Shown piece by piece: positions 1 to 64,000 of a stretch of 64,000 nt of DNA. Positions within the stretch are counted from its first letter, which is position 1, and the number at the start of each line of letters is the position of its first letter. The stretch is from positions 1-64,000 of the IMG/VR virus record IMGVR_UViG_3300047297_000301. One strand, given 5' to 3'. The translations under genes and the position numbers were made by a program. The stretch comes from a virus. The notes beneath the pieces were generated by a model. The model had not been told where the DNA came from. It saw nothing but the letters and a program-made list of their open reading frames with translations, and made no database searches.

Positions 1-2
1 CC

Positions 3-1508
3 GCAAATCAAAACACATTATTTAGTCTCTCTAAGTCGTTTGAAAACGACGAAGAATTTAAATCTTTCAAAATGCAGTTTGCACCCAAAAGCGAATCAGC
101 TAAAGGGCTAGAATCCTCTACGGAAGCAAGCAGCGAAGTCAAAAAGGAAATGGAAATGGATCCAAAACAATTAGAACAAATGTTAGCTGATGCAGCTAGC
201 AAAGCGGCTGAGCAAACTGCAAAAGCCATTGTCGAGTCACAAGCAAAAGCATTAGCTGACAAAGCTGCTGCTGATAAAGCCGAAGCTGAATTAGATGCAC
301 GCGTTAAAGCCGCTGTTGCTTCTATCTCTACTGTGGACACAGGTGCTGAGAAGCTCTTGGCCGAAGTTGAGAAGCGTTTAGCATCTGCTGAAGAGTCTAG
401 CAAATCAGTTATCGCTGGTTTAGAAGCCTCTTTAAAAGAGAAAGCTTCAGAAATCGAAGCAATCACAAAATCAAAAATGTCTTTCCAAGAAGCCAAAGAC
501 GGTATGTCTTATGGTGACAAAGAGAAGGCAGTTTTCTTAGCTAAAATGGCTGGCAAATCAATTGACGGTACACGTCTTGGCCGCGATTTAGTGCAAAAAT
601 ACGGTGCTCACGTGCCTTCAGCTACATGGGAACTCGAAGTTTCTTTGAACCTTGAATCTGAAGTTCGTCGTCGCTTAGTTGTTGCTCCTATTTTCCGCAA
701 CATTGCTATGCAAACCAACGTTATGACCATTCCAGTGAATCCAGAAGCAGGAACTGCTACTTGGGTTACTAACGCTGAGTTTGGCGCCGTTCCTGCTACC
801 CTTGGTGCAGCCGGTCCTTCAGCTGGTGGCAATGCTACCCACACCCTCAAAGAAATCACTTTGAATGCATATAAACTTGCCACAAACGAGTATACAGCAT
901 ACGAAGAAGAAGAAGATTCTTTGTTGGCTTTGATGCCAATCATTCGTGATGGTATGGTTCGTCGTGTTGCTCGCGCCGTTGACAAGGCTTTCTTGTTAGG
1001 TGCAGGTTCTGGTTCTGATCCCGTTAAAGGATTGAGCATCTGGGCTGCTAACACTACTGCTACTGGTAACACTGTTGCTGCTGGCATGAACGTTGCTAAG
1101 TTGCGCACATTGCGTCAAGGTTTGGGTGCTTGGGGTCTGGATCCCGCAGAAGTAATTTATATCATTAATACTGATACATATTACCAATTGCTGGAAGACA
1201 CAACCTTCCAAACCATGAACCAAGTTGGCTCACAAGCTACATTGTTGACTGGTCAAATCGGTCAAATCGGTGGAAGCCCAGTGTTGGTCTCTGCAGAGTT
1301 TGCTTCACCAGGTACTGGTATTGCAGGCGCTATTGCAGTCAACCCAGGCAACTTTATCGTTGGTAACCAGCGCGGTCTCCGCATCGATACCCAAGAATTA
1401 GTTGAAACACAACGTCGCGTTATGGTGGCTAGCCTCCGTACCGGTATGACACGTGTTACTACTAACTTAGGTAACGCTGTTACAGCACACAAGTACACAG
1501 CAACCTGA
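3..1508 (+). CDS. Major capsid protein (HK97 fold, T5 pb8-like) in frame with the C-terminus of the prohead protease (5'-partial); capsid start probably ATG 156 (or 150)
   Basis: Frame is open from base 3 (ANQNTLFSLSKSF..., like the end of the T5 prohead protease). SD-like AAGGA lies just upstream of ATG 156. Ala/Glu/Lys coiled-coil delta domain, then capsid motifs (YKLATNEYTAYEEEEDSL, RAVDKAFLLG, TGQIGQIGGSPV). Followed by a terminator. Confidence 0.92.
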   Translation, partial: ANQNTLFSLSKSFENDEEFKSFKMQFAPKSESAKGLESSTEASSEVKKEMEMDPKQLEQMLADAASKAAEQTAKAIVESQAKALADKAAADKAEAELDARVKAAVASISTVDTGAEKLLAEVEKRLASAEESSKSVIAGLEASLKEKASEIEAITKSKMSFQEAKDGMSYGDKEKAVFLAKMAGKSIDGTRLGRDLVQKYGAHVPSATWELEVSLNLESEVRRRLVVAPIFRNIAMQTNVMTIPVNPEAGTATWVTNAEFGAVPATLGAAGPSAGGNATHTLKEITLNAYKLATNEYTAYEEEEDSLLALMPIIRDGMVRRVARAVDKAFLLGAGSGSDPVKGLSIWAANTTATGNTVAAGMNVAKLRTLRQGLGAWGLDPAEVIYIINTDTYYQLLEDTTFQTMNQVGSQATLLTGQIGQIGGSPVLVSAEFASPGTGIAGAIAVNPGNFIVGNQRGLRIDTQELVETQRRVMVASLRTGMTRVTTNLGNAVTAHKYTAT

Positions 1509-1526
1509 TCTGCTAGTGTAATTGTT

Positions 1527-1552
1527 AACAAGACCCTTCGGGGTCTTGTTTT
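1527..1552 (+). terminator. Intrinsic terminator after capsid gene (cUUCGg loop)
   Basis: AACAAGACCC-TTCG-GGGTCTTGTT-TT. Confidence 0.85.
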
Positions 1553-1579
1553 ATAAAGGTATTATGTACCTTTATAAAA
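1549..1579. repeat. 13-bp perfect inverted repeat directly after the capsid terminator
   Basis: TTTTATAAAGGTA-TTATG-TACCTTTATAAAA. Confidence 0.8.
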
Positions 1580-1593
1580 CAAGCGAGGTATTT

Positions 1594-2160
1594 ATGGCAA
1601 CAAATTTAGTAACAAAAGCAGAATACAAAGCTTACATGGGAATTAGTAGTACAAACTCTGACACAGAAATTGATTTCTTAATACCCAAAGTTAGCGATTT
1701 AGTAAAAACATATTGCCGTCGTACTTTCATTGATTTTTACGACGAGGCTAAAACAGAAGTGTTTGATGGTGGCTTCAAACAGATCATATTAAAAGAAACT
1801 CCAGTAGTTACAGTTAACTCAGTTGCTTATAGTGCTGACTACGGTAAGACATACACTAATCTAGTAAAGTTTACAGACTACGTAGCACGTGATGACTATG
1901 TACTTAGCTTAAGCCCAGCCGGATTCCCAGAACAAATTAACGGATACAAAGTAGTTTATTTTGCAGGTTACGAAGTAATCCCTAGTGATCTAAAATTAGC
2001 CGTATTAGATTTAGTAGAGTACTACTCACGCAATAATGGTGCTGTACACAGTACTCGTGACTTAAATCCTAATACAACACAAATTAATTATGTTGCTTCC
2101 AGTAACTTCCCAGCAGCGATCAAACGTGTGTTAGATCAATATATGGCGGACTTTACATGA
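1594..2160 (+). CDS. Head completion / head-tail connector protein (T5 p144-like)
   Basis: GAGG SD before ATG 1594. LVTKAEYKAYMGI...VKTYCRR...PSDLKLAVLDLVEYY is a gp6-like connector pattern. Synteny with T5. Confidence 0.85.
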   Translation: MATNLVTKAEYKAYMGISSTNSDTEIDFLIPKVSDLVKTYCRRTFIDFYDEAKTEVFDGGFKQIILKETPVVTVNSVAYSADYGKTYTNLVKFTDYVARDDYVLSLSPAGFPEQINGYKVVYFAGYEVIPSDLKLAVLDLVEYYSRNNGAVHSTRDLNPNTTQINYVASSNFPAAIKRVLDQYMADFT

Positions 2161-3620
2161 GTATAGCAGACTTTAGTAAAACTATACAAAGTCAAATTTA
2201 TAAAAGCTGGTTGGAAAAGCTAGATAAGAATATTATTACTAACTCAGCAAGAAGTTTGCGCGCAAGCCAGCAAGTTTCAGGTAAGACTGATTTCTATCTT
2301 ACAGAACAGACTGTACAAAATATGTACAAGACTATTACTGGTAAAGAAATGGATAATGCAGAAGTAGATGTTTTACTATATAGCTTGAAACAAGGTGGAG
2401 CAGGATCAGTACCAGGTACATTTACTACAGTTAATGGAAGTAAAGCCGTAGTATTTAAGTCCATAGGATTTGATACTATTAGTTCTAGGTTAGTAGACGT
2501 TTTTGAAAATGACTACTTAGTACAAGAAGCATATCGTAAAGCTGAAGAAAAATATATTACTGGTGAAATAGCAGAGCTTAATAAACGTACCGATTTAAAA
2601 GGTAAGGCCAAACAAATTGAAATAGATAAGATTGAAGCAGAAGGTAAACGTAGAGCTTCTTTTGGATACTATTTTAACAAAGGTCACGTTATAGGTGTTG
2701 CCACTAATCTAACAAAAGAATTTAGAAATAACTTAGATAAAGCAGATGCATTGTCTAAAAAAGAACGTACTGCTTTAGTTAATGTACTAGATCAATATAT
2801 TGCTAAGTTGGAAGCAGACGATTTAAATAGTGCTAATCTACCTAATGCTGTTAATCAAGAATTTTATGCAGGGTATATAAAGTCTAGTAGTAAGTATCTT
2901 GTAGAAATACAATGTGCTGTTAAAAATCAAGGATCTGGTCGTGATCAAACATCGCCAGTATTAGATGAGCTAAGAAAAGTATTTTCAGTTAATACTAAAG
3001 ATATAACTGACATTCTAACTAAATCACCAACACTAGGTAAAGCACTAATAAATACCAAAGGTTCTTCTAGTTTTAAAGATCTAGTTGTAAAAGATATGTT
3101 AAATATCCTTACTGGTAGTAAGTTAGATACTAAACAATACAAACAACCTCCAAAACTTATTGGTAAAAAAACTACTCAGATAAATAAACCAAAAAGTAAT
3201 AAGACTAAAATACAGACTCTTAAAAAATTAAAGAGTAAGGTACAAGCAACAAAATCTGATACTAATAAAATCAGAGAAATGCCACAAATAACACAGACTG
3301 TACCTAATCTATTAGCCCTAATAAATACTCAACTTCAAGATGTAATTAGTGCAAATATGGGAGACGGCTCAAGCCGTAATGTTTTAAATTACCGTACAGG
3401 TAGATTTGCTAGTACTGTCAACGTAGAGTATTTAAGTACCAGCAGAGAAGGAATGATTAGTGCCTTTTATTCTTATATGAAAAATCCGTATGCAACGTTT
3501 AGTGCCGGAGGTCGTCAATCAGCACCTAGTAGCAGAGACCCTAAATTACTAATCTCTAGATCAATTAGACAGATTGCAGAACAAGTAGTAAGTAATAAAT
3601 TAAGGGCGGTAGCATTATGA
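2157..3620 (+). CDS. Tail completion protein (T5 p143-like C-terminus, long N-terminal extension)
   Basis: C-terminal LNYRTGRFA...Y.YM..PY..F...RDPK.LI..SIR motif; lies between connector and tail terminator. Confidence 0.7.
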   Translation: MSIADFSKTIQSQIYKSWLEKLDKNIITNSARSLRASQQVSGKTDFYLTEQTVQNMYKTITGKEMDNAEVDVLLYSLKQGGAGSVPGTFTTVNGSKAVVFKSIGFDTISSRLVDVFENDYLVQEAYRKAEEKYITGEIAELNKRTDLKGKAKQIEIDKIEAEGKRRASFGYYFNKGHVIGVATNLTKEFRNNLDKADALSKKERTALVNVLDQYIAKLEADDLNSANLPNAVNQEFYAGYIKSSSKYLVEIQCAVKNQGSGRDQTSPVLDELRKVFSVNTKDITDILTKSPTLGKALINTKGSSSFKDLVVKDMLNILTGSKLDTKQYKQPPKLIGKKTTQINKPKSNKTKIQTLKKLKSKVQATKSDTNKIREMPQITQTVPNLLALINTQLQDVISANMGDGSSRNVLNYRTGRFASTVNVEYLSTSREGMISAFYSYMKNPYATFSAGGRQSAPSSRDPKLLISRSIRQIAEQVVSNKLRAVAL

Positions 3621-4057
3621 CAAGAAGAATAAGCGTTGTAAAAGCCTTAGCTGAAAAGTTTAAAATAATTGACGGTACTGGTAGTTTCAAAACTAATTTA
3701 TTTGATAATAGCTACCCCAAGCTTAAATTTTGGGATGAAGTACAGGATTTTCCTTGCGTGTATCTTACCGCAGGTACAGAAATCAGAGAGTATATGCCCA
3801 GTGATTTTACATGGGGCTTTTTAAACGTAAGCATCAAGGTATATGTTCGCAGTGAAAGCGAAGCGCAGCAACTGTTAGAAGACTTACTTGACGACTTAGA
3901 AAAAGTAATTCACGACAACCGTGTATTAGTATATGATACTACTAATAACTTATCAACAACTGAAATATTAATTCAGTCAATAACTACCGATGAAGGGCTA
4001 CTAGCTCCTTATGGTGTCGGTGAAATCAACGTACAAGTGCGCTACGCATTGGTATAA
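3617..4057 (+). CDS. Tail terminator protein (T5 p142-like)
   Basis: LKFWDEVQDFP...SITTDEGLLAPYGVGEI motifs; synteny. Confidence 0.85.
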   Translation: MTRRISVVKALAEKFKIIDGTGSFKTNLFDNSYPKLKFWDEVQDFPCVYLTAGTEIREYMPSDFTWGFLNVSIKVYVRSESEAQQLLEDLLDDLEKVIHDNRVLVYDTTNNLSTTEILIQSITTDEGLLAPYGVGEINVQVRYALV

Positions 4058-4140
4058 CTCTCGGAATTAAGCAAGCACGACAACAGATAAATATCTAGTT
4101 AAGGTGCTTAAATATTTCCAAAAATCATAAAGGAAAGAGT

Positions 4141-5337
4141 ATGGCATTAAATTTACTACGTAATAGTCGAGTTTTTTACACGACTAATTTAAATAGCTCA
4201 GGACAGGTGGCTTTAAGTGGTCACACTGCCTCAACAACACGAGAACTCCAAGTTTTGGACGGCTTCTCTTTTTCACAAAACACAGGTCAAGAAACAGTTA
4301 CTGTTAATGAAGCAGGTGCTGCACCTATTCGTGGTCAACGTAGTTTTAATACTTCGTTAGAACCAGTAGATTGGAGTTTTAGTACCTATATTCGCCCTAA
4401 GTTTAACGAAGGCACTACAAGTTTGACAGCGCTTGACTCAGACGACAAAGTTGACGCAGAAGAATATGTAATGTGGAACTCGATGGCTAGCGCTACAGGT
4501 AATGGTTGGACACAAACTGCAGCCATTGCAGGATCACCAGGAACAGCGCCTTTTTCAACAGTAGCTTTCACAAATTCAAACGTACACCAACTCCAAGCTT
4601 TTGGCTTGATTATTCAGTTTGAAGATGTTACTTATGTAATCGATAATTGCGCGATTGATTCAGCAACTATCGACTTTGGTTTAGATGCTATTGCTGCTAT
4701 TGCATGGGCTGGAAAAGGCACTGAGATGCGTCAATTGCCTACAACTTTAACAATCTCAGGTGCGGGTTCAGTTACTGGTGGTGGATTTACAGGAACAAAT
4801 GATTTCCAGCAAAAAGATACCTCAGCACGTTACATTGCTAACAAACTGTCTACAATGACACTGGCGTCTCAGACTTTTGGTGGATTAACTGGAACAAGTT
4901 ATGGTAATATTGCTATCACTGGCGGTAATGTAACAATCAGTAATAACTTAACATATTTAACACCTGCAAATTTAGGTGTTGTTAATGTTCCTATTACTTA
5001 TTTTACAGGTACTCGTTCTGTTACGGCTAATGTAACTTGTTATTTAAAAACAGGTACAGGTACCAGTGCCGAATTGCTTAAAGATATGTTAGCAGCTAGT
5101 TCAAGCAGTACTTCTAACAAATTTGAAGCTATAATTAAAGTAGGCGGTAACAACGATACTCGCTTTGAAATTGCTATGCCAACCACTCAGTTGACTATTC
5201 CTGCAATTACTTCTGAGCAGATTATTTCTACTTCAATTACTATGACTGCTCAAGGTTCTACTACTGGAACTGCTACTGGCGGATACGATCTTGAAGCCAA
5301 GAACGAAGTTACACTTAAGTATTACGCAGCGGCTTAA
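4141..5337 (+). CDS. Major tail tube protein (T5 pb6-like, no obvious C-terminal Ig domain)
   Basis: MALNLLRNSRVF; ELQVLDGFSFSQ; RGQRSFNTSLEPVDWSFSTYIRP; LTYLTPANLG; FTGTRSVT; followed by a terminator. Confidence 0.92.
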   Translation: MALNLLRNSRVFYTTNLNSSGQVALSGHTASTTRELQVLDGFSFSQNTGQETVTVNEAGAAPIRGQRSFNTSLEPVDWSFSTYIRPKFNEGTTSLTALDSDDKVDAEEYVMWNSMASATGNGWTQTAAIAGSPGTAPFSTVAFTNSNVHQLQAFGLIIQFEDVTYVIDNCAIDSATIDFGLDAIAAIAWAGKGTEMRQLPTTLTISGAGSVTGGGFTGTNDFQQKDTSARYIANKLSTMTLASQTFGGLTGTSYGNIAITGGNVTISNNLTYLTPANLGVVNVPITYFTGTRSVTANVTCYLKTGTGTSAELLKDMLAASSSSTSNKFEAIIKVGGNNDTRFEIAMPTTQLTIPAITSEQIISTSITMTAQGSTTGTATGGYDLEAKNEVTLKYYAAA

Positions 5338-5356
5338 TTAGCTACTGCATTTTCAC

Positions 5357-5388
5357 AGAGACTGGGTTGATCTCCAGTCTCTCTTTTT
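5357..5388 (+). terminator. Intrinsic terminator after tail tube gene
   Basis: AGAGACTGG-8 nt-CCAGTCTCT-CTTTTT. Confidence 0.8.
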
Positions 5389-5406
5389 CAAAAATATTAT
5401 TATAAA

Positions 5407-5826
5407 ATGACTACTCTCTCTTTAAAAACACTGTTAGTTCCTTCTAAATCAGTTCAGGTTGAATATCCTGGAATGCCTGGTTTTGTAGTTGATTTGGCAT
5501 TTTTATCTCGCGAAACGCTTTTGTCGATTCGTAAGAAATCTACAAAAACCAGCTTTAAAAACCGTCAAGCTTCTGAAGAATTCAACGAAGATTTATTTCT
5601 ACAACTTTATGTTGAAGCAGCTATAAAAGGCTGGAGTGGATTTAAATTATCTTATCTAGAGCAACTTGCTCCAGTTGATTTAACTGGTAAAGATCTCGAT
5701 TCCGAACTAGGATATACTGCTGAAAATGCACTGTACTTAATGAAAAATTCAAGTAACTTTGACGCTTTTATTAGTGAACAGGTATCTGACCTGGGAAACT
5801 TTTCAACGACCAACTCCACCAAGTAA
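5407..5826 (+). CDS. Tail assembly chaperone (gpG-like)
   Basis: Lies between tail tube and tape measure; ends near an in-frame G GGA AAC slippery site. Confidence 0.85.
   Translation: MTTLSLKTLLVPSKSVQVEYPGMPGFVVDLAFLSRETLLSIRKKSTKTSFKNRQASEEFNEDLFLQLYVEAAIKGWSGFKLSYLEQLAPVDLTGKDLDSELGYTAENALYLMKNSSNFDAFISEQVSDLGNFSTTNSTK
5793..5799 (+). other. Programmed -1 ribosomal frameshift site (G GGA AAC)
   Basis: X XXY YYZ heptamer in the correct phase (ctG GGA AAC). The -1 frame is open from 5793 into the 5835..6185 ORF. Confidence 0.88.
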
Positions 5827-6185
5827 ACGGGCAGTTGGTCAACTACTTTCAAAATATGAGCGTTGGCATGACCAAAGACGCATATTTTGAAATGTGCGAA
5901 GCGCTAGGTAACGAACCGCTAGAGTCTGAAGTTCCAGTTGATTTTGAAGACTTTCCGCTAGAAGTACAACAGGCGTTTAACGCCTATAAAATGCTCCGTG
6001 ACGAATGGGATACCATGAGTGGTAGCTATTTAGGTAAATCCTTGATAGGTATTAAAGACATTTTAGAAGCAACAGAGATTGACGTTTCTGAACATAAACT
6101 TGTAATTATGCTTATACGTATAATTGATAATGTAAGATCAGAAGAGATCAATAATAAGAAAAAGATGCAAGAGCCCGCTAGCTAA
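5793..6185 (+). CDS. Tail assembly chaperone C-terminal extension (gpT-like), reached by -1 frameshift
   Basis: MTKDAYFEMCEALG..P...P...EDFP..VQ motif; no strong own start codon. Confidence 0.8.
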   Translation, partial: GKLFNDQLHQVNGQLVNYFQNMSVGMTKDAYFEMCEALGNEPLESEVPVDFEDFPLEVQQAFNAYKMLRDEWDTMSGSYLGKSLIGIKDILEATEIDVSEHKLVIMLIRIIDNVRSEEINNKKKMQEPAS

Positions 6186-6203
6186 AAATTAGCGGGCTTT
6201 TTT
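6172..6203 (+). terminator. Intrinsic terminator
   Basis: AGCCCGCTA-9 nt-TAGCGGGCT-TTTTT. Confidence 0.85.
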
Positions 6204-6222
6204 GCGTTAAAAATTTTTTGGT

Positions 6223-6251
6223 TTGACAAAAGAGTGCTCACATGTTATAAT
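6223..6251 (+). promoter_or_regulatory. Consensus sigma70 promoter upstream of tape measure gene
   Basis: TTGACA-N17-TATAAT with extended -10 TG. Confidence 0.9.
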
Positions 6252-6304
6252 GGTCTCTAGTTAAATTATCAAAAAATTTTGATAATATACGAATAGGAGT
6301 ATGC

Positions 6305-9300
6305 ATGGCTAATAATGATACCGCTGTATTATATATTAAACTATCCGACCTTGGCACTATTAGTGCCAGTCACAAGGATTTAAAGGCTTTCAAAGGAACT
6401 TTTGATTCACTTCAAAAGGATATGAATAGACCTGCTGGTAAAGGTAAAGGCGGTTGGAAAAACGCCATGATGGGTAGCAACGAATATGATGTTGCCAGGG
6501 GTAGTGCCGGGGCAACGGGTGCATCTGGCCGAGACTTTGCAAATCAAGCTCGAGGGCTTGATGGATTAGTGCGCTTATACGCTACTTATGCAGCTAATTT
6601 ATTTGCGGCTGGTGCTGCTTTTCGCGCATTAAGTAACGCAGCAGATACTACTAATATGATCAAAGGTATGGATCAGTTAGGTGCTTCAAGCGGGCAAGCT
6701 CTTGGTACTATTGCTAAAAGATTAGTAAGTGTTACTGATGGCGCTATTAGTATGCGCGAATCTATTGAAGCTACTACTAAAGGTACTGCTGCAGGACTGT
6801 CATCAAAGCAAATGGAACAGCTGGGTATGGTAGCGAATAAAGCCTCTAAAGCACTAGGCGTCGCCATGCCAGACGCTATTAGTCGTTTAACACGCGGTAT
6901 TAGTAAACTCGAGCCTGAACTGTTAGACGAACTGGGTTTGTTTACAAAAATAGGTCCTGCTACAGAAAACTATGCTCGTAGTATAGGTAAAACCGCTAAC
7001 AGCTTAAGTGATTTTGAAAGACGTCAAGCGTTTGCTACAGCAGTATTAAAAGAAGGCTTAGACAAGTTTAGTGCTATTGATGTAAGCGCAAATCCTTATG
7101 ATAGGCTGTTAGCTAGTTTACAGAACTTAGGCCAAGGGGCTTTAGAAGTAGTAAACAAAGTACTAACACCGTTAGTCAATGTATTAACACAAAACCCTAC
7201 CGCTTTGTTAGCGGTTATTGCAGCAATTGGAGCGTCAATACTTAAAAGCGCGATACCTGCATTGGGCCAGTATCGTCAAAATTTACAAAATGCAGCCAAC
7301 GAAAGCCGAATGGTTTTCACCAAGATATATAGTGATCAACAAGAAAAACTCGGAGCCTTAGCGGATAGTGCAGGCGCAGCAGCAGCTGAAGCGTATAAAA
7401 AAGGTGCACCTACAATAGCTAAAATTGCCGAATTAGAAAAGTCTGCCAAAGGTTTTTCTAAAGGACGTAAAGATTTTGCAGCACTAGCAGGAAAAGATCC
7501 GTTTGCTATTACGCCTGAAGAAATCAAATCTTTAGAAAATCGTGCAAGATACTTAAAAGGTAGAAATGACGCTGAAGCACAAGCGCTTACCTTACACCTT
7601 GGAAAATTAAAAGCAATACGTGCGGGGGCAGCCGCAGCTTTTGATACAGCTTCTGAAGGTCTTATTAAAGGTACTGAGCCAGGGTATACTACACCAGGCT
7701 CTAACGATATTATAAATAAACGCACATTAAATAAATTAGCCTCAGAAAGTATTAGATCTACAACTGCAGAAACTCAAGCTATCTATGGTTCTAGAGCCGC
7801 ATACGCTAAATTAAATGAACAGATTGCTCTTGCTCGTGATAACAAGTTAAAGATAATTACTCGTTATGATGAAGAAGGTAAAGCAGTAGTAGAGAGTACT
7901 GGCAAAATGGGTAAACTTCAAGCAGGCTATACTCGCGTTGCAGGTGTAGTTGGTATTGTTGGACAAAAGATAGGTTCCTTGATAAGTGCTTTTGGTATTT
8001 ACGGAATTGTAGCTGGTGTAGTACTTCAAGCTTTAAGCATGCTTGATTCTGCGTTCTCTAAGGTAGGTAAACAAACAGAAGACTTCAATAAAGCTTTAGA
8101 CGGTAGTAAAGATGCTGTAGATAATGTTACCAGAACTTTAGATACTTTAAATAGGAAAGGCTCTTCTTCTACAATAAGTGGAATTTCTGCCCTATCTAAC
8201 GCAATGAATGAACTTACGTCGGCTACAGATGGTTCTGTAGACGCTGCTGAAAAATTAAAACAAGCTATTGCAGCAGGTGGTTGGTATGACGAACTACGTG
8301 AGTCAGTTCTAGGAATATTTGGAAAAGACGTAGATACTCAGTTAGCAAAAACACTTGCAGCTAGTTTACAAAGTACCCGTACTATACTACGTAGAACTGA
8401 TATCGGCTCAGATACTGATCAAAAATTAAAAGATGTTCTAGGAGTTGAAGAACTAGATATAAAAAGTGTTACTGAAGCTTTTAAATCAGGCAAGATTACA
8501 GTAGATAAGTACTTACAAATTCAAAAGATGTTAAATACTGCTTTAGGCAACAGTAGTAGTAAATTAAACGCTTTTAAAACAGCTACTGAAAATTCTAATA
8601 AAGCATACCAAGAGTTTATTCAATCAACTGCTAACACTAATCCATTATTTAAATTGGGTTCAAGTTTACAAGAAGTATCTATTGCAATGGGTGATACGCT
8701 TAAAGGAGGTGTTGACAGTCTAAATGCTGCGTTTAATGACTTAACGAATAATCCAGAAAAAGCAGCTTTATTTGGCGAAGCTTTTGTTAATTCGTTTGTA
8801 GCAATACGTACAGAGTTTAAGAGTACTTTTGATGCAGTAGCCAAAAACAGAGACGTGATGGCACAGTACCAAGGCAAAATTGAAGATGCTCAAAAAGCTT
8901 TAAAAGATTTACAAGAAAATAGTAAAGGTATATTTGCACTGCCTGGTCGAAACCAAATACAACAAGAGAAAAAAGCAGAAAAAAATCTTGAAAACTTACT
9001 AAGATCTCAAACCGAAGATGCAATGGTTATAGATACCTCTGTGTTTATCAAAGCAAGAGCTTTATTTGTAAGTGGCGTAGGAGCCGCTTTTTCAGAAGGT
9101 GCAAAAATTATTGATAAAGCACTTGGTCAAGCCAGTGCTAAGGCTGCATTAACTTTAGCTCAGGCACGTTCTGGAGCACTAAGCGGCGAACGTGCAGCAC
9201 TTGAGTCTGCTAGACTAAAAGACGAAGAGTTAAAAATACAACTAGCGGCTGTAGACCTGAACATGGAGCTAATAGGTAGTCAGGAACGCTTGATAGCAAG

Positions 9301-11035
9301 TATAGATGCTGCTACTGTTGAGTCTGCTCTTGGTCGAGCCGAAACGCAAGACGAGATAGATAGCTTAACAGCACAAGGCAAAGCTCTCGCAGCATTTAGT
9401 GAAATACTGAGAAAGGGCCCTGATAAAACTGGTAGGCTGCCTTTTCAATCTACCGGTACTGAAGAAGGCGACGCATTTTTGCAGGCTAGATTGCAAAAAG
9501 TTGGTCTTAGTATGGCTACGCAACAAGCTACAAAAATAGGCCTACGAGCCCAACAGGGTGCTAATACAATTACTGGTGAAAGAGAAAGAATTGGTGGCAG
9601 ATTCCAAGACATATCAAAAATAAGTGGCCTAGAAGATAATATTTCACAGCAAAAATTAACTCAATTAAATACTCAAAACAGTCTTAACAATGCTAGTACT
9701 GAAAACTCTCTTAAAGCAGCAGCAAGTTTAGAAGCAGAAGCATTAAACAATAAACAATACTTAGAACGCTTAGAAATTCGAAACAAAATTAATGATGCAA
9801 GTAAACAAGAAGCTGCAAGTAGGGACGACGAAAAAGCAAGGTACACCGAAGAAATTGCTTTCCAAACAAAAGTATTAGATCTCACAGAAAAACGTCAAAA
9901 AATAGAAACAGACAACAAAACCGAGCAGGATAGGATCAAACTTATAGAGCTACAGTTTAATAAAGAAAAACTTGTTAGAGACACTAAATCGCAAGCTGAT
10001 GAAAATGCTTTAAAAATGACAGCAGCACTATTAGGTGCTGACCAAGAAATGTATAATGTTCAATTATCCTTAGGCATTGTATATGGTCAACAAGCTGAGT
10101 CTCAAAGAAAATACCTTGAATACGCTAAATTATCTAATGAAATATCTCAATCTGAGTTAACGCTACAAAAAGCACGATCTGATGCTTTAGCGACAATTGA
10201 TAACACACTAGCTAAGCTTGATCCTAAAGATAAATTCTACGAAGAAAGAAAATCACAGCTTGCTGAAGAAAAAACTGCAATAGAAGCTAAATTCACTTCT
10301 GAAAAAACAGCCTTACAAATAACTAATGATGGTCGCAGAAATGCTTTAAACCTAACGCAGTCTTTAACAGATCGCCAATTAGCTTATGGTGAAGTATTTA
10401 AGCAAAGCTTTGACCAAATGGGTAATGCACTAATTGAGTTTACTAAAACTGGTAAATTAAACTTCAAAGGTTTAATTGACTCAATGATTGAAGGGTTAAT
10501 TCGTTATGAAATGGCAGAACAGTCAAAAATGGTGTATGGTGCATTTAGACCAGCTTTAATGGCCGGTATTAGTAGTTTTTTCGGGCCTACAATGTCCCCA
10601 CAACAACTAGCTACTTCTGCAAATGCATTTAATATAAATGCCAAGGGTGGAGTTTATAATACTGGATTAACAACATTTGCCAAAGGCGGAATGTTTACTA
10701 ATTCAATAGTAAGTTCTCCTACTTTGTTTAAATTTGCTAAAGGTGCTGGCTTAATGGGTGAAGCAGGACCAGAAGCTATTATGCCCCTAAAGCGTGACGG
10801 CCAAGGAAACTTGGGAGTTCGTGCAGGTGGAGGCGGCGGTAGTGTTGATGTAGTTGTTAATAATTACGGTAATCAGCAAGCTACCACAAAAGAAACCACT
10901 GATTCACGCGGAAATCGTAAGATCGAAGTTATTATTGGCGATATGGTTGCAAGTGAAGTAGCCCGTCCAGGAAGTTCAGTTCAACAGTCGCTAGCAGGTA
11001 GTTTTAATAATAGGCCCGCATTAGCAAGGAGATAA
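6305..11035 (+). CDS. Tape measure protein
   Basis: 1576 aa helical, Ala-rich. T5 pb2-like N-terminus (GLVRLYATYAANLFA; GISKLEPELLDELG). Lambda-type TMP C-terminus (FAKGG...MGEAGPEAIMPLKR). Confidence 0.93.
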   Translation: MANNDTAVLYIKLSDLGTISASHKDLKAFKGTFDSLQKDMNRPAGKGKGGWKNAMMGSNEYDVARGSAGATGASGRDFANQARGLDGLVRLYATYAANLFAAGAAFRALSNAADTTNMIKGMDQLGASSGQALGTIAKRLVSVTDGAISMRESIEATTKGTAAGLSSKQMEQLGMVANKASKALGVAMPDAISRLTRGISKLEPELLDELGLFTKIGPATENYARSIGKTANSLSDFERRQAFATAVLKEGLDKFSAIDVSANPYDRLLASLQNLGQGALEVVNKVLTPLVNVLTQNPTALLAVIAAIGASILKSAIPALGQYRQNLQNAANESRMVFTKIYSDQQEKLGALADSAGAAAAEAYKKGAPTIAKIAELEKSAKGFSKGRKDFAALAGKDPFAITPEEIKSLENRARYLKGRNDAEAQALTLHLGKLKAIRAGAAAAFDTASEGLIKGTEPGYTTPGSNDIINKRTLNKLASESIRSTTAETQAIYGSRAAYAKLNEQIALARDNKLKIITRYDEEGKAVVESTGKMGKLQAGYTRVAGVVGIVGQKIGSLISAFGIYGIVAGVVLQALSMLDSAFSKVGKQTEDFNKALDGSKDAVDNVTRTLDTLNRKGSSSTISGISALSNAMNELTSATDGSVDAAEKLKQAIAAGGWYDELRESVLGIFGKDVDTQLAKTLAASLQSTRTILRRTDIGSDTDQKLKDVLGVEELDIKSVTEAFKSGKITVDKYLQIQKMLNTALGNSSSKLNAFKTATENSNKAYQEFIQSTANTNPLFKLGSSLQEVSIAMGDTLKGGVDSLNAAFNDLTNNPEKAALFGEAFVNSFVAIRTEFKSTFDAVAKNRDVMAQYQGKIEDAQKALKDLQENSKGIFALPGRNQIQQEKKAEKNLENLLRSQTEDAMVIDTSVFIKARALFVSGVGAAFSEGAKIIDKALGQASAKAALTLAQARSGALSGERAALESARLKDEELKIQLAAVDLNMELIGSQERLIASIDAATVESALGRAETQDEIDSLTAQGKALAAFSEILRKGPDKTGRLPFQSTGTEEGDAFLQARLQKVGLSMATQQATKIGLRAQQGANTITGERERIGGRFQDISKISGLEDNISQQKLTQLNTQNSLNNASTENSLKAAASLEAEALNNKQYLERLEIRNKINDASKQEAASRDDEKARYTEEIAFQTKVLDLTEKRQKIETDNKTEQDRIKLIELQFNKEKLVRDTKSQADENALKMTAALLGADQEMYNVQLSLGIVYGQQAESQRKYLEYAKLSNEISQSELTLQKARSDALATIDNTLAKLDPKDKFYEERKSQLAEEKTAIEAKFTSEKTALQITNDGRRNALNLTQSLTDRQLAYGEVFKQSFDQMGNALIEFTKTGKLNFKGLIDSMIEGLIRYEMAEQSKMVYGAFRPALMAGISSFFGPTMSPQQLATSANAFNINAKGGVYNTGLTTFAKGGMFTNSIVSSPTLFKFAKGAGLMGEAGPEAIMPLKRDGQGNLGVRAGGGGGSVDVVVNNYGNQQATTKETTDSRGNRKIEVIIGDMVASEVARPGSSVQQSLAGSFNNRPALARR

Positions 11036-11037
11036 GT

Positions 11038-11403
11038 ATGCCAATTCCCTCATGGGCTAGTCAAGCACTACCACAAGTACCGCAAAAAGGATTTTCAGAG
11101 TCTTTGGGTTTGAACATTATACGTTCAAACCCGGACGCTGGTCCTGCAAAAATGCGTCGTAAAGGTACTCGCGTTAATACAATGGATTTATCCTTTATTA
11201 TGACAACTGCACAGTGTGCAACCTTAGAAACTTTTATTGAAGATACTTTACTGGGCGTTAAACGATTTACATTTCCACATCCACGTACTTTTACAAACGT
11301 AGAAGTACGTATAGTTCCTAGTTCTGATGGTGAGTTCTTTAAACTGCAGTACTTAGCACCAGGTTTCTGGAATACCTCCTTAAAGTTTGAAATACTACCA
11401 TAA
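11038..11403 (+). CDS. Distal tail / minor tail protein (gpM/Dit-like)
   Basis: 121 aa directly after TMP; IRSNPDAGPAKMRR...GVKRFTFPHP. Confidence 0.7.
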   Translation: MPIPSWASQALPQVPQKGFSESLGLNIIRSNPDAGPAKMRRKGTRVNTMDLSFIMTTAQCATLETFIEDTLLGVKRFTFPHPRTFTNVEVRIVPSSDGEFFKLQYLAPGFWNTSLKFEILP

Positions 11404-11945
11404 TGAGCAGATTAAGTAGACTATCACCACAAGCAATTCGTGCTATGTTTTCGTCTGAAACAGATGAACAGCTTATAATGTTGCTGACAATTTATGATCC
11501 AAACGGCAATACTAGCCCTACAGCCCCAACAACACCTATTAGACTAAGTGATAACTATACTCAAAGGTTATCTTCTACAACAGACGATGAAGTAGTTTAT
11601 GGAGTAGTAAGCCGATCTAATGAATATGTGTTTTTGCCAATGACCCTAAACTTGCCTAATGAAAATGACAGCGGTATGGGTGATTGCTCAATTTCTTTTA
11701 ACTTTGTTACGCCTGAGATGATTACTATTATTCGTAGTCACCTAATGTCACGAACAAAAGTTTTAATAGAACTAGTAGTTTCTAGTAATTTAGACTATGT
11801 AGAAGCTTCACTGCAGAACTTTTATATTACAACAGCAAGTTACAATGCTGAAAGCGTTACCTTAAACTTAAGTATGGTTAACTACAATACTGAGCCATTC
11901 CCTAGTTTTAGTTTTACACCTAACTATTTTCCAGGACTATTTTAA
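11403..11945 (+). CDS. Minor tail tip protein (DUF1833-like)
   Basis: AMFSSETDEQLIMLLTI...GVVSRSNEYVFLPMTLNLP...FTPNYFPGLF. Confidence 0.75.
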   Translation: MSRLSRLSPQAIRAMFSSETDEQLIMLLTIYDPNGNTSPTAPTTPIRLSDNYTQRLSSTTDDEVVYGVVSRSNEYVFLPMTLNLPNENDSGMGDCSISFNFVTPEMITIIRSHLMSRTKVLIELVVSSNLDYVEASLQNFYITTASYNAESVTLNLSMVNYNTEPFPSFSFTPNYFPGLF

Positions 11946-14900
11946 TGAATTATGATAAATATATTGGATTACGATATTTAGACAATGGCAGAACTGAAAG
12001 TGGAGTTGACTGCTGGGGATTAGCTCGCCTATTTTATAAGGGTGAGTATGGTATAGACTTACCCAGCTATTCAGAAGAATACTCAGGCGGAACTGACCCA
12101 CGTATCCTACAAACGGTAGAGCTGTATAAGGATAACTGGGAAGAAAGTGCCCAACCAGAAGCGGGAGACTTGTGTCTTTTTAACATGCTTGGTGAGCCTA
12201 TGCATGTGGGTGTATATGTAGGCAACAACAAGTTTTTACACTGTCGTAGTGGCAGTGACTCAGTTATTGAATCGTTGTCTAACTTAAAGTGGAAAAACCG
12301 TTTTGTAGCTTTTTATAAGTATGCTCCGCAAGCACAAGTGCAAGCGGTTGGAGTTCCGCACCCATTAAAATTAAGCGTATATCGCGACTGGACAGTAGCA
12401 GGTACTACTGTTCAGGACTTTGTGGATTTTGTAAAATCCAAGTATACCGTAAGCAGTGAAATAGTTAGTAAAATAGTCATTATGTTAGATGGGGTAATTG
12501 TACCTAAAGCTAACTGGTCGACTACTGTGGTACAAGCTGGCCAAGAAATAGCTTATAAGAGCGTGGCCGAAGGTACGTCAACCAAGCGACTGCTGATAAC
12601 ACTTGCGGCAATTGCAATTACTGCTACCCTTGGACCTACAGGGTTAGAAAGTTTAGGTACTAGCATAGGTTCTTCCGTTGGAGTTACTGGTCTAACGGCA
12701 GGACAAGCAATTGCAGTAGCAAGTGTATCTATCCAAGTAGGCAGCATGGTTTTGCAAAATGTTATTGCACCTATTCGCCCACCCAGAACAAATGATCCTG
12801 GCAGTGCAAATGCCATGAACTTACTTAACGGACAAGCTAATCAAGCTAGTCCGTTTAACGCTATACCCGTTGTACTAGGAAAAGTACGATTTTCAGGAAT
12901 GTTAGGTGCTACTCCTTACGTAGAGTCACTAACAGAAACAAATATTTTAAACAGTGTTGTAGTGTGGGGGTTTGGCCCACTTTCAATTAAAGATGTTAAT
13001 ATTGGGTCAAAGCCTATAGATGATTTCTACTATGGTGAACCAGTTAGTGTACCCAGACCTATTACAATACAAGGTTTTGCCCGCGACTATGTACTTGGTG
13101 CCGCAGGAGGCATAGATGGGACTTTTAACAATCAATATGGTCGTGATGTTGAACAACGCCCAGTTAACCTAGAATTAACAAATAACGCTACTAATGTAAC
13201 TGCTAGTCATCCAGGCACAAGAAAATGGCAGCAGGTTAATCTTGTGCAAAATGCAGACGCTATTGATATTGTGCTATCTTTTCCCGAAGGTATGCGTAAG
13301 ATCAATACTAAAACTGGTGACATTGGCGTTACCACTTGCGGTGTAGAAATTCAGATGCGGCAGTATCAGGCAGGTGAGTGGGCCGAGGAAGACTCAAGCT
13401 CCTCGGTAAACGTATATAGTTTTAAACCAGGCGATACCCAAGCATTTCAATTGTTTACAATGAGTCCTCCTGGTGGTTTGGAAGTTCAGTTATACAGATA
13501 CACTACGTTCTGTTTATCACCCAGCGGTGGAATAAGCAGATTTGATGGGGCAGCTACCGAAACTCTAGGGCAAGATGCTAACCCGGAAATACAAGCAGAA
13601 TATGCTAAAACCAGCTATGCTTCGCTTGTGGGTACGTCCGGTACAAAAACCTACAAGCCACAAATAGCTCCTGGATACTTACCACTATATGAAGTATATC
13701 AAAGTTCAAACGGAACCATTACACCAGTAGGCACATCACAGCCCGTAGACTCCTATAGCGGTAAGTCAGGTTTACAGTACTCAGTGATTGAAACTCTAGA
13801 ATCTACTGGTAGTGGAATGGATACTGTTTGGGATACTTCTGCAATCAAAACTGTAAAAATAACATCAGGCAGAGTTTATGCTGATGCTAGCGGTGTTGAT
13901 TTAACAGCTGCTGCTGTAGAGGTGTGGAGCACTAAAACTTTATTTGGCGTAGCAGGAATAGACAGAAAAAGCAGTGGCGGAAAGTGGAGTCCATTTTTAC
14001 AAGACTTTGGTATCTGGGGTACTACAGATACAACTCCTGCTGCAACTCCTGAAAATCCTAATGCCTATGGAGGTAGTTGGTTATATAATGTACCCTCATT
14101 TTACTTTCCATATACAGGCTATTATGAAGTAACTGCTGCATGTGATGATCAAGGCGAAATTTTAATTGATGGTATACGTGCTGTACAGATTCCTAAATCT
14201 GGCGAAAAGAATACAATTGCAGCAATACAAGGCTTGATTAAACTAACAGCAGGTTTTCACAGTATTACTTTAAGTGGTGTTAATAATCAAGCCAATGATA
14301 AGGGTCTTGGCGCGCTGATTACCTATACAGCTAATAACGGTGTTAACATACAGCCTAGTCAAAACACTATTCTTACTTTTGGTACAGGTGCGTGGTTTGA
14401 AAGACGCAAAGACGCATTTAACTGGGTACACTCTGTAGAAAATCTACCAAGAGGTAGATATCAAGTACGTGTTCGTCGTACAAATTCAGACGAAACCGAA
14501 GATGAAGTCGATCAAAAGAAATTCCATAAAGCAATACTAGCAAACGTTACAGCATACGATAGCGAAAAGTTGCCTATGGTAAATCCACCAGGTACTTATC
14601 TAGCAAAAACAGGAATACGAGTCCAAAGCAGTAATAAAGTAAATGGACAGATTGATGGTATCAATGCACTGGTGCACACAATTACATGGGACTATGATAG
14701 AACCACAAGTAGTTGGGAAAACTTGCGCGAAACTAATAATCCTGCTAGTTTATTTGCATACGTATTAATGCATCCTGCAAATGCTTTTAGAGTTACTCCT
14801 TCAGAACTAGACATTCCTAGTTTAACAGCTTGGCATAACTTTTGCAATCCTGTAGCACAAACTGTAGCTACACCTAGTATGCAAAAAGGTCGTTATTATA

Positions 14901-16705
14901 CTATTAAAAGTTTAGGAACAACTACACAAGCATCCTGGAATATTTTAGCTGGAACTACTGGTGCGGTATACGTCGTTGGCAATTCATTTGAAGTAAAAGT
15001 TACTGGCGGACAGCCAGGAACTGGAACTGTAACCTATGCACCTAAATTTACTTATAACAGTGTTTTAAGTAGCACACAAAGTGTTATGGATACGCTGCGA
15101 GATATTTGCGCAGCAGGCAAAGCTAGCCCTACTTACATTGATGGTAAATGGGGTGTTGTAATTGATACCGAACGCACACATACAGTTCAGCATTTTACTG
15201 AGCATAATAGTTGGGGTTTTGAAGCTACGAAAATTTTACCAATATTACCACACGCTTTTCGTATTACTATTAGCGACGAAGATTTAGCTTATCAAACTAA
15301 TGAAATTATTGTCTACAACTATGGTTATGGGCCAACTACAGAAGGTGGTAAAATAGGTGCTACACTGTTTGAACAGCTTAACTTGCCTGGAGTTACAAAC
15401 GCAGATCAAGCTACTCGTTTAGCAAGATGGCACTTTGCTCAGTTAAAACTACGACCAGAAGTTTACACAATTAATGTAGATTTTGAACACTTGGTGTGTA
15501 CTCGTGGAGATAAGGTAAAGATTAGTCACAGTGTGCCTCAGTGGGGTATTGGCAGCGGACGCTTAGGTCTTGGAGTTGGAGATACGGTAACAGGTACTGC
15601 TCTAACACTAACAGAACCAGTACTTTTAACAAACAACACTAATTACAGTATTCTTATTCGTACAAATAATATAACTAGTACTCCTGGCACTGGTAGTGTT
15701 ATTAGAAACTTTTTATACACCGGAACTACTGGATATACTAGTACAATTACAGTGCCTGAAATATTAAGTACTGATGGTGTAAAAACTGATAACTTATTTA
15801 TGATAGGTTTAGCAAATATTAGTACGCAAGAATGTATTGTTACTGCTATTGAGCCTAGTAACGAATACAGCGCAAGGTTAACTCTTGTAGACTATTCTCC
15901 AGAAATATACACAGCAGACTTAACAGACTTACTGACATTTAATCCAAAAATGTCACTTAGTAATATTGCTATTGTTAAAACTACAATTACAAAATCGCCT
16001 ATTATTACAAGTATAAATAGTACAAGTGCTCAAAGTAATCAACTTGCCAGTGGAAATTATCAAAATAAAGCTATTGTAGCATTTACAAATCCGCAAGATT
16101 TACCAGCTGTTGCCTCCAAAGTACAGTTTGATATAATTGATGGAGATGTGTCTGCTTGGGATAGTAATCCTGGTACACTGTATGAGATTGATAAAAATAA
16201 CAGCACCTTTGAATTTGTTAACTTAACTTCTAACAAAAACTATAAAGTACGAGCCCGGTATACAAACGCTGATCGTACAATTTGTGGTCCTTGGTCACAA
16301 GATTTTGCTTTCAATAATGACGGTAAAAACAGAAACTTCCAAACTCCACCAGCAATTGCACTAGATTTAGAAAATACATATATTGTGGCAGATCCTACAA
16401 TAGTATCTAATTCTGCAGAAATTGCAGGATATGCTTACAGATTGTATAGAGATAGCGGTACTCTGGATTTATGGGACACTACACCTATTATTCCAGAAGT
16501 AATAAATAACGGACAAGGCAGGTTAAATCTACTCGACATACCAGTAACTTCGACTAGTCATCGAATCTCGGCAGACGGAGTAATTTACAGAGTAGCATGC
16601 AGAGTTGTAGATAAGCTCGGTAATTATAGTGACACAAGCAGTTATGGTACAACCGTAGCGAATAATGTTACCTATAACTACATAAAAATTAAAACAATTG
16701 TTTAA
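11945..16705 (+). CDS. Tail tip protein: NlpC/P60 domain fused to gpI-like and gpJ-like (host specificity) regions
   Basis: GVDCWGL...HVGVY...FLH catalytic motifs, then IPVVLGK, LSFPEG, YQVRVRR, TNNPA, RGDKVKISH and a C-terminal FN3-like region. Confidence 0.85.
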   Translation: MNYDKYIGLRYLDNGRTESGVDCWGLARLFYKGEYGIDLPSYSEEYSGGTDPRILQTVELYKDNWEESAQPEAGDLCLFNMLGEPMHVGVYVGNNKFLHCRSGSDSVIESLSNLKWKNRFVAFYKYAPQAQVQAVGVPHPLKLSVYRDWTVAGTTVQDFVDFVKSKYTVSSEIVSKIVIMLDGVIVPKANWSTTVVQAGQEIAYKSVAEGTSTKRLLITLAAIAITATLGPTGLESLGTSIGSSVGVTGLTAGQAIAVASVSIQVGSMVLQNVIAPIRPPRTNDPGSANAMNLLNGQANQASPFNAIPVVLGKVRFSGMLGATPYVESLTETNILNSVVVWGFGPLSIKDVNIGSKPIDDFYYGEPVSVPRPITIQGFARDYVLGAAGGIDGTFNNQYGRDVEQRPVNLELTNNATNVTASHPGTRKWQQVNLVQNADAIDIVLSFPEGMRKINTKTGDIGVTTCGVEIQMRQYQAGEWAEEDSSSSVNVYSFKPGDTQAFQLFTMSPPGGLEVQLYRYTTFCLSPSGGISRFDGAATETLGQDANPEIQAEYAKTSYASLVGTSGTKTYKPQIAPGYLPLYEVYQSSNGTITPVGTSQPVDSYSGKSGLQYSVIETLESTGSGMDTVWDTSAIKTVKITSGRVYADASGVDLTAAAVEVWSTKTLFGVAGIDRKSSGGKWSPFLQDFGIWGTTDTTPAATPENPNAYGGSWLYNVPSFYFPYTGYYEVTAACDDQGEILIDGIRAVQIPKSGEKNTIAAIQGLIKLTAGFHSITLSGVNNQANDKGLGALITYTANNGVNIQPSQNTILTFGTGAWFERRKDAFNWVHSVENLPRGRYQVRVRRTNSDETEDEVDQKKFHKAILANVTAYDSEKLPMVNPPGTYLAKTGIRVQSSNKVNGQIDGINALVHTITWDYDRTTSSWENLRETNNPASLFAYVLMHPANAFRVTPSELDIPSLTAWHNFCNPVAQTVATPSMQKGRYYTIKSLGTTTQASWNILAGTTGAVYVVGNSFEVKVTGGQPGTGTVTYAPKFTYNSVLSSTQSVMDTLRDICAAGKASPTYIDGKWGVVIDTERTHTVQHFTEHNSWGFEATKILPILPHAFRITISDEDLAYQTNEIIVYNYGYGPTTEGGKIGATLFEQLNLPGVTNADQATRLARWHFAQLKLRPEVYTINVDFEHLVCTRGDKVKISHSVPQWGIGSGRLGLGVGDTVTGTALTLTEPVLLTNNTNYSILIRTNNITSTPGTGSVIRNFLYTGTTGYTSTITVPEILSTDGVKTDNLFMIGLANISTQECIVTAIEPSNEYSARLTLVDYSPEIYTADLTDLLTFNPKMSLSNIAIVKTTITKSPIITSINSTSAQSNQLASGNYQNKAIVAFTNPQDLPAVASKVQFDIIDGDVSAWDSNPGTLYEIDKNNSTFEFVNLTSNKNYKVRARYTNADRTICGPWSQDFAFNNDGKNRNFQTPPAIALDLENTYIVADPTIVSNSAEIAGYAYRLYRDSGTLDLWDTTPIIPEVINNGQGRLNLLDIPVTSTSHRISADGVIYRVACRVVDKLGNYSDTSSYGTTVANNVTYNYIKIKTIV

Positions 16706-16714
16706 GGGATAAAT

Positions 16715-19700
16715 ATGGCAGCAAGCTTATCCGCAGGTGTAAATTCCCTAATATTAAAATTAGATACTCCTTATGATAGTATCAGAACCTATGACATTAG
16801 GGATGACTTAGTCAAAGTAAAAGTATGGTGTTCTACTTCAGTAAGTTTTACTCCGTCAGATAGTAATCTAGTATTTGATGCTAGTGGCCTGTCTATTATT
16901 ATATCGTCTATACCCAATGGCACGCCTACACCAACTCCGTTGGTGGCAGGCACAACATACTATGTAAAGTATGCTTTTATTAGTGCTATTGAAGAATCTG
17001 AATATAGTATTTTATCACCAACTCCGGCCTTTGCAGCCCCTGTTCAAGGAGCTGCAGGCAGCAGTGTTGCTATAGTATTTAAACGTAGTGCTATTCAGCC
17101 ACAAACTCCTGAACCCAGTGCTAGTACACCTGGGGGCTGGTATCCTGACGTAACTAGTGTACCAGTTGGTACTGATGCCATTTGGGCCAGTGTTGGTTCA
17201 AAATCAAGTACTGCAACTTTATTTACTTGGCAAACTCCCGTTCGTATTGAAGGCGAAGGTGGGGTTCGTGGCGATAGTGCTCGTATTGCCTATAAAACTC
17301 AAGGTCAACAGTTAGCTGCACCAACAATCAGCGAACTAAATAGTCAAACTACAGGAAATACTACTTATCCATCTGGTTGGTCAGGAACTATTACTACACC
17401 ACTAGCAGGACAAAGTCTTTGGGCAGTAGACGGCATTTTTAATACTCCTTCAAATACTACAACGTGGGGCACACCTTATTTAACACAAGGTTTTCCTACT
17501 ACTATTCAAAGTGATAACTACAATGCTACAACATTAGGTTGGCAAATTCAACGAGATACTGGTAATGCTTTCTTTAATAATGTTACAGCACGTGGTAGTC
17601 TTATTACTGGCGATATTGCAGCTCAGCGCATTGAGATTAATAAAGTTGTTACACCTGGAACTGCAACCGTTCAACAAGTTGGCACTAATAGGCTAGAAGC
17701 TTTTTCCAGCAACAATATCCGATTCTTAACCTTAGGCGGCTCAGGCGGAACTACACAAGATACTGCAGTTATTGGTATTAGTGCAAATAACAATGTTATA
17801 AATCCTGTTTGGATTGAAAGCAGCGCTAATATTGGTTCCAATATCTTAAGTAACACTTTGGGTAAAGCTAATGCTATATCTTCAGTATCTAATAACGGCG
17901 GACGATTATTTTACGGGTATGTAACAGGACCAGGATCAGAGGCCCCTAAAGACGCTTTTCAAATTGACGTAAATAGCCCCAATCATACTGGGAACGCGGT
18001 TACCATAAATATGGGCACCAGTACAGGATCTGCTATTTCTGTTGGCGGTAGTGGGGATGGCTATGCAATTGACGCAGTTACAAACACTAGTGGAGTTGCA
18101 GGTAGTAAATCCGGTATTGCTTATTTTCGTGGAATAGACTTTCCTACAACTCAAGCCATACTTACTGGAAGCGGCTCACAAGCAAAGATTACAGTTAATT
18201 TTACTAATTTAAATACTGTTGTTGGACCACTACTATACTCATTTACACTAGAAAATATATCCTATAGTTTCCAACTAGAGTATGACGTTGAAACTTTCAA
18301 TGAATTACCATTATTTGTTAGTGCTATTGCTGCTGGCATAAATAATACGTGGCAAGTATCAACTCCAATTGGTGCAACACTTGCCTCTGGTAGCTTTATT
18401 CTTACAAAGCCAACAGTTGGTGTAGCTACTGGCACAAATTCTGGATCTATAGGTACTTTTACTGGAACGTTTAATAACGGTAGCGCCCCTACTTATACTA
18501 CAAGTAATACTAAAGTTAGGCTTACTCCCTTTCCAAACGAAATCACAAAAGTATTACGCGGAGACGGATCTTGGGGAACTGTTGCAGGTTCGGGTGGATA
18601 TGTAGATCTTCGATATAGTGTTCGTGACTATGGCGCCAAAGGCGATAATAGTACTGACGACACAGCAGCTATTCAAGCCACTATTAACATGGCAAGAACT
18701 ACAGGTGGAACAGTTTACTTCCCACGTGGAGTATATGTTATTACTACTAGTTTAACATATAGTGCTATTGCAGGAAATGATCCAATTTATAGGGTTCATT
18801 TTGCTGGAGATGGTATTGGGGCAAGTTTAATTCGTCAAATTAATACTGGCGATGGGTTGGTTATTACAGGATATACAGGTACACCAATAAATCCAAACCT
18901 TTATACGCACATTTCTGACCTTCAGTTTGTGGGTTCAGGTAGCGGACAAGGTTTAAGTATAACCAATGGTGCTTATGTATATGTTGAAGCCTGCCACTTT
19001 ACAAATTGGGCATATGGTTTTTATGGAGCTAACTTTTTAAGCTCTACATTTACAGCTTGCGCTTTCCGCTTTAATCAACGCGGATTTGTAATCGAACGTA
19101 TACCTGGAGGTAATTACGCTAGTAGTCCAAATGCTCTTACAATGTTAAATTGTGAGATAGGTGCTAATTCACTGTTTGGTGGATGGGTACTTGGTCCTGG
19201 TGTATTTACTATGCAGGGCGGGGCTATTGAAGGTAATGGTACTACATCAGGCAGTACTTCAAACTGGGGCTTAAAGATTAGCGAACCAAGTGGTTCTACT
19301 GCAATAGAAAGCGCTGTCGGTATTTCACTTGATGGTGTTTACTTTGAAGTTAACTCAGGTATTGCCGATCTATGGATTGAAAGTTCTTCTGCAAAGCCAG
19401 GCGTAACAAATAATATTAATGGTTGCAGTTTTGTACGAGTAGCCAGTAATTATCCAACATACAGTGTTCTAGTGTATGCCTCTACACCGGCTGACAGTTA
19501 TAATAACGTTATTAGTGGTTGTGGATTTAAAGGCATAGGAGGATATACTCCAAGCACTAGTCGCATGACTATTTCAAACTATAATACTAAAGTACAGTTA
19601 TTAGGTTGTAGTTTTGACAGTGTAGTAGATGCTTATGTTACCGGAGACGAAAATCAGTTTGAAAGCGCTTTGCGTGTACCAGATATTAAAGATCTTAGTG

Positions 19701-22093
19701 GCAACAAGTATATTGAAGCTGCTGCACAGTACAAAATACCTTTCTATTCTATTTCAGGAACTAAAGCTAATTTAAGTGGTGCTGAGTATTTAACTTATAG
19801 TGACAATGGTTTATATCTTAATCAATCGGGTGTAACTGATTTACGTTTAAGTTATAACTTGCCTACAGTAGGTGCTCCTGGTATAAGTAGCAAAGGTAAT
19901 GCCTTAGCTATTGCTAGTGGCTTTAATAACTCTACTGGCAGCTATACTGCAGGCATACTAGTATCTAGTATAACAGATTCAGCACCTAGTTTTAGCGGTA
20001 ACGCTAGCAGTGGTACTAAAATGAATTTAGGTACTAGTCTTGCTGCCTGGGATAAGTTCTACTGGGGTACTGCTGCAATTACTGCTCCTGCTGGATCAAC
20101 AACTACTTTTTTAAGAAATGATGGGACTTGGACAACAGCAGGTACGGGCACAGTTAATACTAGTACAGCAGCTAATCAATTAGCATACTACTCAACTGTA
20201 GGAACTGCAGTAAATGGAACTACTTATTTAACTTATGAAGATAATGCTTTATATGTTAACAAAGCTGGAGTTACAGATTTACGTTTAGGATATAGCTTAC
20301 CTAATGTAATAGCTCCTGGTATGACTACAACAGGCAGCGCATTAGCTATTGCTGTCGGCTTTAATAATAGTACTGGAGTATTTACTGCAGGACTATTGCT
20401 TAGTCGGAACGTTGACGGAGCAGCTAGTTTTAGCGGTACAGGAGATAACAATACTACTAAAATGAACTTAGGAACCAGCGCTAGTAGTTGGGGTAAGTTC
20501 TACTGGGGTACTGCAGCTATTATAGCACCTGCTGGAGACACTACAACCTTTCTAAGAAATGACGGTACTTGGGCTTCCCCAAGCTCTTCTGGAATTACTA
20601 CCATAACTGGTACTCTTCCTATAAGTGCCGTTACTACTAGCGGCAGCACCACAATTAGTATTTCCGCAGCTACTACTAGTGCTGCAGGTACTATGAGTAG
20701 TACAGATAAGACTAAACTTGACGGTATTGCCGCTGGTGCAACGAATGTAACAAATACTAATCAGCTAACGAATGGAGCTGGTTATATTACTACTGCTGTA
20801 ACTAGTGTTGGCGGCACAGGAACAGGGTTAGGATTTAGCTTAAGTGGTACCGTTACTTCAACAGGAAACCTAACTTTAGCAACACCAACAGCTTCAGCAT
20901 TACAAAGTAGCCTAGGCCTAGGTAGTTTAGCTTATGTAAATAGTCTTACATCGTTCCCAGAAATTAATAACACTGCTTTAGCAAGTAATACAGGAGCCAC
21001 AGGTAGTCGAATTTTAGCCACATATGATGGTGCTAGAACCTGGGCTACTATGGCAGAAACCAGAGCTGCTTTAGCTGATGGTGGAGGAACCGCAAGTAAT
21101 ACAACATTCTTACGTGGAGACGGTACTTGGTCAAGCGCAGTACAGTCTGTTAGTGCTACAGGCCCTGTAAGTTCTAGTGGTGGAAATAACCCTACTATTA
21201 GTATGGCAGCAGCTTCGTCTGGTGTAAACGGTTACATGACTGGTACGTATGCCACTAAACTTGATGGTATTGCAGCGGGTGCAACTAACGTTACAAACAC
21301 TAATCAGTTAACAAATGGGGCTGGTTATATCACTACTGCTGTAACTAGTGTTGGTGGTACAGGAAGTGGGTTAGGATTTAGTTTAAGTGGTACTGTTACT
21401 TCAACAGGAAATTTAAGTTTAACAACACCAACAGCTTCAGCATTACAAAGTAGCCTAGGCCTAGGCGCATTGGCTTATGTTAGTAGCTTAACCTCATTCT
21501 CGGAACTTAATAATACAGCTTTAGCAGGTAATCCTTCTAGTTCTGGTAGTAGAATACTTGGTACTTATAATGGTGCTAGAACTTGGGCTACTTCAGCAGA
21601 AGTACGATCAGTATTAGGCGAAAATGGCGGAACTGCTAGTTCTAGTACTTTTTTACGTGGAGATGGAACTTGGTCTACACCAACATTTACAGAAGCAGAT
21701 ACACTTGCAACTGTAACTTCGCGAGGTGCTTCAACTTCTTCAGCATTATCCACAGGATCACTAACAGTTACGGGCTCTGTTTACGCAACTCAAGATATTA
21801 CAGCATACTCCGATGTACGGCTAAAAACTAATATTAAAACTATCGCTGATCCTTTTAAAGGCTCAGACGATATTTACGGTGTAACATATGATCGTACCGA
21901 TACTGGTAATCGTGGTATGGGTTTTATTGCTCAAGAATTTGAAAAGCACTATCCTGATATTGTTAATAAAAACGAAGAAGGCCTGCTTTCCTTAAAATAC
22001 TTAAATATTATTGCTATTTTATGGGAACAAAATCGTGAGCTACACAATCGTGTTCAAGCTTTAGAGGATAAGCATGACTCTACCCGCAAGTAA
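16715..22093 (+). CDS. Long tail fibre with pectin-lyase-like beta-helix and C-terminal S74 intramolecular chaperone
   Basis: SVRDYGAKGDNSTDDTAAIQA...VYFPRGVY; repeated FLRGDGTW; YSDVRLKTNI...GFIAQE. Confidence 0.88.
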   Translation: MAASLSAGVNSLILKLDTPYDSIRTYDIRDDLVKVKVWCSTSVSFTPSDSNLVFDASGLSIIISSIPNGTPTPTPLVAGTTYYVKYAFISAIEESEYSILSPTPAFAAPVQGAAGSSVAIVFKRSAIQPQTPEPSASTPGGWYPDVTSVPVGTDAIWASVGSKSSTATLFTWQTPVRIEGEGGVRGDSARIAYKTQGQQLAAPTISELNSQTTGNTTYPSGWSGTITTPLAGQSLWAVDGIFNTPSNTTTWGTPYLTQGFPTTIQSDNYNATTLGWQIQRDTGNAFFNNVTARGSLITGDIAAQRIEINKVVTPGTATVQQVGTNRLEAFSSNNIRFLTLGGSGGTTQDTAVIGISANNNVINPVWIESSANIGSNILSNTLGKANAISSVSNNGGRLFYGYVTGPGSEAPKDAFQIDVNSPNHTGNAVTINMGTSTGSAISVGGSGDGYAIDAVTNTSGVAGSKSGIAYFRGIDFPTTQAILTGSGSQAKITVNFTNLNTVVGPLLYSFTLENISYSFQLEYDVETFNELPLFVSAIAAGINNTWQVSTPIGATLASGSFILTKPTVGVATGTNSGSIGTFTGTFNNGSAPTYTTSNTKVRLTPFPNEITKVLRGDGSWGTVAGSGGYVDLRYSVRDYGAKGDNSTDDTAAIQATINMARTTGGTVYFPRGVYVITTSLTYSAIAGNDPIYRVHFAGDGIGASLIRQINTGDGLVITGYTGTPINPNLYTHISDLQFVGSGSGQGLSITNGAYVYVEACHFTNWAYGFYGANFLSSTFTACAFRFNQRGFVIERIPGGNYASSPNALTMLNCEIGANSLFGGWVLGPGVFTMQGGAIEGNGTTSGSTSNWGLKISEPSGSTAIESAVGISLDGVYFEVNSGIADLWIESSSAKPGVTNNINGCSFVRVASNYPTYSVLVYASTPADSYNNVISGCGFKGIGGYTPSTSRMTISNYNTKVQLLGCSFDSVVDAYVTGDENQFESALRVPDIKDLSGNKYIEAAAQYKIPFYSISGTKANLSGAEYLTYSDNGLYLNQSGVTDLRLSYNLPTVGAPGISSKGNALAIASGFNNSTGSYTAGILVSSITDSAPSFSGNASSGTKMNLGTSLAAWDKFYWGTAAITAPAGSTTTFLRNDGTWTTAGTGTVNTSTAANQLAYYSTVGTAVNGTTYLTYEDNALYVNKAGVTDLRLGYSLPNVIAPGMTTTGSALAIAVGFNNSTGVFTAGLLLSRNVDGAASFSGTGDNNTTKMNLGTSASSWGKFYWGTAAIIAPAGDTTTFLRNDGTWASPSSSGITTITGTLPISAVTTSGSTTISISAATTSAAGTMSSTDKTKLDGIAAGATNVTNTNQLTNGAGYITTAVTSVGGTGTGLGFSLSGTVTSTGNLTLATPTASALQSSLGLGSLAYVNSLTSFPEINNTALASNTGATGSRILATYDGARTWATMAETRAALADGGGTASNTTFLRGDGTWSSAVQSVSATGPVSSSGGNNPTISMAAASSGVNGYMTGTYATKLDGIAAGATNVTNTNQLTNGAGYITTAVTSVGGTGSGLGFSLSGTVTSTGNLSLTTPTASALQSSLGLGALAYVSSLTSFSELNNTALAGNPSSSGSRILGTYNGARTWATSAEVRSVLGENGGTASSSTFLRGDGTWSTPTFTEADTLATVTSRGASTSSALSTGSLTVTGSVYATQDITAYSDVRLKTNIKTIADPFKGSDDIYGVTYDRTDTGNRGMGFIAQEFEKHYPDIVNKNEEGLLSLKYLNIIAILWEQNRELHNRVQALEDKHDSTRK
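19740..20575 (+). repeat. Tandem duplication of ~146-aa unit in tail fibre
   Basis: TDLRL...KFYWGTAAI.APAG.TTTFLRNDGTW occurs twice, offset ~438-441 nt. Confidence 0.85.
20590..21675 (+). repeat. Tandem duplication of ~181-aa unit in tail fibre
   Basis: TKLDGIAAGATNVTNTNQLTNGAGYITTAV... at 20711 and 21254 (offset 543 nt), high nucleotide identity. Confidence 0.9.
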
Positions 22094-22889
22094 TTTATCC
22101 TTTTCAGCTATTCAAACAGAGTTTGGTGGGAGCAATCCCATCTCTCTGAGTGAGTACTATAAATCAGGCGCATATGTTAGGGCTAACAGCACCGGTTCAA
22201 TTCCTACTTCTGGAGCAATTAGTTTAAGTCAGTTTTTAGGTGCAACTCAAGGAGTTATATATCCAGCAGCTGGAACTATCCTAAGTCAAGGTTGCGTTGC
22301 TTACGGTACAGCACCTTATACTTACCGAGTTACTAGAGCAAACGGTAGCGGTGGTAGCTATAATGAAGATACTCCAAATAGTCCAAGTTGTGGATATGTA
22401 GCACCTCCGGTTTATGGAACTATACTAAGTCAAGGTTGTGTTGCCTATGGTGTAGCGCCTTATACTTATAGGGTTACTAAAGCAGATGGTAGTGGCGGTA
22501 GTTTTAATGAAGATACCCCAAATAGCCCAAGTTGCGGTTATGTAGCACCACCAACACCTCCGTCATCGGCTACCTGGAGCGTTGGATATGGTAACAGTGG
22601 AACAGCAGGACCAATTAATGTGTTTGTACTTGTAACACTTAATAGACCCGCAACTGTATCAACTACATTTACCTTTACAGGAGTAGTGGTTGAGAATGGA
22701 GTAGCCTTTACAGTACCAAGCGTAACTATCCCAGTAGGATCAACTTCCGCAAATCCAAGTGCATACTCTGGAGTTAATAATGGAAGCGGACCTTATGTAA
22801 ATATTACGCTAAGAGCTACTCCAGCAAGCGCTCCTTATCCTCTGACACCTTCTGGGGCTATTAATACTACATACAGCTATAGCGCCTAA
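22074..22889 (+). CDS. Fibre-tip adhesin-like protein with duplicated 48-aa Cys-bracketed unit
   Basis: MTLPASNLSFSAIQTEFGGSNPISLSEYY...IPTSGAISLSQF, the type of N-terminus found after S74 fibres. Repeat units start at 22272 and 22416. Confidence 0.7.
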   Translation: MTLPASNLSFSAIQTEFGGSNPISLSEYYKSGAYVRANSTGSIPTSGAISLSQFLGATQGVIYPAAGTILSQGCVAYGTAPYTYRVTRANGSGGSYNEDTPNSPSCGYVAPPVYGTILSQGCVAYGVAPYTYRVTKADGSGGSFNEDTPNSPSCGYVAPPTPPSSATWSVGYGNSGTAGPINVFVLVTLNRPATVSTTFTFTGVVVENGVAFTVPSVTIPVGSTSANPSAYSGVNNGSGPYVNITLRATPASAPYPLTPSGAINTTYSYSA

Positions 22890-22919
22890 GCTGGTAAAAT
22901 CCCCTAAATTGTGGTGTCC

Positions 22920-22957
22920 AAAATACCCTGTCCATTATATGGGCAGGGTATTTTTTT
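22920..22957 (+). terminator. Intrinsic terminator ending tail operon
   Basis: AAAATACCCTGTCCA-TTATA-TGGGCAGGGTATTTTTTT. Confidence 0.88.
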
Positions 22958-22960
22958 GCA

Positions 22961-22989
22961 TTGACAACTATGCGCCCTTGTGGTATAAT
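22961..22989 (+). promoter_or_regulatory. Consensus sigma70 promoter for second structural/lysis unit
   Basis: TTGACA-N17-TATAAT with extended TG. Confidence 0.9.
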
Positions 22990-23112
22990 ATATCAAATTG
23001 TCAGAGTTTGTCAACCTTTTTTCTTGACAAGCTTTTAACTAGATGTAAAGGGCGGACTTGCCGTTTAGATTATAATTAAATATGTAACCCCTGCTAATAA
23101 GGAGATCTGATT

Positions 23113-23469
23113 ATGGTGGAAATTGATAACCACAGCCTCATTCAGACAGTTTCACTAGTTGCGTTAGCAGTTGTTGCTTTCTCAGTTGGAATTCAGAAAC
23201 TGTTAAAAGACTGGAAAAGTACTAATGCGGAAACTAGCGTAATTACTTTAATGCACACAGAACTAGAGCGTATGAGTGAACAGAATGGTATACTTGCCAC
23301 TGAGTTAAATCGCTTGCAGCAAGAAATGATTCTGCTAAATACTCAACTAGCACAGTTGTGCGTTGAGAATCAGCAGCTACAAACAGAAGTTGTTGCACTA
23401 ACTGAAGAAGTTAACAAGTTTCGAGTATCGGCTACTATAGCAGCAGCTAAAAAGGTTAAGGTGGGTTAA
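23113..23469 (+). CDS. Single-TM coiled-coil protein (holin-like or chaperone), function unknown
   Basis: TAAGGAG SD; N-terminal hydrophobic helix followed by heptad pattern. Confidence 0.6.
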   Translation: MVEIDNHSLIQTVSLVALAVVAFSVGIQKLLKDWKSTNAETSVITLMHTELERMSEQNGILATELNRLQQEMILLNTQLAQLCVENQQLQTEVVALTEEVNKFRVSATIAAAKKVKVG

Positions 23470-24065
23470 TGCAACCAGCAAAAATTAACTATAAAATCTA
23501 TCAAGGTAGTACTTTTCAAGAGACGTTTCGTTGGGAATCAGAAACAAAAGTTTATGTACCAATTGCCAGTATTGCAAAGTCGGCACCTTGTGTAGTTACC
23601 ACTACCACACCGCATAATCTACCAGTAGGTTGGAGATTTCGTGTAGTAGGTGCAGGCGGTATGAAAGAAATTAACTCAGTAGGCGATGATGCCTACTACT
23701 TATCTACTCTTATACCTACCACTACCACTGTAGAAATAAATCAAGTAAATAGTTTAGCATATACTGCGTATACAAGCGGTGGTGTAGTAGAGTTTAATCA
23801 ACCAGTTCCATTAACAGGTTATGCTGCACGTATGCAAATTCGTGAAGCAGTAGATAGTCCTACAGTTATTCACGAAGCAACAACGCAGAACTCACAAATT
23901 ATTTTGGACAACGTAAATAAAACAATACAGATTACGTTATTAGCAAATATAACACAAGCTTTTACTTTTTCAACAGCAGTATACAGTTTAGAACTATATA
24001 ATGGTTTCAATGTAATTCCGTTTATTTACGGAAATCTTACCTTAGTTCAGGAGGTTACACGATGA
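23469..24065 (+). CDS. Putative fibre attachment/adaptor protein (BppU-N-like with FCCH-like insert)
   Basis: IYQGSTF...LTGYAARMQIR...AVYSLEL...G.LTL..EVTR; insert IAKSAPCVVTTTTPHNL...GGMKEIN. Confidence 0.55.
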   Translation: MQPAKINYKIYQGSTFQETFRWESETKVYVPIASIAKSAPCVVTTTTPHNLPVGWRFRVVGAGGMKEINSVGDDAYYLSTLIPTTTTVEINQVNSLAYTAYTSGGVVEFNQPVPLTGYAARMQIREAVDSPTVIHEATTQNSQIILDNVNKTIQITLLANITQAFTFSTAVYSLELYNGFNVIPFIYGNLTLVQEVTR

Positions 24066-24331
24066 CAACTGAAGTAATTGTAACACAAAGTAACAATACT
24101 AGTGTAGTTCAAGAACAACTAGTAAATCGTGTTGTTGTAGACGATAAACCTGCTAGAATTATTACTAGCGGTATGATGCCTCCACCTGCTGTTAATTCAA
24201 TAGCAGCTTCAGGAGATGTAGACCTTAGTCAACTACAAGACGGGGGAGTGTTAATCTATAACACAGCAACAAATATGTGGAAAGCTACTAATTTGCTAGA
24301 TAAGCAAATTTTTGAAGCTGGTCAATTTTAA
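24062..24331 (+). CDS. Small fibre-associated protein
   Basis: DVDLSQLQDGGVLIYNTATNMW fibre repeat motif; coupled to neighbours. Confidence 0.55.
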   Translation: MTTEVIVTQSNNTSVVQEQLVNRVVVDDKPARIITSGMMPPPAVNSIAASGDVDLSQLQDGGVLIYNTATNMWKATNLLDKQIFEAGQF

Positions 24332-24342
24332 AGGATTAAGCT

Positions 24343-25674
24343 ATGGCTTCTATTTTAAGAATTAAACGAAGTGAAACGTCAGGTAATCCTGGGGTACTAG
24401 GTGCAGGCGAGTTAGCCTACTCTGGTTTAACAGACAATGGCTCAAATGGCGGTGACCGACTCTATATTGGTCTAGGACTTGAAACTGCAGGAAATGCGGT
24501 AAATCACATTATTATTGGTGGTAAGCGTTATACCGACATGGTTGATGCGGCTACTAATTTAAACACAATCGGCACTCTAGTAAAGCGCGATTCAAATGGT
24601 GACTTTACAGCACGTCGTGTTACAGCAGATTTAATTGGTAATGCCGATACTGCTACCAAATGGTTAAATGCTCGTAACTTGTCGTTAACAGGTGACGCAA
24701 CTGCTACCTTATCAGCAATTGATGGTTCAGCAAACGTATCAGCAGCATTAACACTAGCAAATACTGGAGTTACTGCAGGTAGTTACGGTTCGGCAACGGC
24801 AATACCTACTTTTACAGTGGACACAAAAGGTCGTTTAACGGCTGCAGGAACTATAGCAGTTGCAACAAACTTGTCAATTGCTGGTAACAGCGGTACAGAC
24901 ACAGTTAGTTTGCTAACAGATACATTAACAATTACAGGTGGAACTGGGGTTTTAACAGCAGTTACAGACAACACAGTTACAATCAGCTTACCACAAGCGC
25001 TTGCACCTACATCAAATGTTACCTTTAACGACGTAACAGTCAACGGAGTCTTATACTCTAACGACATTACAGCTACCAGCATTAATATTGACGGCAATGC
25101 CTCTATTACTGGTAACTTAACAGTACTAGGTACGGTTACAACAGTTAATTCAACTACTGTGTCAATTGGTGACAAAAACATTGAGTTAGCCAAAGACGCT
25201 ACTTCAGCAGCAATGGCAGATGGTGGCGGTATTACTGTTCGGGGACCTACAGTTCCTGCTACAATTTTGTACAACAGTGGTGATGACCGCTGGGTACTAA
25301 ACAAAGATTTAACAGTAACAAATGTTTATGCTGAATTAGTTGGTAATGCTTCAACAGCTACCAAGTGGAAAACAGCTCGCGACTTGTCATTAACAGGTGA
25401 TGCAACCACCACACTAACAGCAGTTGATGGAAGTGCAGCAGTTTCAGCAGCTATTACACTAGCAACAGTTAACTCAAACGTTGGCACTTTTGGTGACTCC
25501 GTTACTGTACCAACCCTAGCAGTTAATGCAAAAGGTTTAGTAACTGCGGTTTCACATACAGTTATTCCAACTGCTACTACACTAATCAAAGGCTTATCAA
25601 AGTTCCTTGCAACTCAATTTACTGTAACCGATGGTTTAGTAGAACTTGTGCAAGTTGATGGCGGAAGTTATTAA
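24343..25674 (+). CDS. Fibre protein with internal ~75-aa duplication
   Basis: ILRIKRS...LGAGELAYS N-terminus; GNA.TATKW..AR.LSLTGDAT occurs twice; ends DGGSY. Confidence 0.7.
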   Translation: MASILRIKRSETSGNPGVLGAGELAYSGLTDNGSNGGDRLYIGLGLETAGNAVNHIIIGGKRYTDMVDAATNLNTIGTLVKRDSNGDFTARRVTADLIGNADTATKWLNARNLSLTGDATATLSAIDGSANVSAALTLANTGVTAGSYGSATAIPTFTVDTKGRLTAAGTIAVATNLSIAGNSGTDTVSLLTDTLTITGGTGVLTAVTDNTVTISLPQALAPTSNVTFNDVTVNGVLYSNDITATSINIDGNASITGNLTVLGTVTTVNSTTVSIGDKNIELAKDATSAAMADGGGITVRGPTVPATILYNSGDDRWVLNKDLTVTNVYAELVGNASTATKWKTARDLSLTGDATTTLTAVDGSAAVSAAITLATVNSNVGTFGDSVTVPTLAVNAKGLVTAVSHTVIPTATTLIKGLSKFLATQFTVTDGLVELVQVDGGSY

Positions 25675-25691
25675 TATTAAAAGGAACTGTT

Positions 25692-26135
25692 ATGCCAATA
25701 CTTAGCGGATCTATTATTTCAGCTGTGCAATATGACTCACTTGTAGCTTTTAATGGACAAACAGATATAGTTGTAAATGGCGGAAATGGTGATGGCCGAA
25801 TCAGTATTAGTAATAGTGTTATAACAGTAACTAATCCAGGTACTAGCTATCCTGAAGGTATTGCAATTATAGGCGGTGGTACAAGGATTGTATTAACTGT
25901 TGATCCAGTACTTAAAATACAACTTAAAAGAAGTTCTGTAACTGGAAAAATTCCTACCGCAGCTGATTTAGAGGATGGTGAATTAGCATTAAATACTGCA
26001 GATGGTATCTTGTATTATAAAAATAATCAAGGTAATATCTCGTCACTATCTAGTGGCGGTGGCGGTGGTAGTACCGCTCTAACAGAACAAATAGCAACAG
26101 AAAAAGCCATTATTATGGCAATTGCATTGGGGTAA
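25692..26135 (+). CDS. Fibre-associated protein
   Basis: IQLKRSSVTGKIPTAADLEDGELALNTADG; ends AIIMAIALG. Confidence 0.6.
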   Translation: MPILSGSIISAVQYDSLVAFNGQTDIVVNGGNGDGRISISNSVITVTNPGTSYPEGIAIIGGGTRIVLTVDPVLKIQLKRSSVTGKIPTAADLEDGELALNTADGILYYKNNQGNISSLSSGGGGGSTALTEQIATEKAIIMAIALG

Positions 26136-26138
26136 CAT

Positions 26139-26459
26139 ATGGCAACAGTATTTGTAAACGCAATATCACGTGCCGTAGGTACTACTGAAGTAGAAGCTTT
26201 TAGTGCGATTGATAAATCAATTATAATTGGATGTTCAATAACTAATTTGTTATCTACAACAGTTCCAGTTACAATTAAAATTCGAAGAGGTGGAGTAGAT
26301 ACTTACATCCACAAAGATAAACGAATAGAGAGTGGTGAGCCTTTTGAGCTCATGAAAGGCAACAAACTGGTACTTGCAACTAGCGATAAACTAATTGTTT
26401 CATCAAAAGTAAATAGTAGCCTAGATGTTGTATTTTCAATACTACAAGGAGTCTCATAA
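26139..26459 (+). CDS. Small beta-rich structural protein
   Basis: 106 aa, KLVLATSDKL..S.....LDVVFSIL; follows an AIALG-ending gene. Confidence 0.6.
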   Translation: MATVFVNAISRAVGTTEVEAFSAIDKSIIIGCSITNLLSTTVPVTIKIRRGGVDTYIHKDKRIESGEPFELMKGNKLVLATSDKLIVSSKVNSSLDVVFSILQGVS

Positions 26460-26689
26460 TGGGTGGATTTTATGAAGGCACAGATTTAGCCGATAAGGTG
26501 TTATACGGGTTTCGTCTAGACCCCGACACAGGCAATCTAAACATTGAAGTTTTAGACGGAGACACTCCAGTCTCGCTACCACAAGATGGTACAATTGATA
26601 AGTATGACTACAAACAATGGGTTTGGTCAAAAGATACTATTCAGTTTGAATGGGGTAACAAAGGACACTTACTTATGAGGCTAATATAA
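26459..26689 (+). CDS. Hypothetical protein
   Basis: AGGAG SD, TAATG coupling. Confidence 0.65.
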   Translation: MGGFYEGTDLADKVLYGFRLDPDTGNLNIEVLDGDTPVSLPQDGTIDKYDYKQWVWSKDTIQFEWGNKGHLLMRLI

Positions 26690-26690
26690 T

Positions 26691-29600
26691 ATGAGTCAAC
26701 TAATTGATCTAGGAAAATTACGCTTCCACTTTGCTGGTCAGTGGAGCAATGCCACTACATACGAATCTAATGATATCGTTAAGTACGGTGGTAATGTATA
26801 TGTATATACATTTGCGTTAAAAACAGCTGGCGTATTGCCAACAGACACAGCTTATTGGGCTTTAATGGTAGAGGGTTTTAACTTTACCGGCATATTTAGC
26901 ACAAGCGGCAACTACAAGATTGGCGATGGCGTTGCACACGGTGGTGTTGTATATGTAGCCGTCAAAGACTCTGTAAATATTACTCCTCCTAATGCTACAT
27001 ACTGGTCTAGATTCTTAGACGGTATTCAGTATGAAGGTACATACTCGCCTACAACTTCTTATCAGAAAAATGACGTTGTTAAGTACGGCGGATCTATTTT
27101 TGTTGCAAAACAAGATGGAACAAATAATTTACCTACAAATACAGTTTACTGGGATAAATTTGTAGAAGGTGTTAGCCCTAGTGGTATTTATAATGAAGCT
27201 ACTGCATACAAACCAAATGACTTGGTTGCATACGGTGCTAACATTTACCGTGCTAAAGTTGAAACTACTAATAATGCTCCAAGTAACACTGGTTTTTGGG
27301 AACTATATGTAGGCGGTATTAAGTTTAATGGTAACTTTAATGCTGTAACTGAATACTACGTAAATGATATTGTTGTTTATGGTAATAACATTTATCGTAG
27401 CAAATTAACACAATCTAACACACTGCCTACAGTTGCTGCAAATTGGGAATTGTTAACAGCAGGTAATAGTTACAAAGGTACCTATGTTAACGCTACTGGA
27501 TACTTCCAGGGCGATATTGTTAGTTATGGGGGTAATGTTTATATTGCACTTGGCGTAACAACTGGTAACTTACCTACTGATGCTACTAAGTGGCAAGTAT
27601 ATAGTTCGGGATTCTCTTATCAAGGCAACTGGTCTAGCGCAACTTCTTATAAAATTAATGAAGTTATTGGTTATGGTGGTTCACTGTATCGCGCAAAATC
27701 AGACAATCAAAACGTTAACCCTACAGTTACAGCTACTTGGGATAAAATTGTTGCTGGATTTAAAGTTAGCGGACCTTGGTCTACTACAACACAATACGCA
27801 ACAGATGAAGTTGTTACCTACGGTGGTAATACTTATATCTCTATTCTTCCACACGCTTCCACAGTATTTGCTACAGACTTAGCTGCTAATAAATGGCAAA
27901 AGTTTAACTCAGGTATTCGTTGGATGGGTCCTTGGAACAGTACCACACAGTACTACAAAGACGACGTTGTAAAAGCAGGCGCTAGTTCATTCATTGCAAA
28001 TGTAGATAGTTTAGGCGGTAGTAACCCAGCTGGCGGAACAAATACAGACTGGAGCAGTTTTGCTACTGGTGCTGAAGGATTCTTGTCTAAAGATGGCGAC
28101 GCAATGTTGGGTATGCTTACCTTGTTTGCAGCTCCTACAGATCCGTTACACGCAGCTACTAAAGCTTATGCAGACTTATTTTTAAGTCGTACTGCAGGCG
28201 GTACAGTTACTGGACCAATAGTTGCTAGTGGTGTTACTGCTACTTATACTGCACAAAATGGTGCTACTGTTAATATCAATGCTGGTAGTTTAAATCTTAC
28301 AAACGGTTCAACTATCACAACTGACGGAAGCTCAACATTAGGAAATACCCGCGTTTCGGGTACACTAGATGTTGATGGAGATCTTAACGTTGACGGCGGC
28401 GATTTAACTGTTTCGGGAACTACATTCAATTTAGCCAATACTACGGTTACTACAGTTAATTTGGCAGGTGCTGCTACTACAGTTAATGTTGGTGCCACAA
28501 CTGGTACAACTACTGTTAAGAACAACTTAACAATTGATGGTGATGTGCAGGTTAAAGGCGGTGATCTTACTACCAATCAAACAACTTTCAACTTATTAAA
28601 CAATACAGCTACTACCGTAAATATTGCTGGAGCTGCTACTACTGTTGAAATCGGTGCTGCAACTGGTACAACTAATATTAATAACAACGTAGTTATTGAT
28701 GGTGTATTAGATGTTATCTCTGGTTCTACAGTTACAAATACAACTGTTGATCCTACTGGTTTCGATAACCAACATCCTGATACTCGCGGTGTAGTAGAAT
28801 TTAGTGATAACGGTACACGAGTTTATTCAATCGACAAAAACGGTGACGTTACTGTTCGCGAAGATGGTAAGTTTGCTACTGGCACAGCATATCAAACAAA
28901 CGCAATAGCAAAAACTCTTGCCATTTATCCCGTAGTTGGACAAACAAAGTTTGTGTACTGGATTAGCGGCGTACGTTACGAGAAAACTACTTTAGTAACT
29001 AGTACAGCATCAAATATTAATGGTTATAACTATTTCTACTTTAGTGGTGCATCATTAACAAATGGTACTACACGTAACGACGAGATTTTGACTACAAAAG
29101 CAAATGTTGCTGCTGTTCGCGGAACTAGCCAAAACAATCGCTCAATATCAGTTGAAGATCAACGACACGGCATTTCAATTGATGGAGCTACATTAGCTTA
29201 TATCAAACGTGCTGAAGGTATTAAATTAGTAAGTGGTCATGGTGTTACACCAGGAACTGTTGGTACAGGTACTTATACTAATACTAAAGCGGGCGAATTA
29301 CGCGACGCAGATTTAACTATTACTAGTCCTGTAAAAACAGGTAATAAATTCTTAGTACGCGATGTTAATGACTGGAAACTGGCCGATAATAATGATAATT
29401 TATTAAGCTATAAATTAGGTGTTTTAAGTGCTGTAACAGTTACTGCTCAAGGTAGCGGATATTCAGGATTATCAACTTCATTAAGTGTTCAAGGTGATGG
29501 CGAAGGTGCCACAGTAACTCCAATTTTGGCAGGTGCTGCACTACAATCAATTACACTTAATAATGGTGGATATAACTACGCTAATAATTCTACTGTTACC

Positions 29601-32600
29601 CTTTTAGGCGACGGTACTGGTGCTACGGCAACTATTGTTGTACCACCAGGTAAGAACGTTGCAAGCGCAACTCTTGATACCCTTGGTTCACGTTATACTA
29701 GTGTTAGCGGAGCAGTTGTTGGTGGTGGTGGTACAGGAGCTACAGTTGCTGTAACTCTTAATTTGGGTACTCCAGTTGCTGCTGTACACATGGATAGTCT
29801 AGGAAGTGGTTACACAACTGCTAGTGCTACAATTAATGGTGATGGTACTGGTGCTACTGCAACAGTAACAATTGTTGCTGGAGCAATCACAGATATTAAC
29901 CTAGTAAATTCAGGTACTGGATACACTTACGCAACAGTAATAATTAACGGTAATGGTACTGGTGCGACTGCAACAGTACATACTCGTAAAAGTACAATTT
30001 TTGATTACCAAATTACCAATGTGGGTAGCGATTATACAAGCAATCCTATAGTAACTATTACTGGTGATGGCCACGAAGCTACAGCAACTGCTATAATAAC
30101 TGCTGGTGGTGTAACTGATATTTTAATTACTAATCAAGGTCACGGATATACTTATGCTACTATGACCATTACTGGTGGTGGTGGCACAGGAGCAACAGCC
30201 AATGCAATTCTTAGTGGTTATCCGCTAGGCACTATAACTGTTACAAATCCTGGTAAGAATTATACTAGTCAACCAACGATAGAATTAACTGGTAATCAAT
30301 ACGCTATTGCAGGTTCTGCTTCTGTAACACTAGCTCAAGGTAATACTATTGAAAGTATTACTTTAAATAACACTGGTACAAATTATACGTACGCAACAGT
30401 ACAAGTTAATAGTTCTACAGCAGGCACGGGAGCTAACTTTACAGTTGCTGCCACACCAAGCGGTATTTTAGGTGTTACAGTTACTAATGGTGGGCGTCAC
30501 TATAGTTATGCAAATATTGTTGCAACTGATACTGGTGGGGCTTCTGGATTTACGGCAACTACAACATTGACTCCTGTTCCACAGTATAACAATTATGTTA
30601 ATGTTGGTACAGGATATGACACAAACAATATTCCGGCCGGAAAATTTACTAATACTTACTTTATGGCAGTATCCAGTACTGACCGGGTTGTTAAGATTCC
30701 TAGTTCGTATTTATTTGATACAATACGCGAAGCTTTTCAGTACGCTGAAAAAGAAGTAAAAGAACTACAAACATACGGAATACCTTATACTAATTATAAA
30801 TTTTTAGGTGTGTCAGTTATTAATAGTTCAGGCGAATTGCAAACTATACCTGATACAAATACTGGAAGTGTGCTATACTATGATTTATTAAATAATAGTA
30901 TTAATTCAGCTCCTTTAAATCCTAACGGCGCTAAAGTTGGCAGGTCGTTAACAACAGATGCAACCGGAAATGCTTTAGCATGGTTAGGTGCTACAGAATC
31001 TGCAAAAGTTTATTATGTTGCACCACACGGCCGTGACGCAGTAACTAGTGGTAGTAATATAGCTACTCCGTTTGCAACTATTAAATATGCTTGCCAACGT
31101 GCAGAAGAAGGTTCTACAATTTTTGTTAAAACTGGTACTTATAATGAAAAGTTACCAATTGTTGTTCCACCACATGTAGCTATTGTTGGTGATAATCAGC
31201 GTACAGTAAATATTCAGCCAACTACTGGTTTGAGTGACGATGGCGTTACACCAAATAATCAATCATCAATGTTTTTAATGAGCAACGGCTCAATTATAAA
31301 CAAAGTGACTATGAAAGGTATGACTGGTTGGGTGCCTGGTAGTATTCCTAGTGATATTACTACTTCTACAATTAAAGGTGTAGTAGTTAGGTTGAATCCT
31401 GCTTCTCCTGTGCTTACTAAATCTCCTTATGTTTTGGAATGTTCATTTATTGGTTCAGGTGCTATTGGTGCTTTAATTGATGGTACAGTTCATAACACTG
31501 GTGCTAAAACCATGATTTTCCATGGCTATACTATTATTAATGATAATGGTGTTGGCTACTGGGTTAAAGATGAAGGTAAGTCAGAGATTGTAAGTTGCTT
31601 TACTTATTATAATTATTTTGGTTACATAGCAACCGGTGGCGGATTTATTCGTGCGCTGAATGGCAACAATAGTTATGGTACTTGGGGTGCAACATCGCAA
31701 GGATTTGGAGCATCTGAAACAGCAATAACTGGATCATTGATAGGTAGACAACTTAATTTTGTTTATACTGGTGGTACAATTAATGTAGGCGACACGTGTA
31801 CAAGTAGTGGTGGTGGTACTGGTATTGTTACTAATGTACAGTACAGTGCTAATAAAATATATTTAAAGAATACTACTGGTAACTTTACTTTTGGTAATAG
31901 TTTAACCTTTCCTAATGGAGGTACTGGCACTATCAGTGCAGGTGCATTAGAGGATCAAAAAGGTTTTGTATTAGTATTAAATAATTTAACAGCTGCACCT
32001 ATACCAGGACAAAGTATTCAGCTAGCTGGTGATACGTATGCTTATGTTATACAGAGTACAACAGGAACATACGTAAATAGTGCTAGCGAAGTAGCTGTAA
32101 TTTTAGCACAAGAAAAACCAAGCGGTAGTGCTAGTGGTACCGTAGCTACTTTACGCAGCAAGTACTCGCAAATTCGTTTAACTGGTCACGACTTCTTGTC
32201 AATTGGTACAGGTGGTATTACTACTACAAATTATCCAGGTACGCCAATACAAGCGGCTGCTCAAGGTAATGAAACAAATGAAGTTTTTCCAGGACGTGTC
32301 TATTACGTAAGTACAGACCAAGACGGTAACTTCCGTGTTGGTGAATATTTCCGTATTGATCAAGCAACTGGACGTGCTACTTTAAATGCTAACGCATTTG
32401 ACTTAAGTGGTTTGACTAGTTTGAAGTTGGGTTCGATTGGCGCACAGCTGGGCGAAACTATTAATGAGTTCTCCAGCGATATTACTTTAAGTGGTAACTC
32501 AAATACTGCTGTTCCAACAGAGTATGCAGTTAAAAATTATGTTGATAATAATAATGAAATATACTTATCTAACACAATTAGTTTTGATAAATCATTACCG

Positions 32601-32720
32601 CCTAACAAGTTAGCGTTTAGTATGGGTTCACTTACATTAAGTGGTACGACTACGTATACGATACAAGATGGTGCTTACCATACGATTATGAATCCTACTG
32701 GATTTGCACTTTCAAAATAA
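26691..32720 (+). CDS. Giant repeat-rich virion structural/fibre protein (2009 aa)
   Basis: 9 x ~50-aa aromatic repeats (CBM5/12-like); 10 x ~38-aa I..TN.G.GYT...G.GTGATA repeats; VYYVAPHGRD...PFATIKYA beta-helix-like region; STDQDGNFRVG; INEFSSD...AVPTEYAVKNYVD. Confidence 0.8.
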   Translation: MSQLIDLGKLRFHFAGQWSNATTYESNDIVKYGGNVYVYTFALKTAGVLPTDTAYWALMVEGFNFTGIFSTSGNYKIGDGVAHGGVVYVAVKDSVNITPPNATYWSRFLDGIQYEGTYSPTTSYQKNDVVKYGGSIFVAKQDGTNNLPTNTVYWDKFVEGVSPSGIYNEATAYKPNDLVAYGANIYRAKVETTNNAPSNTGFWELYVGGIKFNGNFNAVTEYYVNDIVVYGNNIYRSKLTQSNTLPTVAANWELLTAGNSYKGTYVNATGYFQGDIVSYGGNVYIALGVTTGNLPTDATKWQVYSSGFSYQGNWSSATSYKINEVIGYGGSLYRAKSDNQNVNPTVTATWDKIVAGFKVSGPWSTTTQYATDEVVTYGGNTYISILPHASTVFATDLAANKWQKFNSGIRWMGPWNSTTQYYKDDVVKAGASSFIANVDSLGGSNPAGGTNTDWSSFATGAEGFLSKDGDAMLGMLTLFAAPTDPLHAATKAYADLFLSRTAGGTVTGPIVASGVTATYTAQNGATVNINAGSLNLTNGSTITTDGSSTLGNTRVSGTLDVDGDLNVDGGDLTVSGTTFNLANTTVTTVNLAGAATTVNVGATTGTTTVKNNLTIDGDVQVKGGDLTTNQTTFNLLNNTATTVNIAGAATTVEIGAATGTTNINNNVVIDGVLDVISGSTVTNTTVDPTGFDNQHPDTRGVVEFSDNGTRVYSIDKNGDVTVREDGKFATGTAYQTNAIAKTLAIYPVVGQTKFVYWISGVRYEKTTLVTSTASNINGYNYFYFSGASLTNGTTRNDEILTTKANVAAVRGTSQNNRSISVEDQRHGISIDGATLAYIKRAEGIKLVSGHGVTPGTVGTGTYTNTKAGELRDADLTITSPVKTGNKFLVRDVNDWKLADNNDNLLSYKLGVLSAVTVTAQGSGYSGLSTSLSVQGDGEGATVTPILAGAALQSITLNNGGYNYANNSTVTLLGDGTGATATIVVPPGKNVASATLDTLGSRYTSVSGAVVGGGGTGATVAVTLNLGTPVAAVHMDSLGSGYTTASATINGDGTGATATVTIVAGAITDINLVNSGTGYTYATVIINGNGTGATATVHTRKSTIFDYQITNVGSDYTSNPIVTITGDGHEATATAIITAGGVTDILITNQGHGYTYATMTITGGGGTGATANAILSGYPLGTITVTNPGKNYTSQPTIELTGNQYAIAGSASVTLAQGNTIESITLNNTGTNYTYATVQVNSSTAGTGANFTVAATPSGILGVTVTNGGRHYSYANIVATDTGGASGFTATTTLTPVPQYNNYVNVGTGYDTNNIPAGKFTNTYFMAVSSTDRVVKIPSSYLFDTIREAFQYAEKEVKELQTYGIPYTNYKFLGVSVINSSGELQTIPDTNTGSVLYYDLLNNSINSAPLNPNGAKVGRSLTTDATGNALAWLGATESAKVYYVAPHGRDAVTSGSNIATPFATIKYACQRAEEGSTIFVKTGTYNEKLPIVVPPHVAIVGDNQRTVNIQPTTGLSDDGVTPNNQSSMFLMSNGSIINKVTMKGMTGWVPGSIPSDITTSTIKGVVVRLNPASPVLTKSPYVLECSFIGSGAIGALIDGTVHNTGAKTMIFHGYTIINDNGVGYWVKDEGKSEIVSCFTYYNYFGYIATGGGFIRALNGNNSYGTWGATSQGFGASETAITGSLIGRQLNFVYTGGTINVGDTCTSSGGGTGIVTNVQYSANKIYLKNTTGNFTFGNSLTFPNGGTGTISAGALEDQKGFVLVLNNLTAAPIPGQSIQLAGDTYAYVIQSTTGTYVNSASEVAVILAQEKPSGSASGTVATLRSKYSQIRLTGHDFLSIGTGGITTTNYPGTPIQAAAQGNETNEVFPGRVYYVSTDQDGNFRVGEYFRIDQATGRATLNANAFDLSGLTSLKLGSIGAQLGETINEFSSDITLSGNSNTAVPTEYAVKNYVDNNNEIYLSNTISFDKSLPPNKLAFSMGSLTLSGTTTYTIQDGAYHTIMNPTGFALSK

Positions 32721-32732
32721 GGATAATATTAA

Positions 32733-33704
32733 ATGTCAAAACTTGTAGTAGATACAATTCAAAGACCAGGGGGAGCGGCAGTGTCGTTCCCCGTTGCTGA
32801 CGGCACAGCAGGTCAATTTTTAAAAACAGATGCCGCAGGTAACCTAACATTCAGTAATAGTTACAGTTTTCCAAGCGTACCTTTACCAATAATTGCCCAA
32901 GAAGCTAAAGGTATAGTTGGTTCTGTATCCAGTTATACTGATCGTGCTAATACTTATAGTTCGCCCTCATGGTCCTCATCGGGGCCTAGTGGCAGTACTT
33001 ATACAAATTATACTGCTCATGATGACCCTAGTTTAATACAATTTATTAATATGGCATTAGGTGACGGAGTACCCCAAGGTACTACCGAGTGGTTTATAGG
33101 TGATGACGATCGTGGTAGCGGTTCTAGAACTTTAATGTTTGCTAATGGTGACCGTTTAGGGTATAAACGAGATAGATTACAGTGGTCAAATAGTACAGGT
33201 AACGCGGGACATACTTTTAGAATTATGCCTATTCGTAATAATTCAGCATCAGCTATAAGCGTTCCTTTTTATGCAAGAATGAGTGACTATTATTCTTCTG
33301 GATATGAAGGCTGTTGCATGTTTGTATTAACGCCAAATACTAGTACATATAGTACTGTGACTACAGTATCTTCTACTCGACTTGCTTATTCGCAAAGTAG
33401 TGGTGATACAAACGGCCCTCAAGCTTTTAGTGGTACTCATAGTATTCCTGCTAATACTACAGTATTAGTATGTTTAGCAAGTACTAATTCATATCAAACT
33501 ACTTATAGATTTAAAGATACAAATTATTTTTATTATTTAAATACTAGCTATACTTTTGCTGATGCAAATATTGTGTGTGATATGCGGATGTTAAGCTCAT
33601 TATACACAAGTAACTTTAACCTGCCTAATTCAGGAACCTGTAATGGCACCGGTATTTTAGCACCTCTTTGGACTAAAACTGCCACTAATTTTGGAGATAG
33701 ATAA
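32733..33704 (+). CDS. Fibre-associated protein, paralog 1 of 3
   Basis: MSKLVVDTIQ...DGTAGQFLKTDAAGNLTF N-terminus; shares a ~260-aa domain with 34112 and 35393. Confidence 0.75.
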   Translation: MSKLVVDTIQRPGGAAVSFPVADGTAGQFLKTDAAGNLTFSNSYSFPSVPLPIIAQEAKGIVGSVSSYTDRANTYSSPSWSSSGPSGSTYTNYTAHDDPSLIQFINMALGDGVPQGTTEWFIGDDDRGSGSRTLMFANGDRLGYKRDRLQWSNSTGNAGHTFRIMPIRNNSASAISVPFYARMSDYYSSGYEGCCMFVLTPNTSTYSTVTTVSSTRLAYSQSSGDTNGPQAFSGTHSIPANTTVLVCLASTNSYQTTYRFKDTNYFYYLNTSYTFADANIVCDMRMLSSLYTSNFNLPNSGTCNGTGILAPLWTKTATNFGDR

Positions 33705-33705
33705 A

Positions 33706-34098
33706 ATGTTTGTAAAATTCAATGAACAAAATATGGCAAAAGAAGTTTTGGGACTATTGCCACCTGGAGAAAATCCAGCAGACTGGACAGTTTGCAGCGA
33801 TGAACTAATGTCTGCTCGTCGTATTATTAAAGATGGTGCTACTGTACGTGCTGCAACAGATGCTGAATGTGATGCTGAATTAGCTACACTTCGCGTTGCG
33901 GCTGCTGCAAATAAAATGCGTTGGGAACGTGACCAAGCCTTAGCACTTTCGGATAGTTTAGTACTACCAGATCGTTTTGCCAAATTTACTGCTGCTCAAC
34001 AAGCTAGTATTACTACTTATAGAGAAGCTTTGCGTAATCTTCCAAATCAAACAGGGTTTCCACTTGAGGTTACAATTCCTGCTGCACCAGTACTATAA
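33706..34098 (+). CDS. Tail fibre assembly chaperone-like protein
   Basis: R.ERDQAL..SD...YREALRNLPNQTGFP.....P..P motif. Confidence 0.75.
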   Translation: MFVKFNEQNMAKEVLGLLPPGENPADWTVCSDELMSARRIIKDGATVRAATDAECDAELATLRVAAAANKMRWERDQALALSDSLVLPDRFAKFTAAQQASITTYREALRNLPNQTGFPLEVTIPAAPVL

Positions 34099-34111
34099 TA
34101 GGAGTTAAAAC

Positions 34112-35392
34112 ATGTCAAAGATTATAGTAGACCAAATACAAAAACTAACAGTGCCTAGTAGTCCTAGTGTGCTTGCGGTTACTAATTCGGGTTCAGGCTC
34201 TTATACTATTAATACAGCAACTAACCCAACACTAACCTTAGTTAGAGGTTCTACTTATACCTTTAACGTGAATGCCGTTGGACACCCTTTTCATATACAA
34301 ACAGTAAACAGTGCTTACAGCTCTGGAGACGTGTATACTAGCGGGGTAACAAATCCAGGAGCATCTTCAGGTACTATAACTTTTACAGTACCTAACGGTG
34401 CCCCGAATACTTTATATTATGTTTGCCAATTTCACTCAGCAATGCGTGGAACAATTAACATAATTGATAATACTGCGGCAGCTTTTAATATTCCTGCAAC
34501 AGATGGAACTATTGGTCAGTATATGACAACTGATGGTAGTCGGAATCTGGGTTGGTCTACTATGGATTATACAGGCCCCCAATCTCTAACAGCAATACCT
34601 ATGCAAGAAGGTAAAGGTATTATAGGCAGTATTGTTACTCATAGCGATCGTCAAAATACATATTCTAGTGAAGAGTGGACAACTGGTCCTTGGACTACTT
34701 TTTATAACTATGCTATTAGCTCAGATAACCATGCTATTCAATTCTGGAATATGGTTTTAGGGGATGGTTTTGCTAATAGGACTGATACTACTACCCAACG
34801 TATGATGGGTAGTGATTCAGAACATCAATTTGCAAGAACATTACAGTTTGCCGCAGGTAGACGCCTTGGTTATGCCAGGGATTTCTTTCACTATGATAAT
34901 GCTACTGGCTATGCTGGTCATAGCTGGAGAGTTATGCCAGTACGTAATACTACCGCATCACCAATTACAATTACTATTAGTGGACGAGCTAGTGATTATA
35001 CTGAAAACGGGCATGAGGGTGCTTGTATAGCAGTTTTTGAACCTAATACTACTAAGTATAGTACAGTAACAGCCGTTACAGGGACTCAGGTTGCGTACAG
35101 TACTACCAGTAGTCAAAGTTTAAATCTAACTGGCAGTTATACTATACCAGCAGGTAAAACTGTGTTAGTATGCTTAACTAGTACTGATCATTATATGACT
35201 ACATATAGATTCCGTGACACAAATTTCTTTTATAACCTAGAAACAATCTTTCCTACAGGCGTTATTTGTGATTTACGTATGTTGCATAATTTACATAGTA
35301 GTAGATTTGTAGATTTAGCTTATACAGGTAGTTTTACACCACAAATTTCAGCTATTTGGAAACAATGTGCAGTTAACTATGGAGACAGATAA
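34112..35392 (+). CDS. Fibre-associated protein, paralog 2 of 3, with cupredoxin-like insert
   Basis: Shared domain plus insert NPTLTLVRGSTYTF...GHPF...LYYVCQFHSAMRG. Confidence 0.75.
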   Translation: MSKIIVDQIQKLTVPSSPSVLAVTNSGSGSYTINTATNPTLTLVRGSTYTFNVNAVGHPFHIQTVNSAYSSGDVYTSGVTNPGASSGTITFTVPNGAPNTLYYVCQFHSAMRGTINIIDNTAAAFNIPATDGTIGQYMTTDGSRNLGWSTMDYTGPQSLTAIPMQEGKGIIGSIVTHSDRQNTYSSEEWTTGPWTTFYNYAISSDNHAIQFWNMVLGDGFANRTDTTTQRMMGSDSEHQFARTLQFAAGRRLGYARDFFHYDNATGYAGHSWRVMPVRNTTASPITITISGRASDYTENGHEGACIAVFEPNTTKYSTVTAVTGTQVAYSTTSSQSLNLTGSYTIPAGKTVLVCLTSTDHYMTTYRFRDTNFFYNLETIFPTGVICDLRMLHNLHSSRFVDLAYTGSFTPQISAIWKQCAVNYGDR

Positions 35393-36352
35393 ATGTCAAG
35401 AATTTTTGCTGATCAAATACAAAAACCTAGTGGAACTGCATTTAGTTTACCAATAGGTAACGGAGCCCTCAATCAATTTATTCAAACTGATGGGCAAGGA
35501 AACTTGTCTTTTGAAAATCCTGTAATTTATCAACCAGGAGAAACTTACTTAGTTGCTCCTGAAAGTGCTTATAACGTCGGTACAGTATCTTCGCATACTG
35601 ACCGTCAAAATATTTATTCAACAGGTGAATGGGGCTCAAGTAGTTCTTGGACTACTTATACAAATTATTCAGTACACACTGATAATACTGCTATTCAATT
35701 TTGGAATATGTTAATGGGCGACGGGTATAGTAACGCTAGTGCTACCACTGAGCGTATGCAAGGAGCTGACTCAGAAAATGAGTTACCCCGTAGATTACAA
35801 TTTGCAAGCGGTAATCGTGTAGGGTATATGCGCGACGTATTTCACTATGATAATAGTCAAGGCGAACCAGGACATACTCTTAGATGTCTGCCCATTCGTA
35901 ATACTAATTCAGGTAGTGTTTCGGTAAGTGTAAGTGGTGTTGTATCTAATTATTGGAGTAGTGGCCAAGAGGGTGCTCAAATAGCTTACTTTACTCCTAA
36001 TGCTGGTAAATATAGTACAGTTACTGCTGTAACTGGAACAAGTGTGGCTAACTTAACTAGTAATAATATTAGAGCAAAAGAACTAACAGGATCAGTAACT
36101 ATTCCTGGAAATACAACCGTACTAGTTACCTTAACTAGTACTGACTGGTATGAAACTACGTATCGATTTAAAGACTGCAACTATTTTTATAAGTTACACG
36201 AAACTTTTACGGGAACTAATGGAGTAATTTGTGATATGCGTATGTTATCACATTTAGCTCGCGGAAGACCTTATTTACCATATACAGGAAGTTTAGCTAC
36301 TGCTTTAGCTCCATTATGGACAACTTGCGCAACGCAGTATGGAGATAGATAA
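35393..36352 (+). CDS. Fibre-associated protein, paralog 3 of 3
   Basis: HTDRQNIYS; IQFWNMLMGDG; TTYRFKD.NYFY; CDMRML; ends YGDR. Confidence 0.75.
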   Translation: MSRIFADQIQKPSGTAFSLPIGNGALNQFIQTDGQGNLSFENPVIYQPGETYLVAPESAYNVGTVSSHTDRQNIYSTGEWGSSSSWTTYTNYSVHTDNTAIQFWNMLMGDGYSNASATTERMQGADSENELPRRLQFASGNRVGYMRDVFHYDNSQGEPGHTLRCLPIRNTNSGSVSVSVSGVVSNYWSSGQEGAQIAYFTPNAGKYSTVTAVTGTSVANLTSNNIRAKELTGSVTIPGNTTVLVTLTSTDWYETTYRFKDCNYFYKLHETFTGTNGVICDMRMLSHLARGRPYLPYTGSLATALAPLWTTCATQYGDR

Positions 36353-36729
36353 TGAGTGCAAATATAATTGAAAACTTAACAGTATGTGAAATAAAGGAGA
36401 TCATTAGTACTCCTACATTTCAAACAAATACTTTTTCACTAACAGATTCTTGTACTTTTTACATAACTAGTAATCCTGGTAGTACTGTAAATCTAACTAA
36501 TGTTAGCTTAACTTCAAATGGTGTAATAACAGTTACTTTTATTAGCCCTAATGGAAGTATGGTAATACCTAGTACACTAACTGTTAACGGTACTGGAGTA
36601 AGTATTAAATGGCAAGGCGGCACCGCTCCTAGCCAAAGCAGTAATCAAATTCAACTAGTAGTATTTTCTATAATTACTTTGAATAATGCTGTAGCACATG
36701 TAATTGGTGCAAAATCAAACTATAATTAA
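36352..36729 (+). CDS. Fibre adaptor-like beta protein
   Basis: IKWQGGTAPS...VVFS motif; TAATG coupling. Confidence 0.55.
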   Translation: MSANIIENLTVCEIKEIISTPTFQTNTFSLTDSCTFYITSNPGSTVNLTNVSLTSNGVITVTFISPNGSMVIPSTLTVNGTGVSIKWQGGTAPSQSSNQIQLVVFSIITLNNAVAHVIGAKSNYN

Positions 36730-36737
36730 GGTATAAC

Positions 36738-37673
36738 ATGACAATTCTAAACAGAGTTTCTTCTGGAGTTATACTAAGCTCTGCTGCTGGAGGGGCTGCT
36801 GCTGCTGAAGTAGTAGCAGCCCCTGGACAAGCCTTGTTTGGCACTAATGTTGGTCCTGGTACTTATAGCTGGACGGTTCCCGCTAATGTTAAAACAATTA
36901 GCGCAGTGGCCGTAGGCGGTGGAGGCGGTGGTCCATATATTTGGGACAATGGCGGTGGCGGTGGAGGGGGCTTAGGGTGGAAAAATAGTATTCCAGTTCA
37001 ACCTGGTCAATCAATTACCGTTGAAGTAGGTAGTGGAGGCGGCTGGTGGAGTTTTGGGGCTAGTCCAGGTACCTTAAGTTATGTACTAAGTAGTTCTGTC
37101 GTACGAGGCGGTCCTGGTCAGCCAGGGCGTAGCGGTGCAGGTGGTAGCTACACAGGCGATGGTGGTGGCAATGGCGGTGCTGGAGGCAACTTTGGTGGAG
37201 ACAATAGCGGTGGCGGCGCTGGTGGTTACACTGCTCAAGGCGGTAATTACAACCAACCTAGTTTTGGTTGGGGCGGCGGTGGTGGTGGTTATTACTCAAG
37301 TTTTGGTGGTACAGCTGCAGGCGGAGGCGTTGGTTTACGTGGCACTCAAGTACTTCCTAATGGATTCGGCAGTGCTACTGTTTATTGTTATAGCCCTTGG
37401 CAAGGATACAATACTACTTTTAGCTTTGGTGCTGGTGGTGGTGGTGGTGCTGGTGGTGGAGGCAATGGTGACTATGGTCAAACACCCTGGACTAGTTTTG
37501 GACCATGGAATGGTATTAGTGCCAAAGGCGGTACTTATGGTGGTGGCGGAGGTGGTAGTGGTACTCACGGATTTAATGGTTATACTGGCGGCCCAGGTGC
37601 TCAAGGCGGTTGCCGTATTATTTGGGGCAAAGGCAGAGAATTTCCAGGTACCTTAACAGACGATGTATTATAA
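36738..37673 (+). CDS. Glycine-rich adhesin-like protein
   Basis: GTYSWTVPANV..ISAVAVGGGGGG...GGGGGGLGWKN.IPVQPG...GAQGGCRIIWG. Confidence 0.75.
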   Translation: MTILNRVSSGVILSSAAGGAAAAEVVAAPGQALFGTNVGPGTYSWTVPANVKTISAVAVGGGGGGPYIWDNGGGGGGGLGWKNSIPVQPGQSITVEVGSGGGWWSFGASPGTLSYVLSSSVVRGGPGQPGRSGAGGSYTGDGGGNGGAGGNFGGDNSGGGAGGYTAQGGNYNQPSFGWGGGGGGYYSSFGGTAAGGGVGLRGTQVLPNGFGSATVYCYSPWQGYNTTFSFGAGGGGGAGGGGNGDYGQTPWTSFGPWNGISAKGGTYGGGGGGSGTHGFNGYTGGPGAQGGCRIIWGKGREFPGTLTDDVL

Positions 37674-37693
37674 CATTGGTTAACTAATAAAAT

Positions 37694-38179
37694 ATGAAAT
37701 TATATATAAAAATAGACGGACAAGGTGGCACTATAGATCACCCTATGCAATTTGATTCTGCGCAAGTTACTATAAGTTTTCTATTAAACAAAGAAGCTGA
37801 ATCAGTTAGCGAACAAGAAATATTAGCAAATGGTTTTGCAATTTTTGAAAATTTTCAAGTTGGTATTGCTGAGCAGATTATATCTGATAATGGGTATAAA
37901 CAATTACCAAACGGTAATTGGACTAGAAATTATGTGCTAAAAGAATTAACTCAGGAAGAAAAATTAGATAAATGGATACGCGGACGCAGAGACAAAATGC
38001 TTTTTATGAGTGATTGGTCACAGTTAACAGATAATGAATTAACTGATGCAGAACGTGCAAAATGGTTAGAGCACAGGCGGTATTTAAGAAAAATGCCAGA
38101 AATATATGCAAATATAACACATCCTGAAGAAGCTGTGTGGCCCGAACCTCCATTGCGAAAACCGTTACCCAAAGTTTAA
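37694..38179 (+). CDS. Tail fibre assembly chaperone-like protein
   Basis: IRGRRDKML..SDWSQL.D......W..HR..LR.MP.......WP.PP. Confidence 0.75.
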   Translation: MKLYIKIDGQGGTIDHPMQFDSAQVTISFLLNKEAESVSEQEILANGFAIFENFQVGIAEQIISDNGYKQLPNGNWTRNYVLKELTQEEKLDKWIRGRRDKMLFMSDWSQLTDNELTDAERAKWLEHRRYLRKMPEIYANITHPEEAVWPEPPLRKPLPKV

Positions 38180-38180
38180 A

Positions 38181-38717
38181 ATGACTACATTAAAAGAGTT
38201 AACTCATGAAATTCATGAACAAGCAGAATTCCATCCATTTACTAAACTAGTTTTATCAAAAAATATTACTAATCAGATATACGGGGATTTTTTATATAAT
38301 CAGCACGCAGTATACCATACACTGGAAACAGTAGCTGGTATACGTGGATTATTAACAGACTTGCCAGGATTATGTCGAGCTGACTTAATACGTGAAGATT
38401 TAGACGACCTAAGTATAACAACCGTCAAACTATATACTAGCACTCACAAGTATACTCACTATGTGGCATGCAATCTAACAGATGATCAATTACTAGCGCA
38501 CCTATACGTACGACATATGGGCGATATGTATGGCGGTCAAATGATTAAAAAATGTGTTCCTGGCAATGGCCGTATGTATAAGTTTGAAAATCGCAAAGAA
38601 TTAATTCAAGCTTTGCGAAACAAATTAGATACCTCAATGGCTTCTGAAGCCATTCATTGTTTTGGTTATGCTATTCAACTATTTACAGAGTTAGCCAATG
38701 AGCACAATATTCAGTAA
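38181..38717 (+). CDS. hemO: Heme oxygenase (biliverdin-producing)
   Basis: LKELT...HEQAE (proximal His) and AHLYVRHMGDMYGGQMI signature. Confidence 0.92.
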   Translation: MTTLKELTHEIHEQAEFHPFTKLVLSKNITNQIYGDFLYNQHAVYHTLETVAGIRGLLTDLPGLCRADLIREDLDDLSITTVKLYTSTHKYTHYVACNLTDDQLLAHLYVRHMGDMYGGQMIKKCVPGNGRMYKFENRKELIQALRNKLDTSMASEAIHCFGYAIQLFTELANEHNIQ

Positions 38718-39384
38718 ACTAAAAGCTCATGCAGCGGAATTGGAAACAATTCTTGCTGCACGAGCTTTTCCTTTGCCAACAGAGTACGATTCTGGTTGGT
38801 ACACTAAGAATTTTTCTAGTGCTTGGATCCGACGTGGTAACTTAGATGTTATTGACGTGTCAGAATCCAAAAAACTTTATATGATGCACTTGTGTATATT
38901 CCCGCACGTTTACGATGCAGCCCCTATTTACGGCTTTGACATTGTAGCAGGAACAAATAAAATCACAGGAGCGTTTTTAGATTTTTCACCTACAGGCGAC
39001 CCTGAGCACCCAATGTGCAAATGGTTTCAAGAGTTTGTAGAACCTACTTCGTGGGCAAAACCACGAGAGCTGCCTGAATGGGCACGAAATATATTTTCAA
39101 ACCGCATGGTTGCAGCAGGTAATATTAATACTGATTTTGAACTTGCAGTTATACTAGAGATTTCAAAGAAGTCGTTAATTTACTACTTGGACAGTATATC
39201 AAAATATCGTCCAGCACTAAAATACGAAGATATGGTAGCACAACATAATTTTACTGAAAAGCAAAATTATTACTGTCAGCAACAAAAATGTAACCCACAT
39301 ACTCCACGAGTATTGAAAACACTAGGATTTAACGATGATCAAGTACATGAGTACATACATAAAGAACTATTTCCTGAAGTATGA
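38698..39384 (+). CDS. pcyX: Ferredoxin-dependent bilin reductase, PcyX/PcyA-like
   Basis: MMHLCIFP, PIYGFDIVAG, AFLDFSP, RELPEWARNIFS, QNYYCQQQKCNPHT; overlaps the heme oxygenase gene. Confidence 0.85.
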   Translation: MSTIFSKLKAHAAELETILAARAFPLPTEYDSGWYTKNFSSAWIRRGNLDVIDVSESKKLYMMHLCIFPHVYDAAPIYGFDIVAGTNKITGAFLDFSPTGDPEHPMCKWFQEFVEPTSWAKPRELPEWARNIFSNRMVAAGNINTDFELAVILEISKKSLIYYLDSISKYRPALKYEDMVAQHNFTEKQNYYCQQQKCNPHTPRVLKTLGFNDDQVHEYIHKELFPEV

Positions 39385-39430
39385 ACAACAATGGATAGAT
39401 TATTGGTATCATTACGGAGGACCTAAATAA
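39335..39430 (+). CDS. Putative 31-aa Tyr/Trp-rich peptide
   Basis: MIKYMSTYIKNYFLKYEQQWIDYWYHYGGPK; AGGA SD; its TAA overlaps the ATG of 39430. Confidence 0.35.
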   Translation: MIKYMSTYIKNYFLKYEQQWIDYWYHYGGPK

Positions 39431-39846
39431 TGTGGATACTACAATTTTTACCCAACTGGATATTTTACTTAGCATTAATAGCAGGCATAGCCGCCCTTTT
39501 AATCACACATTTTGTTAAAGTATTACCTAACGCGCAGTTAATTAAATTAGCAAGCGTTGCAGTAGTTTTGTTTAGCATTTTTATGATAGGTGCTATATCA
39601 AATAATGATGCTTGGCTAGCCAAAATCAAAGACTTAGAAGTTAAGGTTGCACAAGCAGAAGCTAAGTCAGCTGCAACAAATACTGATATTGTAGAAAAAA
39701 CTGTTGTAAAAACGCAAATTGTTAAACAACGTGGTCAAGACATTGTTAAGTATGTAGACCGCGAAGTTGTTAAGTATGACACAACTTGTGTTATTCCCAA
39801 AGAATTTGTACTTGTACACAACCGTGCAGCAGAGGCACCAAAATGA
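39430..39846 (+). CDS. i-spanin (Rz-like) membrane protein
   Basis: N-terminal TM helices, coiled coil, C.IP.EFV..HN.AA end; precedes a lipoprotein. Confidence 0.7.
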   Translation: MWILQFLPNWIFYLALIAGIAALLITHFVKVLPNAQLIKLASVAVVLFSIFMIGAISNNDAWLAKIKDLEVKVAQAEAKSAATNTDIVEKTVVKTQIVKQRGQDIVKYVDREVVKYDTTCVIPKEFVLVHNRAAEAPK

Positions 39847-40106
39847 AATTGTTAATATTATCATTAGTTTTGTTACTTAGTGCCTGCACAACTGTTCCAG
39901 TGGTCGCAAAGTTTCCACAAGCACCAGGTGCACTAGTACAAGAGCCTTGCCCTAACTTGCAAAAACTGCAAGACGAAGCCAAATTATCAGATGTTGCAAA
40001 AATTGTAACGGTTAATTATACCGAATACTATATGTGCGCTGTGAAATTAGAAGCCTGGCAGCGTTGGTATCGTGAACAAAAAACCATTTATGAAAGCGTG
40101 AAGTAA
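39843..40106 (+). CDS. o-spanin (Rz1-like) lipoprotein
   Basis: Lipobox MKLLILSLVLLLSA-C; Pro-rich; NY.EYY.C. Confidence 0.75.
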   Translation: MKLLILSLVLLLSACTTVPVVAKFPQAPGALVQEPCPNLQKLQDEAKLSDVAKIVTVNYTEYYMCAVKLEAWQRWYREQKTIYESVK

Positions 40107-40720
40107 TGGAATTAACACTTGCTCAACTAAAACAAATTGTTGATAAAAATCCACATATAGAGTACTGGCATCGTGCATTAGTACAACTATTACCAGAATA
40201 CGAAATTAACACTCCACAACGCATGGCAGCTTTTTTAGCGCAATGCGCACACGAGTCAGGCGGGTTTCGTGCAATCAAAGAAAACTTAAACTATCGTGCA
40301 GTTACGCTCAGGAAGATTTTTGGCAAATACTTTCCCACTGATGAAATGGCTCAACAATATGCAAACAAACCAGAAAAAATTGCTAACTTAGTTTATGCTA
40401 ATAGGATGGGTAATGGCGGACCTGAAACAGGCGATGGCTATCGTTATTCGGGTCGTGGACTGATTCAGCTAACTGGCAAAGACAATTACTTTTGGTTTGC
40501 CGCTTCAATAAACTTAACAGCTGAAGCTGCTAGTGAATATATGGAAACCTTTGAAGGTGCAGCACAATCGGCGTGCTGGTTCTGGGAAACAAACAACTTA
40601 AATCAGTGGGCAGATAAAGACGATATCTTAACACTAACTAAACGTATCAATGGCGGTACTATTGGCCTAGAAGATCGTATAAAACATTATGAACATGCCA
40701 AGCATGTACTAGGAGCCTAA
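40106..40720 (+). CDS. Endolysin, glycoside hydrolase family 19
   Basis: AAFLAQCAHESGGF, ENLNY, YANRMGNG, GRGLIQLTGKDNY, TKRINGG..GLEDR. Confidence 0.93.
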   Translation: MELTLAQLKQIVDKNPHIEYWHRALVQLLPEYEINTPQRMAAFLAQCAHESGGFRAIKENLNYRAVTLRKIFGKYFPTDEMAQQYANKPEKIANLVYANRMGNGGPETGDGYRYSGRGLIQLTGKDNYFWFAASINLTAEAASEYMETFEGAAQSACWFWETNNLNQWADKDDILTLTKRINGGTIGLEDRIKHYEHAKHVLGA

Positions 40721-40723
40721 GCG

Positions 40724-40861
40724 GTGCTTGCCGCTTGGTTAGTTTCATTAACATTAAGTTATGCCAAACCTGAAGAATATGAATGTGTTAGGTGGGCATG
40801 GACTGGAGACGTATATAATCGAAAAGTAATTTGTTTAGAATGGCGTAAAAAACGCCGATAG
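40724..40861 (+). CDS. 45-aa putative exported peptide with two Cys
   Basis: AGGAG SD, GTG start; VLAAWLVSLTLSYAKPEEYECVRWAWTGDVYNRKVICLEWRKKRR. Confidence 0.65.
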   Translation: MLAAWLVSLTLSYAKPEEYECVRWAWTGDVYNRKVICLEWRKKRR

Positions 40862-40870
40862 GGGGTAAGT

Positions 40871-41368
40871 ATGATAGATCCAATGACCGCACTAGCGGGG
40901 ATACAAACGGCCATTTCTATGGTTAAAAAAGCCAGCGCAGTTGCTAACGATTTAGGGTCGTTAGCACCAATGATTGGCAAAATGTTTGATGCTAAAAGCA
41001 CGGCAACTAAAGCTTTAATGGAAGCAAAGAAGTCTGGCAAAGGCAACAACATGGGCACTGCCTTACAAATTGAGATGGCCCTAGAACAAGCCAGAGCATT
41101 TGAAGAAGAACTAAAAATGTTGTTTATGCAAACAGGCAAAATTGATGTTTGGAACAAGATTAAAGCACGTCAGGCTGAAATGGATGCCAATGATGCTAAT
41201 GAACTAAGACTTTTTAATGCTCAAGAACGAGCACGTAAACAAAAAGAAGAAGAATTAAACGAATGGGCTATGATACTTGGTGGAGCTGCTTTTGTTTTAT
41301 TTATAATGTTTATTGGCGGATACGAACTAATGCAATACTGCCAAACAGGTAATAGGTGTGGCCGATGA
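40871..41368 (+). CDS. Membrane protein in lysis cluster (holin candidate)
   Basis: Amphipathic N-terminus, coiled coil, C-terminal TM helix. Confidence 0.65.
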   Translation: MIDPMTALAGIQTAISMVKKASAVANDLGSLAPMIGKMFDAKSTATKALMEAKKSGKGNNMGTALQIEMALEQARAFEEELKMLFMQTGKIDVWNKIKARQAEMDANDANELRLFNAQERARKQKEEELNEWAMILGGAAFVLFIMFIGGYELMQYCQTGNRCGR

Positions 41369-41514
41369 ATGAGTACCAAAAAACAGCGGATTTGTGTTTT
41401 AAAATATTCACTTACGGATGTGTAGCACTTTATGCTTTAGGGTTTTTAAAATTTTTACCAGACGATCTATCAGATAAAATTGTTAATTTATTATTAGGAA
41501 AAATAGGGCTATAA
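41365..41514 (+). CDS. 49-aa membrane protein
   Basis: AGGTG SD, ATGA overlap; MNEYQKTADLCFKIFTYGCVALYALGFLKFLPDDLSDKIVNLLLGKIGL. Confidence 0.65.
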   Translation: MNEYQKTADLCFKIFTYGCVALYALGFLKFLPDDLSDKIVNLLLGKIGL

Positions 41515-41820
41515 ATGCACAATGATTTAAAACTATTTAAATGGGCAATACTTTTGTTATCAATACCTTTAGCTTTAGCATTTTTTGGTAAAGACAGCTA
41601 TCGCTACCCATGTCAAGACCCTGCAAACTGGGAAAAAGATTACTGTAAAGTACCTATCTGTGACGTTAACAGAACTTGCCCAGAGCATATTTTCAAAGGC
41701 CAACGCGATCCAAGACTAGGACCTCCCAAAGATGGACAAACTCAAACAACTAATCAGTCATTTGCAGCAACAACTGCGTGCACACCTCAGCAAACACAAG
41801 GAGCTACCCGTGGAAAGTAA
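41515..41820 (+). CDS. Membrane-anchored 4-Cys periplasmic protein
   Basis: TM helix then YRYPCQDPANW...C..P.C.....CP. Confidence 0.7.
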   Translation: MHNDLKLFKWAILLLSIPLALAFFGKDSYRYPCQDPANWEKDYCKVPICDVNRTCPEHIFKGQRDPRLGPPKDGQTQTTNQSFAATTACTPQQTQGATRGK

Positions 41821-42268
41821 CCCAATTATTTATACTGAAGATCAGCTAATGGCGCGCCTAAAATTCTTTATTGGGATTTGTTTGGCCCTTACATTAACTG
41901 GCATTGTGTTTGTAGTTTTGTACTCCATTATTTTTATTACTCAACCGCTAAACGCTATTAGCCCGATTGACCAAAAGTTCTTTGAGATGATTATTCCTAT
42001 TGCTACCTTTTTAACAGGTACATTATCAGGAATTATGTTAGCAGGTGGTAGCAAAGAAGAAATGGAAATGAAACGTGACATGATTAAACAAGCGCAAGAA
42101 AATTCAAATACTTATGCTAAAGCTAATCCTGTAAAGATTGAACCAACCTTTTCGCCAGGATTCTCAACAACTGCAGGGTTTAATGGAACTAGTGCTGCTC
42201 CTGTTACTAATATTACTTATATTAACGGAAAGCCCGCTCCACAACAAGCACCACATCCAGAGATTTAA
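41810..42268 (+). CDS. Two-TM membrane protein
   Basis: AAGGAG SD before GTG 41810; two hydrophobic helices; IATFLTGTLSGIML. Confidence 0.7.
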   Translation: MESNPIIYTEDQLMARLKFFIGICLALTLTGIVFVVLYSIIFITQPLNAISPIDQKFFEMIIPIATFLTGTLSGIMLAGGSKEEMEMKRDMIKQAQENSNTYAKANPVKIEPTFSPGFSTTAGFNGTSAAPVTNITYINGKPAPQQAPHPEI

Positions 42269-42487
42269 ATGGATAACGTAAAAATTATGTTATCAGAAGA
42301 CTCAGCCGTTAGTAGTAAACGAGTAATTACTTTTTTAGCTTTTTTACTATGTGCTGGTGCTTTTATAGCTATGATACTTGGTTATCCCATAGACGCAAAA
42401 CTATTTGATTCTATGATGTTTATTGTAATTGCAGGATTAGGATTTACAGCAAGCGAAAAGTTTGCATCAACTAAGGAAAAGAAATGA
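42269..42487 (+). CDS. Small two-TM protein (holin-like)
   Basis: SSKRVITFLAF...IVIAGLGFTASEKF...KEKK. Confidence 0.6.
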   Translation: MDNVKIMLSEDSAVSSKRVITFLAFLLCAGAFIAMILGYPIDAKLFDSMMFIVIAGLGFTASEKFASTKEKK

Positions 42488-42699
42488 AAAAATTTATTGT
42501 AGCTGTTATTGCTAGTTTCGCACTTGTGTCAGCATTAGCTTGCGAAGCCGCAGAAACCAAAAAAGTCTGTAAAGAAAAAACAGATAAAGCTGGAAAGCCT
42601 GTACTAGACAAAGCAGGCAAACCTCAAGAAGAATGCAAAACTATTAAAGTACACCAAAAACTTGAAGGTACTAAAGTTGAAGACGCTAAGAAGAAGTAA
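42484..42699 (+). CDS. Secreted Lys-rich small protein with Cys pair
   Basis: Signal peptide MKKFIVAVIASFALVSALA; KKVC...ECKTIKVH.KLEGTKV. Confidence 0.7.
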   Translation: MKKFIVAVIASFALVSALACEAAETKKVCKEKTDKAGKPVLDKAGKPQEECKTIKVHQKLEGTKVEDAKKK

Positions 42700-42707
42700 A
42701 TTTATAT

Positions 42708-42736
42708 TTGACAGACACATCTAGGTCTGCTATAAT
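42708..42736 (+). promoter_or_regulatory. Consensus sigma70 promoter for phoH unit
   Basis: TTGACA-N17-TATAAT, extended TG. Confidence 0.9.
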
Positions 42737-42778
42737 ATAAATAGGCAGATCAATTTTATCAACCTTACAAGGAAGTTT

Positions 42779-43465
42779 ATGGCAAGTGGTAAAAGAGCAA
42801 GACGCGACAATGTAATTCAATTGGAACGTAACCCAGTAGAGTATGGATTTACAGATGTAAAACCTTTAAACTTTATACAAGCAGAATATCTAAGAGCAAT
42901 TCAATCTAATCAAATAGTATTTGGTGTAGGAAGTGCTGGAACAGGTAAGACGTATGTAGCAGCAACATATGCTGCGGGAGAACTCTTTCATAGACGTATT
43001 CAGAAGATAGTTCTGACTAGACCCAACGTAGAAACAGGTCGTGGGCTAGGATTTTTACCAGGTACACTAGAGGAGAAATACGCTCCCTATCTAGAACCTT
43101 TTGATAATGTGTTTGCTCGTAGCCTTGGCAAAGGTTTTTATGAGTATGCACTAAAAGCAAAAACAATTGAGCCTAAACCACTGGGTTTTATGCGGGGTGC
43201 AACTTTTGACAATTGCATCGTTCTCTTAGATGAAGCACAAAATGCTACAAAAGAAGAGATGAAAATGCTGTTATCACGTATTGGTAAAAATTGTAAAATG
43301 ATTATCTCAGGAGATGTAGATCAATCTGATATTCCTGATTCAGGACTATCAGACGCAATTCATCGTTTAGACTGTATTCCAGATATTGAAGTTGTCAGAT
43401 TCATGGATGATGATATTGTACGATCTAAAATGTGTAAACAAATTATATTAGCTTATAGAGATTAA
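42779..43465 (+). CDS. phoH: PhoH family ATPase
   Basis: GSAGTGKT, LGFLPG, FMRGATF, DEAQN, LLSRIG, GDVDQSD, DIVRS. Confidence 0.95.
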   Translation: MASGKRARRDNVIQLERNPVEYGFTDVKPLNFIQAEYLRAIQSNQIVFGVGSAGTGKTYVAATYAAGELFHRRIQKIVLTRPNVETGRGLGFLPGTLEEKYAPYLEPFDNVFARSLGKGFYEYALKAKTIEPKPLGFMRGATFDNCIVLLDEAQNATKEEMKMLLSRIGKNCKMIISGDVDQSDIPDSGLSDAIHRLDCIPDIEVVRFMDDDIVRSKMCKQIILAYRD

Positions 43466-43468
43466 ATT

Positions 43469-44107
43469 ATGGCAACAACTTATAAGCCTACATCAGGCAT
43501 GGCAAGCGCAGCCAAACGCGCACTAAAATGGCGAGCGGATGGTAAGCCGGGAGGTACACTGGTAGGATTAGCACGGGCAAATCAACTAAAAGATCGTGAT
43601 CCTCTTACAGCTTCAACTGTGCTCAGAATGTTCTCCTTTTTTAGCCGACACGAAGTAGACAAACGTGCTACTGGATTTAACAGTGGTGAAGAAGGTTTTC
43701 CAAGCAAAGGTCGAGTAGCCTGGGACTTGTGGGGCGGAGATGGTGGATACTCTTGGAGTACTGCTAAACGCAATCAAATTATGCGTGCACGAGAAGGCAA
43801 AGCACTTCACCTAGTAAAACTAAGTGAAAAAGGTATTGTACCTAAAATGGCACGTATGGTAGCTGCTCAGGTACTTGAAAACTACGCAAATGAGTATATC
43901 AGCGAAGAGCTGGAAGCATTTGGTCAGTTTATGTATCACGCAGAACTCTTACGAAATGATCATTTAGACGTTTACCTAGTAGACTTACACATGGTAGACC
44001 AACCTTATCGTGATATGCTTGTTAACGTATTTGGTAATTTACACAGTATGCATGACGAAGATGAGACTGTTGATGACGAAGATTCAGACGAAGATACTCC
44101 CACTTAA
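43469..44107 (+). CDS. Hypothetical protein (RMFSFFSRH / AWDLWGGDGG domain, acidic tail)
   Basis: Clean ORF co-transcribed with phoH. Confidence 0.75.
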   Translation: MATTYKPTSGMASAAKRALKWRADGKPGGTLVGLARANQLKDRDPLTASTVLRMFSFFSRHEVDKRATGFNSGEEGFPSKGRVAWDLWGGDGGYSWSTAKRNQIMRAREGKALHLVKLSEKGIVPKMARMVAAQVLENYANEYISEELEAFGQFMYHAELLRNDHLDVYLVDLHMVDQPYRDMLVNVFGNLHSMHDEDETVDDEDSDEDTPT

Positions 44108-44127
44108 CAATTATATAGAAAGCGATT

Positions 44128-44199
44128 ATGGCAACTAAACCCAAAACTCCTCCAAAAATGCCAAAAGTTCCTGGTAAGAAACCAAAACCTGCGTACTAA
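44128..44199 (+). CDS. Putative 23-aa Lys/Pro-rich peptide
   Basis: MATKPKTPPKMPKVPGKKPKPAY; stop directly before the terminator. Confidence 0.5.
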   Translation: MATKPKTPPKMPKVPGKKPKPAY

Positions 44200-44201
44200 A
44201 T

Positions 44202-44239
44202 AAAAAAGCCCCTATAGAGCAATCTATAGGGGCTTTTTT
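44202..44239. terminator. Bidirectional terminator, copy 1 (left boundary of island)
   Basis: AAAAAAGCCCCTATAG-AGCAAT-CTATAGGGGCTTTTTT between convergent genes. Confidence 0.92.
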
Positions 44240-44676
44240 CATTCTTGCAATGTCGAGTATAATTTCCAACCGTGTTCACGGTGTTCTTCTATACGTTCAC
44301 TTAAAAATGCACATAAGTCTGGCATTTTATACATTTCAGCTAATTGATATGCTGTTAGTAGTGTTTCATGTACTTTGACGTTATCTATATACAATGTGCG
44401 TACCATCTCTTTTGGAGGAAGAATTTCTAGTGTATCTTGTATATCGGACATTTCTTTTAAGTGTTGAAAACTTGCATGCACATAAATGTTTTGACCACGT
44501 AAAGTTTCAGCAAAGTCGTCTAACTCGTCTTGAACTTCGTCGTATATATCTCCAAACAACTTATGGTACTGTACAAAGTTAACACCAGTTACATTCCAGT
44601 GAAAGTTTTCTGCTTTTACTAAAAACGCATAGGTTGTTGCAAAAGCCCGTTTAAGGGCCATGTGTAGTTCTTCCAT
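44239..44676 (-). CDS. dps: Dps (mini-ferritin)
   Basis: KAENFHWNVTG..F.QYHKLFGDIYDE....DDFAE; HREHGWKL. Confidence 0.92.
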   Translation of the reverse strand: MEELHMALKRAFATTYAFLVKAENFHWNVTGVNFVQYHKLFGDIYDEVQDELDDFAETLRGQNIYVHASFQHLKEMSDIQDTLEILPPKEMVRTLYIDNVKVHETLLTAYQLAEMYKMPDLCAFLSERIEEHREHGWKLYSTLQE

Positions 44677-45080
44677 TATACAACATTCCAGTTAGTGCCG
44701 CTAAATATTAGTGTAACTGCACCATCTGTTGCGGCTAAAACGGTATAGCTTGCTGCATTTTCAACAGTTTCTGCTCCGTTTGGAGTAATTGTAAAATCAC
44801 TGGTTTGACCAGCTTCTGATTTTACTACTACTACACGACCTTCTGTGCCTGCTGTTAATAATATACTAATTGCAGCACCTGTGCCAACTACTCCAAGATA
44901 GTAGTTAGGTGTTGCGCCAGCGCTATCAAGAGTATAAGGACTTGCTGCATTGTTTACTAATTTAGTGTTAACTGTGCCGTTGCCAACAACAGAAATAACG
45001 CCGTTGGTTACGTTTACACCGCTTCCAACTTTAACTACACCATAGTTGGTGGTTGAACTTAAGGGGCTATTAAATGCCAT
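44676..45080 (-). CDS. Fibre-like protein (shared N-motif + WNVV-ending beta domain)
   Basis: AAGGA SD; N-terminus shared with 45644, C-domain shared with 46135. Confidence 0.75.
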   Translation of the reverse strand: MAFNSPLSSTTNYGVVKVGSGVNVTNGVISVVGNGTVNTKLVNNAASPYTLDSAGATPNYYLGVVGTGAAISILLTAGTEGRVVVVKSEAGQTSDFTITPNGAETVENAASYTVLAATDGAVTLIFSGTNWNVV

Positions 45081-45092
45081 GATTTTTCCTTT

Positions 45093-45644
45093 TTAACTAA
45101 TTCTAGTCATTGTAACTTTTAAACTACTGCCTGTGGGTCGCGTAGGCGTAACTCCAGCAGGTAGTGCACTGAGATTTACTGTTGTGTCTGCACTAGACCA
45201 ACAAAACTGTAGATCGCTGTTAGCAGCCATTGGCAGAGTAAAGTTGCCGCTGGTAAATATTATTGAAAGTGTGTTTATTAACTCTAAGTCTTGTCGTGAG
45301 CCAGGTACGTCAACACCATTATATCGCAACCAAATACTCATTGAGCTAGTACCTCCACTGGTTTTTGCCATTGTGGTAGTAAATAGCACTGTGTACACAC
45401 CAGCATTGGTTACTCGCAAAATGTCACTACCTATTAGTGTAACACCATTGTTAGGCCCTGCAGTGCTAAATGTACCTATGTTAACTTGATTTGCAACTGG
45501 ATTGGTTTGTGTTCCGTTGCTGTAGAATCCGTAATTTAACAGACCACTTCCTGCACTAACTACTCCATCTGTAACACTTAAGCCACCTCCAACTTTCATT
45601 ACTCCATAGTCTGCGGTAGAGGCTAGGGGTTGATTATAACTCAT
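45093..45644 (-). CDS. BclA-C/C1q-like beta-sandwich protein
   Basis: ATGA overlap start (MSYNQPL); RVTNAGVYTVLF...IWLRYNGVDVPGS pattern. Confidence 0.65.
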   Translation of the reverse strand: MSYNQPLASTADYGVMKVGGGLSVTDGVVSAGSGLLNYGFYSNGTQTNPVANQVNIGTFSTAGPNNGVTLIGSDILRVTNAGVYTVLFTTTMAKTSGGTSSMSIWLRYNGVDVPGSRQDLELINTLSIIFTSGNFTLPMAANSDLQFCWSSADTTVNLSALPAGVTPTRPTGSSLKVTMTRIS

Positions 45645-46135
45645 ACTACATTCCATTCTATGCCGTTATAGATTAGGCTAATTGAGCCCCAGTCTGTGTT
45701 TAGTAGGTAGTTTGGTTGTGAGTCAATTGTTGACCCAGTAGTTACCACAGTAATCGGATTCGTGTTAGCGTCTCCAACAGCATCCTTGATAACATAAACT
45801 TTGCCCACAGTACCCGCAGGTAAAGTAATCGTAACTGAGCCATCATAAATAACACCTAAAAAATATTCTGTTGTTGTTGCCGCATAAGCAGTTTCATCTA
45901 TTAATGTAACAGGTACGTCCGCTAGGCTACCTGGCTCACCTTGTGGTCCTTGTGGACCAGGTGGACCTGGTGGACCAGGTGGACCTGGTGGACCTATAAC
46001 ATTACTGTTTATAACTAGGTCAAGATCGTCGAATTTAGGAGGACAAAAAGGTACTATAGGAGCAGGTAATATTGGTGGTATAAATCCAACCATAGGCCAA
46101 CCAAAAGGCATACTCTGCTTTTGTCGTTGATCCAT
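45641..46135 (-). CDS. Collagen-like protein
   Basis: AAGGA SD; Pro-rich N-terminus; (GPP)4-GPQ-GPQ-GEP; C-terminal TITLPAG..GKVYVIKD...WNVV domain. Confidence 0.8.
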   Translation of the reverse strand: MDQRQKQSMPFGWPMVGFIPPILPAPIVPFCPPKFDDLDLVINSNVIGPPGPPGPPGPPGPQGPQGEPGSLADVPVTLIDETAYAATTTEYFLGVIYDGSVTITLPAGTVGKVYVIKDAVGDANTNPITVVTTGSTIDSQPNYLLNTDWGSISLIYNGIEWNVV

Positions 46136-46148
46136 ATTTATTCCTTAT

Positions 46149-46181
46149 AAAAAAGCCCCACAACTTGTGGCTGCGGGGCTT
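46149..46181 (-). terminator. Intrinsic terminator inside island operon
   Basis: Minus strand AAGCCCCGCAG-CCACAAG-TTGTGGGGCTTTTTT. Confidence 0.75.
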
Positions 46182-46198
46182 GTTAAACACATTAAATA

Positions 46199-47116
46199 TT
46201 AACGGATGCTAGTATTTGTGTTAGTTGGGTTAGCAGTCAATGTGCCGCTTCCAACATTAATTGCACCATTTGTGATGTTTTGGCCTAATCCATAGATTAA
46301 GTTTGCCAAGTGTGCATACTGAGCTTGTTGTTGTGATTGTTGTTGCATTTGATTGATGTTATTGGTATTTGTAAGAGTAATACCGCTAGTAGCACTATCT
46401 AAAGCTGCACGATTTTTTAGTGCAATAATTTCTGCATTTGCATCGCCAAGTTGACGATTTAATGTAGCTTCGTATTGTGCAACAATTAAAGCACGAGTCT
46501 TTTCACCATCAGCTGCAATGTCTTTGCTTAACTCATAGCGATTTTCCATGATGTTTTGGTTAATTGCAGCTTGCCCTTGCATTAAGGAAACTGCATTTTG
46601 GTTAACCACATCTTTTAAACCACTAATGTTATTTGTAAGCGAACTAGCTACACTTGCTAATTGGGTTGTAATGCCCAATGATTGTGTAGCTTGTGATGCT
46701 TCAAATGCTGCTGTTGAAACAGCAACTGACTTATCAACAGCACCAATTGCTGCCATTAAACTCATATTAGCTTGAGTTTGTTCTGGAGGACTACGAAGAA
46801 CTGCACCTGCTGCTGCACCGCCACCATCTCCGCCTAAAAGGTTACCGTTGTTGCGAAGCAAACTTCCCAAGATCAATCCACCGATTAAACCGCCACCGCC
46901 ACCGCCGCCAAATAACCCATCACCACCGCTACCGCCGCCCATAATCATACCTGGAGTCATAATTTCTGCCATGTTTTTATCCTTTAGTTTTGTAATCTCA
47001 CCCATAACTTTTGAATAGTAGTTATTAGCTTGATCAATTTTAGTTTGAAGCGCACTCATATCATATCCAACGTTATTTGTTGAATTTAATTCTGGTACGC
47101 CAGTTTCATCCGCCAT
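46199..47116 (-). CDS. Gly-rich hydrophobic segment + long coiled-coil protein; in-frame starts at 47116 (305 aa) and 46972 (257 aa)
   Basis: AAAGGA SD before both ATGs; GLFGGGGGGGLIGGLILGSLL; Ala/Gln/Asn-rich heptads. Confidence 0.8.
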   Translation of the reverse strand: MADETGVPELNSTNNVGYDMSALQTKIDQANNYYSKVMGEITKLKDKNMAEIMTPGMIMGGGSGGDGLFGGGGGGGLIGGLILGSLLRNNGNLLGGDGGGAAAGAVLRSPPEQTQANMSLMAAIGAVDKSVAVSTAAFEASQATQSLGITTQLASVASSLTNNISGLKDVVNQNAVSLMQGQAAINQNIMENRYELSKDIAADGEKTRALIVAQYEATLNRQLGDANAEIIALKNRAALDSATSGITLTNTNNINQMQQQSQQQAQYAHLANLIYGLGQNITNGAINVGSGTLTANPTNTNTSIR

Positions 47117-47187
47117 AGAAATTCCTTTTAGAGCAGAAATGATACTGCGTATCACGCGCAGTTACCAAAACCTTGGCAACTGCAGTA

Positions 47188-47271
47188 ATTATAACATGAT
47201 TGATATATGAGAGCAACCTTAATTTTCTGGCTACAGGAGTAGAAATGCAAGTTACTAAGAAATTATGTTCC
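47188..47271 (-). promoter_or_regulatory. 84-bp promoter cassette, copy 1 (TTGCTC-N17-TATAAT + conserved upstream region)
   Basis: 73/84 identical to 47588-47671, no indels. Confidence 0.8.
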
Positions 47272-47299
47272 GCTAACAACAATCCACTAAACCAAAAAA

Positions 47300-47554
47300 T
47301 CAATATAGCTCTTTTTTACTACGTTGTTTTGATTGCATATACTCTGATACACTAACCAGCATTGACTTAGTTACAGCAATTTTTTCTTGTACCCATTCAG
47401 GCACATTGTCTTTGTCGTTGATTACCTCATCTATATTTTCTATAGCACGTCTCATGGTTCTTAGATTACTTTCAACCATAGTAGCTTCATCATTGTATTC
47501 TTTACTATTACTATAAGGCGTTTCATTGTACTTATATACCCAGTATGTTCTCAT
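47300..47554 (-). CDS. Small helical hypothetical protein
   Basis: AAAGGA SD; NVPEWVQEKI motif; flanked by the two promoter cassettes. Confidence 0.75.
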   Translation of the reverse strand: MRTYWVYKYNETPYSNSKEYNDEATMVESNLRTMRRAIENIDEVINDKDNVPEWVQEKIAVTKSMLVSVSEYMQSKQRSKKELY

Positions 47555-47587
47555 AATTTATTCCTTTAAAGTTTATTAACCGTAAGT

Positions 47588-47671
47588 ATTATAACATGAT
47601 TGATATGTCACAACAACCTTAATTTTCTGGTTACAGGAGTCAAAATGCACGTTACTATAAAATTCTGTTCC
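47588..47671 (-). promoter_or_regulatory. 84-bp promoter cassette, copy 2 (TTGTTG-N17-TATAAT + conserved upstream region)
   Basis: Direct repeat of 47188-47271 at an offset of exactly 400 bp. Confidence 0.8.
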
Positions 47672-47676
47672 AAAAG

Positions 47677-47713
47677 AAAAAGCCCCTATAGAGCAATCTA
47701 TAGGGGCTTTTTT
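47677..47713. terminator. Bidirectional-type terminator, copy 2 (right boundary of island)
   Basis: 37/37 identical to 44203-44239, same orientation. Confidence 0.92.
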
Positions 47714-47714
47714 G

Positions 47715-48443
47715 TTAGCTAAATAGTTTCTTTTTCAGAAGTCTATATCGGCCGTGAAATTTACTAGAATAAGCAAATTTATTGGCCATATCCTTAAACT
47801 CTTTTGGGTCAATTAAATGAGTTTTTAATATAACTTTTCGCTCAGTTAAGGGTAAGATATTAAGCAAAGGTTCTCCTGCATATAAGTTAATGTCTGCATT
47901 AACTTTTTTAGGTAGCCACATATTACAATTTGCACCACATTGGTATTTATAATTTAAAACACCACCAGGGATTCTAAACTTAAACATATCACTAGGCTTG
48001 TTCCAGTCGGAATAAAATAATTGAAAATTTATTCCTGATTTTTCTTGTAATTGCCAAGGTACTGTAATTTTCATATGTATTAAATCATTAAACTCTTCGT
48101 GTTCAAACTGAGCAGAAGGATGATGACCAATCTTTGTGTCTTCAGCGGAACTTTTCCACGCAAAATTGCCGTGCTCATCATACTTTAGTATTAAATCAGT
48201 CCACAGCGGTATAGTAAACATATTTTTATACATGTCTAATAAACCTTCGCATACTTTAGCAGTAGCCATTGGTGTAATGATTGGGCTATTTTCAGTAGCT
48301 ACTTCGCAGTGAGATTTTAAAGATTTCCACCAGTTAGGGTATATTTCGGTAGCCTTTACAACAGGGTTATGATGATATACTCCTGCATGATCAGTAAATG
48401 CATCTAAAGTAATAGGACGCAATCGTGAAATAATATCAAACAT
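47715..48443 (-). CDS. Hypothetical protein (P.WWK.L...T.K.C.G family)
   Basis: Long ORF; probable start MFDIISR overlapping the upstream gene. Confidence 0.75.
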   Translation of the reverse strand: MFDIISRLRPITLDAFTDHAGVYHHNPVVKATEIYPNWWKSLKSHCEVATENSPIITPMATAKVCEGLLDMYKNMFTIPLWTDLILKYDEHGNFAWKSSAEDTKIGHHPSAQFEHEEFNDLIHMKITVPWQLQEKSGINFQLFYSDWNKPSDMFKFRIPGGVLNYKYQCGANCNMWLPKKVNADINLYAGEPLLNILPLTERKVILKTHLIDPKEFKDMANKFAYSSKFHGRYRLLKKKLFS

Positions 48444-48621
48444 TTTTAGTTTCTTCAACAGCGGGTTCTTTTATAGAAAGTTGCTCTTGGGCTTGTCTTA
48501 CTAACTTATTAGTTAGTGGGTTAGAAACTTTAGCAGGTAATTCTTGTAGTCCTGCTAAAATTGTATTTGCTTCTTCCACCGTAAGTTTTAGTGTTATAAG
48601 TGTATCTTTTTCTTGTTCCAT
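48436..48621 (-). CDS. Small hypothetical protein
   Basis: LTVEEANTILAGLQELP...QAQEQL; AGGT SD. Confidence 0.7.
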   Translation of the reverse strand: MEQEKDTLITLKLTVEEANTILAGLQELPAKVSNPLTNKLVRQAQEQLSIKEPAVEETKNV

Positions 48622-48624
48622 ATA

Positions 48625-50589
48625 TTACCTAATTGGGCAGGCTCCTGTAGCACAATCTTCGCCCATAATTTCATCAAAACTATTGGCATTTTCTAGCGAT
48701 ACTGGAGTAAGTTGTTGCACATAATTTCGGAATGTGTGCTCATCCACAACTTCTTGTGGTAAGTACAAATATCCTAAATCTTTTGCTGTTTTAGTTGGAT
48801 CGGTGCGGTAGATGAATGAAACACCTACATAACAATCCCAGTTGTCTAACAACCAATCAATGATTGCTGGAACTTCTGTAGGATCATAACTAATTGTTAC
48901 TGAAGTATTTTGCTGCGTCCAACTGGTCTGAATTAATTTATATTTTTCGAGTTGTTCGATTGCTGTGTCAAGGTTAACTTCTTTTCCATTAGTTTTGTGG
49001 AAAGGTACATCAATCCACTCAACAGGGAATGTAATAAGTACACCACTATCATCAGTGGGGTGATTAACAACGTTATAATTAGCATCGCGCAGTACTTCAA
49101 CAATAGGGTCAAATTTACTAAATTGAACATTATTAAATATATACTTTCCTAGAGGCTTATGAATTCCTTCTGTGGTATCCATAATTTTGGATAGCGTTCC
49201 TGAAGGTTTAACACAAGTAATATTTTTAGGACTAGGTAAATCAAGTTCTTGAGCCATACCAATAGCAGCACCAGTTGCAGTACGCTTTAGATACTCATAG
49301 TCATAACCATTCATATCAGGGCGTTTAGCAATACCTGTTAAACCAACTCCGCATAATCGCATAAAATAGTTGTTTAAATGCCAGGACTCTTGTAAAATAC
49401 CGTCTTGTAAGTTTACACAAGTTTGGCGATAGTTAGCGCGAGCTGCAAGCCTAATGGCGTTGTGAAGTCCGGCGGTATCGCCTTTAAATTTAGCAATGTC
49501 TGTTTCGGTAAGATTACAAAATGATTTATTACCGAGTAAGATTTCCACGCAAGGGTTTGCACCTTTGAACCATGGAGCGCGACGGAGAGCTTCAACTTCA
49601 TTGATAAATCCTGGTTCTGATCCACCAGCTTCTAGCATTAGATCAAAAATCTTTTGCAAGTCAGCTTTTAAGGGTTTTTCTTTAAATACTAGTGAATTGT
49701 TTGATTGTTGACGATGTGAATTGTTATACAACCACCAATCTTTCTTTGCTACGGCAAATTCTTCCCATTCGGGTTGCCCATAATCAAACAAAGCAATTTC
49801 TGCACTACGGCGGCTGCTAAGAATAGTGCCAAGATGATTAATAATGTCGAGAATATCCATCCTAGTAAGTAAACTATCAGCACGGCCATTGAGGATGTTT
49901 GCAATAGCCACATATGCAGTTGATATAGCGCTATCGCCACTTGAGATCCATCCATAGCCTTTTAACCTTTCCCCAGCAGGGCGTAACTGACTAAAGTCGA
50001 GTACGAGAGTATCAGCAGCGTACTTACCAGCAATAAGCTTACCGATAGATTTTGCCCAGGCTTCCGCAGAATCCCCAACTTGAATAGTCCAAGTCTTAGT
50101 TTCTTGATCAAATGTTTCAACATTATGCTCCAATCCACCTTTAGCTGTACGGGTCGATCTTACTACTCGAATATTTTTAATTGGCTTTGAAAAGCCATTT
50201 AGTGTACCAACAATTGGTTTAAATCCTACTCCGCATCCTTGTAGTAAAAGCCATAAGCAGTCTACTACATCATATACAGTTTCTACGTGTGTAAATGAGC
50301 AGTTAAATTGTGAAGCCTCGCGAGTTTTAGCTACATCTGTACCGCCTAACCATAATGTACGACCACTCATGGCAACTTTACGATCCAGCATTAGCTGTTC
50401 AAGATCATACAGTTCTCCGTATTCTACATCTGTTAGATCACGTTTAGCTGCACGTTGCCACAGCCATTCTTGGTGATCAATAACTCGGGCTACTGTTTCT
50501 TGCCACGTTTCAAATTGTTTTCCGTCGTCTGAAGTGGGCCTATTATATGTACGACGTGTTATTACTTGTGCTCTAGTGCTTACTGCCAT
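48625..50589 (-). CDS. nrdJ: Class II (B12-dependent) ribonucleotide reductase
   Basis: AAGGA SD at MAVSTRA; SQFNC, GCGVGF, SRRSAEI, NPCVEI, FCNLTE, TCVKPSGT, C-terminal CATGACPIR. Confidence 0.93.
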   Translation of the reverse strand: MAVSTRAQVITRRTYNRPTSDDGKQFETWQETVARVIDHQEWLWQRAAKRDLTDVEYGELYDLEQLMLDRKVAMSGRTLWLGGTDVAKTREASQFNCSFTHVETVYDVVDCLWLLLQGCGVGFKPIVGTLNGFSKPIKNIRVVRSTRTAKGGLEHNVETFDQETKTWTIQVGDSAEAWAKSIGKLIAGKYAADTLVLDFSQLRPAGERLKGYGWISSGDSAISTAYVAIANILNGRADSLLTRMDILDIINHLGTILSSRRSAEIALFDYGQPEWEEFAVAKKDWWLYNNSHRQQSNNSLVFKEKPLKADLQKIFDLMLEAGGSEPGFINEVEALRRAPWFKGANPCVEILLGNKSFCNLTETDIAKFKGDTAGLHNAIRLAARANYRQTCVNLQDGILQESWHLNNYFMRLCGVGLTGIAKRPDMNGYDYEYLKRTATGAAIGMAQELDLPSPKNITCVKPSGTLSKIMDTTEGIHKPLGKYIFNNVQFSKFDPIVEVLRDANYNVVNHPTDDSGVLITFPVEWIDVPFHKTNGKEVNLDTAIEQLEKYKLIQTSWTQQNTSVTISYDPTEVPAIIDWLLDNWDCYVGVSFIYRTDPTKTAKDLGYLYLPQEVVDEHTFRNYVQQLTPVSLENANSFDEIMGEDCATGACPIR

Positions 50590-50597
50590 GATTTCCT

Positions 50598-51074
50598 TTA
50601 TGTTCCTGTTGAACCGAAGCCTCCTGTGCCTCGGGTAGAGTCGTTCCAAATATCTTTAAAGCCTACTAGTTCAACCTTCTGAATAACCAACTGAGCAATT
50701 CTATCACCAGCCGTAATTTTATAAGGGTCATCACCGATATTTTTTAACAAAACTTTAATTGTGTCACGATAACCACTATCTATCACGCCTACGCTGTGAG
50801 GGATAGTAATTCCCTTTTTTCCTTGAGAGCTTCTATTATACACAAAGCCTGCAAAGCCTTGTGAAATTTTAATTGCTATACCCGTATCAACAAGTTTTTG
50901 CTCATTTGGATAAATTTCCAAACTTTCGTACGCAAATAAATCTGCTCCAGCATCGCTATGATGTGCACGTTCAGGAAGTTTAGCTCCTGGCTTTAACATA
51001 CATTCTAATACTGAACCGTATGTCATAGTATTTGCATTATAAGCGCCTGCTGTAATAAGTGTTGTTCCGTTCAT
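50598..51074 (-). CDS. dut: dUTPase (trimeric)
   Basis: DAGADL, RSSQG, GVIDSGYR, DRIAQL, RGTGGFGSTG. Confidence 0.95.
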   Translation of the reverse strand: MNGTTLITAGAYNANTMTYGSVLECMLKPGAKLPERAHHSDAGADLFAYESLEIYPNEQKLVDTGIAIKISQGFAGFVYNRSSQGKKGITIPHSVGVIDSGYRDTIKVLLKNIGDDPYKITAGDRIAQLVIQKVELVGFKDIWNDSTRGTGGFGSTGT

Positions 51075-51916
51075 TTTAAATATAACTCTAAGGTTTCATC
51101 AATTTGTTTACAATTTTCAGTACCAATTGCTTCTTCGCAAAAGGTAACTAAATCCATTAATTTATAGTTTAAAGCCAATGTATCTTTACATTCGTTTAGG
51201 GCTTGGATGTATTTATATTTACCGCTAAGAGGGATGCTTGCAATAATGTCATAGGTACTGCCATATTCATTAACCAAGCCAACTGCTCTTTTAGGTCCAA
51301 TGCCTGGCACACCAAAAACATTATCGCCAGTATCGCCAGTAAGACACTTAATACTAATGTAATCTTCGGGATTAAAGTCATAATGGTCATTCCAGTTATC
51401 GACTGTAACTTCTTTGCGTGTAACATATGAGAATCTTGATACGTTAGGTTGAACTAATAAGTCCCAATCTTTATCTGAGCTAACAAGCCAAATATCATCA
51501 ACTGGGAGTTTTGATTTTTTTGATACAATATATGCTGCAATATCGTCGGCTTCAACGCCTTGAAAACGTAAAATTGGAAATTCGGTATTTTCAGCAATAT
51601 GTTCTAGTGTTTTTGTAAAATCTTCAAAGAACAATTCAAATGCTGCTTTTTCAGCGTCAGTTTGTTCAGCGAATTTATCTTTACGATTTTGTTTATACTC
51701 AGGATAAATAGCTTTACGATAAGAACTAGAGCCCATATCGCCAGCAATAATTACATGAGATGCTTTATATGATTTTTTAAGACTTTGAACTGTGCGTAAG
51801 TAATCTTCGGCAAAATCTGTAGCACCGCTATGTTTATAGCGAAATGCAAGATTAAGTGAGTCAACAACTAACAGAGTATTGTTTGTTTCGGTAATTTTTG
51901 AGAATGTTTTTGACAT
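51071..51916 (-). CDS. D15: 5'-3' exonuclease / flap endonuclease (T5 D15)
   Basis: VDSLNLAFRY, YPEYKQNR, GVEADD, SDKDW, GDTGDNVFGVPGIGPK. Confidence 0.93.
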   Translation of the reverse strand: MSKTFSKITETNNTLLVVDSLNLAFRYKHSGATDFAEDYLRTVQSLKKSYKASHVIIAGDMGSSSYRKAIYPEYKQNRKDKFAEQTDAEKAAFELFFEDFTKTLEHIAENTEFPILRFQGVEADDIAAYIVSKKSKLPVDDIWLVSSDKDWDLLVQPNVSRFSYVTRKEVTVDNWNDHYDFNPEDYISIKCLTGDTGDNVFGVPGIGPKRAVGLVNEYGSTYDIIASIPLSGKYKYIQALNECKDTLALNYKLMDLVTFCEEAIGTENCKQIDETLELYLK

Positions 51917-51938
51917 ATTATTTGTGTGTTAATCTGTT

Positions 51939-51967
51939 ATTATACCACTGTTAAGTTGTTTTGTCAA
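51939..51967 (-). promoter_or_regulatory. Consensus sigma70 promoter for D15-dut-nrdJ
   Basis: Minus strand TTGACA-N17-TATAAT, extended TG. Confidence 0.88.
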
Positions 51968-52422
51968 GTTACAAATACTGGCTGCTCCCACTTTAACCAA
52001 TCTTCTAGCAGTGCTGCATAGAATTCATGATCTTCGTGGTTATAGTAAAGGCAACGATAGTTTTGTGAATTAGGCATTTCATCAAAAGCAACAAATACTT
52101 TGCTGCGATCAAATTTAAAAATCAGTAAAGGTTTTTTGCCTACTTGCTTACCCTGACGAGTAGTCTGTTGCCAGAATTCTACTAGTTGCGGAGTCTTGGA
52201 TGTTAGTAAGTGTGAAGTAAGGTGGTCTTCCGCATAGCCTTTAACTTCTACACACCAAAGGTTGGTTCGCCCAGGAACGTATAAATCGCCCTTAAGCTGA
52301 TGTTTAGGGTCAAGAGCACCTGATCCAGGTACTCTTTCCCAAGCTAGACCAGTGTGCTTTTTGAGTAGATCACGAACTGTGGTCTCTGTTCTAGCACCTT
52401 TGGCTCTAGGATCCACTGCCAT
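51964..52422 (-). CDS. D14: T5 D14-like PD-(D/E)XK nuclease (resolvase-like)
   Basis: DPRAKGARTE, WERVPGSGA, LKGDLY, EVKGY; TAATG start. Confidence 0.88.
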   Translation of the reverse strand: MAVDPRAKGARTETTVRDLLKKHTGLAWERVPGSGALDPKHQLKGDLYVPGRTNLWCVEVKGYAEDHLTSHLLTSKTPQLVEFWQQTTRQGKQVGKKPLLIFKFDRSKVFVAFDEMPNSQNYRCLYYNHEDHEFYAALLEDWLKWEQPVFVT

Positions 52423-52748
52423 TAATTGGTAATCCAAGGTAGTGGAGTTGGTATTAACCCACCCTGAGCTATTTGTTTATCTAACATAAACTCTACGTGT
52501 GTTTTTGTTCCTTCTAAATTATCATAGTTAGCAGTAATCCAATTAATAACGTCTGTTTCAACTACACTGGAAAGTGCTTTAAACGTATCTGGTGCAGGAT
52601 TTGCTAAACTCACACTTTCTGGTATTTCATATACGTGATTTTCTTTTGTTCCACGAACTACAAAATCAACACGCTTTATTACTCCATCCAGTCCGTTAAT
52701 TGTACTTGTAGCAATAGCTGTTACTTTTATTTCATATTCTGTTGTCAT
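52422..52748 (-). CDS. Hypothetical protein
   Basis: 108 aa ending PLPW; inserted between D13 and D14. Confidence 0.7.
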   Translation of the reverse strand: MTTEYEIKVTAIATSTINGLDGVIKRVDFVVRGTKENHVYEIPESVSLANPAPDTFKALSSVVETDVINWITANYDNLEGTKTHVEFMLDKQIAQGGLIPTPLPWITN

Positions 52749-52749
52749 A

Positions 52750-53046
52750 TTATGCCTCTGGCGGAGTAGGCTCTTTTACAGCTTCTGGTGTTGGAGCTGG
52801 TGTTGGAGCTGGAGCTGGTGCAGGAATAGGTGCAGGAATAGGTGCAGGAATAGGTGCAGCTTCTGAATAACTCTCACCTTCTACGCCTTTAACTTCAAAT
52901 GTAGAACTAGGGTCTACACGAAAAATTGCTTTACCCGCACCTACTACAAATACGCCCTTACTATAATCATCAGCAGAATCACCTACAGACAATACTTTTC
53001 CAGCATACATAATACGTACACTACCTTCAATTTCTTCTAAAATCAT
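52750..53046 (-). CDS. Hypothetical protein with Pro/Ala-rich tail
   Basis: GAGG SD; (PAPI)/(PAPT) repeats encoded by 12-bp and 6-bp units. Confidence 0.7.
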   Translation of the reverse strand: MILEEIEGSVRIMYAGKVLSVGDSADDYSKGVFVVGAGKAIFRVDPSSTFEVKGVEGESYSEAAPIPAPIPAPIPAPAPAPTPAPTPEAVKEPTPPEA

Positions 53047-53047
53047 A

Positions 53048-54844
53048 TTATACCTCTATTTGGGATATGTTGTTACGTTTAATAACATTAATCTTTTCTA
53101 GTAATGGGTGGCTAAAGCCATGGCTTACTAGAAAAGTATTTAAATGTTCTTCTTGCAGTAACACTTCTACTAATTTTTCTTTACCATCAGTATCAAGTGT
53201 TTCTACAGTTTCATCCAGTATTAATAGATTGATTCTAGAACTGGACAATGTTTGCATTAGTTTTCTAATAGCTAATAATGTAGCTACATTAACTCTTGCT
53301 TTCTCGCCACCACTAAGAGCCAGTATTTCAATATCTCTGCCATTATCAGTAATAACAACATTTAATTTGTCGCTAGCACTTATTTTAAAACCGATTTGAA
53401 ATCTGCCATCACTTAGATCAACCAAATATTTATTTGTAATCTCTTCTAAGTCTTTTACTAAACTCTCAATTTTATATGCTACTAAACCTGTTGTACTAAA
53501 CGTTTTTGTTAAAACATTTAAAATACTCATTCTTTCGCTTAATTCATGTAATTTACCACTATAAGTTTCCAATTCTTGGTTCATTTCAACCAATTGTTTA
53601 GATACTAAATCTACTTTAGTGTTGTGTGCAGTTACTTCTTTGTTGTGTTGCTCTGCTTCAACAATTTTACGTTTAGTGGCTGCAATTGAGTTTTGCAACT
53701 CTGTAAATTGTTGCTGTAATGTTTGTTTATCTAGTAAAGTTTCAGGTAATTCCGTATCAATTAAAGCATGATACTTTTCCCAGTCTTCTTGCGCTTTTTG
53801 AGCTTCTTGCCAAGCAGTTCTTTGCTGTTTAATTTGAACTATTTGTTGAGTATAACCCATAGTTTCTATAGCAGCTATTTCAGCTTCTTCAGTTTTTTGA
53901 TTAATTAATTCAGATACTTTTTCTTCGTCAATATCACTTAAACAAGTAGGGCAAGTTCCATGTAACGCTTTCATTTTTAAAACAAAACTTTGAGCATCAC
54001 TTACTGTTTTAGATAGTTTTGCTACTTCTGCTTGATACCCTTCTACACCTTCTTCAGGTTTTTCAGGAATCGGCAATAGTTTAATTTTGGACTGTAGCTG
54101 CTTATAAGTATTATTTTGAAAAATCTTTTTATTAGTAGACTCAATAGTATTTATACTAGATTCAAGTGTAGACGCTGTAGTTATTAGATTTGTATCTAGC
54201 TCAGGAGTTGGGACAGCTTCTTTTAGTGTTAAATCAGTCTTTTCGTACTTGTTTAACCAACTAGAAACAGTATTTACTTGAGACTGTACTGCTGCAATGT
54301 CTTTGGTAAGCAGAGTACTTACTTCTTTGAATACTTCAGCAGCTTTGGTATATTTACCTAAATTAAGAATCTCAATAAGAAACTTTTTACGAGCAGTATC
54401 AGGAGCTGTTAAAAACTCTAGGCTTGAAGCATTTGATTGGTAAACAATTTGAGCAAAACTTTTGTGATCAAAGCCTAATATATCTTCAATCATTTTATAA
54501 GTTGCGGTAGCAGTATGAGCACTTATGTCTACACCCGACTTAAATAATTTAACAGTTTGAGCAGTACCACGACTAGATTTAATTGTATAATCTACATCAT
54601 CACGATTAAAGTCTAGTTCAATCGTATAAGTTTTATCTTTGATATGGCGATTAAGAATATCTGCTTTCTTAATACCTTTTGAGTTCTTATTAAATAATAC
54701 TTCTTCTAAGATAAGGGCAATAGAACTTTTACCATGCCCATTACGGCCTACTAATTGTGTAAGCGGAGCTGCTATAAAATCAATGCTGTTATCTTTTCCG
54801 TAACTAAAGGCGTTAGCCCATCGTAGTTGTTTTATAGTTATCAT
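53048..54844 (-). CDS. D13: SbcC/Rad50-like recombination ATPase (T5 D13)
   Basis: GRNGHGKSS Walker A, CPTC zinc hook, LSGGE signature, LILDE Walker B. Confidence 0.93.
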   Translation of the reverse strand: MITIKQLRWANAFSYGKDNSIDFIAAPLTQLVGRNGHGKSSIALILEEVLFNKNSKGIKKADILNRHIKDKTYTIELDFNRDDVDYTIKSSRGTAQTVKLFKSGVDISAHTATATYKMIEDILGFDHKSFAQIVYQSNASSLEFLTAPDTARKKFLIEILNLGKYTKAAEVFKEVSTLLTKDIAAVQSQVNTVSSWLNKYEKTDLTLKEAVPTPELDTNLITTASTLESSINTIESTNKKIFQNNTYKQLQSKIKLLPIPEKPEEGVEGYQAEVAKLSKTVSDAQSFVLKMKALHGTCPTCLSDIDEEKVSELINQKTEEAEIAAIETMGYTQQIVQIKQQRTAWQEAQKAQEDWEKYHALIDTELPETLLDKQTLQQQFTELQNSIAATKRKIVEAEQHNKEVTAHNTKVDLVSKQLVEMNQELETYSGKLHELSERMSILNVLTKTFSTTGLVAYKIESLVKDLEEITNKYLVDLSDGRFQIGFKISASDKLNVVITDNGRDIEILALSGGEKARVNVATLLAIRKLMQTLSSSRINLLILDETVETLDTDGKEKLVEVLLQEEHLNTFLVSHGFSHPLLEKINVIKRNNISQIEV

Positions 54845-55091
54845 GTACGGCTAGTCTCTTTTTTAGTTCTTGTAAGCCACCAACATATTCACCATCAAGG
54901 AAAATTTGTGGAACGCTGCGAGCGTTAGGCACTTTTTCAATTAAATCTTTTTTTGTATATGTACCAACACCAATCATACATTCTGTATACTCAATAGCGT
55001 ATGATGTTAGTAAACGTTTGGCTTCTTGGCAAGCAGGACAATTAGTTTGTGACCAAACTTCTGCTTTATTCCGATTCAATTTTGTCTGCAT
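54813..55091 (-). CDS. Glutaredoxin
   Basis: CPAC active site; SVPQIFLDGEYVGG. Confidence 0.88.
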   Translation of the reverse strand: MQTKLNRNKAEVWSQTNCPACQEAKRLLTSYAIEYTECMIGVGTYTKKDLIEKVPNARSVPQIFLDGEYVGGLQELKKRLAVHDNYKTTTMG

Positions 55092-56022
55092 GATTTTGAA
55101 ATTCCTTTAATACGTTTTCAATAGTATCTTCTGGCAACTCTAGGATATATGCAAGATACTCACGAATTTCTTCACTCATAGACATTTCTTTGTCTAAGAT
55201 TAGTGCGCTATCTGTATCACGCTTAATTACTTTGCGATCAATTAACTCTGAATCCTCGAGTTCGCCAAGTTCTTGCATATCGCCTTCAACTTGATAGATT
55301 GTATGATCGTAGTCAGTTTGAGGTTTAGGGTCGTGTACAGCTACTGTCTTACGAATAAGTTGTGGTAATTGTAGTTTACGCCACTCGTGAGTTAAAGACT
55401 CGGTATCCAGTATAACTACACCAGTATCCACATTATGACGATGAAAACTAGTAGTAACGGGACTGCCAGGATAAATGATATTTTTCTGACAGTTTTCATA
55501 GCTGTGTAAGTCACCTGCTAAAACAACATCATAACTAGCAAATAACTCTAGATCCATTTCAGGTTTTACGTGTGGAGGGATCTCTCCTCGAACGTGTGTA
55601 AAGCAAATGTTTCCACGAATTTGGAAAGGATTCTTTTCAAATTCTTTTAATTTATTATATGGTATAAAATCCATATTTTCCACTTTACAGTAGTCATCAA
55701 TAATTTCTACTTGTGGATTTAGGCGATTGGTTACTTGTTTTAGGTTAGTAAGGAAAGTTGTATCCTTTTTAACTGCTTCATGATTTCCTGCATAAATAAT
55801 AGTAGGAATCTTGCATGAATTAACCAAATCAAAATATGTTTCTAATTCTTCCATGTTAGGAAGCTTGTCAAAAACATCTCCGCCAATAACAAAAAGATCA
55901 CATTCTGTTTGCATATCTTCTAGTTGTTGCCAAAGCATATTAAACCTATTTTTAGCCCATTCAATAGGTACGTTCTTCTGACCCAATTTAATATGGACGT
56001 CAGCTGTAAATAATACTTTCAT
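55066..56022 (-). CDS. D12: SbcD/Mre11-like nuclease (T5 D12)
   Basis: ADVHIKLG, GGDVFD, GNHE, GDLH, YPGSP. Confidence 0.93.
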   Translation of the reverse strand: MKVLFTADVHIKLGQKNVPIEWAKNRFNMLWQQLEDMQTECDLFVIGGDVFDKLPNMEELETYFDLVNSCKIPTIIYAGNHEAVKKDTTFLTNLKQVTNRLNPQVEIIDDYCKVENMDFIPYNKLKEFEKNPFQIRGNICFTHVRGEIPPHVKPEMDLELFASYDVVLAGDLHSYENCQKNIIYPGSPVTTSFHRHNVDTGVVILDTESLTHEWRKLQLPQLIRKTVAVHDPKPQTDYDHTIYQVEGDMQELGELEDSELIDRKVIKRDTDSALILDKEMSMSEEIREYLAYILELPEDTIENVLKEFQNHADKIESE

Positions 56023-56038
56023 AGTGCCTTATGAGACA

Positions 56039-56072
56039 GAAAAGCCCGCTAAGCATTTCGTTTAGCGGGCTT
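56039..56072 (-). terminator. Intrinsic terminator after D11
   Basis: Minus strand AAGCCCGCTAA-..-TTAGCGGGCTTTT. Confidence 0.8.
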
Positions 56073-56079
56073 AAGTTTT

Positions 56080-56718
56080 TTAACCAAGTTCTTTGACTGC
56101 TTCTTGCTCAGAAGTTTCGGCTTCGCCGTCTTCTGCGTTGGTAGTAATTTTCTCCAACAAGGCTTTTACATCTGCTTCTGTAGGACGAGGAAATTTCTCA
56201 TCAATGTTTTTAGCAGCATCTGCCAAGGCACGCTCTTCAGTAGTTAGTGGGCGGGCTTTGCAACGCAAAACTTGTAGGGTATATTCAACATTAAAAGGCA
56301 GAGGGCCTGTCTTTACACGCTTGAATACAACATCCCAACCTGTATCATGGTCAGTGGGGTCTCCTAAATCTTCAGCCGCTGTAACAATTTGCTCAAACAA
56401 CTTCTTTTTCAAGTTAAGTGCAACAACTTTTTGCGACTTAGGGTCAATACAATTTACAGAATAACTCCAAGAGCATTTTGCTTCTGGAAAGTATTCGTTA
56501 ACATGATCTTTCTCAATGTTGTCAAACTTCTCCTTTTCACGACTAAACGCTAAACATTCAACTGGAATATCTTTGTTATTAGTGCCTTTCAGCCAATAAA
56601 TGTATCGTGGAAGAACTCCGCCAATTAAGCGGACTGTATTTTCGCCGTCTTTGTATTCGTAAGATTCGACTTTGTTTGATTGTGCTTTACCTTTGGTATT
56701 TTTAAAACTAAGTGCCAT
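56080..56718 (-). CDS. D11: ssDNA-binding protein (T5 D11-like)
   Basis: GENTVRLIGGVLPRYIYW, ECLAFSREKE.F, GWDVVFKRVKTGP..NVEY; acidic tail. Confidence 0.85.
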   Translation of the reverse strand: MALSFKNTKGKAQSNKVESYEYKDGENTVRLIGGVLPRYIYWLKGTNNKDIPVECLAFSREKEKFDNIEKDHVNEYFPEAKCSWSYSVNCIDPKSQKVVALNLKKKLFEQIVTAAEDLGDPTDHDTGWDVVFKRVKTGPLPFNVEYTLQVLRCKARPLTTEERALADAAKNIDEKFPRPTEADVKALLEKITTNAEDGEAETSEQEAVKELG

Positions 56719-56722
56719 TTTT

Positions 56723-57106
56723 TTATTTTTCCTCGTATTTGAAGTGAATTTTGTTTTCTGTTATTTTTAGTAGCGGATTTGATTTTAGTGCGTTTAAGTC
56801 AATATCTGAATAAAAAGATAGGTCTAGATATGTGTAACCGTAATGCTTATATATGGCGTAATTTCTACGCCCCGCTAATCTTATGTATTGTGCTTTATGT
56901 ACAATATCTGTGCTGGTATCAGTAAATAAACGAGCAGGGTTTATTAGAAAACTATTACCCTTTAAGTTAAAAATCGGTTTGATTTTACTGTATTGGTTTT
57001 TAGGAATAGATTTTCTAATAAAATGCAATCTTAAAATTTCAACTAATTTTGTAGAGTCACATTGTGTTTCGGACTCAAGCAATCCAAGGTTGAAGAAAAG
57101 GGTCAT
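56723..57106 (-). CDS. Conserved T5-like hypothetical protein
   Basis: G.SFLINP; YIRLAGRRNY..Y; SNPLL.I....I.F; synteny. Confidence 0.75.
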   Translation of the reverse strand: MTLFFNLGLLESETQCDSTKLVEILRLHFIRKSIPKNQYSKIKPIFNLKGNSFLINPARLFTDTSTDIVHKAQYIRLAGRRNYAIYKHYGYTYLDLSFYSDIDLNALKSNPLLKITENKIHFKYEEK

Positions 57107-57125
57107 ATACTGAAACTTAATAAAT

Positions 57126-57154
57126 ATTATACCATTTTAGATATCATTTGACAA
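57126..57154 (-). promoter_or_regulatory. sigma70 promoter upstream of D11 unit
   Basis: Minus strand TTGTCA-N17-TATAAT, extended TG. Confidence 0.8.
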
Positions 57155-57166
57155 GTGAAATTTTAT

Positions 57167-58459
57167 CTACGCTAATACTTTCCAGCCTTTGCGGAGATAA
57201 AGCCCTAACCTATCTGTATTTTGCTTCTTATCAGCGTATCCAGCAAATTGAATGTCTACTATAATTGGGTCTAGTTTACCGTCATGCATTCGCATAATCC
57301 TACCAGCAATTTGTTCTAGTAAACTATCGTTTGACATAGGAACTGCTAAAATTACGCAACTTAGGATGTTGATTGAAATTCCCTCTGAAAATATTTGCCT
57401 ACTACCAGCAATGCACATTTTTTCTTTGGCAAGGATTTGCTCTTTTGCTCGTTGTCTATCTTCAAAACTGGTTCCCCCAGTAACCAACAAACACGTTTCA
57501 CCGACATACTCTTTTACCTTTTCTAAGAATTCTACTCGATCAGCAATAACTAATACACTATGCCCATCAGCAATGTGCATTTTAGCTATATCTGAAATAA
57601 ACTGTCTGTATTTGTCATCTTGAGTAAGATCAGTAATCTTATCTACCCAAGTAGCATTTGGTTTAAGTGTAATTCCACTTTTAACCATGTGTATAGTAGG
57701 TGGTATAGTATTAGAAGCAGGTGGCTTTAGTACTGTTGTACCAAAATAATCTTTGAATAAGATATGTTTACCGTCTTTTCTGATCATAGTACCACTAAGA
57801 GCTATTCTATAACGTGCATGAAAAGCATCAATTGTTGCTGCAAATGTAGTCGCAGGACAGTGATGTGCTTCGTCTAAGATAACTGTTCCAAACTCTTTGG
57901 AAAGTTCAACAGTATGCTTAACTAAAGTCTGTATATTTGCAACTGTAATAAAATGATCTTCATAGTCTAAATCACCGCCGCCTATAATCCCGCACTCACA
58001 ACCAAATAGAGTTTCAACTTCCTCAACCCACTGATCTCGTAAGGCAGCAGTGTGAGTAATAACCAAGGTCTTCTGTCCAAACTTTCTAGCAAGATGTAAT
58101 GCCGTAAAAGTCTTTCCCCAACCTGGTAAAGCATTAATAAAACAAGTACCCTCTACTTCATTGTAGATTGTTTGTTGATCTTCATATAACTCAAATTTAG
58201 GGACAGGAAAAGGAGCAGGAACTAAAACTCGTTTATCTATTACTTCGTAATCTTTAGGAATTAAATCTAATCGACCTTGTGGAATAGAAAGAATACCCTT
58301 GATTAGCGACTTATAATTTTTTATTGTTTCGATACTAGCAAATTTCTTTGAGCCAGTATCTTTGTGTATTTTGTAGGTAAGAGACTTAATTACGTGTTTT
58401 GTATGTTCTACGCCTGGATTATCTAAGTATATTCTATTTGATATAACTGCTTTTGCCAC
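57167..58459 (-). CDS. D10: SF2 helicase (T5 D10)
   Basis: PGWGKT, DEAHH, LSGT, FSEGIS, QIAGRIMR; GGAG SD before GTG 58459. Confidence 0.92.
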   Translation of the reverse strand: MAKAVISNRIYLDNPGVEHTKHVIKSLTYKIHKDTGSKKFASIETIKNYKSLIKGILSIPQGRLDLIPKDYEVIDKRVLVPAPFPVPKFELYEDQQTIYNEVEGTCFINALPGWGKTFTALHLARKFGQKTLVITHTAALRDQWVEEVETLFGCECGIIGGGDLDYEDHFITVANIQTLVKHTVELSKEFGTVILDEAHHCPATTFAATIDAFHARYRIALSGTMIRKDGKHILFKDYFGTTVLKPPASNTIPPTIHMVKSGITLKPNATWVDKITDLTQDDKYRQFISDIAKMHIADGHSVLVIADRVEFLEKVKEYVGETCLLVTGGTSFEDRQRAKEQILAKEKMCIAGSRQIFSEGISINILSCVILAVPMSNDSLLEQIAGRIMRMHDGKLDPIIVDIQFAGYADKKQNTDRLGLYLRKGWKVLA

Positions 58460-58989
58460 TATACTAATCTCCAAGTATCTTTTTGTGGATACTCATAGTA
58501 TCCGTAGAATAGATAGCTATTATCCATATATAAAACTCCTGCATATTGATGGTAGCTTTCAGGCTGTATCATAGTTTTGAATCGGTGACTTACACCTTCT
58601 AATTCTAATACACACCCTATGCCATCCGCAGGTAAAACTTTAATAATCTTCTTTGTTGTTAGTTTGGCGCGCGTAGATTTTTTATGTTGAAAAACCTGTC
58701 CGTGGCTATCAATAAACCATGTTGTTGATTTTGCTAACTTAATAATATCTACAAGAAAGTATACTGCTGAACTTATAGGAAACAACGTTGCTTTACCTTG
58801 TAAAGCGAGTCTTCGTAAACCTAATGTGGGCTTATTGATGGACTTATCGTCTACAAACCTATAGTTTGTTGTGTGTTCAGCAGTATCCTTATCACTATAT
58901 TCTGATTTATAGTATACTATGCCATTATCTTGTTCAGGTTGTTTCTCACCCAGCCTGAACACGGGAAATACGATCTCCTGCAACTTCAT
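58459..58989 (-). CDS. Conserved T5-like hypothetical protein downstream of polymerase
   Basis: FPVFRL...DDK....TLG.RRL...FIDS.G; probable start MKLQEI. Confidence 0.75.
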   Translation of the reverse strand: MKLQEIVFPVFRLGEKQPEQDNGIVYYKSEYSDKDTAEHTTNYRFVDDKSINKPTLGLRRLALQGKATLFPISSAVYFLVDIIKLAKSTTWFIDSHGQVFQHKKSTRAKLTTKKIIKVLPADGIGCVLELEGVSHRFKTMIQPESYHQYAGVLYMDNSYLFYGYYEYPQKDTWRLV

Positions 58990-61237
58990 AGTAATCTTCC
59001 CAATCGCCAAAACTATAATCACTACCAATATCTTGGTCAACGCCAATAGGGAATCCAGGTATACCGCAACCCCAATCGTGCTGAGTATTACGCTTTAGTA
59101 TTTCACAATATTGATCTACGTGCTCTTCTTTAACCAATGCCACGATTGAGTCGTGGACAAGCATGAAGATTTTTGCGTCAATGTTTTTTGTTGCAATTTC
59201 GTTTGCAGTTCGCATAGCTCCAAGTAAGTTAACGTCACTTGCAAGCGACTGCACTTCTGCATTAATACCACTTCGTACTTCGTGGGCGGCAATTCCTTTG
59301 TCGCTGGAAAATACATTAGGAAGGCGTCTTTTTCTTCCAAAAAAGCTGTAAGTATATCCATTTTGTTCAATAAATGATTTTCTGGTATCTAACCACTGCT
59401 TTAGTTTGCTAAATTTCTTAAAGTATTGCTTAATATCTTCTCTGGCTCTGTCAACTGGATATTCTTCACCAGTAGCTTTAGATACAGTCTGAGATACTTT
59501 GTTAGCGCCTGAACCATACAAGATACCGAATGAAATAGCTTTAGCACTTTGACGCTTGCCGCCATACTTCTTTTTAACTTCTTCTACAGGACAGGTCAAA
59601 TCAAACACCATTTTAGCAATAGTTGAGTGAAAATCTCCGCCACTAGAGAATACTTCTTGTAAGTTCTTGTCGCCTGACAACACAGCTGCATAATACATTT
59701 CAGCTGTGGTCAAGTCTTGCGAAACGATCTTAAAACCCTCTGGAGCCTTGATGCAACCTTTGATAATAGGATTGTCGCGAGGTATTTGCTGAGCGTTGAA
59801 CTTCCCAGAACTACTAAGCCTACCGCTAGTAGTAAATATAAGATTAAAATTTGTACGTATGCGACCATCACGGTCAAGCTCTGGTAAAATCTTTGAAATA
59901 TAGGTGTTTTGGATTTTTCCAAGTTGTCGAACCTTTAAAATCGCCGCAGGGAGTGGGTGCTCTTCTGACAACTGGTCGAGTACCTCAGCATCTGTTGAGA
60001 TTGCACCTGTAGCAGTTTTCTTTCCAGTGGGGGATAAACCAAGATAGTCAAAAAGAACAACGCGTAACTGCATAACACTGTTGGGATTAAATATCTTTCC
60101 TGTATCCTGTTCAAAACGCTTAACAGCTTCAAAACCATATACCACCTGCTTAGCTTTCTCAATTTCTTCGTCAAGATACAAATTAGCTGCTGCCATTCGT
60201 TCTTGACTAATAGGGATTCCTACTTCTTCCATGTCCATTAAGAACAGTGTACCAGGAACAAGTATAGTTTCGTATACAAAACGTAATTTATCATTAGCCT
60301 GTACTATAGGCCAAAATTTCATAAATAAGTCGTATGTTACGGCAGTATCAATACTAGCATAACGACTAATAGTGTTAAAAGGAATAAGGTCATAAGTAAA
60401 GTCATCTTGCAAGACGCCATTCTTAGCACAGTATTCTTTTTTGAAGTCGTCTAACTCTGAGTCATAGTCACCATAGTCTGTATATTTAAGTGCAAGTGAC
60501 TTTAGACCATGTGAGTCAGTTTCGTCTAATACATAATGCATAACCATTGTATCATGTACTCGGCTACGATTAAATGTTAAACCTAAGTGATAGGCTAGCA
60601 TTTTATAGTCAAATTTCATGTTATGGAATACAATATAAAAAGTATTACAAATCTTTTGCAGTAATTCTATGCACTCTTCATCCATAGCATCACATAAAAT
60701 GTATCTGCCATGTTTAGATTTATAACTAATGGAAACACCAAGCACATATCCATCACGAGGATAAAGCCCAGTTGTTTCTGTGTCTAGTGCAACATAGCCT
60801 TGAGCATTTTCAAGAACTTCCAATAAGAACTCACGGGCTTCTTGAGTATTATCAATACCTTTGAAGTCACCTTCAGTTGCTGGACGTAGTGTGCCTTCCA
60901 TATATTTATGGATACGATCACAAGCACGTTGAAAGTCTGGTTTACCTTCTGGCTTAAAAGCTAACATTGCAGGATTTGAAATAGCAATAAACTTATCTGC
61001 AACTAATTGGCCAGCCATATTAGTTACTGATGTAATTTTAGCATATTCTTTAGCAGCTTCTGCACCTACAAGAATAACGTAGTCATAAGGCTCTAAGTCT
61101 ACTTCTAAGTCTACATCTTTTTTAAGTAGTTTAGTAATAGGAACTGAACTCATGTGGTAATGGTCAAAATCAAAGTTAAAGTATTCACGATACTTTGTAC
61201 GATTTGGGGCTTTGTCAATTAATGCAATTTTTTTCAT
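58946..61237 (-). CDS. DNA polymerase family A (T5-type)
   Basis: DTETTG ExoI, HNMKFD, YASID, TTSGRLSSS, DLTTAE, RQSAKAISFGILYG, VHDS. Confidence 0.96.
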   Translation of the reverse strand: MKKIALIDKAPNRTKYREYFNFDFDHYHMSSVPITKLLKKDVDLEVDLEPYDYVILVGAEAAKEYAKITSVTNMAGQLVADKFIAISNPAMLAFKPEGKPDFQRACDRIHKYMEGTLRPATEGDFKGIDNTQEAREFLLEVLENAQGYVALDTETTGLYPRDGYVLGVSISYKSKHGRYILCDAMDEECIELLQKICNTFYIVFHNMKFDYKMLAYHLGLTFNRSRVHDTMVMHYVLDETDSHGLKSLALKYTDYGDYDSELDDFKKEYCAKNGVLQDDFTYDLIPFNTISRYASIDTAVTYDLFMKFWPIVQANDKLRFVYETILVPGTLFLMDMEEVGIPISQERMAAANLYLDEEIEKAKQVVYGFEAVKRFEQDTGKIFNPNSVMQLRVVLFDYLGLSPTGKKTATGAISTDAEVLDQLSEEHPLPAAILKVRQLGKIQNTYISKILPELDRDGRIRTNFNLIFTTSGRLSSSGKFNAQQIPRDNPIIKGCIKAPEGFKIVSQDLTTAEMYYAAVLSGDKNLQEVFSSGGDFHSTIAKMVFDLTCPVEEVKKKYGGKRQSAKAISFGILYGSGANKVSQTVSKATGEEYPVDRAREDIKQYFKKFSKLKQWLDTRKSFIEQNGYTYSFFGRKRRLPNVFSSDKGIAAHEVRSGINAEVQSLASDVNLLGAMRTANEIATKNIDAKIFMLVHDSIVALVKEEHVDQYCEILKRNTQHDWGCGIPGFPIGVDQDIGSDYSFGDWEDYYEVAGDRISRVQAG

Positions 61238-61265
61238 TTTAATACTTTCTTATAGCGTATTGTGG

Positions 61266-62120
61266 CTATTTGGTTATATATTCGGCAATCGAACGAACTT
61301 TAAATACATCAAGCTCACCTGGATCTTTGTCATCAGGTAGTTTGATAATTTCTACAATAAAGTTCTCTGCTTCAATTAGAGGTTTTAGGGCTTTGGCAGC
61401 TTTATCGCCTGCCTCGTCACCATCAAATAAAAGATATATATGAGTAATACCTTGTGCTTTAAACGGCAAAAGTTTTTGTTTTGTGTCATTTTGTAATGTG
61501 TTTGTGCCAAAAGCACATACTACGTTTTCTAAACCTTTATCATAAAGATTTAGCATATCAAACACCCCTTCTACAATTACCATTGATTGATAACCGCTTG
61601 GAAGATGTGCAGGAAATACTGGCATACGAACACCGCTAGGGTAGTTAATATATCTTGGATTTCCGTTTGACAGAGTATGTCTACCAACAAACACTACTAT
61701 TTTACCAGTAATGTCTTTAACAGGAAATATAATTCTGTCTTGTAGTTTTTCAACTACGTTTGTGTAAAATGCTCCAAAGTATTTTAAAGTTTGGGGACTC
61801 ACTCCACGGAACTGCTTTAGGTAAGGAGTGTGCCCGTTAGGTAACTCTAGTCCTAAGTGGCTTGTTTTTAGCTCATTTAATTTTTCCTTGAGAGCCGCAA
61901 TCTTCATAGGTACAGGATTAGTAAAAACCCCATAATATTTAAATAAGTTTGTTTTAAAGCCACAACTAAAGCAATGAGCAACACCAGTAACTCGATCAAC
62001 ACGAAAACTAGGATTGGAATCCTCGTGATCTGGGTTTAAGCATTTAATAAGGTAGTCGCGGCCCGACACGCTAAATGTTAAACTGTTTTTATTAATTAGT
62101 TCTAGTACTGGATCGCTCAT
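61266..62120 (-). CDS. DNA primase
   Basis: CLNPDH...CFSC zinc finger; VEGVFD; FDGDEAG; DPGE. Confidence 0.93.
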   Translation of the reverse strand: MSDPVLELINKNSLTFSVSGRDYLIKCLNPDHEDSNPSFRVDRVTGVAHCFSCGFKTNLFKYYGVFTNPVPMKIAALKEKLNELKTSHLGLELPNGHTPYLKQFRGVSPQTLKYFGAFYTNVVEKLQDRIIFPVKDITGKIVVFVGRHTLSNGNPRYINYPSGVRMPVFPAHLPSGYQSMVIVEGVFDMLNLYDKGLENVVCAFGTNTLQNDTKQKLLPFKAQGITHIYLLFDGDEAGDKAAKALKPLIEAENFIVEIIKLPDDKDPGELDVFKVRSIAEYITK

Positions 62121-62121
62121 T

Positions 62122-63510
62122 TTAATTCCATGGTAAGTCAGCGTTTGTGTCGTCTTGTTTTAGATCTTGAGATTGTGTTTTCTTGCCAGCTTTTTTAACA
62201 ACTTCCTTAGCGGCAGGTTTATCCACTGACTGTGGGCTAATGCGTAAGGTATCCCAGTCGATCGGGCACGTAAATGCCATTTCCTTGCCCCCGCGAATCT
62301 TAGTGGTCTCAAACGAGATTGCATTAGTTTCTTTGTCATGCGCTTCCATTGTAAGGGCGATATCTGCTGCGTCCAAGATGCCCTTGGCAAATCGCGCCTC
62401 ACCACTTGCGTCGATTTGGTACGGAGATACAAGGACGATCTCGTACTTTCGCGCAAGGTTTTTGAGCTTTTTGGATATTTCAATTTGAGGTTTCCAGTCA
62501 TATTGATCCGTGCCTTCTAGTACAATTTGGTTAATGTAATCTACAACTACAACTTTTAGTTTATCGCCAAACTTTGCTTTGGCTTTACCAATATGCAGGT
62601 CAATACTGCTTAGGGTAAGATCACGATCGTCAACAATAATCATTTGATTATCTACTTTAAGTGTATGATTTCGTACTAGATGTTCTTCAAATTTAAATCT
62701 ATCTCTGTGACGCATAAATTCTGTAATAGTAGGATCAGCATCTTGGAACATTCCTGCTCGGGCTTTTACTACTCGAAGAACTTCATCGTCAGTTAGTTTG
62801 TGTTGTTTGAGATTCTGCAGGTTCACATTGGCTAAAATAGCCATGTTACGCTCCATTGTCTCTTGAGCCGTCATTTCTATTGAGAAGTAAATGCTGCTAT
62901 TACCAGATTCATACTGATTAACAAAGATATTACTACTAGTAATAGATTTGCCAGATCCACGCTTTCCTCCGACGAGGATGAGTTCCTGGCGAGCCACTCC
63001 GCCAAGCACAGCGTCAAAAGTATTATTAAGACCCAAATAAACACGTTCTTTCTCCAAATCATCAGGATGACGAAACATCATCATGTCAGCCATTGTAAAT
63101 ACTTTCTCACTGGTGTGAGTCTTTTCTTCGATTGTTAATGCTAGGCTTGCTAAGTTATCTTTTATTTCGTTTGAATCGTAAAGCGGTAGTTTGTCTACAA
63201 ATTTGTCTAATAATTTTACTGTTTCATTTTGTGTATACTGATCTATTAGCGCATCTAGCGCTACTTCAGCTGAAACGTCAGGCACCTCGGTTAACCGAAG
63301 GGTTGCTAACGTCTTGGACGCTGGACCCTCCCTTAAGGTTAGCTCAAGATCGTCAAATGACGGAACGGCACTGTATTTCTCGTAATACTTATTTATAGCA
63401 CCGTACAAGGAAGAGTACGCAGCGTCCAAAAATACTAACTTAAGTTTAGCCCAGATATCTAGGTTTCGCTCAGTTAGCAATTTATTTAAGACTACTGCTG
63501 ATGTATCCAA
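62122..63510 (-). CDS. D6: Replicative DnaB-like helicase (T5 D6)
   Basis: GKRGSGKS, SIEM, VVDYINQ, PYQID..GEARFAKGILDAAD. Confidence 0.92.
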   Translation of the reverse strand: MDTSAVVLNKLLTERNLDIWAKLKLVFLDAAYSSLYGAINKYYEKYSAVPSFDDLELTLREGPASKTLATLRLTEVPDVSAEVALDALIDQYTQNETVKLLDKFVDKLPLYDSNEIKDNLASLALTIEEKTHTSEKVFTMADMMMFRHPDDLEKERVYLGLNNTFDAVLGGVARQELILVGGKRGSGKSITSSNIFVNQYESGNSSIYFSIEMTAQETMERNMAILANVNLQNLKQHKLTDDEVLRVVKARAGMFQDADPTITEFMRHRDRFKFEEHLVRNHTLKVDNQMIIVDDRDLTLSSIDLHIGKAKAKFGDKLKVVVVDYINQIVLEGTDQYDWKPQIEISKKLKNLARKYEIVLVSPYQIDASGEARFAKGILDAADIALTMEAHDKETNAISFETTKIRGGKEMAFTCPIDWDTLRISPQSVDKPAAKEVVKKAGKKTQSQDLKQDDTNADLPWN

Positions 63511-63512
63511 GA

Positions 63513-63812
63513 TTACCCTACTTTCGATTCGTTATCAATAATAACTTGGTCAATAATTTCTGTGACTTTATAGAGAACAGACTCTCTTAATTTTTTAATA
63601 TCTTGTTGATAAGCAGTATCTTTGTCATATAGTAGACTCAACTGCTCATGCGTAATTAGTTGTTGTAATCCAAAATAGATATGGTCATATGCCATAGTCG
63701 ATTCAGGCATAATTTCTATTTGTACAGCTTTGCCATAGTTGTGAACGGCTTGTTTGACAACTTCTTCTATTGTAAAGGAGTCGTTGTCATGATATGTAAG
63801 TTTAACTTTCAT
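63513..63812 (-). CDS. Hypothetical protein
   Basis: Probable start MKVKLTY at 63812, downstream of the terminator. Confidence 0.7.
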   Translation of the reverse strand: MKVKLTYHDNDSFTIEEVVKQAVHNYGKAVQIEIMPESTMAYDHIYFGLQQLITHEQLSLLYDKDTAYQQDIKKLRESVLYKVTEIIDQVIIDNESKVG

Positions 63813-63829
63813 ACTCGACTCTCTAAAGT

Positions 63830-63864
63830 AAAAAAGGTCGGGAGCTCTTTGAAAACTCCCGACC
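63830..63864 (-). terminator. Intrinsic terminator after D5
   Basis: Minus strand GGTCGGGAG-..-CTCCCGACC-TTTTTT. Confidence 0.85.
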
Positions 63865-63884
63865 AATCGTTTTATAAAACTAGA

Positions 63885-64000
63885 TTAAGCAGCAGCTTTG
63901 GCTTCTGCTTTGGCTTTCTTAGCAGCACCATCATAGTCAGCAACTTTGATGCCACGACGTGTCAACAATGTACGAAGACCACGTTCTGTTTTGTCAACAG
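63885..64000 (-). CDS. D5: DNA-binding protein D5, C-terminus (5'-partial)
   Basis: VDKTERGLRTLLTRRGIKVADYDGAAKKAKAEAKAAA*; position upstream of D6 as in T5. Confidence 0.85.
   Translation of the reverse strand, partial: VDKTERGLRTLLTRRGIKVADYDGAAKKAKAEAKAAA

Follow-up and report, generated by a model that had tools for sequence, protein, structure and literature searches.

Layout and boundaries of the island

The stretch analysed here, hereafter the window, comprises the 64,000 nucleotides at positions 1 to 64,000 of virus record IMGVR_UViG_3300047297_000301, part of the 99.7-kb genome of a freshwater T5-like phage. It contains a self-contained, mobile operon which, read along the - strand, consists of a terminator, a promoter, the p84 gene, a second copy of the promoter, the p318 gene, an internal terminator, the genes of p164, p187, p134 and Dps and a closing terminator (Table 1). 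The elements described in the original prediction were recovered on the - strand almost base for base; none of the layout looks like chance. The four genes located 3' of the internal terminator are tightly coupled, the start codon of p187 (ATG 45644) overlapping the stop codon of p164 (ATGA).

Table 1. Features of the island, listed in the direction of transcription (window coordinates)
Feature	Position	Strand	Remarks
Right bounding terminator, bidirectional	47677..47713	-	perfect hairpin, T-runs on both sides
Promoter cassette, copy 1	47588..47671	-	~58-nt conserved upstream block, weak -35 TTGTTG, 17-nt spacer, extended -10 TGtTATAAT
p84, 84 aa	47300..47554	-	listed ORF, own promoter copy
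Promoter cassette, copy 2	47188..47271	-	drives p318; weak -35 TTGCTC, 17-nt spacer, TGtTATAAT
Small hairpin in p318 leader	47144..47162	-	
p318, conserved 'major' protein, 305 aa	46199..47116	-	from ATG 47116
Internal terminator (attenuator)	46153..46181	-	between p318 and fibre genes; 12-pair stem and T-run
p164	45641..46135	-	conserved Pro/aromatic N-terminal anchor, 7-8 G-X-Y collagen triplets, C-terminal beta-sandwich head
p187, 183 aa	45093..45644	-	shared N-terminal fibre motif, TNF/C1q/BclA-fold head
p134	44676..45080	-	N-terminal motif as p187, beta-sandwich head as p164
Dps, 145 aa	44239..44676	-	coupled to p134 by TAATG overlap
Left bounding terminator, bidirectional	44202..44239	.	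shared with the convergent + strand operon

Both edges of the island bear the identical 26-nt terminator core GCCCCTATAGAGCAATCTATAGGGGC, which occurs in exactly 2 copies in the window against 0 expected; relatives lacking the island, e.g. L089, have a single copy of nearly the same bounding hairpin. The 84-nt promoter cassette, whose two copies are 87% identical, is of another type than the tail operon's consensus promoter. Its 17-mer core is found without mismatch at only these two sites of the window, its upstream block is present in 21 related loci, and the 400-nt distance between the two copies is maintained in the relatives that carry p84. The likeness drawn earlier to the tail tube gene, which is followed by a terminator ahead of minor genes, also holds: a terminator (5357-5382) follows the gene at 4141-5337, and a perfect consensus promoter comes next (6223-6251).

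The internal terminator is retained in 48 of 57 distinct relatives or loci, with compensatory changes at all 11 consensus pairs and a conserved loop (CCAC-AAG). Fimbrial and pilus operons such as pap and fim likewise have a terminator or attenuator after the gene of the major subunit. The likeness, a transcriptional arrangement by which the major subunit would be made in large excess over the minor ones, is one of layout only; chaperone-usher or secretion machinery and a pilin fold are lacking from the island and no signal peptide was found in any of its proteins.

The proteins encoded by the island

No match to p84 was found in Pfam or PHROG; the protein resembles only unnamed viral clusters of the ESM Atlas and is restricted to the closer relatives. 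The start of p318 given in Table 1 is taken as the true one because its homologs begin with MADE... This protein belongs to no known family, as searches of Pfam, PHROG and the PDB gave no match; its unnamed homologs number more than 2066 and fall into 250 clusters at 50% identity, with lengths of 250-390 residues. Its sequence opens with an N-terminal helix, continues through a Gly-rich stretch that includes a hydrophobic GxxxGxxxG helix and through a helix of ~170 residues with a periodicity of 3.67 residues, and closes with a conserved C-terminal tail that includes a fibre-like 'INVGSG' motif and ends in ..NPTNTNTxxR. On its AlphaFold2 model and hydropathy profile, the protein is predicted to be a soluble, straight helical rod of ~170 residues with a glycine-zipper segment. 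Distant homologs adjoin tail-fibre genes in three cases, namely gp38 of Iodobacter phage PhiPLPE, which bears the annotation 'putative tail-fiber', NNFDKGAK_00065 of Acinetobacter phage At2 and the homolog of a Lelliottia prophage; that of Pararheinheimera phage KLER1-1 (gp74) lies amid replication genes, and some homologs stand without fibre partners.

The GxxxGxxxG hydrophobic segment is conserved across all homologs, and p318 could be membrane-active through this glycine-zipper peptide, e.g. in superinfection exclusion, lysis or the delivery of DNA; the fibre genes would then encode ordinary components of the virion and have nothing but the transcription unit in common with it. The position of the At2 homolog immediately upstream of the lysis cassette would agree with such an activity, as would the layout of p318, which recalls that of class-I fusogens and of the phiX174 pilot protein H. 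We nevertheless consider it improbable: no segment of p318 reaches transmembrane-level hydropathy, the highest 19-residue value (1.38) lies outside the zipper, and the zipper helix is only ~12 residues long in the model. A normal membrane topology is also hard to reconcile with the charge distribution and with N-terminal extensions that reach ~130 residues and are devoid of a signal peptide. Moreover, spanin-, holin- and endolysin-like genes are located elsewhere, on the + strand, and the tight co-inheritance of p318 with the anchor/beta-sandwich gene would not be accounted for.

The fibre assembly chaperone gp57A of T4 suggests another role, that of an abundant helical chaperone or scaffold for the downstream trimeric fibre proteins, which would be absent from the final structure and would therefore travel with its clients. 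Indeed, p318 is all-helical, oligomer-prone and devoid of a recognisable binding domain, it appears to be in excess over its putative clients, and its inheritance is tied to that of the fibre genes. Since its homologs also occur in phages without such clients adjoining, and since a length of 250-390 residues and the strongly conserved 'INVGSG' tail are unlike known small fibre chaperones, we give little credence to this role. A further comparison concerns accessory virion proteins encoded away from the structural clusters, namely the phi29 head fibre gp8.5, T4 Hoc, Soc and fibritin, and T5 pb10. Like the island, these are non-essential, patchy, abundant and separately promoted, and the phi29 head fibre resembles p318 in size (~280-300 residues) and in its long helical coiled-coil shaft. 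However, p318 matches none of them in sequence or fold, lacks a recognisable capsid-binding domain and brings its own partner proteins.

The three proteins that follow are all fibre-like, and the collagen repeat predicted for p164 is genuine, the Pfam Collagen model hitting 25 of 28 members of its family. The head of p164 shows weak sequence similarity to the N-terminal region of T4 gp34 (PDB 9x3r_M, E 0.0016) as well as to Pfam T4_gp9_10_N and phrog_972, and its homology to adaptor domains is no more than marginal. As to p187, the BclA/C1q-like character proposed for it is borne out at the level of the fold. A Foldseek search of the PDB with its AlphaFold2 model (pLDDT 79, pTM 0.71) gave F-BclA, BclA, BxpB/ExsFA, 4-1BBL and C1QL2 as best matches, with E values down to 5e-8, and further resemblance to ENA tip fibrils, whereas the Pfam C1q and BclA models gave no match. 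The p187 family comprises 782 homologs, nearly all of 183 residues, and its fold caps many long phage fibres in BFVD (collagen-repeat, Stf-repeat, S74-chaperone and YadA-like). The N-terminus of p134 matches that of p187 and its C-terminus that of p164, the shared segments of the three proteins being visible as DNA repeat families D1 and D4-D6; p134 matches only within the island, and no paralogs of the fibre modules were found elsewhere in the 99.7-kb genome. The tip proteins share a ~30-residue N-terminal adaptor with exchangeable heads, either TNF-like, beta-sandwich or, in a relative, Ice_binding-like (PF11999, E 8e-31).

The last gene encodes a clear member of the Dps family, identified by Pfam Ferritin (PF00210; E 1.5e-14, 54.6 bits against a cut-off of 24.5 bits), phrog_3636 (E 1.3e-21) and PDB 8ff9 (E 1e-14), with the ferroxidase segment His..His..DD..AE aligned. 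It differs from other phage Dps and ferritin-like proteins (PHROG 3636; PF00210) in its place inside a fibre operon, to which translational coupling ties it; our literature search found no published account of a Dps or ferritin gene linked to a fibre operon.

Distribution and conserved core of the cassette

Hundreds of related phages, and at least one unrelated phage, carry this operon. At this junction 14 of 60 relatives bear the cassette, the empty sites retaining one copy of the terminator; the cassette is accessory and mobile. Its conserved core is formed by p318, the hairpin with covariation and the anchor-stalk-beta-sandwich gene: a collagen-repeat gene of the p164 family follows p318 in 45 of 48 junction loci, and a homolog is present in 47. 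The pairing recurs at other, non-homologous loci and in a complete 171-kb myophage without a T5-type tail tube. Short-form p318 is found in both siphophage and myophage, and no lineage-specific virion adaptor was recognisable in the cassettes of either. Co-occurrence of the homologs had been set beforehand as a test of the prediction, and p318 and the anchor/beta-sandwich gene were found to be paired almost universally and to move together between genomes.

Around this core the cassettes differ, holding 0-4 extra paralogs with or without Dps. The collagen stalk of the second gene is optional, so that collagen is not a defining part of the system as had been supposed. The ferritin-superfamily slot is filled in 26 of 52 cassettes, by Dps in two positions or by rubrerythrin, and across relatives it holds two Dps types or rubrerythrin; recurrence in three configurations indicates a coupling beyond the incidental. 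Dps is not an obligatory part, however, as it is missing from half of the cassettes and from the myophage copy: a ferritin-superfamily gene is recurrent but facultative. The cassette usually lies outside structural modules, adjoining genes for RNR, RNA ligase, endonuclease, terminase or regulators. The island is also found in freshwater metatranscriptome contigs, where the summed contig depth is highest over p318 in each of the two RNA runs and not in the DNA run, which is a weak hint only because contig depths cannot rank genes. A separate observation concerns p247, an insertion present here and, among the relatives covering this junction, in L090 and L149 alone.

A junction of convergent operons might simply be a hot spot collecting morons, accessory genes that are unrelated and have no joint function. 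The presence of the island in a minority of relatives, the duplicated terminators that bracket it, its variable content and the p247 insertion would be expected at such a site. Yet p318 and the anchor/beta-sandwich gene travel as a pair to non-homologous loci and into a different phage type, the attenuator between them is conserved, and the genes are linked by shared modules and translational coupling, which makes this the least probable of the explanations considered here.

A candidate modular fibre and its alternatives

The reading that we prefer, tentatively, is that of a portable modular adhesin fibre operon whose product is probably carried on virions. Produced in excess from its own promoter with the conserved attenuator behind it, p318 would form a long straight alpha-helical rod, oligomerising through its hendecad helix and glycine-zipper segment and binding its partners. 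Read-through past the attenuator would yield smaller amounts of p164, made up of the Pro/aromatic anchor, the optional collagen stalk and a beta-sandwich with putative kinship to the domains through which T4 gp9/gp10/gp34 dock fibres. To these, one tip protein or several would add an adaptor and an exchangeable head, TNF/C1q-like in p187, beta-sandwich in p134 and ice-binding-like in a relative. We infer that the anchor and adaptor motifs dock these pieces onto one another into a branched or daisy-chained trimeric fibre, assembled in the cytoplasm because none of the proteins has a signal peptide. Progeny virions may carry it as extra adsorption fibres, the binding target being retuned by head swapping.

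Co-inheritance, covariation of the attenuator, internal sharing of modules and the swapping of heads on a constant adaptor argue for such a virion fibre. The frequent use of the p187 fold as a fibre tip, the weak likeness of the beta-sandwich head to attachment domains, the tail-fibre neighbours of distant p318 homologs and the soluble, rod-like form predicted for p318 point in the same direction, as does, weakly, the RNA depth peak over p318. Branched or modular receptor-binding complexes are familiar from tailed phages, as illustrated by the attachment domains of T4 gp9/gp10/gp34, the tailspike adaptors of CBA120 and G7C, and the branched LtfA/LtfB lateral fibres of T5-like DT57C. In the island, too, short conserved N-terminal adaptors and gp10-like beta-sandwich domains seem to let several small trimeric fibre proteins dock on one another, distal heads are exchangeable, and the p187 head has the fold found at the tips of many long phage fibres. 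It differs from these complexes in its place outside the tail module, its own promoter and internal attenuator, the uncharacterised helical protein that leads it in excess, and its portability between sipho- and myophages; nothing was found to link the island with a baseplate or collar protein. Use by both phage types without a lineage-specific adaptor is awkward for specific docking. The non-structural neighbours, the promoter unlike that of the tail operon, the p318 homologs that lack fibre partners or, in KLER1-1, lie amid replication genes, and the weakness of the gp10/gp34 similarity also count against a virion fibre, as does a large excess of p318, unlike the need of a fibre with shaft and tip at 1:1.

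An autonomous assembly outside the virion, which we hold to be unlikely though a serious competitor, would consist of a p318 filament, array or rosette, built from glycine-zipper and rod, decorated by the minor fibre proteins and co-expressed with a peroxide/iron defence. It would act in the infected cell or after release by lysis, e.g. to mask receptors or debris, to make cells or particles aggregate, or to shield the progeny. Such an assembly is consistent with a dedicated promoter cassette unlike those of the structural operons, an attenuator enforcing major/minor stoichiometry, portability from a T5-like siphophage to a 171-kb myophage with no virion-specific adaptor, modules without paralog among structural genes, non-structural neighbours and recurrent ferritin-superfamily genes. 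Against it, all recognisable domains are standard phage fibre or receptor-binding modules, export signals and transmembrane-level hydropathy are absent, and scattered accessory virion genes having their own promoters are well known, such as hoc, soc and wac of T4.

The match of the p187 fold to the exosporium anchors BxpB/ExsFA and to ENA tip fibrils would also favour an autonomous assembly. In the Bacillus exosporium nap, collagen-like BclA has a TNF/C1q-like C-terminal domain and a Pro-rich N-terminal peptide anchoring it to BxpB/ExsFA, and F-ENA combines an F-Anchor with an F-BclA tip (PMC12357932). The island resembles these structures in the fold of p187, closest in the PDB to the C-terminal domains of BclA and F-BclA and to BxpB/ExsFA, in the Pro/aromatic-rich N-terminal anchor preceding the collagen stalk of p164, and in the logic of a major subunit with minor collagen and tip proteins. 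In contrast, it has no sequence-level membership (Pfam C1q, BclA), its collagen stalk, where present, and its TNF-like head are on separate polypeptides, its major protein is alpha-helical and not a beta-jellyroll Ena subunit or ExsY/CotY, and it resides in a lytic phage whose host is presumably Gram-negative.

The original prediction, which saw in the island a separately regulated fibre, coat or membrane-active particle, is partly supported: the layout, the p187 fold, the collagen repeat, the co-occurrence and the link with Dps are borne out, and a coat, a floating particle or a membrane-active particle is conjectural. As TNF-like tips and gp10/gp34-like beta-sandwiches are ordinary phage fibre modules, an accessory virion fibre is no less likely than a separate system. 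In the virion fibre that we favour, Dps would have no structural part and would be a recurrent, co-transcribed passenger handling peroxide and iron, replaced by rubrerythrin in other copies of the cassette.

Organization of the island and of its regulatory elements

Comparison of the island with related loci shows that p318, which encodes its 'major' helical protein, heads a conserved, mobile operon equipped with its own promoter, a covarying attenuator, coupled minor genes and Lego-like fibre modules. The window covers the first 64 kb of a viral contig of 99,690 bp, which is complete and bears direct terminal repeats. Since its tail-tube gene is 33-35% identical to the tail tubes of T5-like Vibrio and Serratia phages, the phage is regarded as a distant member of the T5-like siphophages. 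A comparison with 50,697 phage records revealed no close nucleotide relative, and several studies contributed metagenomes containing its DNA, from freshwater, estuary, runoff and wastewater samples. All of the elements that the original prediction had listed for the island were recovered, on the - strand.

Positions of the island elements and of the other window features discussed in the text
Feature	Position	Strand	Remarks
Bidirectional terminator, perfect	47713-47677	-	26-nt core recurs once more in the window
Promoter cassette (84 nt), copy 1	47671-47588	-	87% identical to copy 2
p84	47554-47300	-	
Promoter cassette (84 nt), copy 2	47271-47188	-	
p318	47116 (ATG) to 46199	-	
N-terminal part of p318	46979-47116	-	contains in-frame internal ATG (Met46)
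Strong terminator (attenuator, alignment A5)	46181-46153	-	3' of p318
p164, p187, p134, dps		-	p187 overlaps p164 (ATGA); dps overlaps p134 (TAATG)
Second terminator copy	44208-44233 (26-nt core)		closes the island after dps
p247 (phrog_7084)	47715-48458		between p61 and the right terminator of the island
Small membrane or exported proteins	41732-42699	+	just 5' of phoH
Heme oxygenase/PcyX pair	38181-39384		
Tail-tube gene	4141-5337		
Terminator after the tail-tube gene	5357-5382		
Tail operon promoter	6223-6251		perfect TTGACA-17-TATAAT

The island promoter, with its weak -35 element, 17-nt spacer and TGtTATAAT, differs from the perfect promoter of the tail operon, and its core is confined to the two copies; a sigma-54 or sigma-S reading of the block, judged by eye, was unconvincing. 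Within this lineage the block was recovered from 21 loci, and six of the relatives bearing p84 have two copies of it 400 nt apart. The suggested likeness in layout to an abundant structural gene also holds, the tail-tube gene being likewise followed by a terminator. Moreover, a hairpin with a T-run lies 3' of p318 in 48 of 57 distinct loci, and alignment of 36 of them reveals double-sided compensatory changes at 11 of 11 consensus pairs. The conserved attenuator and promoter block indicate that the order of major gene, attenuator and minor genes is fixed. Even among distant cassettes the loop CCAC-AAG is conserved, in contrast to the covarying stem, and it may have a role beyond plain termination, for example as a binding site or in regulated read-through.

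Contigs from two freshwater metatranscriptomes span the island. In the RNA runs the summed depth is highest over the 3' half of p318 (206 and 72), versus a flat 19 in a DNA run; this is only a hint, because contig depths cannot rank genes, and uncovered parts of the stretch, such as p247, are uninformative. The latter gene is a separate insertion: it is missing from all 80 p318-centred relatives, and only two of the relatives spanning the junction between RNR and p212, where the island sits, possess it (L090 and L149). Among the small proteins encoded 5' of phoH are a 72-residue holin-like protein with two TM segments and a 71-residue protein containing a lipobox-like LVSALAC; this group resembles the end of the lysis cassette, which converges on the island.

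The p318 family

The p318 family comprises more than 2066 homologs, all of them unnamed, in 250 clusters at 50% identity, and ranges from freshwater metagenomes to cultured phages of Acinetobacter, Iodobacter and Pararheinheimera. No match was obtained in Pfam, PHROG, PDB sequences, the Foldseek PDB or named ESM Atlas clusters; the family is without name, solved relative or described function. Longer fused forms were looked for and none was found, which is weak evidence. Features kept across the family are a GxxxGxxxG zipper, LGDIKA, DGEKTRALI, a poly-Q stretch and the ending ..NPTNTNTxxR, and the segment N-terminal to the zipper is variable or missing.

The AlphaFold2 model predicts a helix (residues 21-46), a disordered Gly-rich stretch including a short hydrophobic helix (residues 78-88), and one long helix (residues 112-279, with pLDDT >90 for 140-240) followed by a disordered tail. 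For residues 112-279, the family-averaged hydropathy shows a periodicity peak at 3.65-3.67 residues (power 22.5, median 3.5); the power at 3.5 residues, expected of a heptad coiled coil, is 0.9, so that the helix is of hendecad rather than heptad type. No transmembrane segment was detected: the maximum Kyte-Doolittle mean over 19 residues is 1.38, and this lies outside the GxxxGxxxG helix, which is only about 11 residues long although the motif itself is conserved. Hydropathy and hendecad periodicity together make a soluble straight rod the more likely prediction for p318 than a membrane protein. On hydropathy and topology, a classical membrane protein or an i-spanin analogue was also rejected. 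The predicted complex of three p318[112-305] and three p164[1-75] chains scored 0.00, controls were not run, and the result is evidence neither way.

The internal Met46 codon of p318 ('MAEIMTPGMIMGG..') has AAGGA just upstream. Short forms of p318 in other phages begin exactly at the equivalent of this residue ('MAEILQPSGMIMSG..', 'MAEVLSPTGMLMGG..'), and the N-terminal helix of 45 residues is therefore a lineage-specific add-on. Two p318 isoforms could possibly be produced in this phage.

Modular architecture of the minor fibre-like proteins

Protein p164 consists of three parts. It starts with a conserved anchor rich in Pro and aromatic residues (M..QQQ.MPFGWP...D.DLFINS), which is followed by a collagen run of 7-8 G-X-Y triplets (GPPGPPGPPGPPGPQGPQGEPG) and by a β-sandwich head. 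Its score against the Pfam collagen family PF01391, 20.9 bits, falls under the cut-off of 27.2 bits; among its relatives the number of triplets varies from 7 to 27, PF01391 is matched by 25 of 28 (best E 1e-17), and some cassettes lack triplets. A lipoprotein or signal peptide was rejected, since the N-terminal Cys is not conserved. The head is weakly similar to fibre-attachment domains of the T4 gp9/gp10/gp34 type: the profile of the p164 family matches PDB 9x3r_M, the gp34 N-terminal region of the T4 long-tail-fibre proximal subunit, at E 0.0016 and tailspike 7rfv at E 0.11, and phrog_972 is matched at E 7e-4. Four of the 28 family members match Pfam T4_gp9_10_N, under the cut-off (best E 0.004).

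The AlphaFold2 model of p187 (pLDDT 79, pTM 0.71) matches in Foldseek, with probability 1.0 and target-normalised TM up to 0.76, the structures of F-BclA (9h38, 4.6e-8), BclA (2r6q and 1wck), BxpB (8d02), ExsFA (7r5i), 4-1BBL, EDA and C1QL2. On the other hand, p187 does not belong by sequence to Pfam C1q/BclA, as no Pfam family is matched at E<=0.1 and no PDB sequence at E<=10. The earlier designation of this gene as BclA/C1q-like is thus valid for the jelly-roll fold of the model, whereas sequence models do not support it. By analogy with the fold family, p187 would be a homotrimer. Structures in a viral library show this fold at the tip of numerous long fibre proteins from uncultured Caudovirales, among them collagen-repeat, Stf-repeat, S74-chaperone and YadA-like proteins; as modelled, p187 is a predicted stand-alone fibre tip.

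The third protein, p134, is composed of the N-terminal motif found in p187, referred to as the adaptor, and the head found in p164; no paralogs of the modules of p164, p187 or p134 were found elsewhere in the genome. The related locus L053 contains two paralogs bearing the adaptor (7102-8220 and 8222-9322) whose Ice_binding-like (PF11999) β-helix heads (E 8e-31 and 3e-28) occupy the place of the TNF-like head.

Co-inheritance, mobility and association with ferritin-like genes

The original prediction would be contradicted if homologs of the island genes did not co-occur. In the 48 relatives in which both flanks of the slot are visible, p318 is followed by a p164-family collagen gene in 45 and by any homolog in 47; these counts are not independent, because many loci are near-duplicates. 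The slot further accommodates zero to four extra β-sandwich paralogs and, in about a dozen loci, p187-type tips. The pairing of p318 with a p164-family gene also holds at other genomic positions, where the flanking genes include terminase, RNA ligase, endonuclease and sigma/HTH regulators. The carriers include a complete genome of 171 kb that has terminal repeats and a tail sheath and lacks a T5-type tail tube; the second gene of this myophage cassette has the anchor and the head without collagen triplets. The RNR-p212 junction holds p318 in only 14 of 60 relatives, RNR nearly abutting p212 in most others, and some relatives with a p318-free junction have the cassette elsewhere (L092 and L051 lie on the same contig, as do L105 and L057). 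Empty junctions retain a single copy of nearly the same bracketing terminator (L089: AAAGCCCCTACAGAGCAATCTGTAGGGGCTTT), which fits gain or loss of the cassette at this element. At an alternative location (L045, L051, L054, L057, L069 and L074), a conserved protein of about 73 residues (MSSIKVYPQNC...) is encoded 3' of the collagen gene and is followed, except in L069, by a YkuK-type RNaseH_like protein (PF04308, E 2e-17 in L045). In a large-phage fragment, a sigma-factor/HTH-like regulator is located directly upstream of p318 (L082, 5054-5779).

Co-inheritance, internal module sharing, head swapping on a constant adaptor, fibre-type folds and a conserved attenuator are best explained if the cassette acts as a single functional unit. 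This would be a modular fibre, with p318 as its abundant rod or base, and its pieces would dock via the conserved anchor and adaptor motifs. We class the cassette, which the loci compared here show to be widespread, with phage fibre modules, headed by the uncharacterised family p318; no paper describing it was found in a literature search. Such a modular fibre is possibly a virion-borne accessory adhesin, an assignment that we make tentatively. In favour of a virion location, all domains are of fibre type, export signals are lacking, and several distant p318 homologs, found without cassette-type partner genes, adjoin tail-fibre genes. Indeed, the homolog in the Iodobacter myophage PhiPLPE is gp38, annotated 'putative tail-fiber' (gp34 and gp35 are marked as MS-confirmed in this record, and gp38 is not), that of a Lelliottia prophage is downstream of its tail-fibre genes, and that of Acinetobacter phage At2, NNFDKGAK_00065, has a large tail protein on one side and the lysis genes on the other. 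The homolog of the Pararheinheimera myophage KLER1-1, gp74, is found among replication genes. A profile search of genome contigs with a p318 sub-alignment yielded only three loci, and no virion proteomics was found in the literature for any cassette-bearing phage, nor for At2, KLER1-1 or PhiPLPE gp38. Against a virion location stand the non-structural neighbourhoods, the separate promoter type, the predicted excess of p318, and the movement of the cassette between siphophage and myophage without a recognisable lineage-specific adaptor. Autonomous assembly is somewhat unlikely, and the remaining weight falls on p318 as a chaperone or a membrane-active protein, or on a set of unrelated morons. 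Fibres carried on virions would constitute a new, horizontally portable host-adsorption module, with a bearing on host-range prediction for abundant uncultured lake phages; otherwise they would be a new kind of structure built by a phage.

The last gene of the island is securely identified from its sequence as a Dps. It matches Pfam Ferritin PF00210 (E 1.5e-14, 54.6 bits for a cut-off of 24.5), phrog_3636 (E 1.3e-21) and 35 solved Dps chains at E<=1e-3, and the residues of the inter-subunit ferroxidase centre (FHWNVTG..F...H and DD.AE) are kept column for column with respect to the best of these, 8ff9 (1e-14). A ferritin-superfamily gene, encoded on the same strand and no more than 4 kb away, accompanies p318 in 26 of the 52 distinct loci whose downstream sequence extends to 3 kb or more: a Dps late in the operon in 17, a Dps directly 3' of p318 in four (40-60% identical) and a rubrerythrin in five. 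The rubrerythrin (PF02915, E 1.6e-17) is adjacent to the cassette and ends it, in the place that Dps has here, in two loci (L081, 6362-6814; L062, 8836-9288), and is 2.5-3.4 kb downstream in the other three. Among the loci at the junction, 8 of 11 that contain p318 also contain Dps, versus 1 of 20 that lack p318 (Fisher p = 1.7e-4, without correction for relatedness). Since Dps is lacking in the myophage copy and in half of all cassettes, though repeatedly recruited, we consider it a passenger that recurs but can be dispensed with. That Dps or rubrerythrin has been recruited again and again points to an unexplained tie between fibre genes and peroxide/iron handling. In the most far-reaching form of the autonomous-assembly reading, which is unlikely, the cassette would encode a non-virion nanostructure made by the phage. 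The abundant helical p318 would self-assemble via a glycine-zipper hub, carry exchangeable trimeric adhesin heads and be co-expressed with proteins for peroxide/iron handling; the structure would act inside the infected cell, in its surroundings or on progeny after release, as a mobile 'extended phenotype' module common to freshwater sipho- and myophages. A pairing of Dps with the heme oxygenase/PcyX genes, related to iron release, was considered and rejected, as these genes occur in 1 of 31 relatives and do not track Dps. Among the 31 relatives covering this region, the heme oxygenase/PcyX pair is found solely in the closest one, L131; its acquisition within this phage group is either very recent or rare.

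Follow-up and report, generated by a model that had tools for sequence, protein, structure and literature searches.

A phage protein family with two in-frame starts, a glycine zipper and a predicted helical rod: a candidate fibre shaft in a T5-like freshwater phage

The gene at positions 46199 to 47116 (minus strand) of the DNA analysed here encodes a protein, P0001, that by its sequence relatives belongs to a large, unnamed and uncharacterised family. Comparison of related loci strongly supports two in-frame starts in this gene, giving isoforms of 305 and 257 aa. As to its role, P0001 most likely serves as the shaft in an accessory fibre or whisker of the virion, an assignment that remains tentative and is held at somewhat less than even confidence.

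The gene, its transcription unit and its relatives

The window, that is, the whole 64,000-nucleotide stretch analysed, corresponds to the first 64 kb of a 99,690-bp IMG/VR virus record, which has direct terminal repeats, is estimated to be complete and shows a GC content of 38%. The source is an uncultured freshwater phage, and its genes are those of a T5-like siphophage. They encode a major head protein, a major tail protein (phrog_3575), a 1576-aa tape measure with a lambda-type C-terminal domain, a gpJ-like tip protein with an NlpC/P60 domain, PhoH, a class II-type RNR, an SbcC-like nuclease, a heme oxygenase and a bilin reductase. The P0001 gene is accompanied by the following elements.

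47188-47216, minus strand: promoter, with -35 TTGCTC (47216-47211), a 17-nt spacer and an extended -10, TGTTATAAT (47196-47188)
47144-47180, minus strand: two 5' leader hairpins, the first of which, GTTGCCAA / TTGGTAAC, is kept in relatives
46199-47116, minus strand: ORF of the long isoform, 305 aa, coordinates including the stop codon
46153-46181, minus strand: intrinsic terminator, a 12-bp stem followed by a T run, directly after the P0001 stop codon

The 305-aa reading frame predicted in the preliminary description is thus a real gene, with its own promoter, leader hairpins, a strong terminator and a large family of relatives. The -35 element is weak. A conserved block of about 85 nt ends, on its 3' side, with this promoter; the window has two copies of the block (none expected by chance), and the second, 400 nt upstream, precedes an 84-aa gene at 47300-47554. 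With a leader of about 65 nt and a terminator immediately behind the stop codon, the gene is a self-contained, monocistronic transcription unit. Metatranscriptome contigs from two freshwater runs of one study cover the gene; such contigs show neither starts, strand nor level of transcription, and the parts that they leave uncovered are uninformative.

Of 8,000 candidates scored in a word-indexed search of metagenomic proteins with P0001, 2,125 reached E <= 0.001, none of which has a name, and an exhaustive search returned 250 clusters at 50% identity, 111 of which had E <= 1e-10. P0001 itself matches no family in Pfam, PHROGs or NCBIfam; in Pfam there was no match at E <= 0.01, and the two sub-threshold matches at E <= 1 are unrelated. 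Some family members match phrog_9288 and phrog_8119, to neither of which a function is assigned, and none of the 82 members of a diverse alignment matches a glycine-zipper Pfam family (e.g., the Gly-zipper 2TM type) at E <= 0.01. A match of one member to the type III secretion translocon protein SctB2 (2e-4) was treated as compositional. Unnamed viral clusters, and no named match, were found in the ESM Atlas. Foldseek with the P0001 monomer against the PDB gave no match, as expected for a single helix; neither did Megablast of 5 kb against phage records, nor tblastn with P0180, and a related-locus search with P0150 as the query found no relative. Longer, fused forms of the family were also searched for and none was found, which is weak evidence.

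A search of 50,697 phage records gave homologues in two isolates only. These are XLQ30922 of Acinetobacter phage At2, annotated "hypothetical protein," and gp38 of the dwarf myovirus Iodobacter phage phiPLPE, annotated "putative tail-fiber protein." Both are true homologues, which have the zipper, the DGEKTRAL motif and the Gln tail in common with P0001. A further member is encoded by L150, a viral contig of high GC. The family is abundant among phages of freshwater, estuaries and wastewater and spans siphovirus and myovirus genomes in addition to At2, the morphotype of which was not determined.

Two conserved in-frame starts

The starts and the segments that they delimit are as follows, SD denoting the Shine-Dalgarno motif.

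47123-47128, minus strand: SD of the first start, AAAGGA, kept in related loci
46980-46985, minus strand: in-frame SD of the internal start, AAAGGA, within codons for Leu-Lys-Asp
46199-46972, minus strand: ORF of the short isoform, 257 aa, beginning at Met49
46973-47116, minus strand: N-terminal extension, residues 1 to 48, of the long form only, with a predicted helix at residues 20 to 52 and a YYxK motif

As the preliminary description had noted, two ATG codons (47116 and 46972) each follow an AAAGGA, at spacings of 6 and 7 nt, respectively. Its further proposal, that two isoforms result, now gains support from comparison. Met49 is invariant among close homologues, and in the diverse alignment (82 members) nearly all proteins with a long N terminus have a Met in the Met49 column, at which the proteins lacking the extension begin. 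We therefore surveyed the starts at the DNA level in 70 distinct loci, of which 43 carry 25 or more extension codons and 27 begin at the Met49 equivalent. A strict SD pentamer lies 5 to 16 nt before the internal ATG in 42 of the 43 long-form loci, a count of loci that share descent and are not independent events, compared with 6 of 308 control internal ATGs (1.9%) in a set of 52 long ORFs from the window; in the lone exception, the script probably chose the wrong Met. The residues encoded across the internal SD vary (LKD, LKE, FKE, EKE, TRK, LGD, QGD, TEG and KGE), the purine nucleotide motif being kept, and the Lys codon inside the motif is always AAG, which makes up only 25% of the window's Lys codons. 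Since the codon context changes while the motif stays, selection probably acts on the nucleotides of the internal SD. The same layout recurs in phiPLPE gp38, with an internal Met62 preceded by AAAGGA, and in the L150 member, with an internal Met45 preceded by AAGAGG; the At2 homologue has the short form only.

The extension ranges from 0 to about 125 aa across the family, and its pN/pS in close pairs is 0.06 to 0.55. In short-only relatives from the same phage lineage, the promoter, the leader hairpin and an SD directly precede the Met49-equivalent ATG; a separate upstream "N-extension ORF" that had been considered in these loci proved to be translated promoter and leader. The long form might be a cap or inhibitor, as the preliminary description suggested; the existence of short-only relatives shows that the short form can function as a full unit by itself, with the extension as an accessory.

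Glycine zipper, helical rod and likeness to class I fusion proteins

The main segments of the protein map to the DNA as follows.

46856-46915, minus strand: glycine-zipper core, residues 68 to 87, the best-conserved segment of the family
46280-46780, minus strand: single long helix, residues 113 to 279, predicted by AlphaFold2, with hendecad periodicity
46571-46624, minus strand: 18-residue indel block, residues 165 to 182, holding LKDVVNQNAVSL, from the alignment of close homologues
46202-46369, minus strand: Gln/Asn tail, residues 250 to 305, with Gln at 258, 260, 262 and 264 and an end of the form ...INVGSG...ANPTNTN...

A Gly-rich hydrophobic segment had been noticed from the sequence, and it is indeed present at residues ~59 to 106, with a GxxxGxxxG core formed by G76, G80 and G84 within GLIGGLILGSLL. 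Residues 68 to 87 are the only hydrophobic stretch of P0001. Their best Kyte-Doolittle mean over 19 residues is 1.38, against a usual cut-off of 1.6; across the family the median of the maximum is 1.52, and only 24 of 82 members reach 1.6. A rough sum on the translocon scale is positive for all members. By its composition the zipper seems too glycine-rich for a standard membrane helix and is probably not a textbook transmembrane helix; it could be a segment that inserts post-translationally or oligomerises, or a buried anchor. The preliminary description had proposed insertion into membranes or polymerisation; for insertion, the segment is of marginal hydrophobicity.

The AlphaFold2 monomer prediction, for which 82 sequences were used, contains a helix in the extension (residues 20 to 52, pLDDT ~94 to 96), a short zipper helix (residues 77 to 88) and an uninterrupted helix from 113 to 279, with pLDDT above 95 over residues 140 to 240 and a conserved DGxKTRAL motif at residues 203 to 210 inside it. 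The helix that the long form was suggested to add ahead of the hydrophobic segment is predicted at residues 20 to 52 rather than over all 48 aa of the extension. Regarding the long helix, about 130 aa of Ala/Gln/Asn heptads had been described; the helical region and its composition stand, while its length is closer to 167 aa and its repeat is not a heptad. The family-wide periodicity of large hydrophobic residues is 3.65 residues, corresponding to a hendecad, rather than 3.5, and the 18-residue indel spans five turns (7 + 11 residues).

When residues 49 to 305 were modelled in three copies, they folded into a parallel, in-register bundle, with ipSAE values of 0.64, 0.65 and 0.63 in three runs against 0.00 for the best control. 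At least 58% of contacts are common to the runs, with a partner pLDDT of 69 or more, and the confident inter-chain contacts recur every 11 residues over residues 113 to 218 (e.g., 185-185, 207-207 and 211-211). The number of chains was imposed in this parallel, in-register homo-oligomeric rod, the calibration used two copies, and coiled coils can score well at several stoichiometries. Of the trimeric heptad coiled coil of the preliminary description, the parallel in-register bundle is therefore retained and the heptad replaced by a hendecad, a trimer being plausible on the model. The helix would form a straight rod of about 25 nm. Residues 113 to 305 contain just 10 Lys/Arg and 12 Asp/Glu and are rich in Ala, Gln, Asn, Ser and Thr. 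The Gln/Asn-rich tail, also noted earlier, is conserved in the family; it was modelled as disordered, with low confidence from residue 280. Past residue ~220 the alternating-Gln pattern suits beta structure better than helix, and the models are uncertain there.

The combination of these segments had been likened to the layout of a class I fusogen. Like coronavirus S2 HR1 and influenza HA2, P0001 has a hydrophobic Gly-rich peptide beside a predicted parallel, plausibly trimeric Ala/Gln/Asn-rich helix; unlike in those proteins, the best-matching peptide is a dispensable indel, and no sequence match is significant. The peptide LKDVVNQNAVSL does lie at 46583-46618, as first described, and agrees 9/12 with the spike HR1 segment quoted in that description. 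Moreover, a profile of diverse homologues ranks coronavirus spike S2 HR1 chains first in the PDB. The E-values of these matches (0.07 to 1) are not significant, however, and no spike chain was found in PDB searches with P0001 alone or with a close-homologue profile. The block of residues 165 to 182 is deleted in many homologues at 75 to 87% identity, being absent from P0021, P0024, P0031, P0036, P0089 and P0092, which argues against relatedness to HR1. Nor is the GLFG that had been compared to the start of the HA2 fusion peptide conserved, relatives having GMF, GMG, GLL or LF. The lack of a signal peptide and a C-terminal anchor, already remarked upon, holds (there is no hydrophobic N terminus and no C-terminal hydrophobic segment), and P0001 also has neither an HR2-like second heptad region nor a hairpin. 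Both the monomer and the three-copy models contain one helix, 113 to 279, with all contacts parallel, and no second repeat region from which a six-helix bundle could form. Given the indel block, the weak E-values, the variable GLFG and the missing class I features, the likeness is compositional. A common ancestry with spike HR1 or influenza HA2 is effectively excluded, and convergent coiled-coil chemistry, which the preliminary description had offered as its caveat, is the better account of the resemblance.

Neighbouring genes and candidate functions

Three small genes lie directly downstream of P0001, and the lysis genes lie further off on the other strand.

45641-46135, minus strand: the first of the three small genes, encoding a short collagen-repeat protein, the C-terminal 90 aa of which have a T4 gp10 / CBA120 TSP4 XD-like adaptor fold
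39430-42699, plus strand: lysis cassette, with an i-spanin-like protein, an o-spanin, a weak GH19-like match and several small membrane proteins

The 90-aa beta domain of the collagen-repeat protein was modelled with pLDDT ~96, and Foldseek matched it to the XD domains of CBA120 tailspike TSP4, the baseplate of Klebsiella phage KP1, and T4 gp9 and gp10 (E = 5e-6 to 1e-3). Domains of the XD / gp10 type are adaptor modules that build branched fibre complexes. An XD-like domain is also present in the product of the gene at 44676-45080. In at least 44 of 63 loci, BLAST identified a knob or collagen gene behind the P0001 homologue; other loci (e.g., L011) have more diverged versions, and in one rearranged lineage the knob genes precede the homologue. 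The neighbours of P0001 have no signal peptides, which suggests assembly in the cytoplasm.

In phiPLPE, gp38 lies in the head-tail module, beside two virion proteins confirmed by mass spectrometry (MS) and a fibre gene, and the lysozyme and Rz genes are 16 kb away. In At2, the homologue directly follows tail-protein genes and is two genes upstream of the endolysin and Rz spanin, and no other protein with a TM-like segment is encoded between it and the endolysin. Searches of the At2, phiPLPE and L150 neighbours with phmmer and an X-domain HMM detected no similarity to the window's adaptor proteins, and no neighbour is common by sequence to the window, phiPLPE and At2.

In the window's lysis cassette, which is 4 to 7 kb from P0001, the spanin pair occupies 39430-40106, with the o-spanin gene overlapping the i-spanin gene and encoding the lipobox LLSAC; the GH19-like match is weak (E = 1.2e-3, below the Pfam cut-off), and the small membrane proteins are of the 2-TM type. 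The two-component spanin indicates a Gram-negative host. A genome scan gave a single contig binned to an "Aquiluna" MAG, which was not taken to point to the host in view of this spanin and the 38% GC. Since a separate i-spanin/o-spanin pair is present, P0001 is not the phage's spanin, and no lipobox ORF, such as would accompany an Rz-type subunit, was found within or beside its gene.

We take P0001 to be a late, separately transcribed fibrous protein of the T5-like phage. Its core form, starting at Met49 (257 aa), has the glycine zipper and a predicted helix of ~167 residues that packs parallel and in register on an 11-residue repeat, and ends in the conserved Gln ladder and Asn/Thr tail; the 305-aa form adds the N-terminal helix. 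As a fibre shaft, it would work with the adjacent small proteins bearing T4 gp10 / CBA120 TSP4-type adaptor domains. The zipper would be the anchoring or contact end, and the long isoform might modulate that end. Adjacency to fibre or adaptor genes in three unrelated genome types, the fibre-like composition, the parallel rod and the absence of signal peptides from the neighbours all favour this reading. The P22 tail needle gp26, T4 fibritin and reovirus sigma1 likewise have a long parallel helical rod rich in Ala, Thr, Asn and Gln and a non-helical, conserved C-terminal part, and are encoded beside fibre or adaptor genes; in sigma1, a short hydrophobic anchor at the N terminus precedes the coiled coil. 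P0001 differs from them in having no sequence or Pfam match, in a hendecad rather than a mostly heptad repeat, and in its zipper and conserved dual start, which have no counterpart there; its place in the virion is putative. Several observations speak against a fibre. From its conservation across siphovirus and myovirus genomes and At2, the zipper would more readily be matched with a partner common to all of them, such as a membrane, than with docking to a morphotype-specific structure, and the neighbours in At2, phiPLPE and L150 show no similarity in sequence to the window's adaptor proteins. With its own promoter and terminator, the gene may be linked to the knob genes by position only. Moreover, gp38 is not flagged as "confirmed by MS" in the phiPLPE GenBank record, although only gp34, gp35 and gp63 are. 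Finally, it is holins rather than fibres for which conserved dual starts at the N terminus are best known.

The main rival to the virion fibre is a role in the host membrane, which we regard as possible but rather unlikely. Here the zipper would insert and oligomerise in the inner membrane, and the isoforms would act like holin and antiholin or as some other device for timing or exclusion, with the 48-aa extension standing in the way of the short form's insertion or topology. A dual start is the hallmark of holins of the lambda S105/S107 type, and a glycine zipper drives hole formation by the pinholin S21; P0001 recalls both, its two in-frame starts being conserved. As in lambda S105/S107 and phage 21 S68/S71, these starts have their own ribosome-binding sites and lie just upstream of a hydrophobic, glycine-containing segment of a phage gene. 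The zipper being the most conserved element across phages of different morphotype, the moron-like monocistronic gene and the position of the At2 homologue relative to the endolysin and Rz point in the same direction. In the dual-start holins, however, the isoforms differ by 2 to 3 aa rather than 48, and P0001, at 257 to 305 aa, is 3 to 4 times larger, with a sub-threshold hydrophobic segment and a low-charge tail of ~190 residues that would form the 25-nm rod. Nor is it a small protein of a lysis cassette in the window or in phiPLPE: the window's full cassette is on the other strand, the phiPLPE lysozyme and Rz genes are distant from gp38, and only in At2 does the homologue lie near an endolysin.

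It is improbable, but would suit the shape of the protein, that P0001 forms a conduit across the envelope, being packaged or associated with the tail, released at infection, anchored by the zipper and assembled from several helices into a tube or rod across the ~25-nm periplasm, by analogy with phiX174 H or the membrane-active end of the T5 tape measure pb2. The DNA pilot protein H has a Gly-rich hydrophobic N terminus followed by a long, parallel, Gln/Asn-lined helix with hendecad-type, non-heptad periodicity, an architecture that P0001 parallels; the predicted rod length matches the width of the periplasm, and the host, judged from the two-component spanin, is Gram-negative. Against this, hhalign with the diverse alignment detected no homology to H (probability 0.3%, E = 0.22), so that H would be an architectural analogue without homology, and P0001 belongs to a tailed dsDNA phage that already has its own 1576-aa tape measure with a lambda-type C-terminal domain. 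A further reading is a virion-borne "harpoon": the rod would be held by its C-terminal tail on gp10-like adaptors, the zipper would insert into a membrane at the distal end, and the long isoform would cap it until host contact. We give this reading little credence. If true, a tailed phage would have arrived by convergence at a membrane-engaging device like that of class I fusion proteins.

Neither Pfam nor NCBIfam has a match for the family, and the few PHROGs that some members match are uncharacterised. Holins aside, few phage genes show so clear a comparative signature of a conserved internal start, the nucleotides of the ribosome-binding site being kept while the codons change, and the relatives without the extension constitute a natural experiment on the long and short forms. 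If the zipper is membrane-active, tailed phages would have in this family a new means of engaging the cell envelope; if P0001 is a fibre, it would be a new type of shaft for branched receptor-binding systems. With At2 and phiPLPE both in culture, either outcome can be tested directly.

Island boundaries and promoters

The gene for P0001, the 305-aa protein predicted to form a coiled-coil rod, lies within an island (44203-47713) that also contains an 84-aa gene, the knob genes and Dps. As listed below, an identical terminator-like hairpin is found at both edges of this island, and a conserved block of approximately 85 nt is present in exactly two copies across the window, with 400 nt between them.

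Regulatory features of the island
44208-44220 and 47682-47694 (-): short hairpin resembling a terminator, GCTCTATAGGGGC with a T run after it
47188-47271 and 47588-47671 (-): conserved promoter block, two copies
47161-47180 (-): hairpin at the extreme 5' terminus of the P0001 transcript as predicted, arms GTTGCCAA and TTGGTAAC, one G-U pair

The block combines an extended -10 element (TGTTATAAT), a weak -35 element and a conserved upstream part, and its copies are predicted to drive P0001 and the 84-aa gene (47300-47554). The presence of the same block ahead of both genes suggests that they are co-regulated, perhaps by an activator. The leader hairpin is kept in relatives (L023, L102 and L128), including those without the N-terminal extension (residues 1 to 48 of the long form), and may be an mRNA-stabilizing or regulatory stem.

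Adaptor-like proteins beside P0001

Two small proteins encoded nearby, 45641-46135 and 44676-45080 (-), one of which has a collagen repeat, have a 90-aa domain in common. In Foldseek, the model of this domain from 45641-46135 finds its matches among XD adaptor domains, those of CBA120 TSP4 and of T4 gp9/gp10, with E values down to 5e-6. Together, these two genes look like an accessory branched-fiber module, separate from the main tail operon. We also observed that the C-terminal tail of P0001 (46202-46285, AINVGSGTLTAN) is similar to an N-terminal motif of two knob proteins:

44676-45080 and 45093-45656: N-terminal motif resembling the P0001 tail, VVKVGSGVNVTN and VMKVGGGLSVTD, respectively

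The tail and these N-terminal motifs may represent a common docking strand. The identity is only 5/12, so the similarity might have arisen by chance.

Lysis cassette, bilin genes and host

Genes outside the island
38181-39384 (+): adjoining heme oxygenase and ferredoxin-dependent bilin reductase (Pfam, E = 1e-15 and 1.5e-18, respectively)
39430-42699 (+): lysis cassette

The lysis cassette lies on one side of the bilin pair and a tail assembly chaperone on the other. The cassette encodes a 138-aa protein with a coiled coil and two hydrophobic segments, an overlapping protein with a lipobox (MKLLILSLVLLLSAC) and a weak, subthreshold GH19-like match. These are followed by several small proteins, either membrane or Cys-rich, one of which (72 aa, two transmembrane segments) is a holin candidate. 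The spanins of the phage point to a Gram-negative host.

P0001 homologues in other contigs

A homologue of 68% identity is encoded by a 20-kb contig (CAZKLA010000025.1) binned into an actinobacterial "uncultured Aquiluna sp." MAG. This contig probably comes from a phage and was placed in the bin wrongly, on the strength of its coverage or composition. In one related lineage of IMG/VR contigs (L084, L087 and L091 to L093), the homologue carries an N-terminal extension of approximately 125 aa. Its orientation with respect to the RNR gene is reversed, and the knob genes are located upstream of it on that strand. Hence, the gene moves as an independent module.
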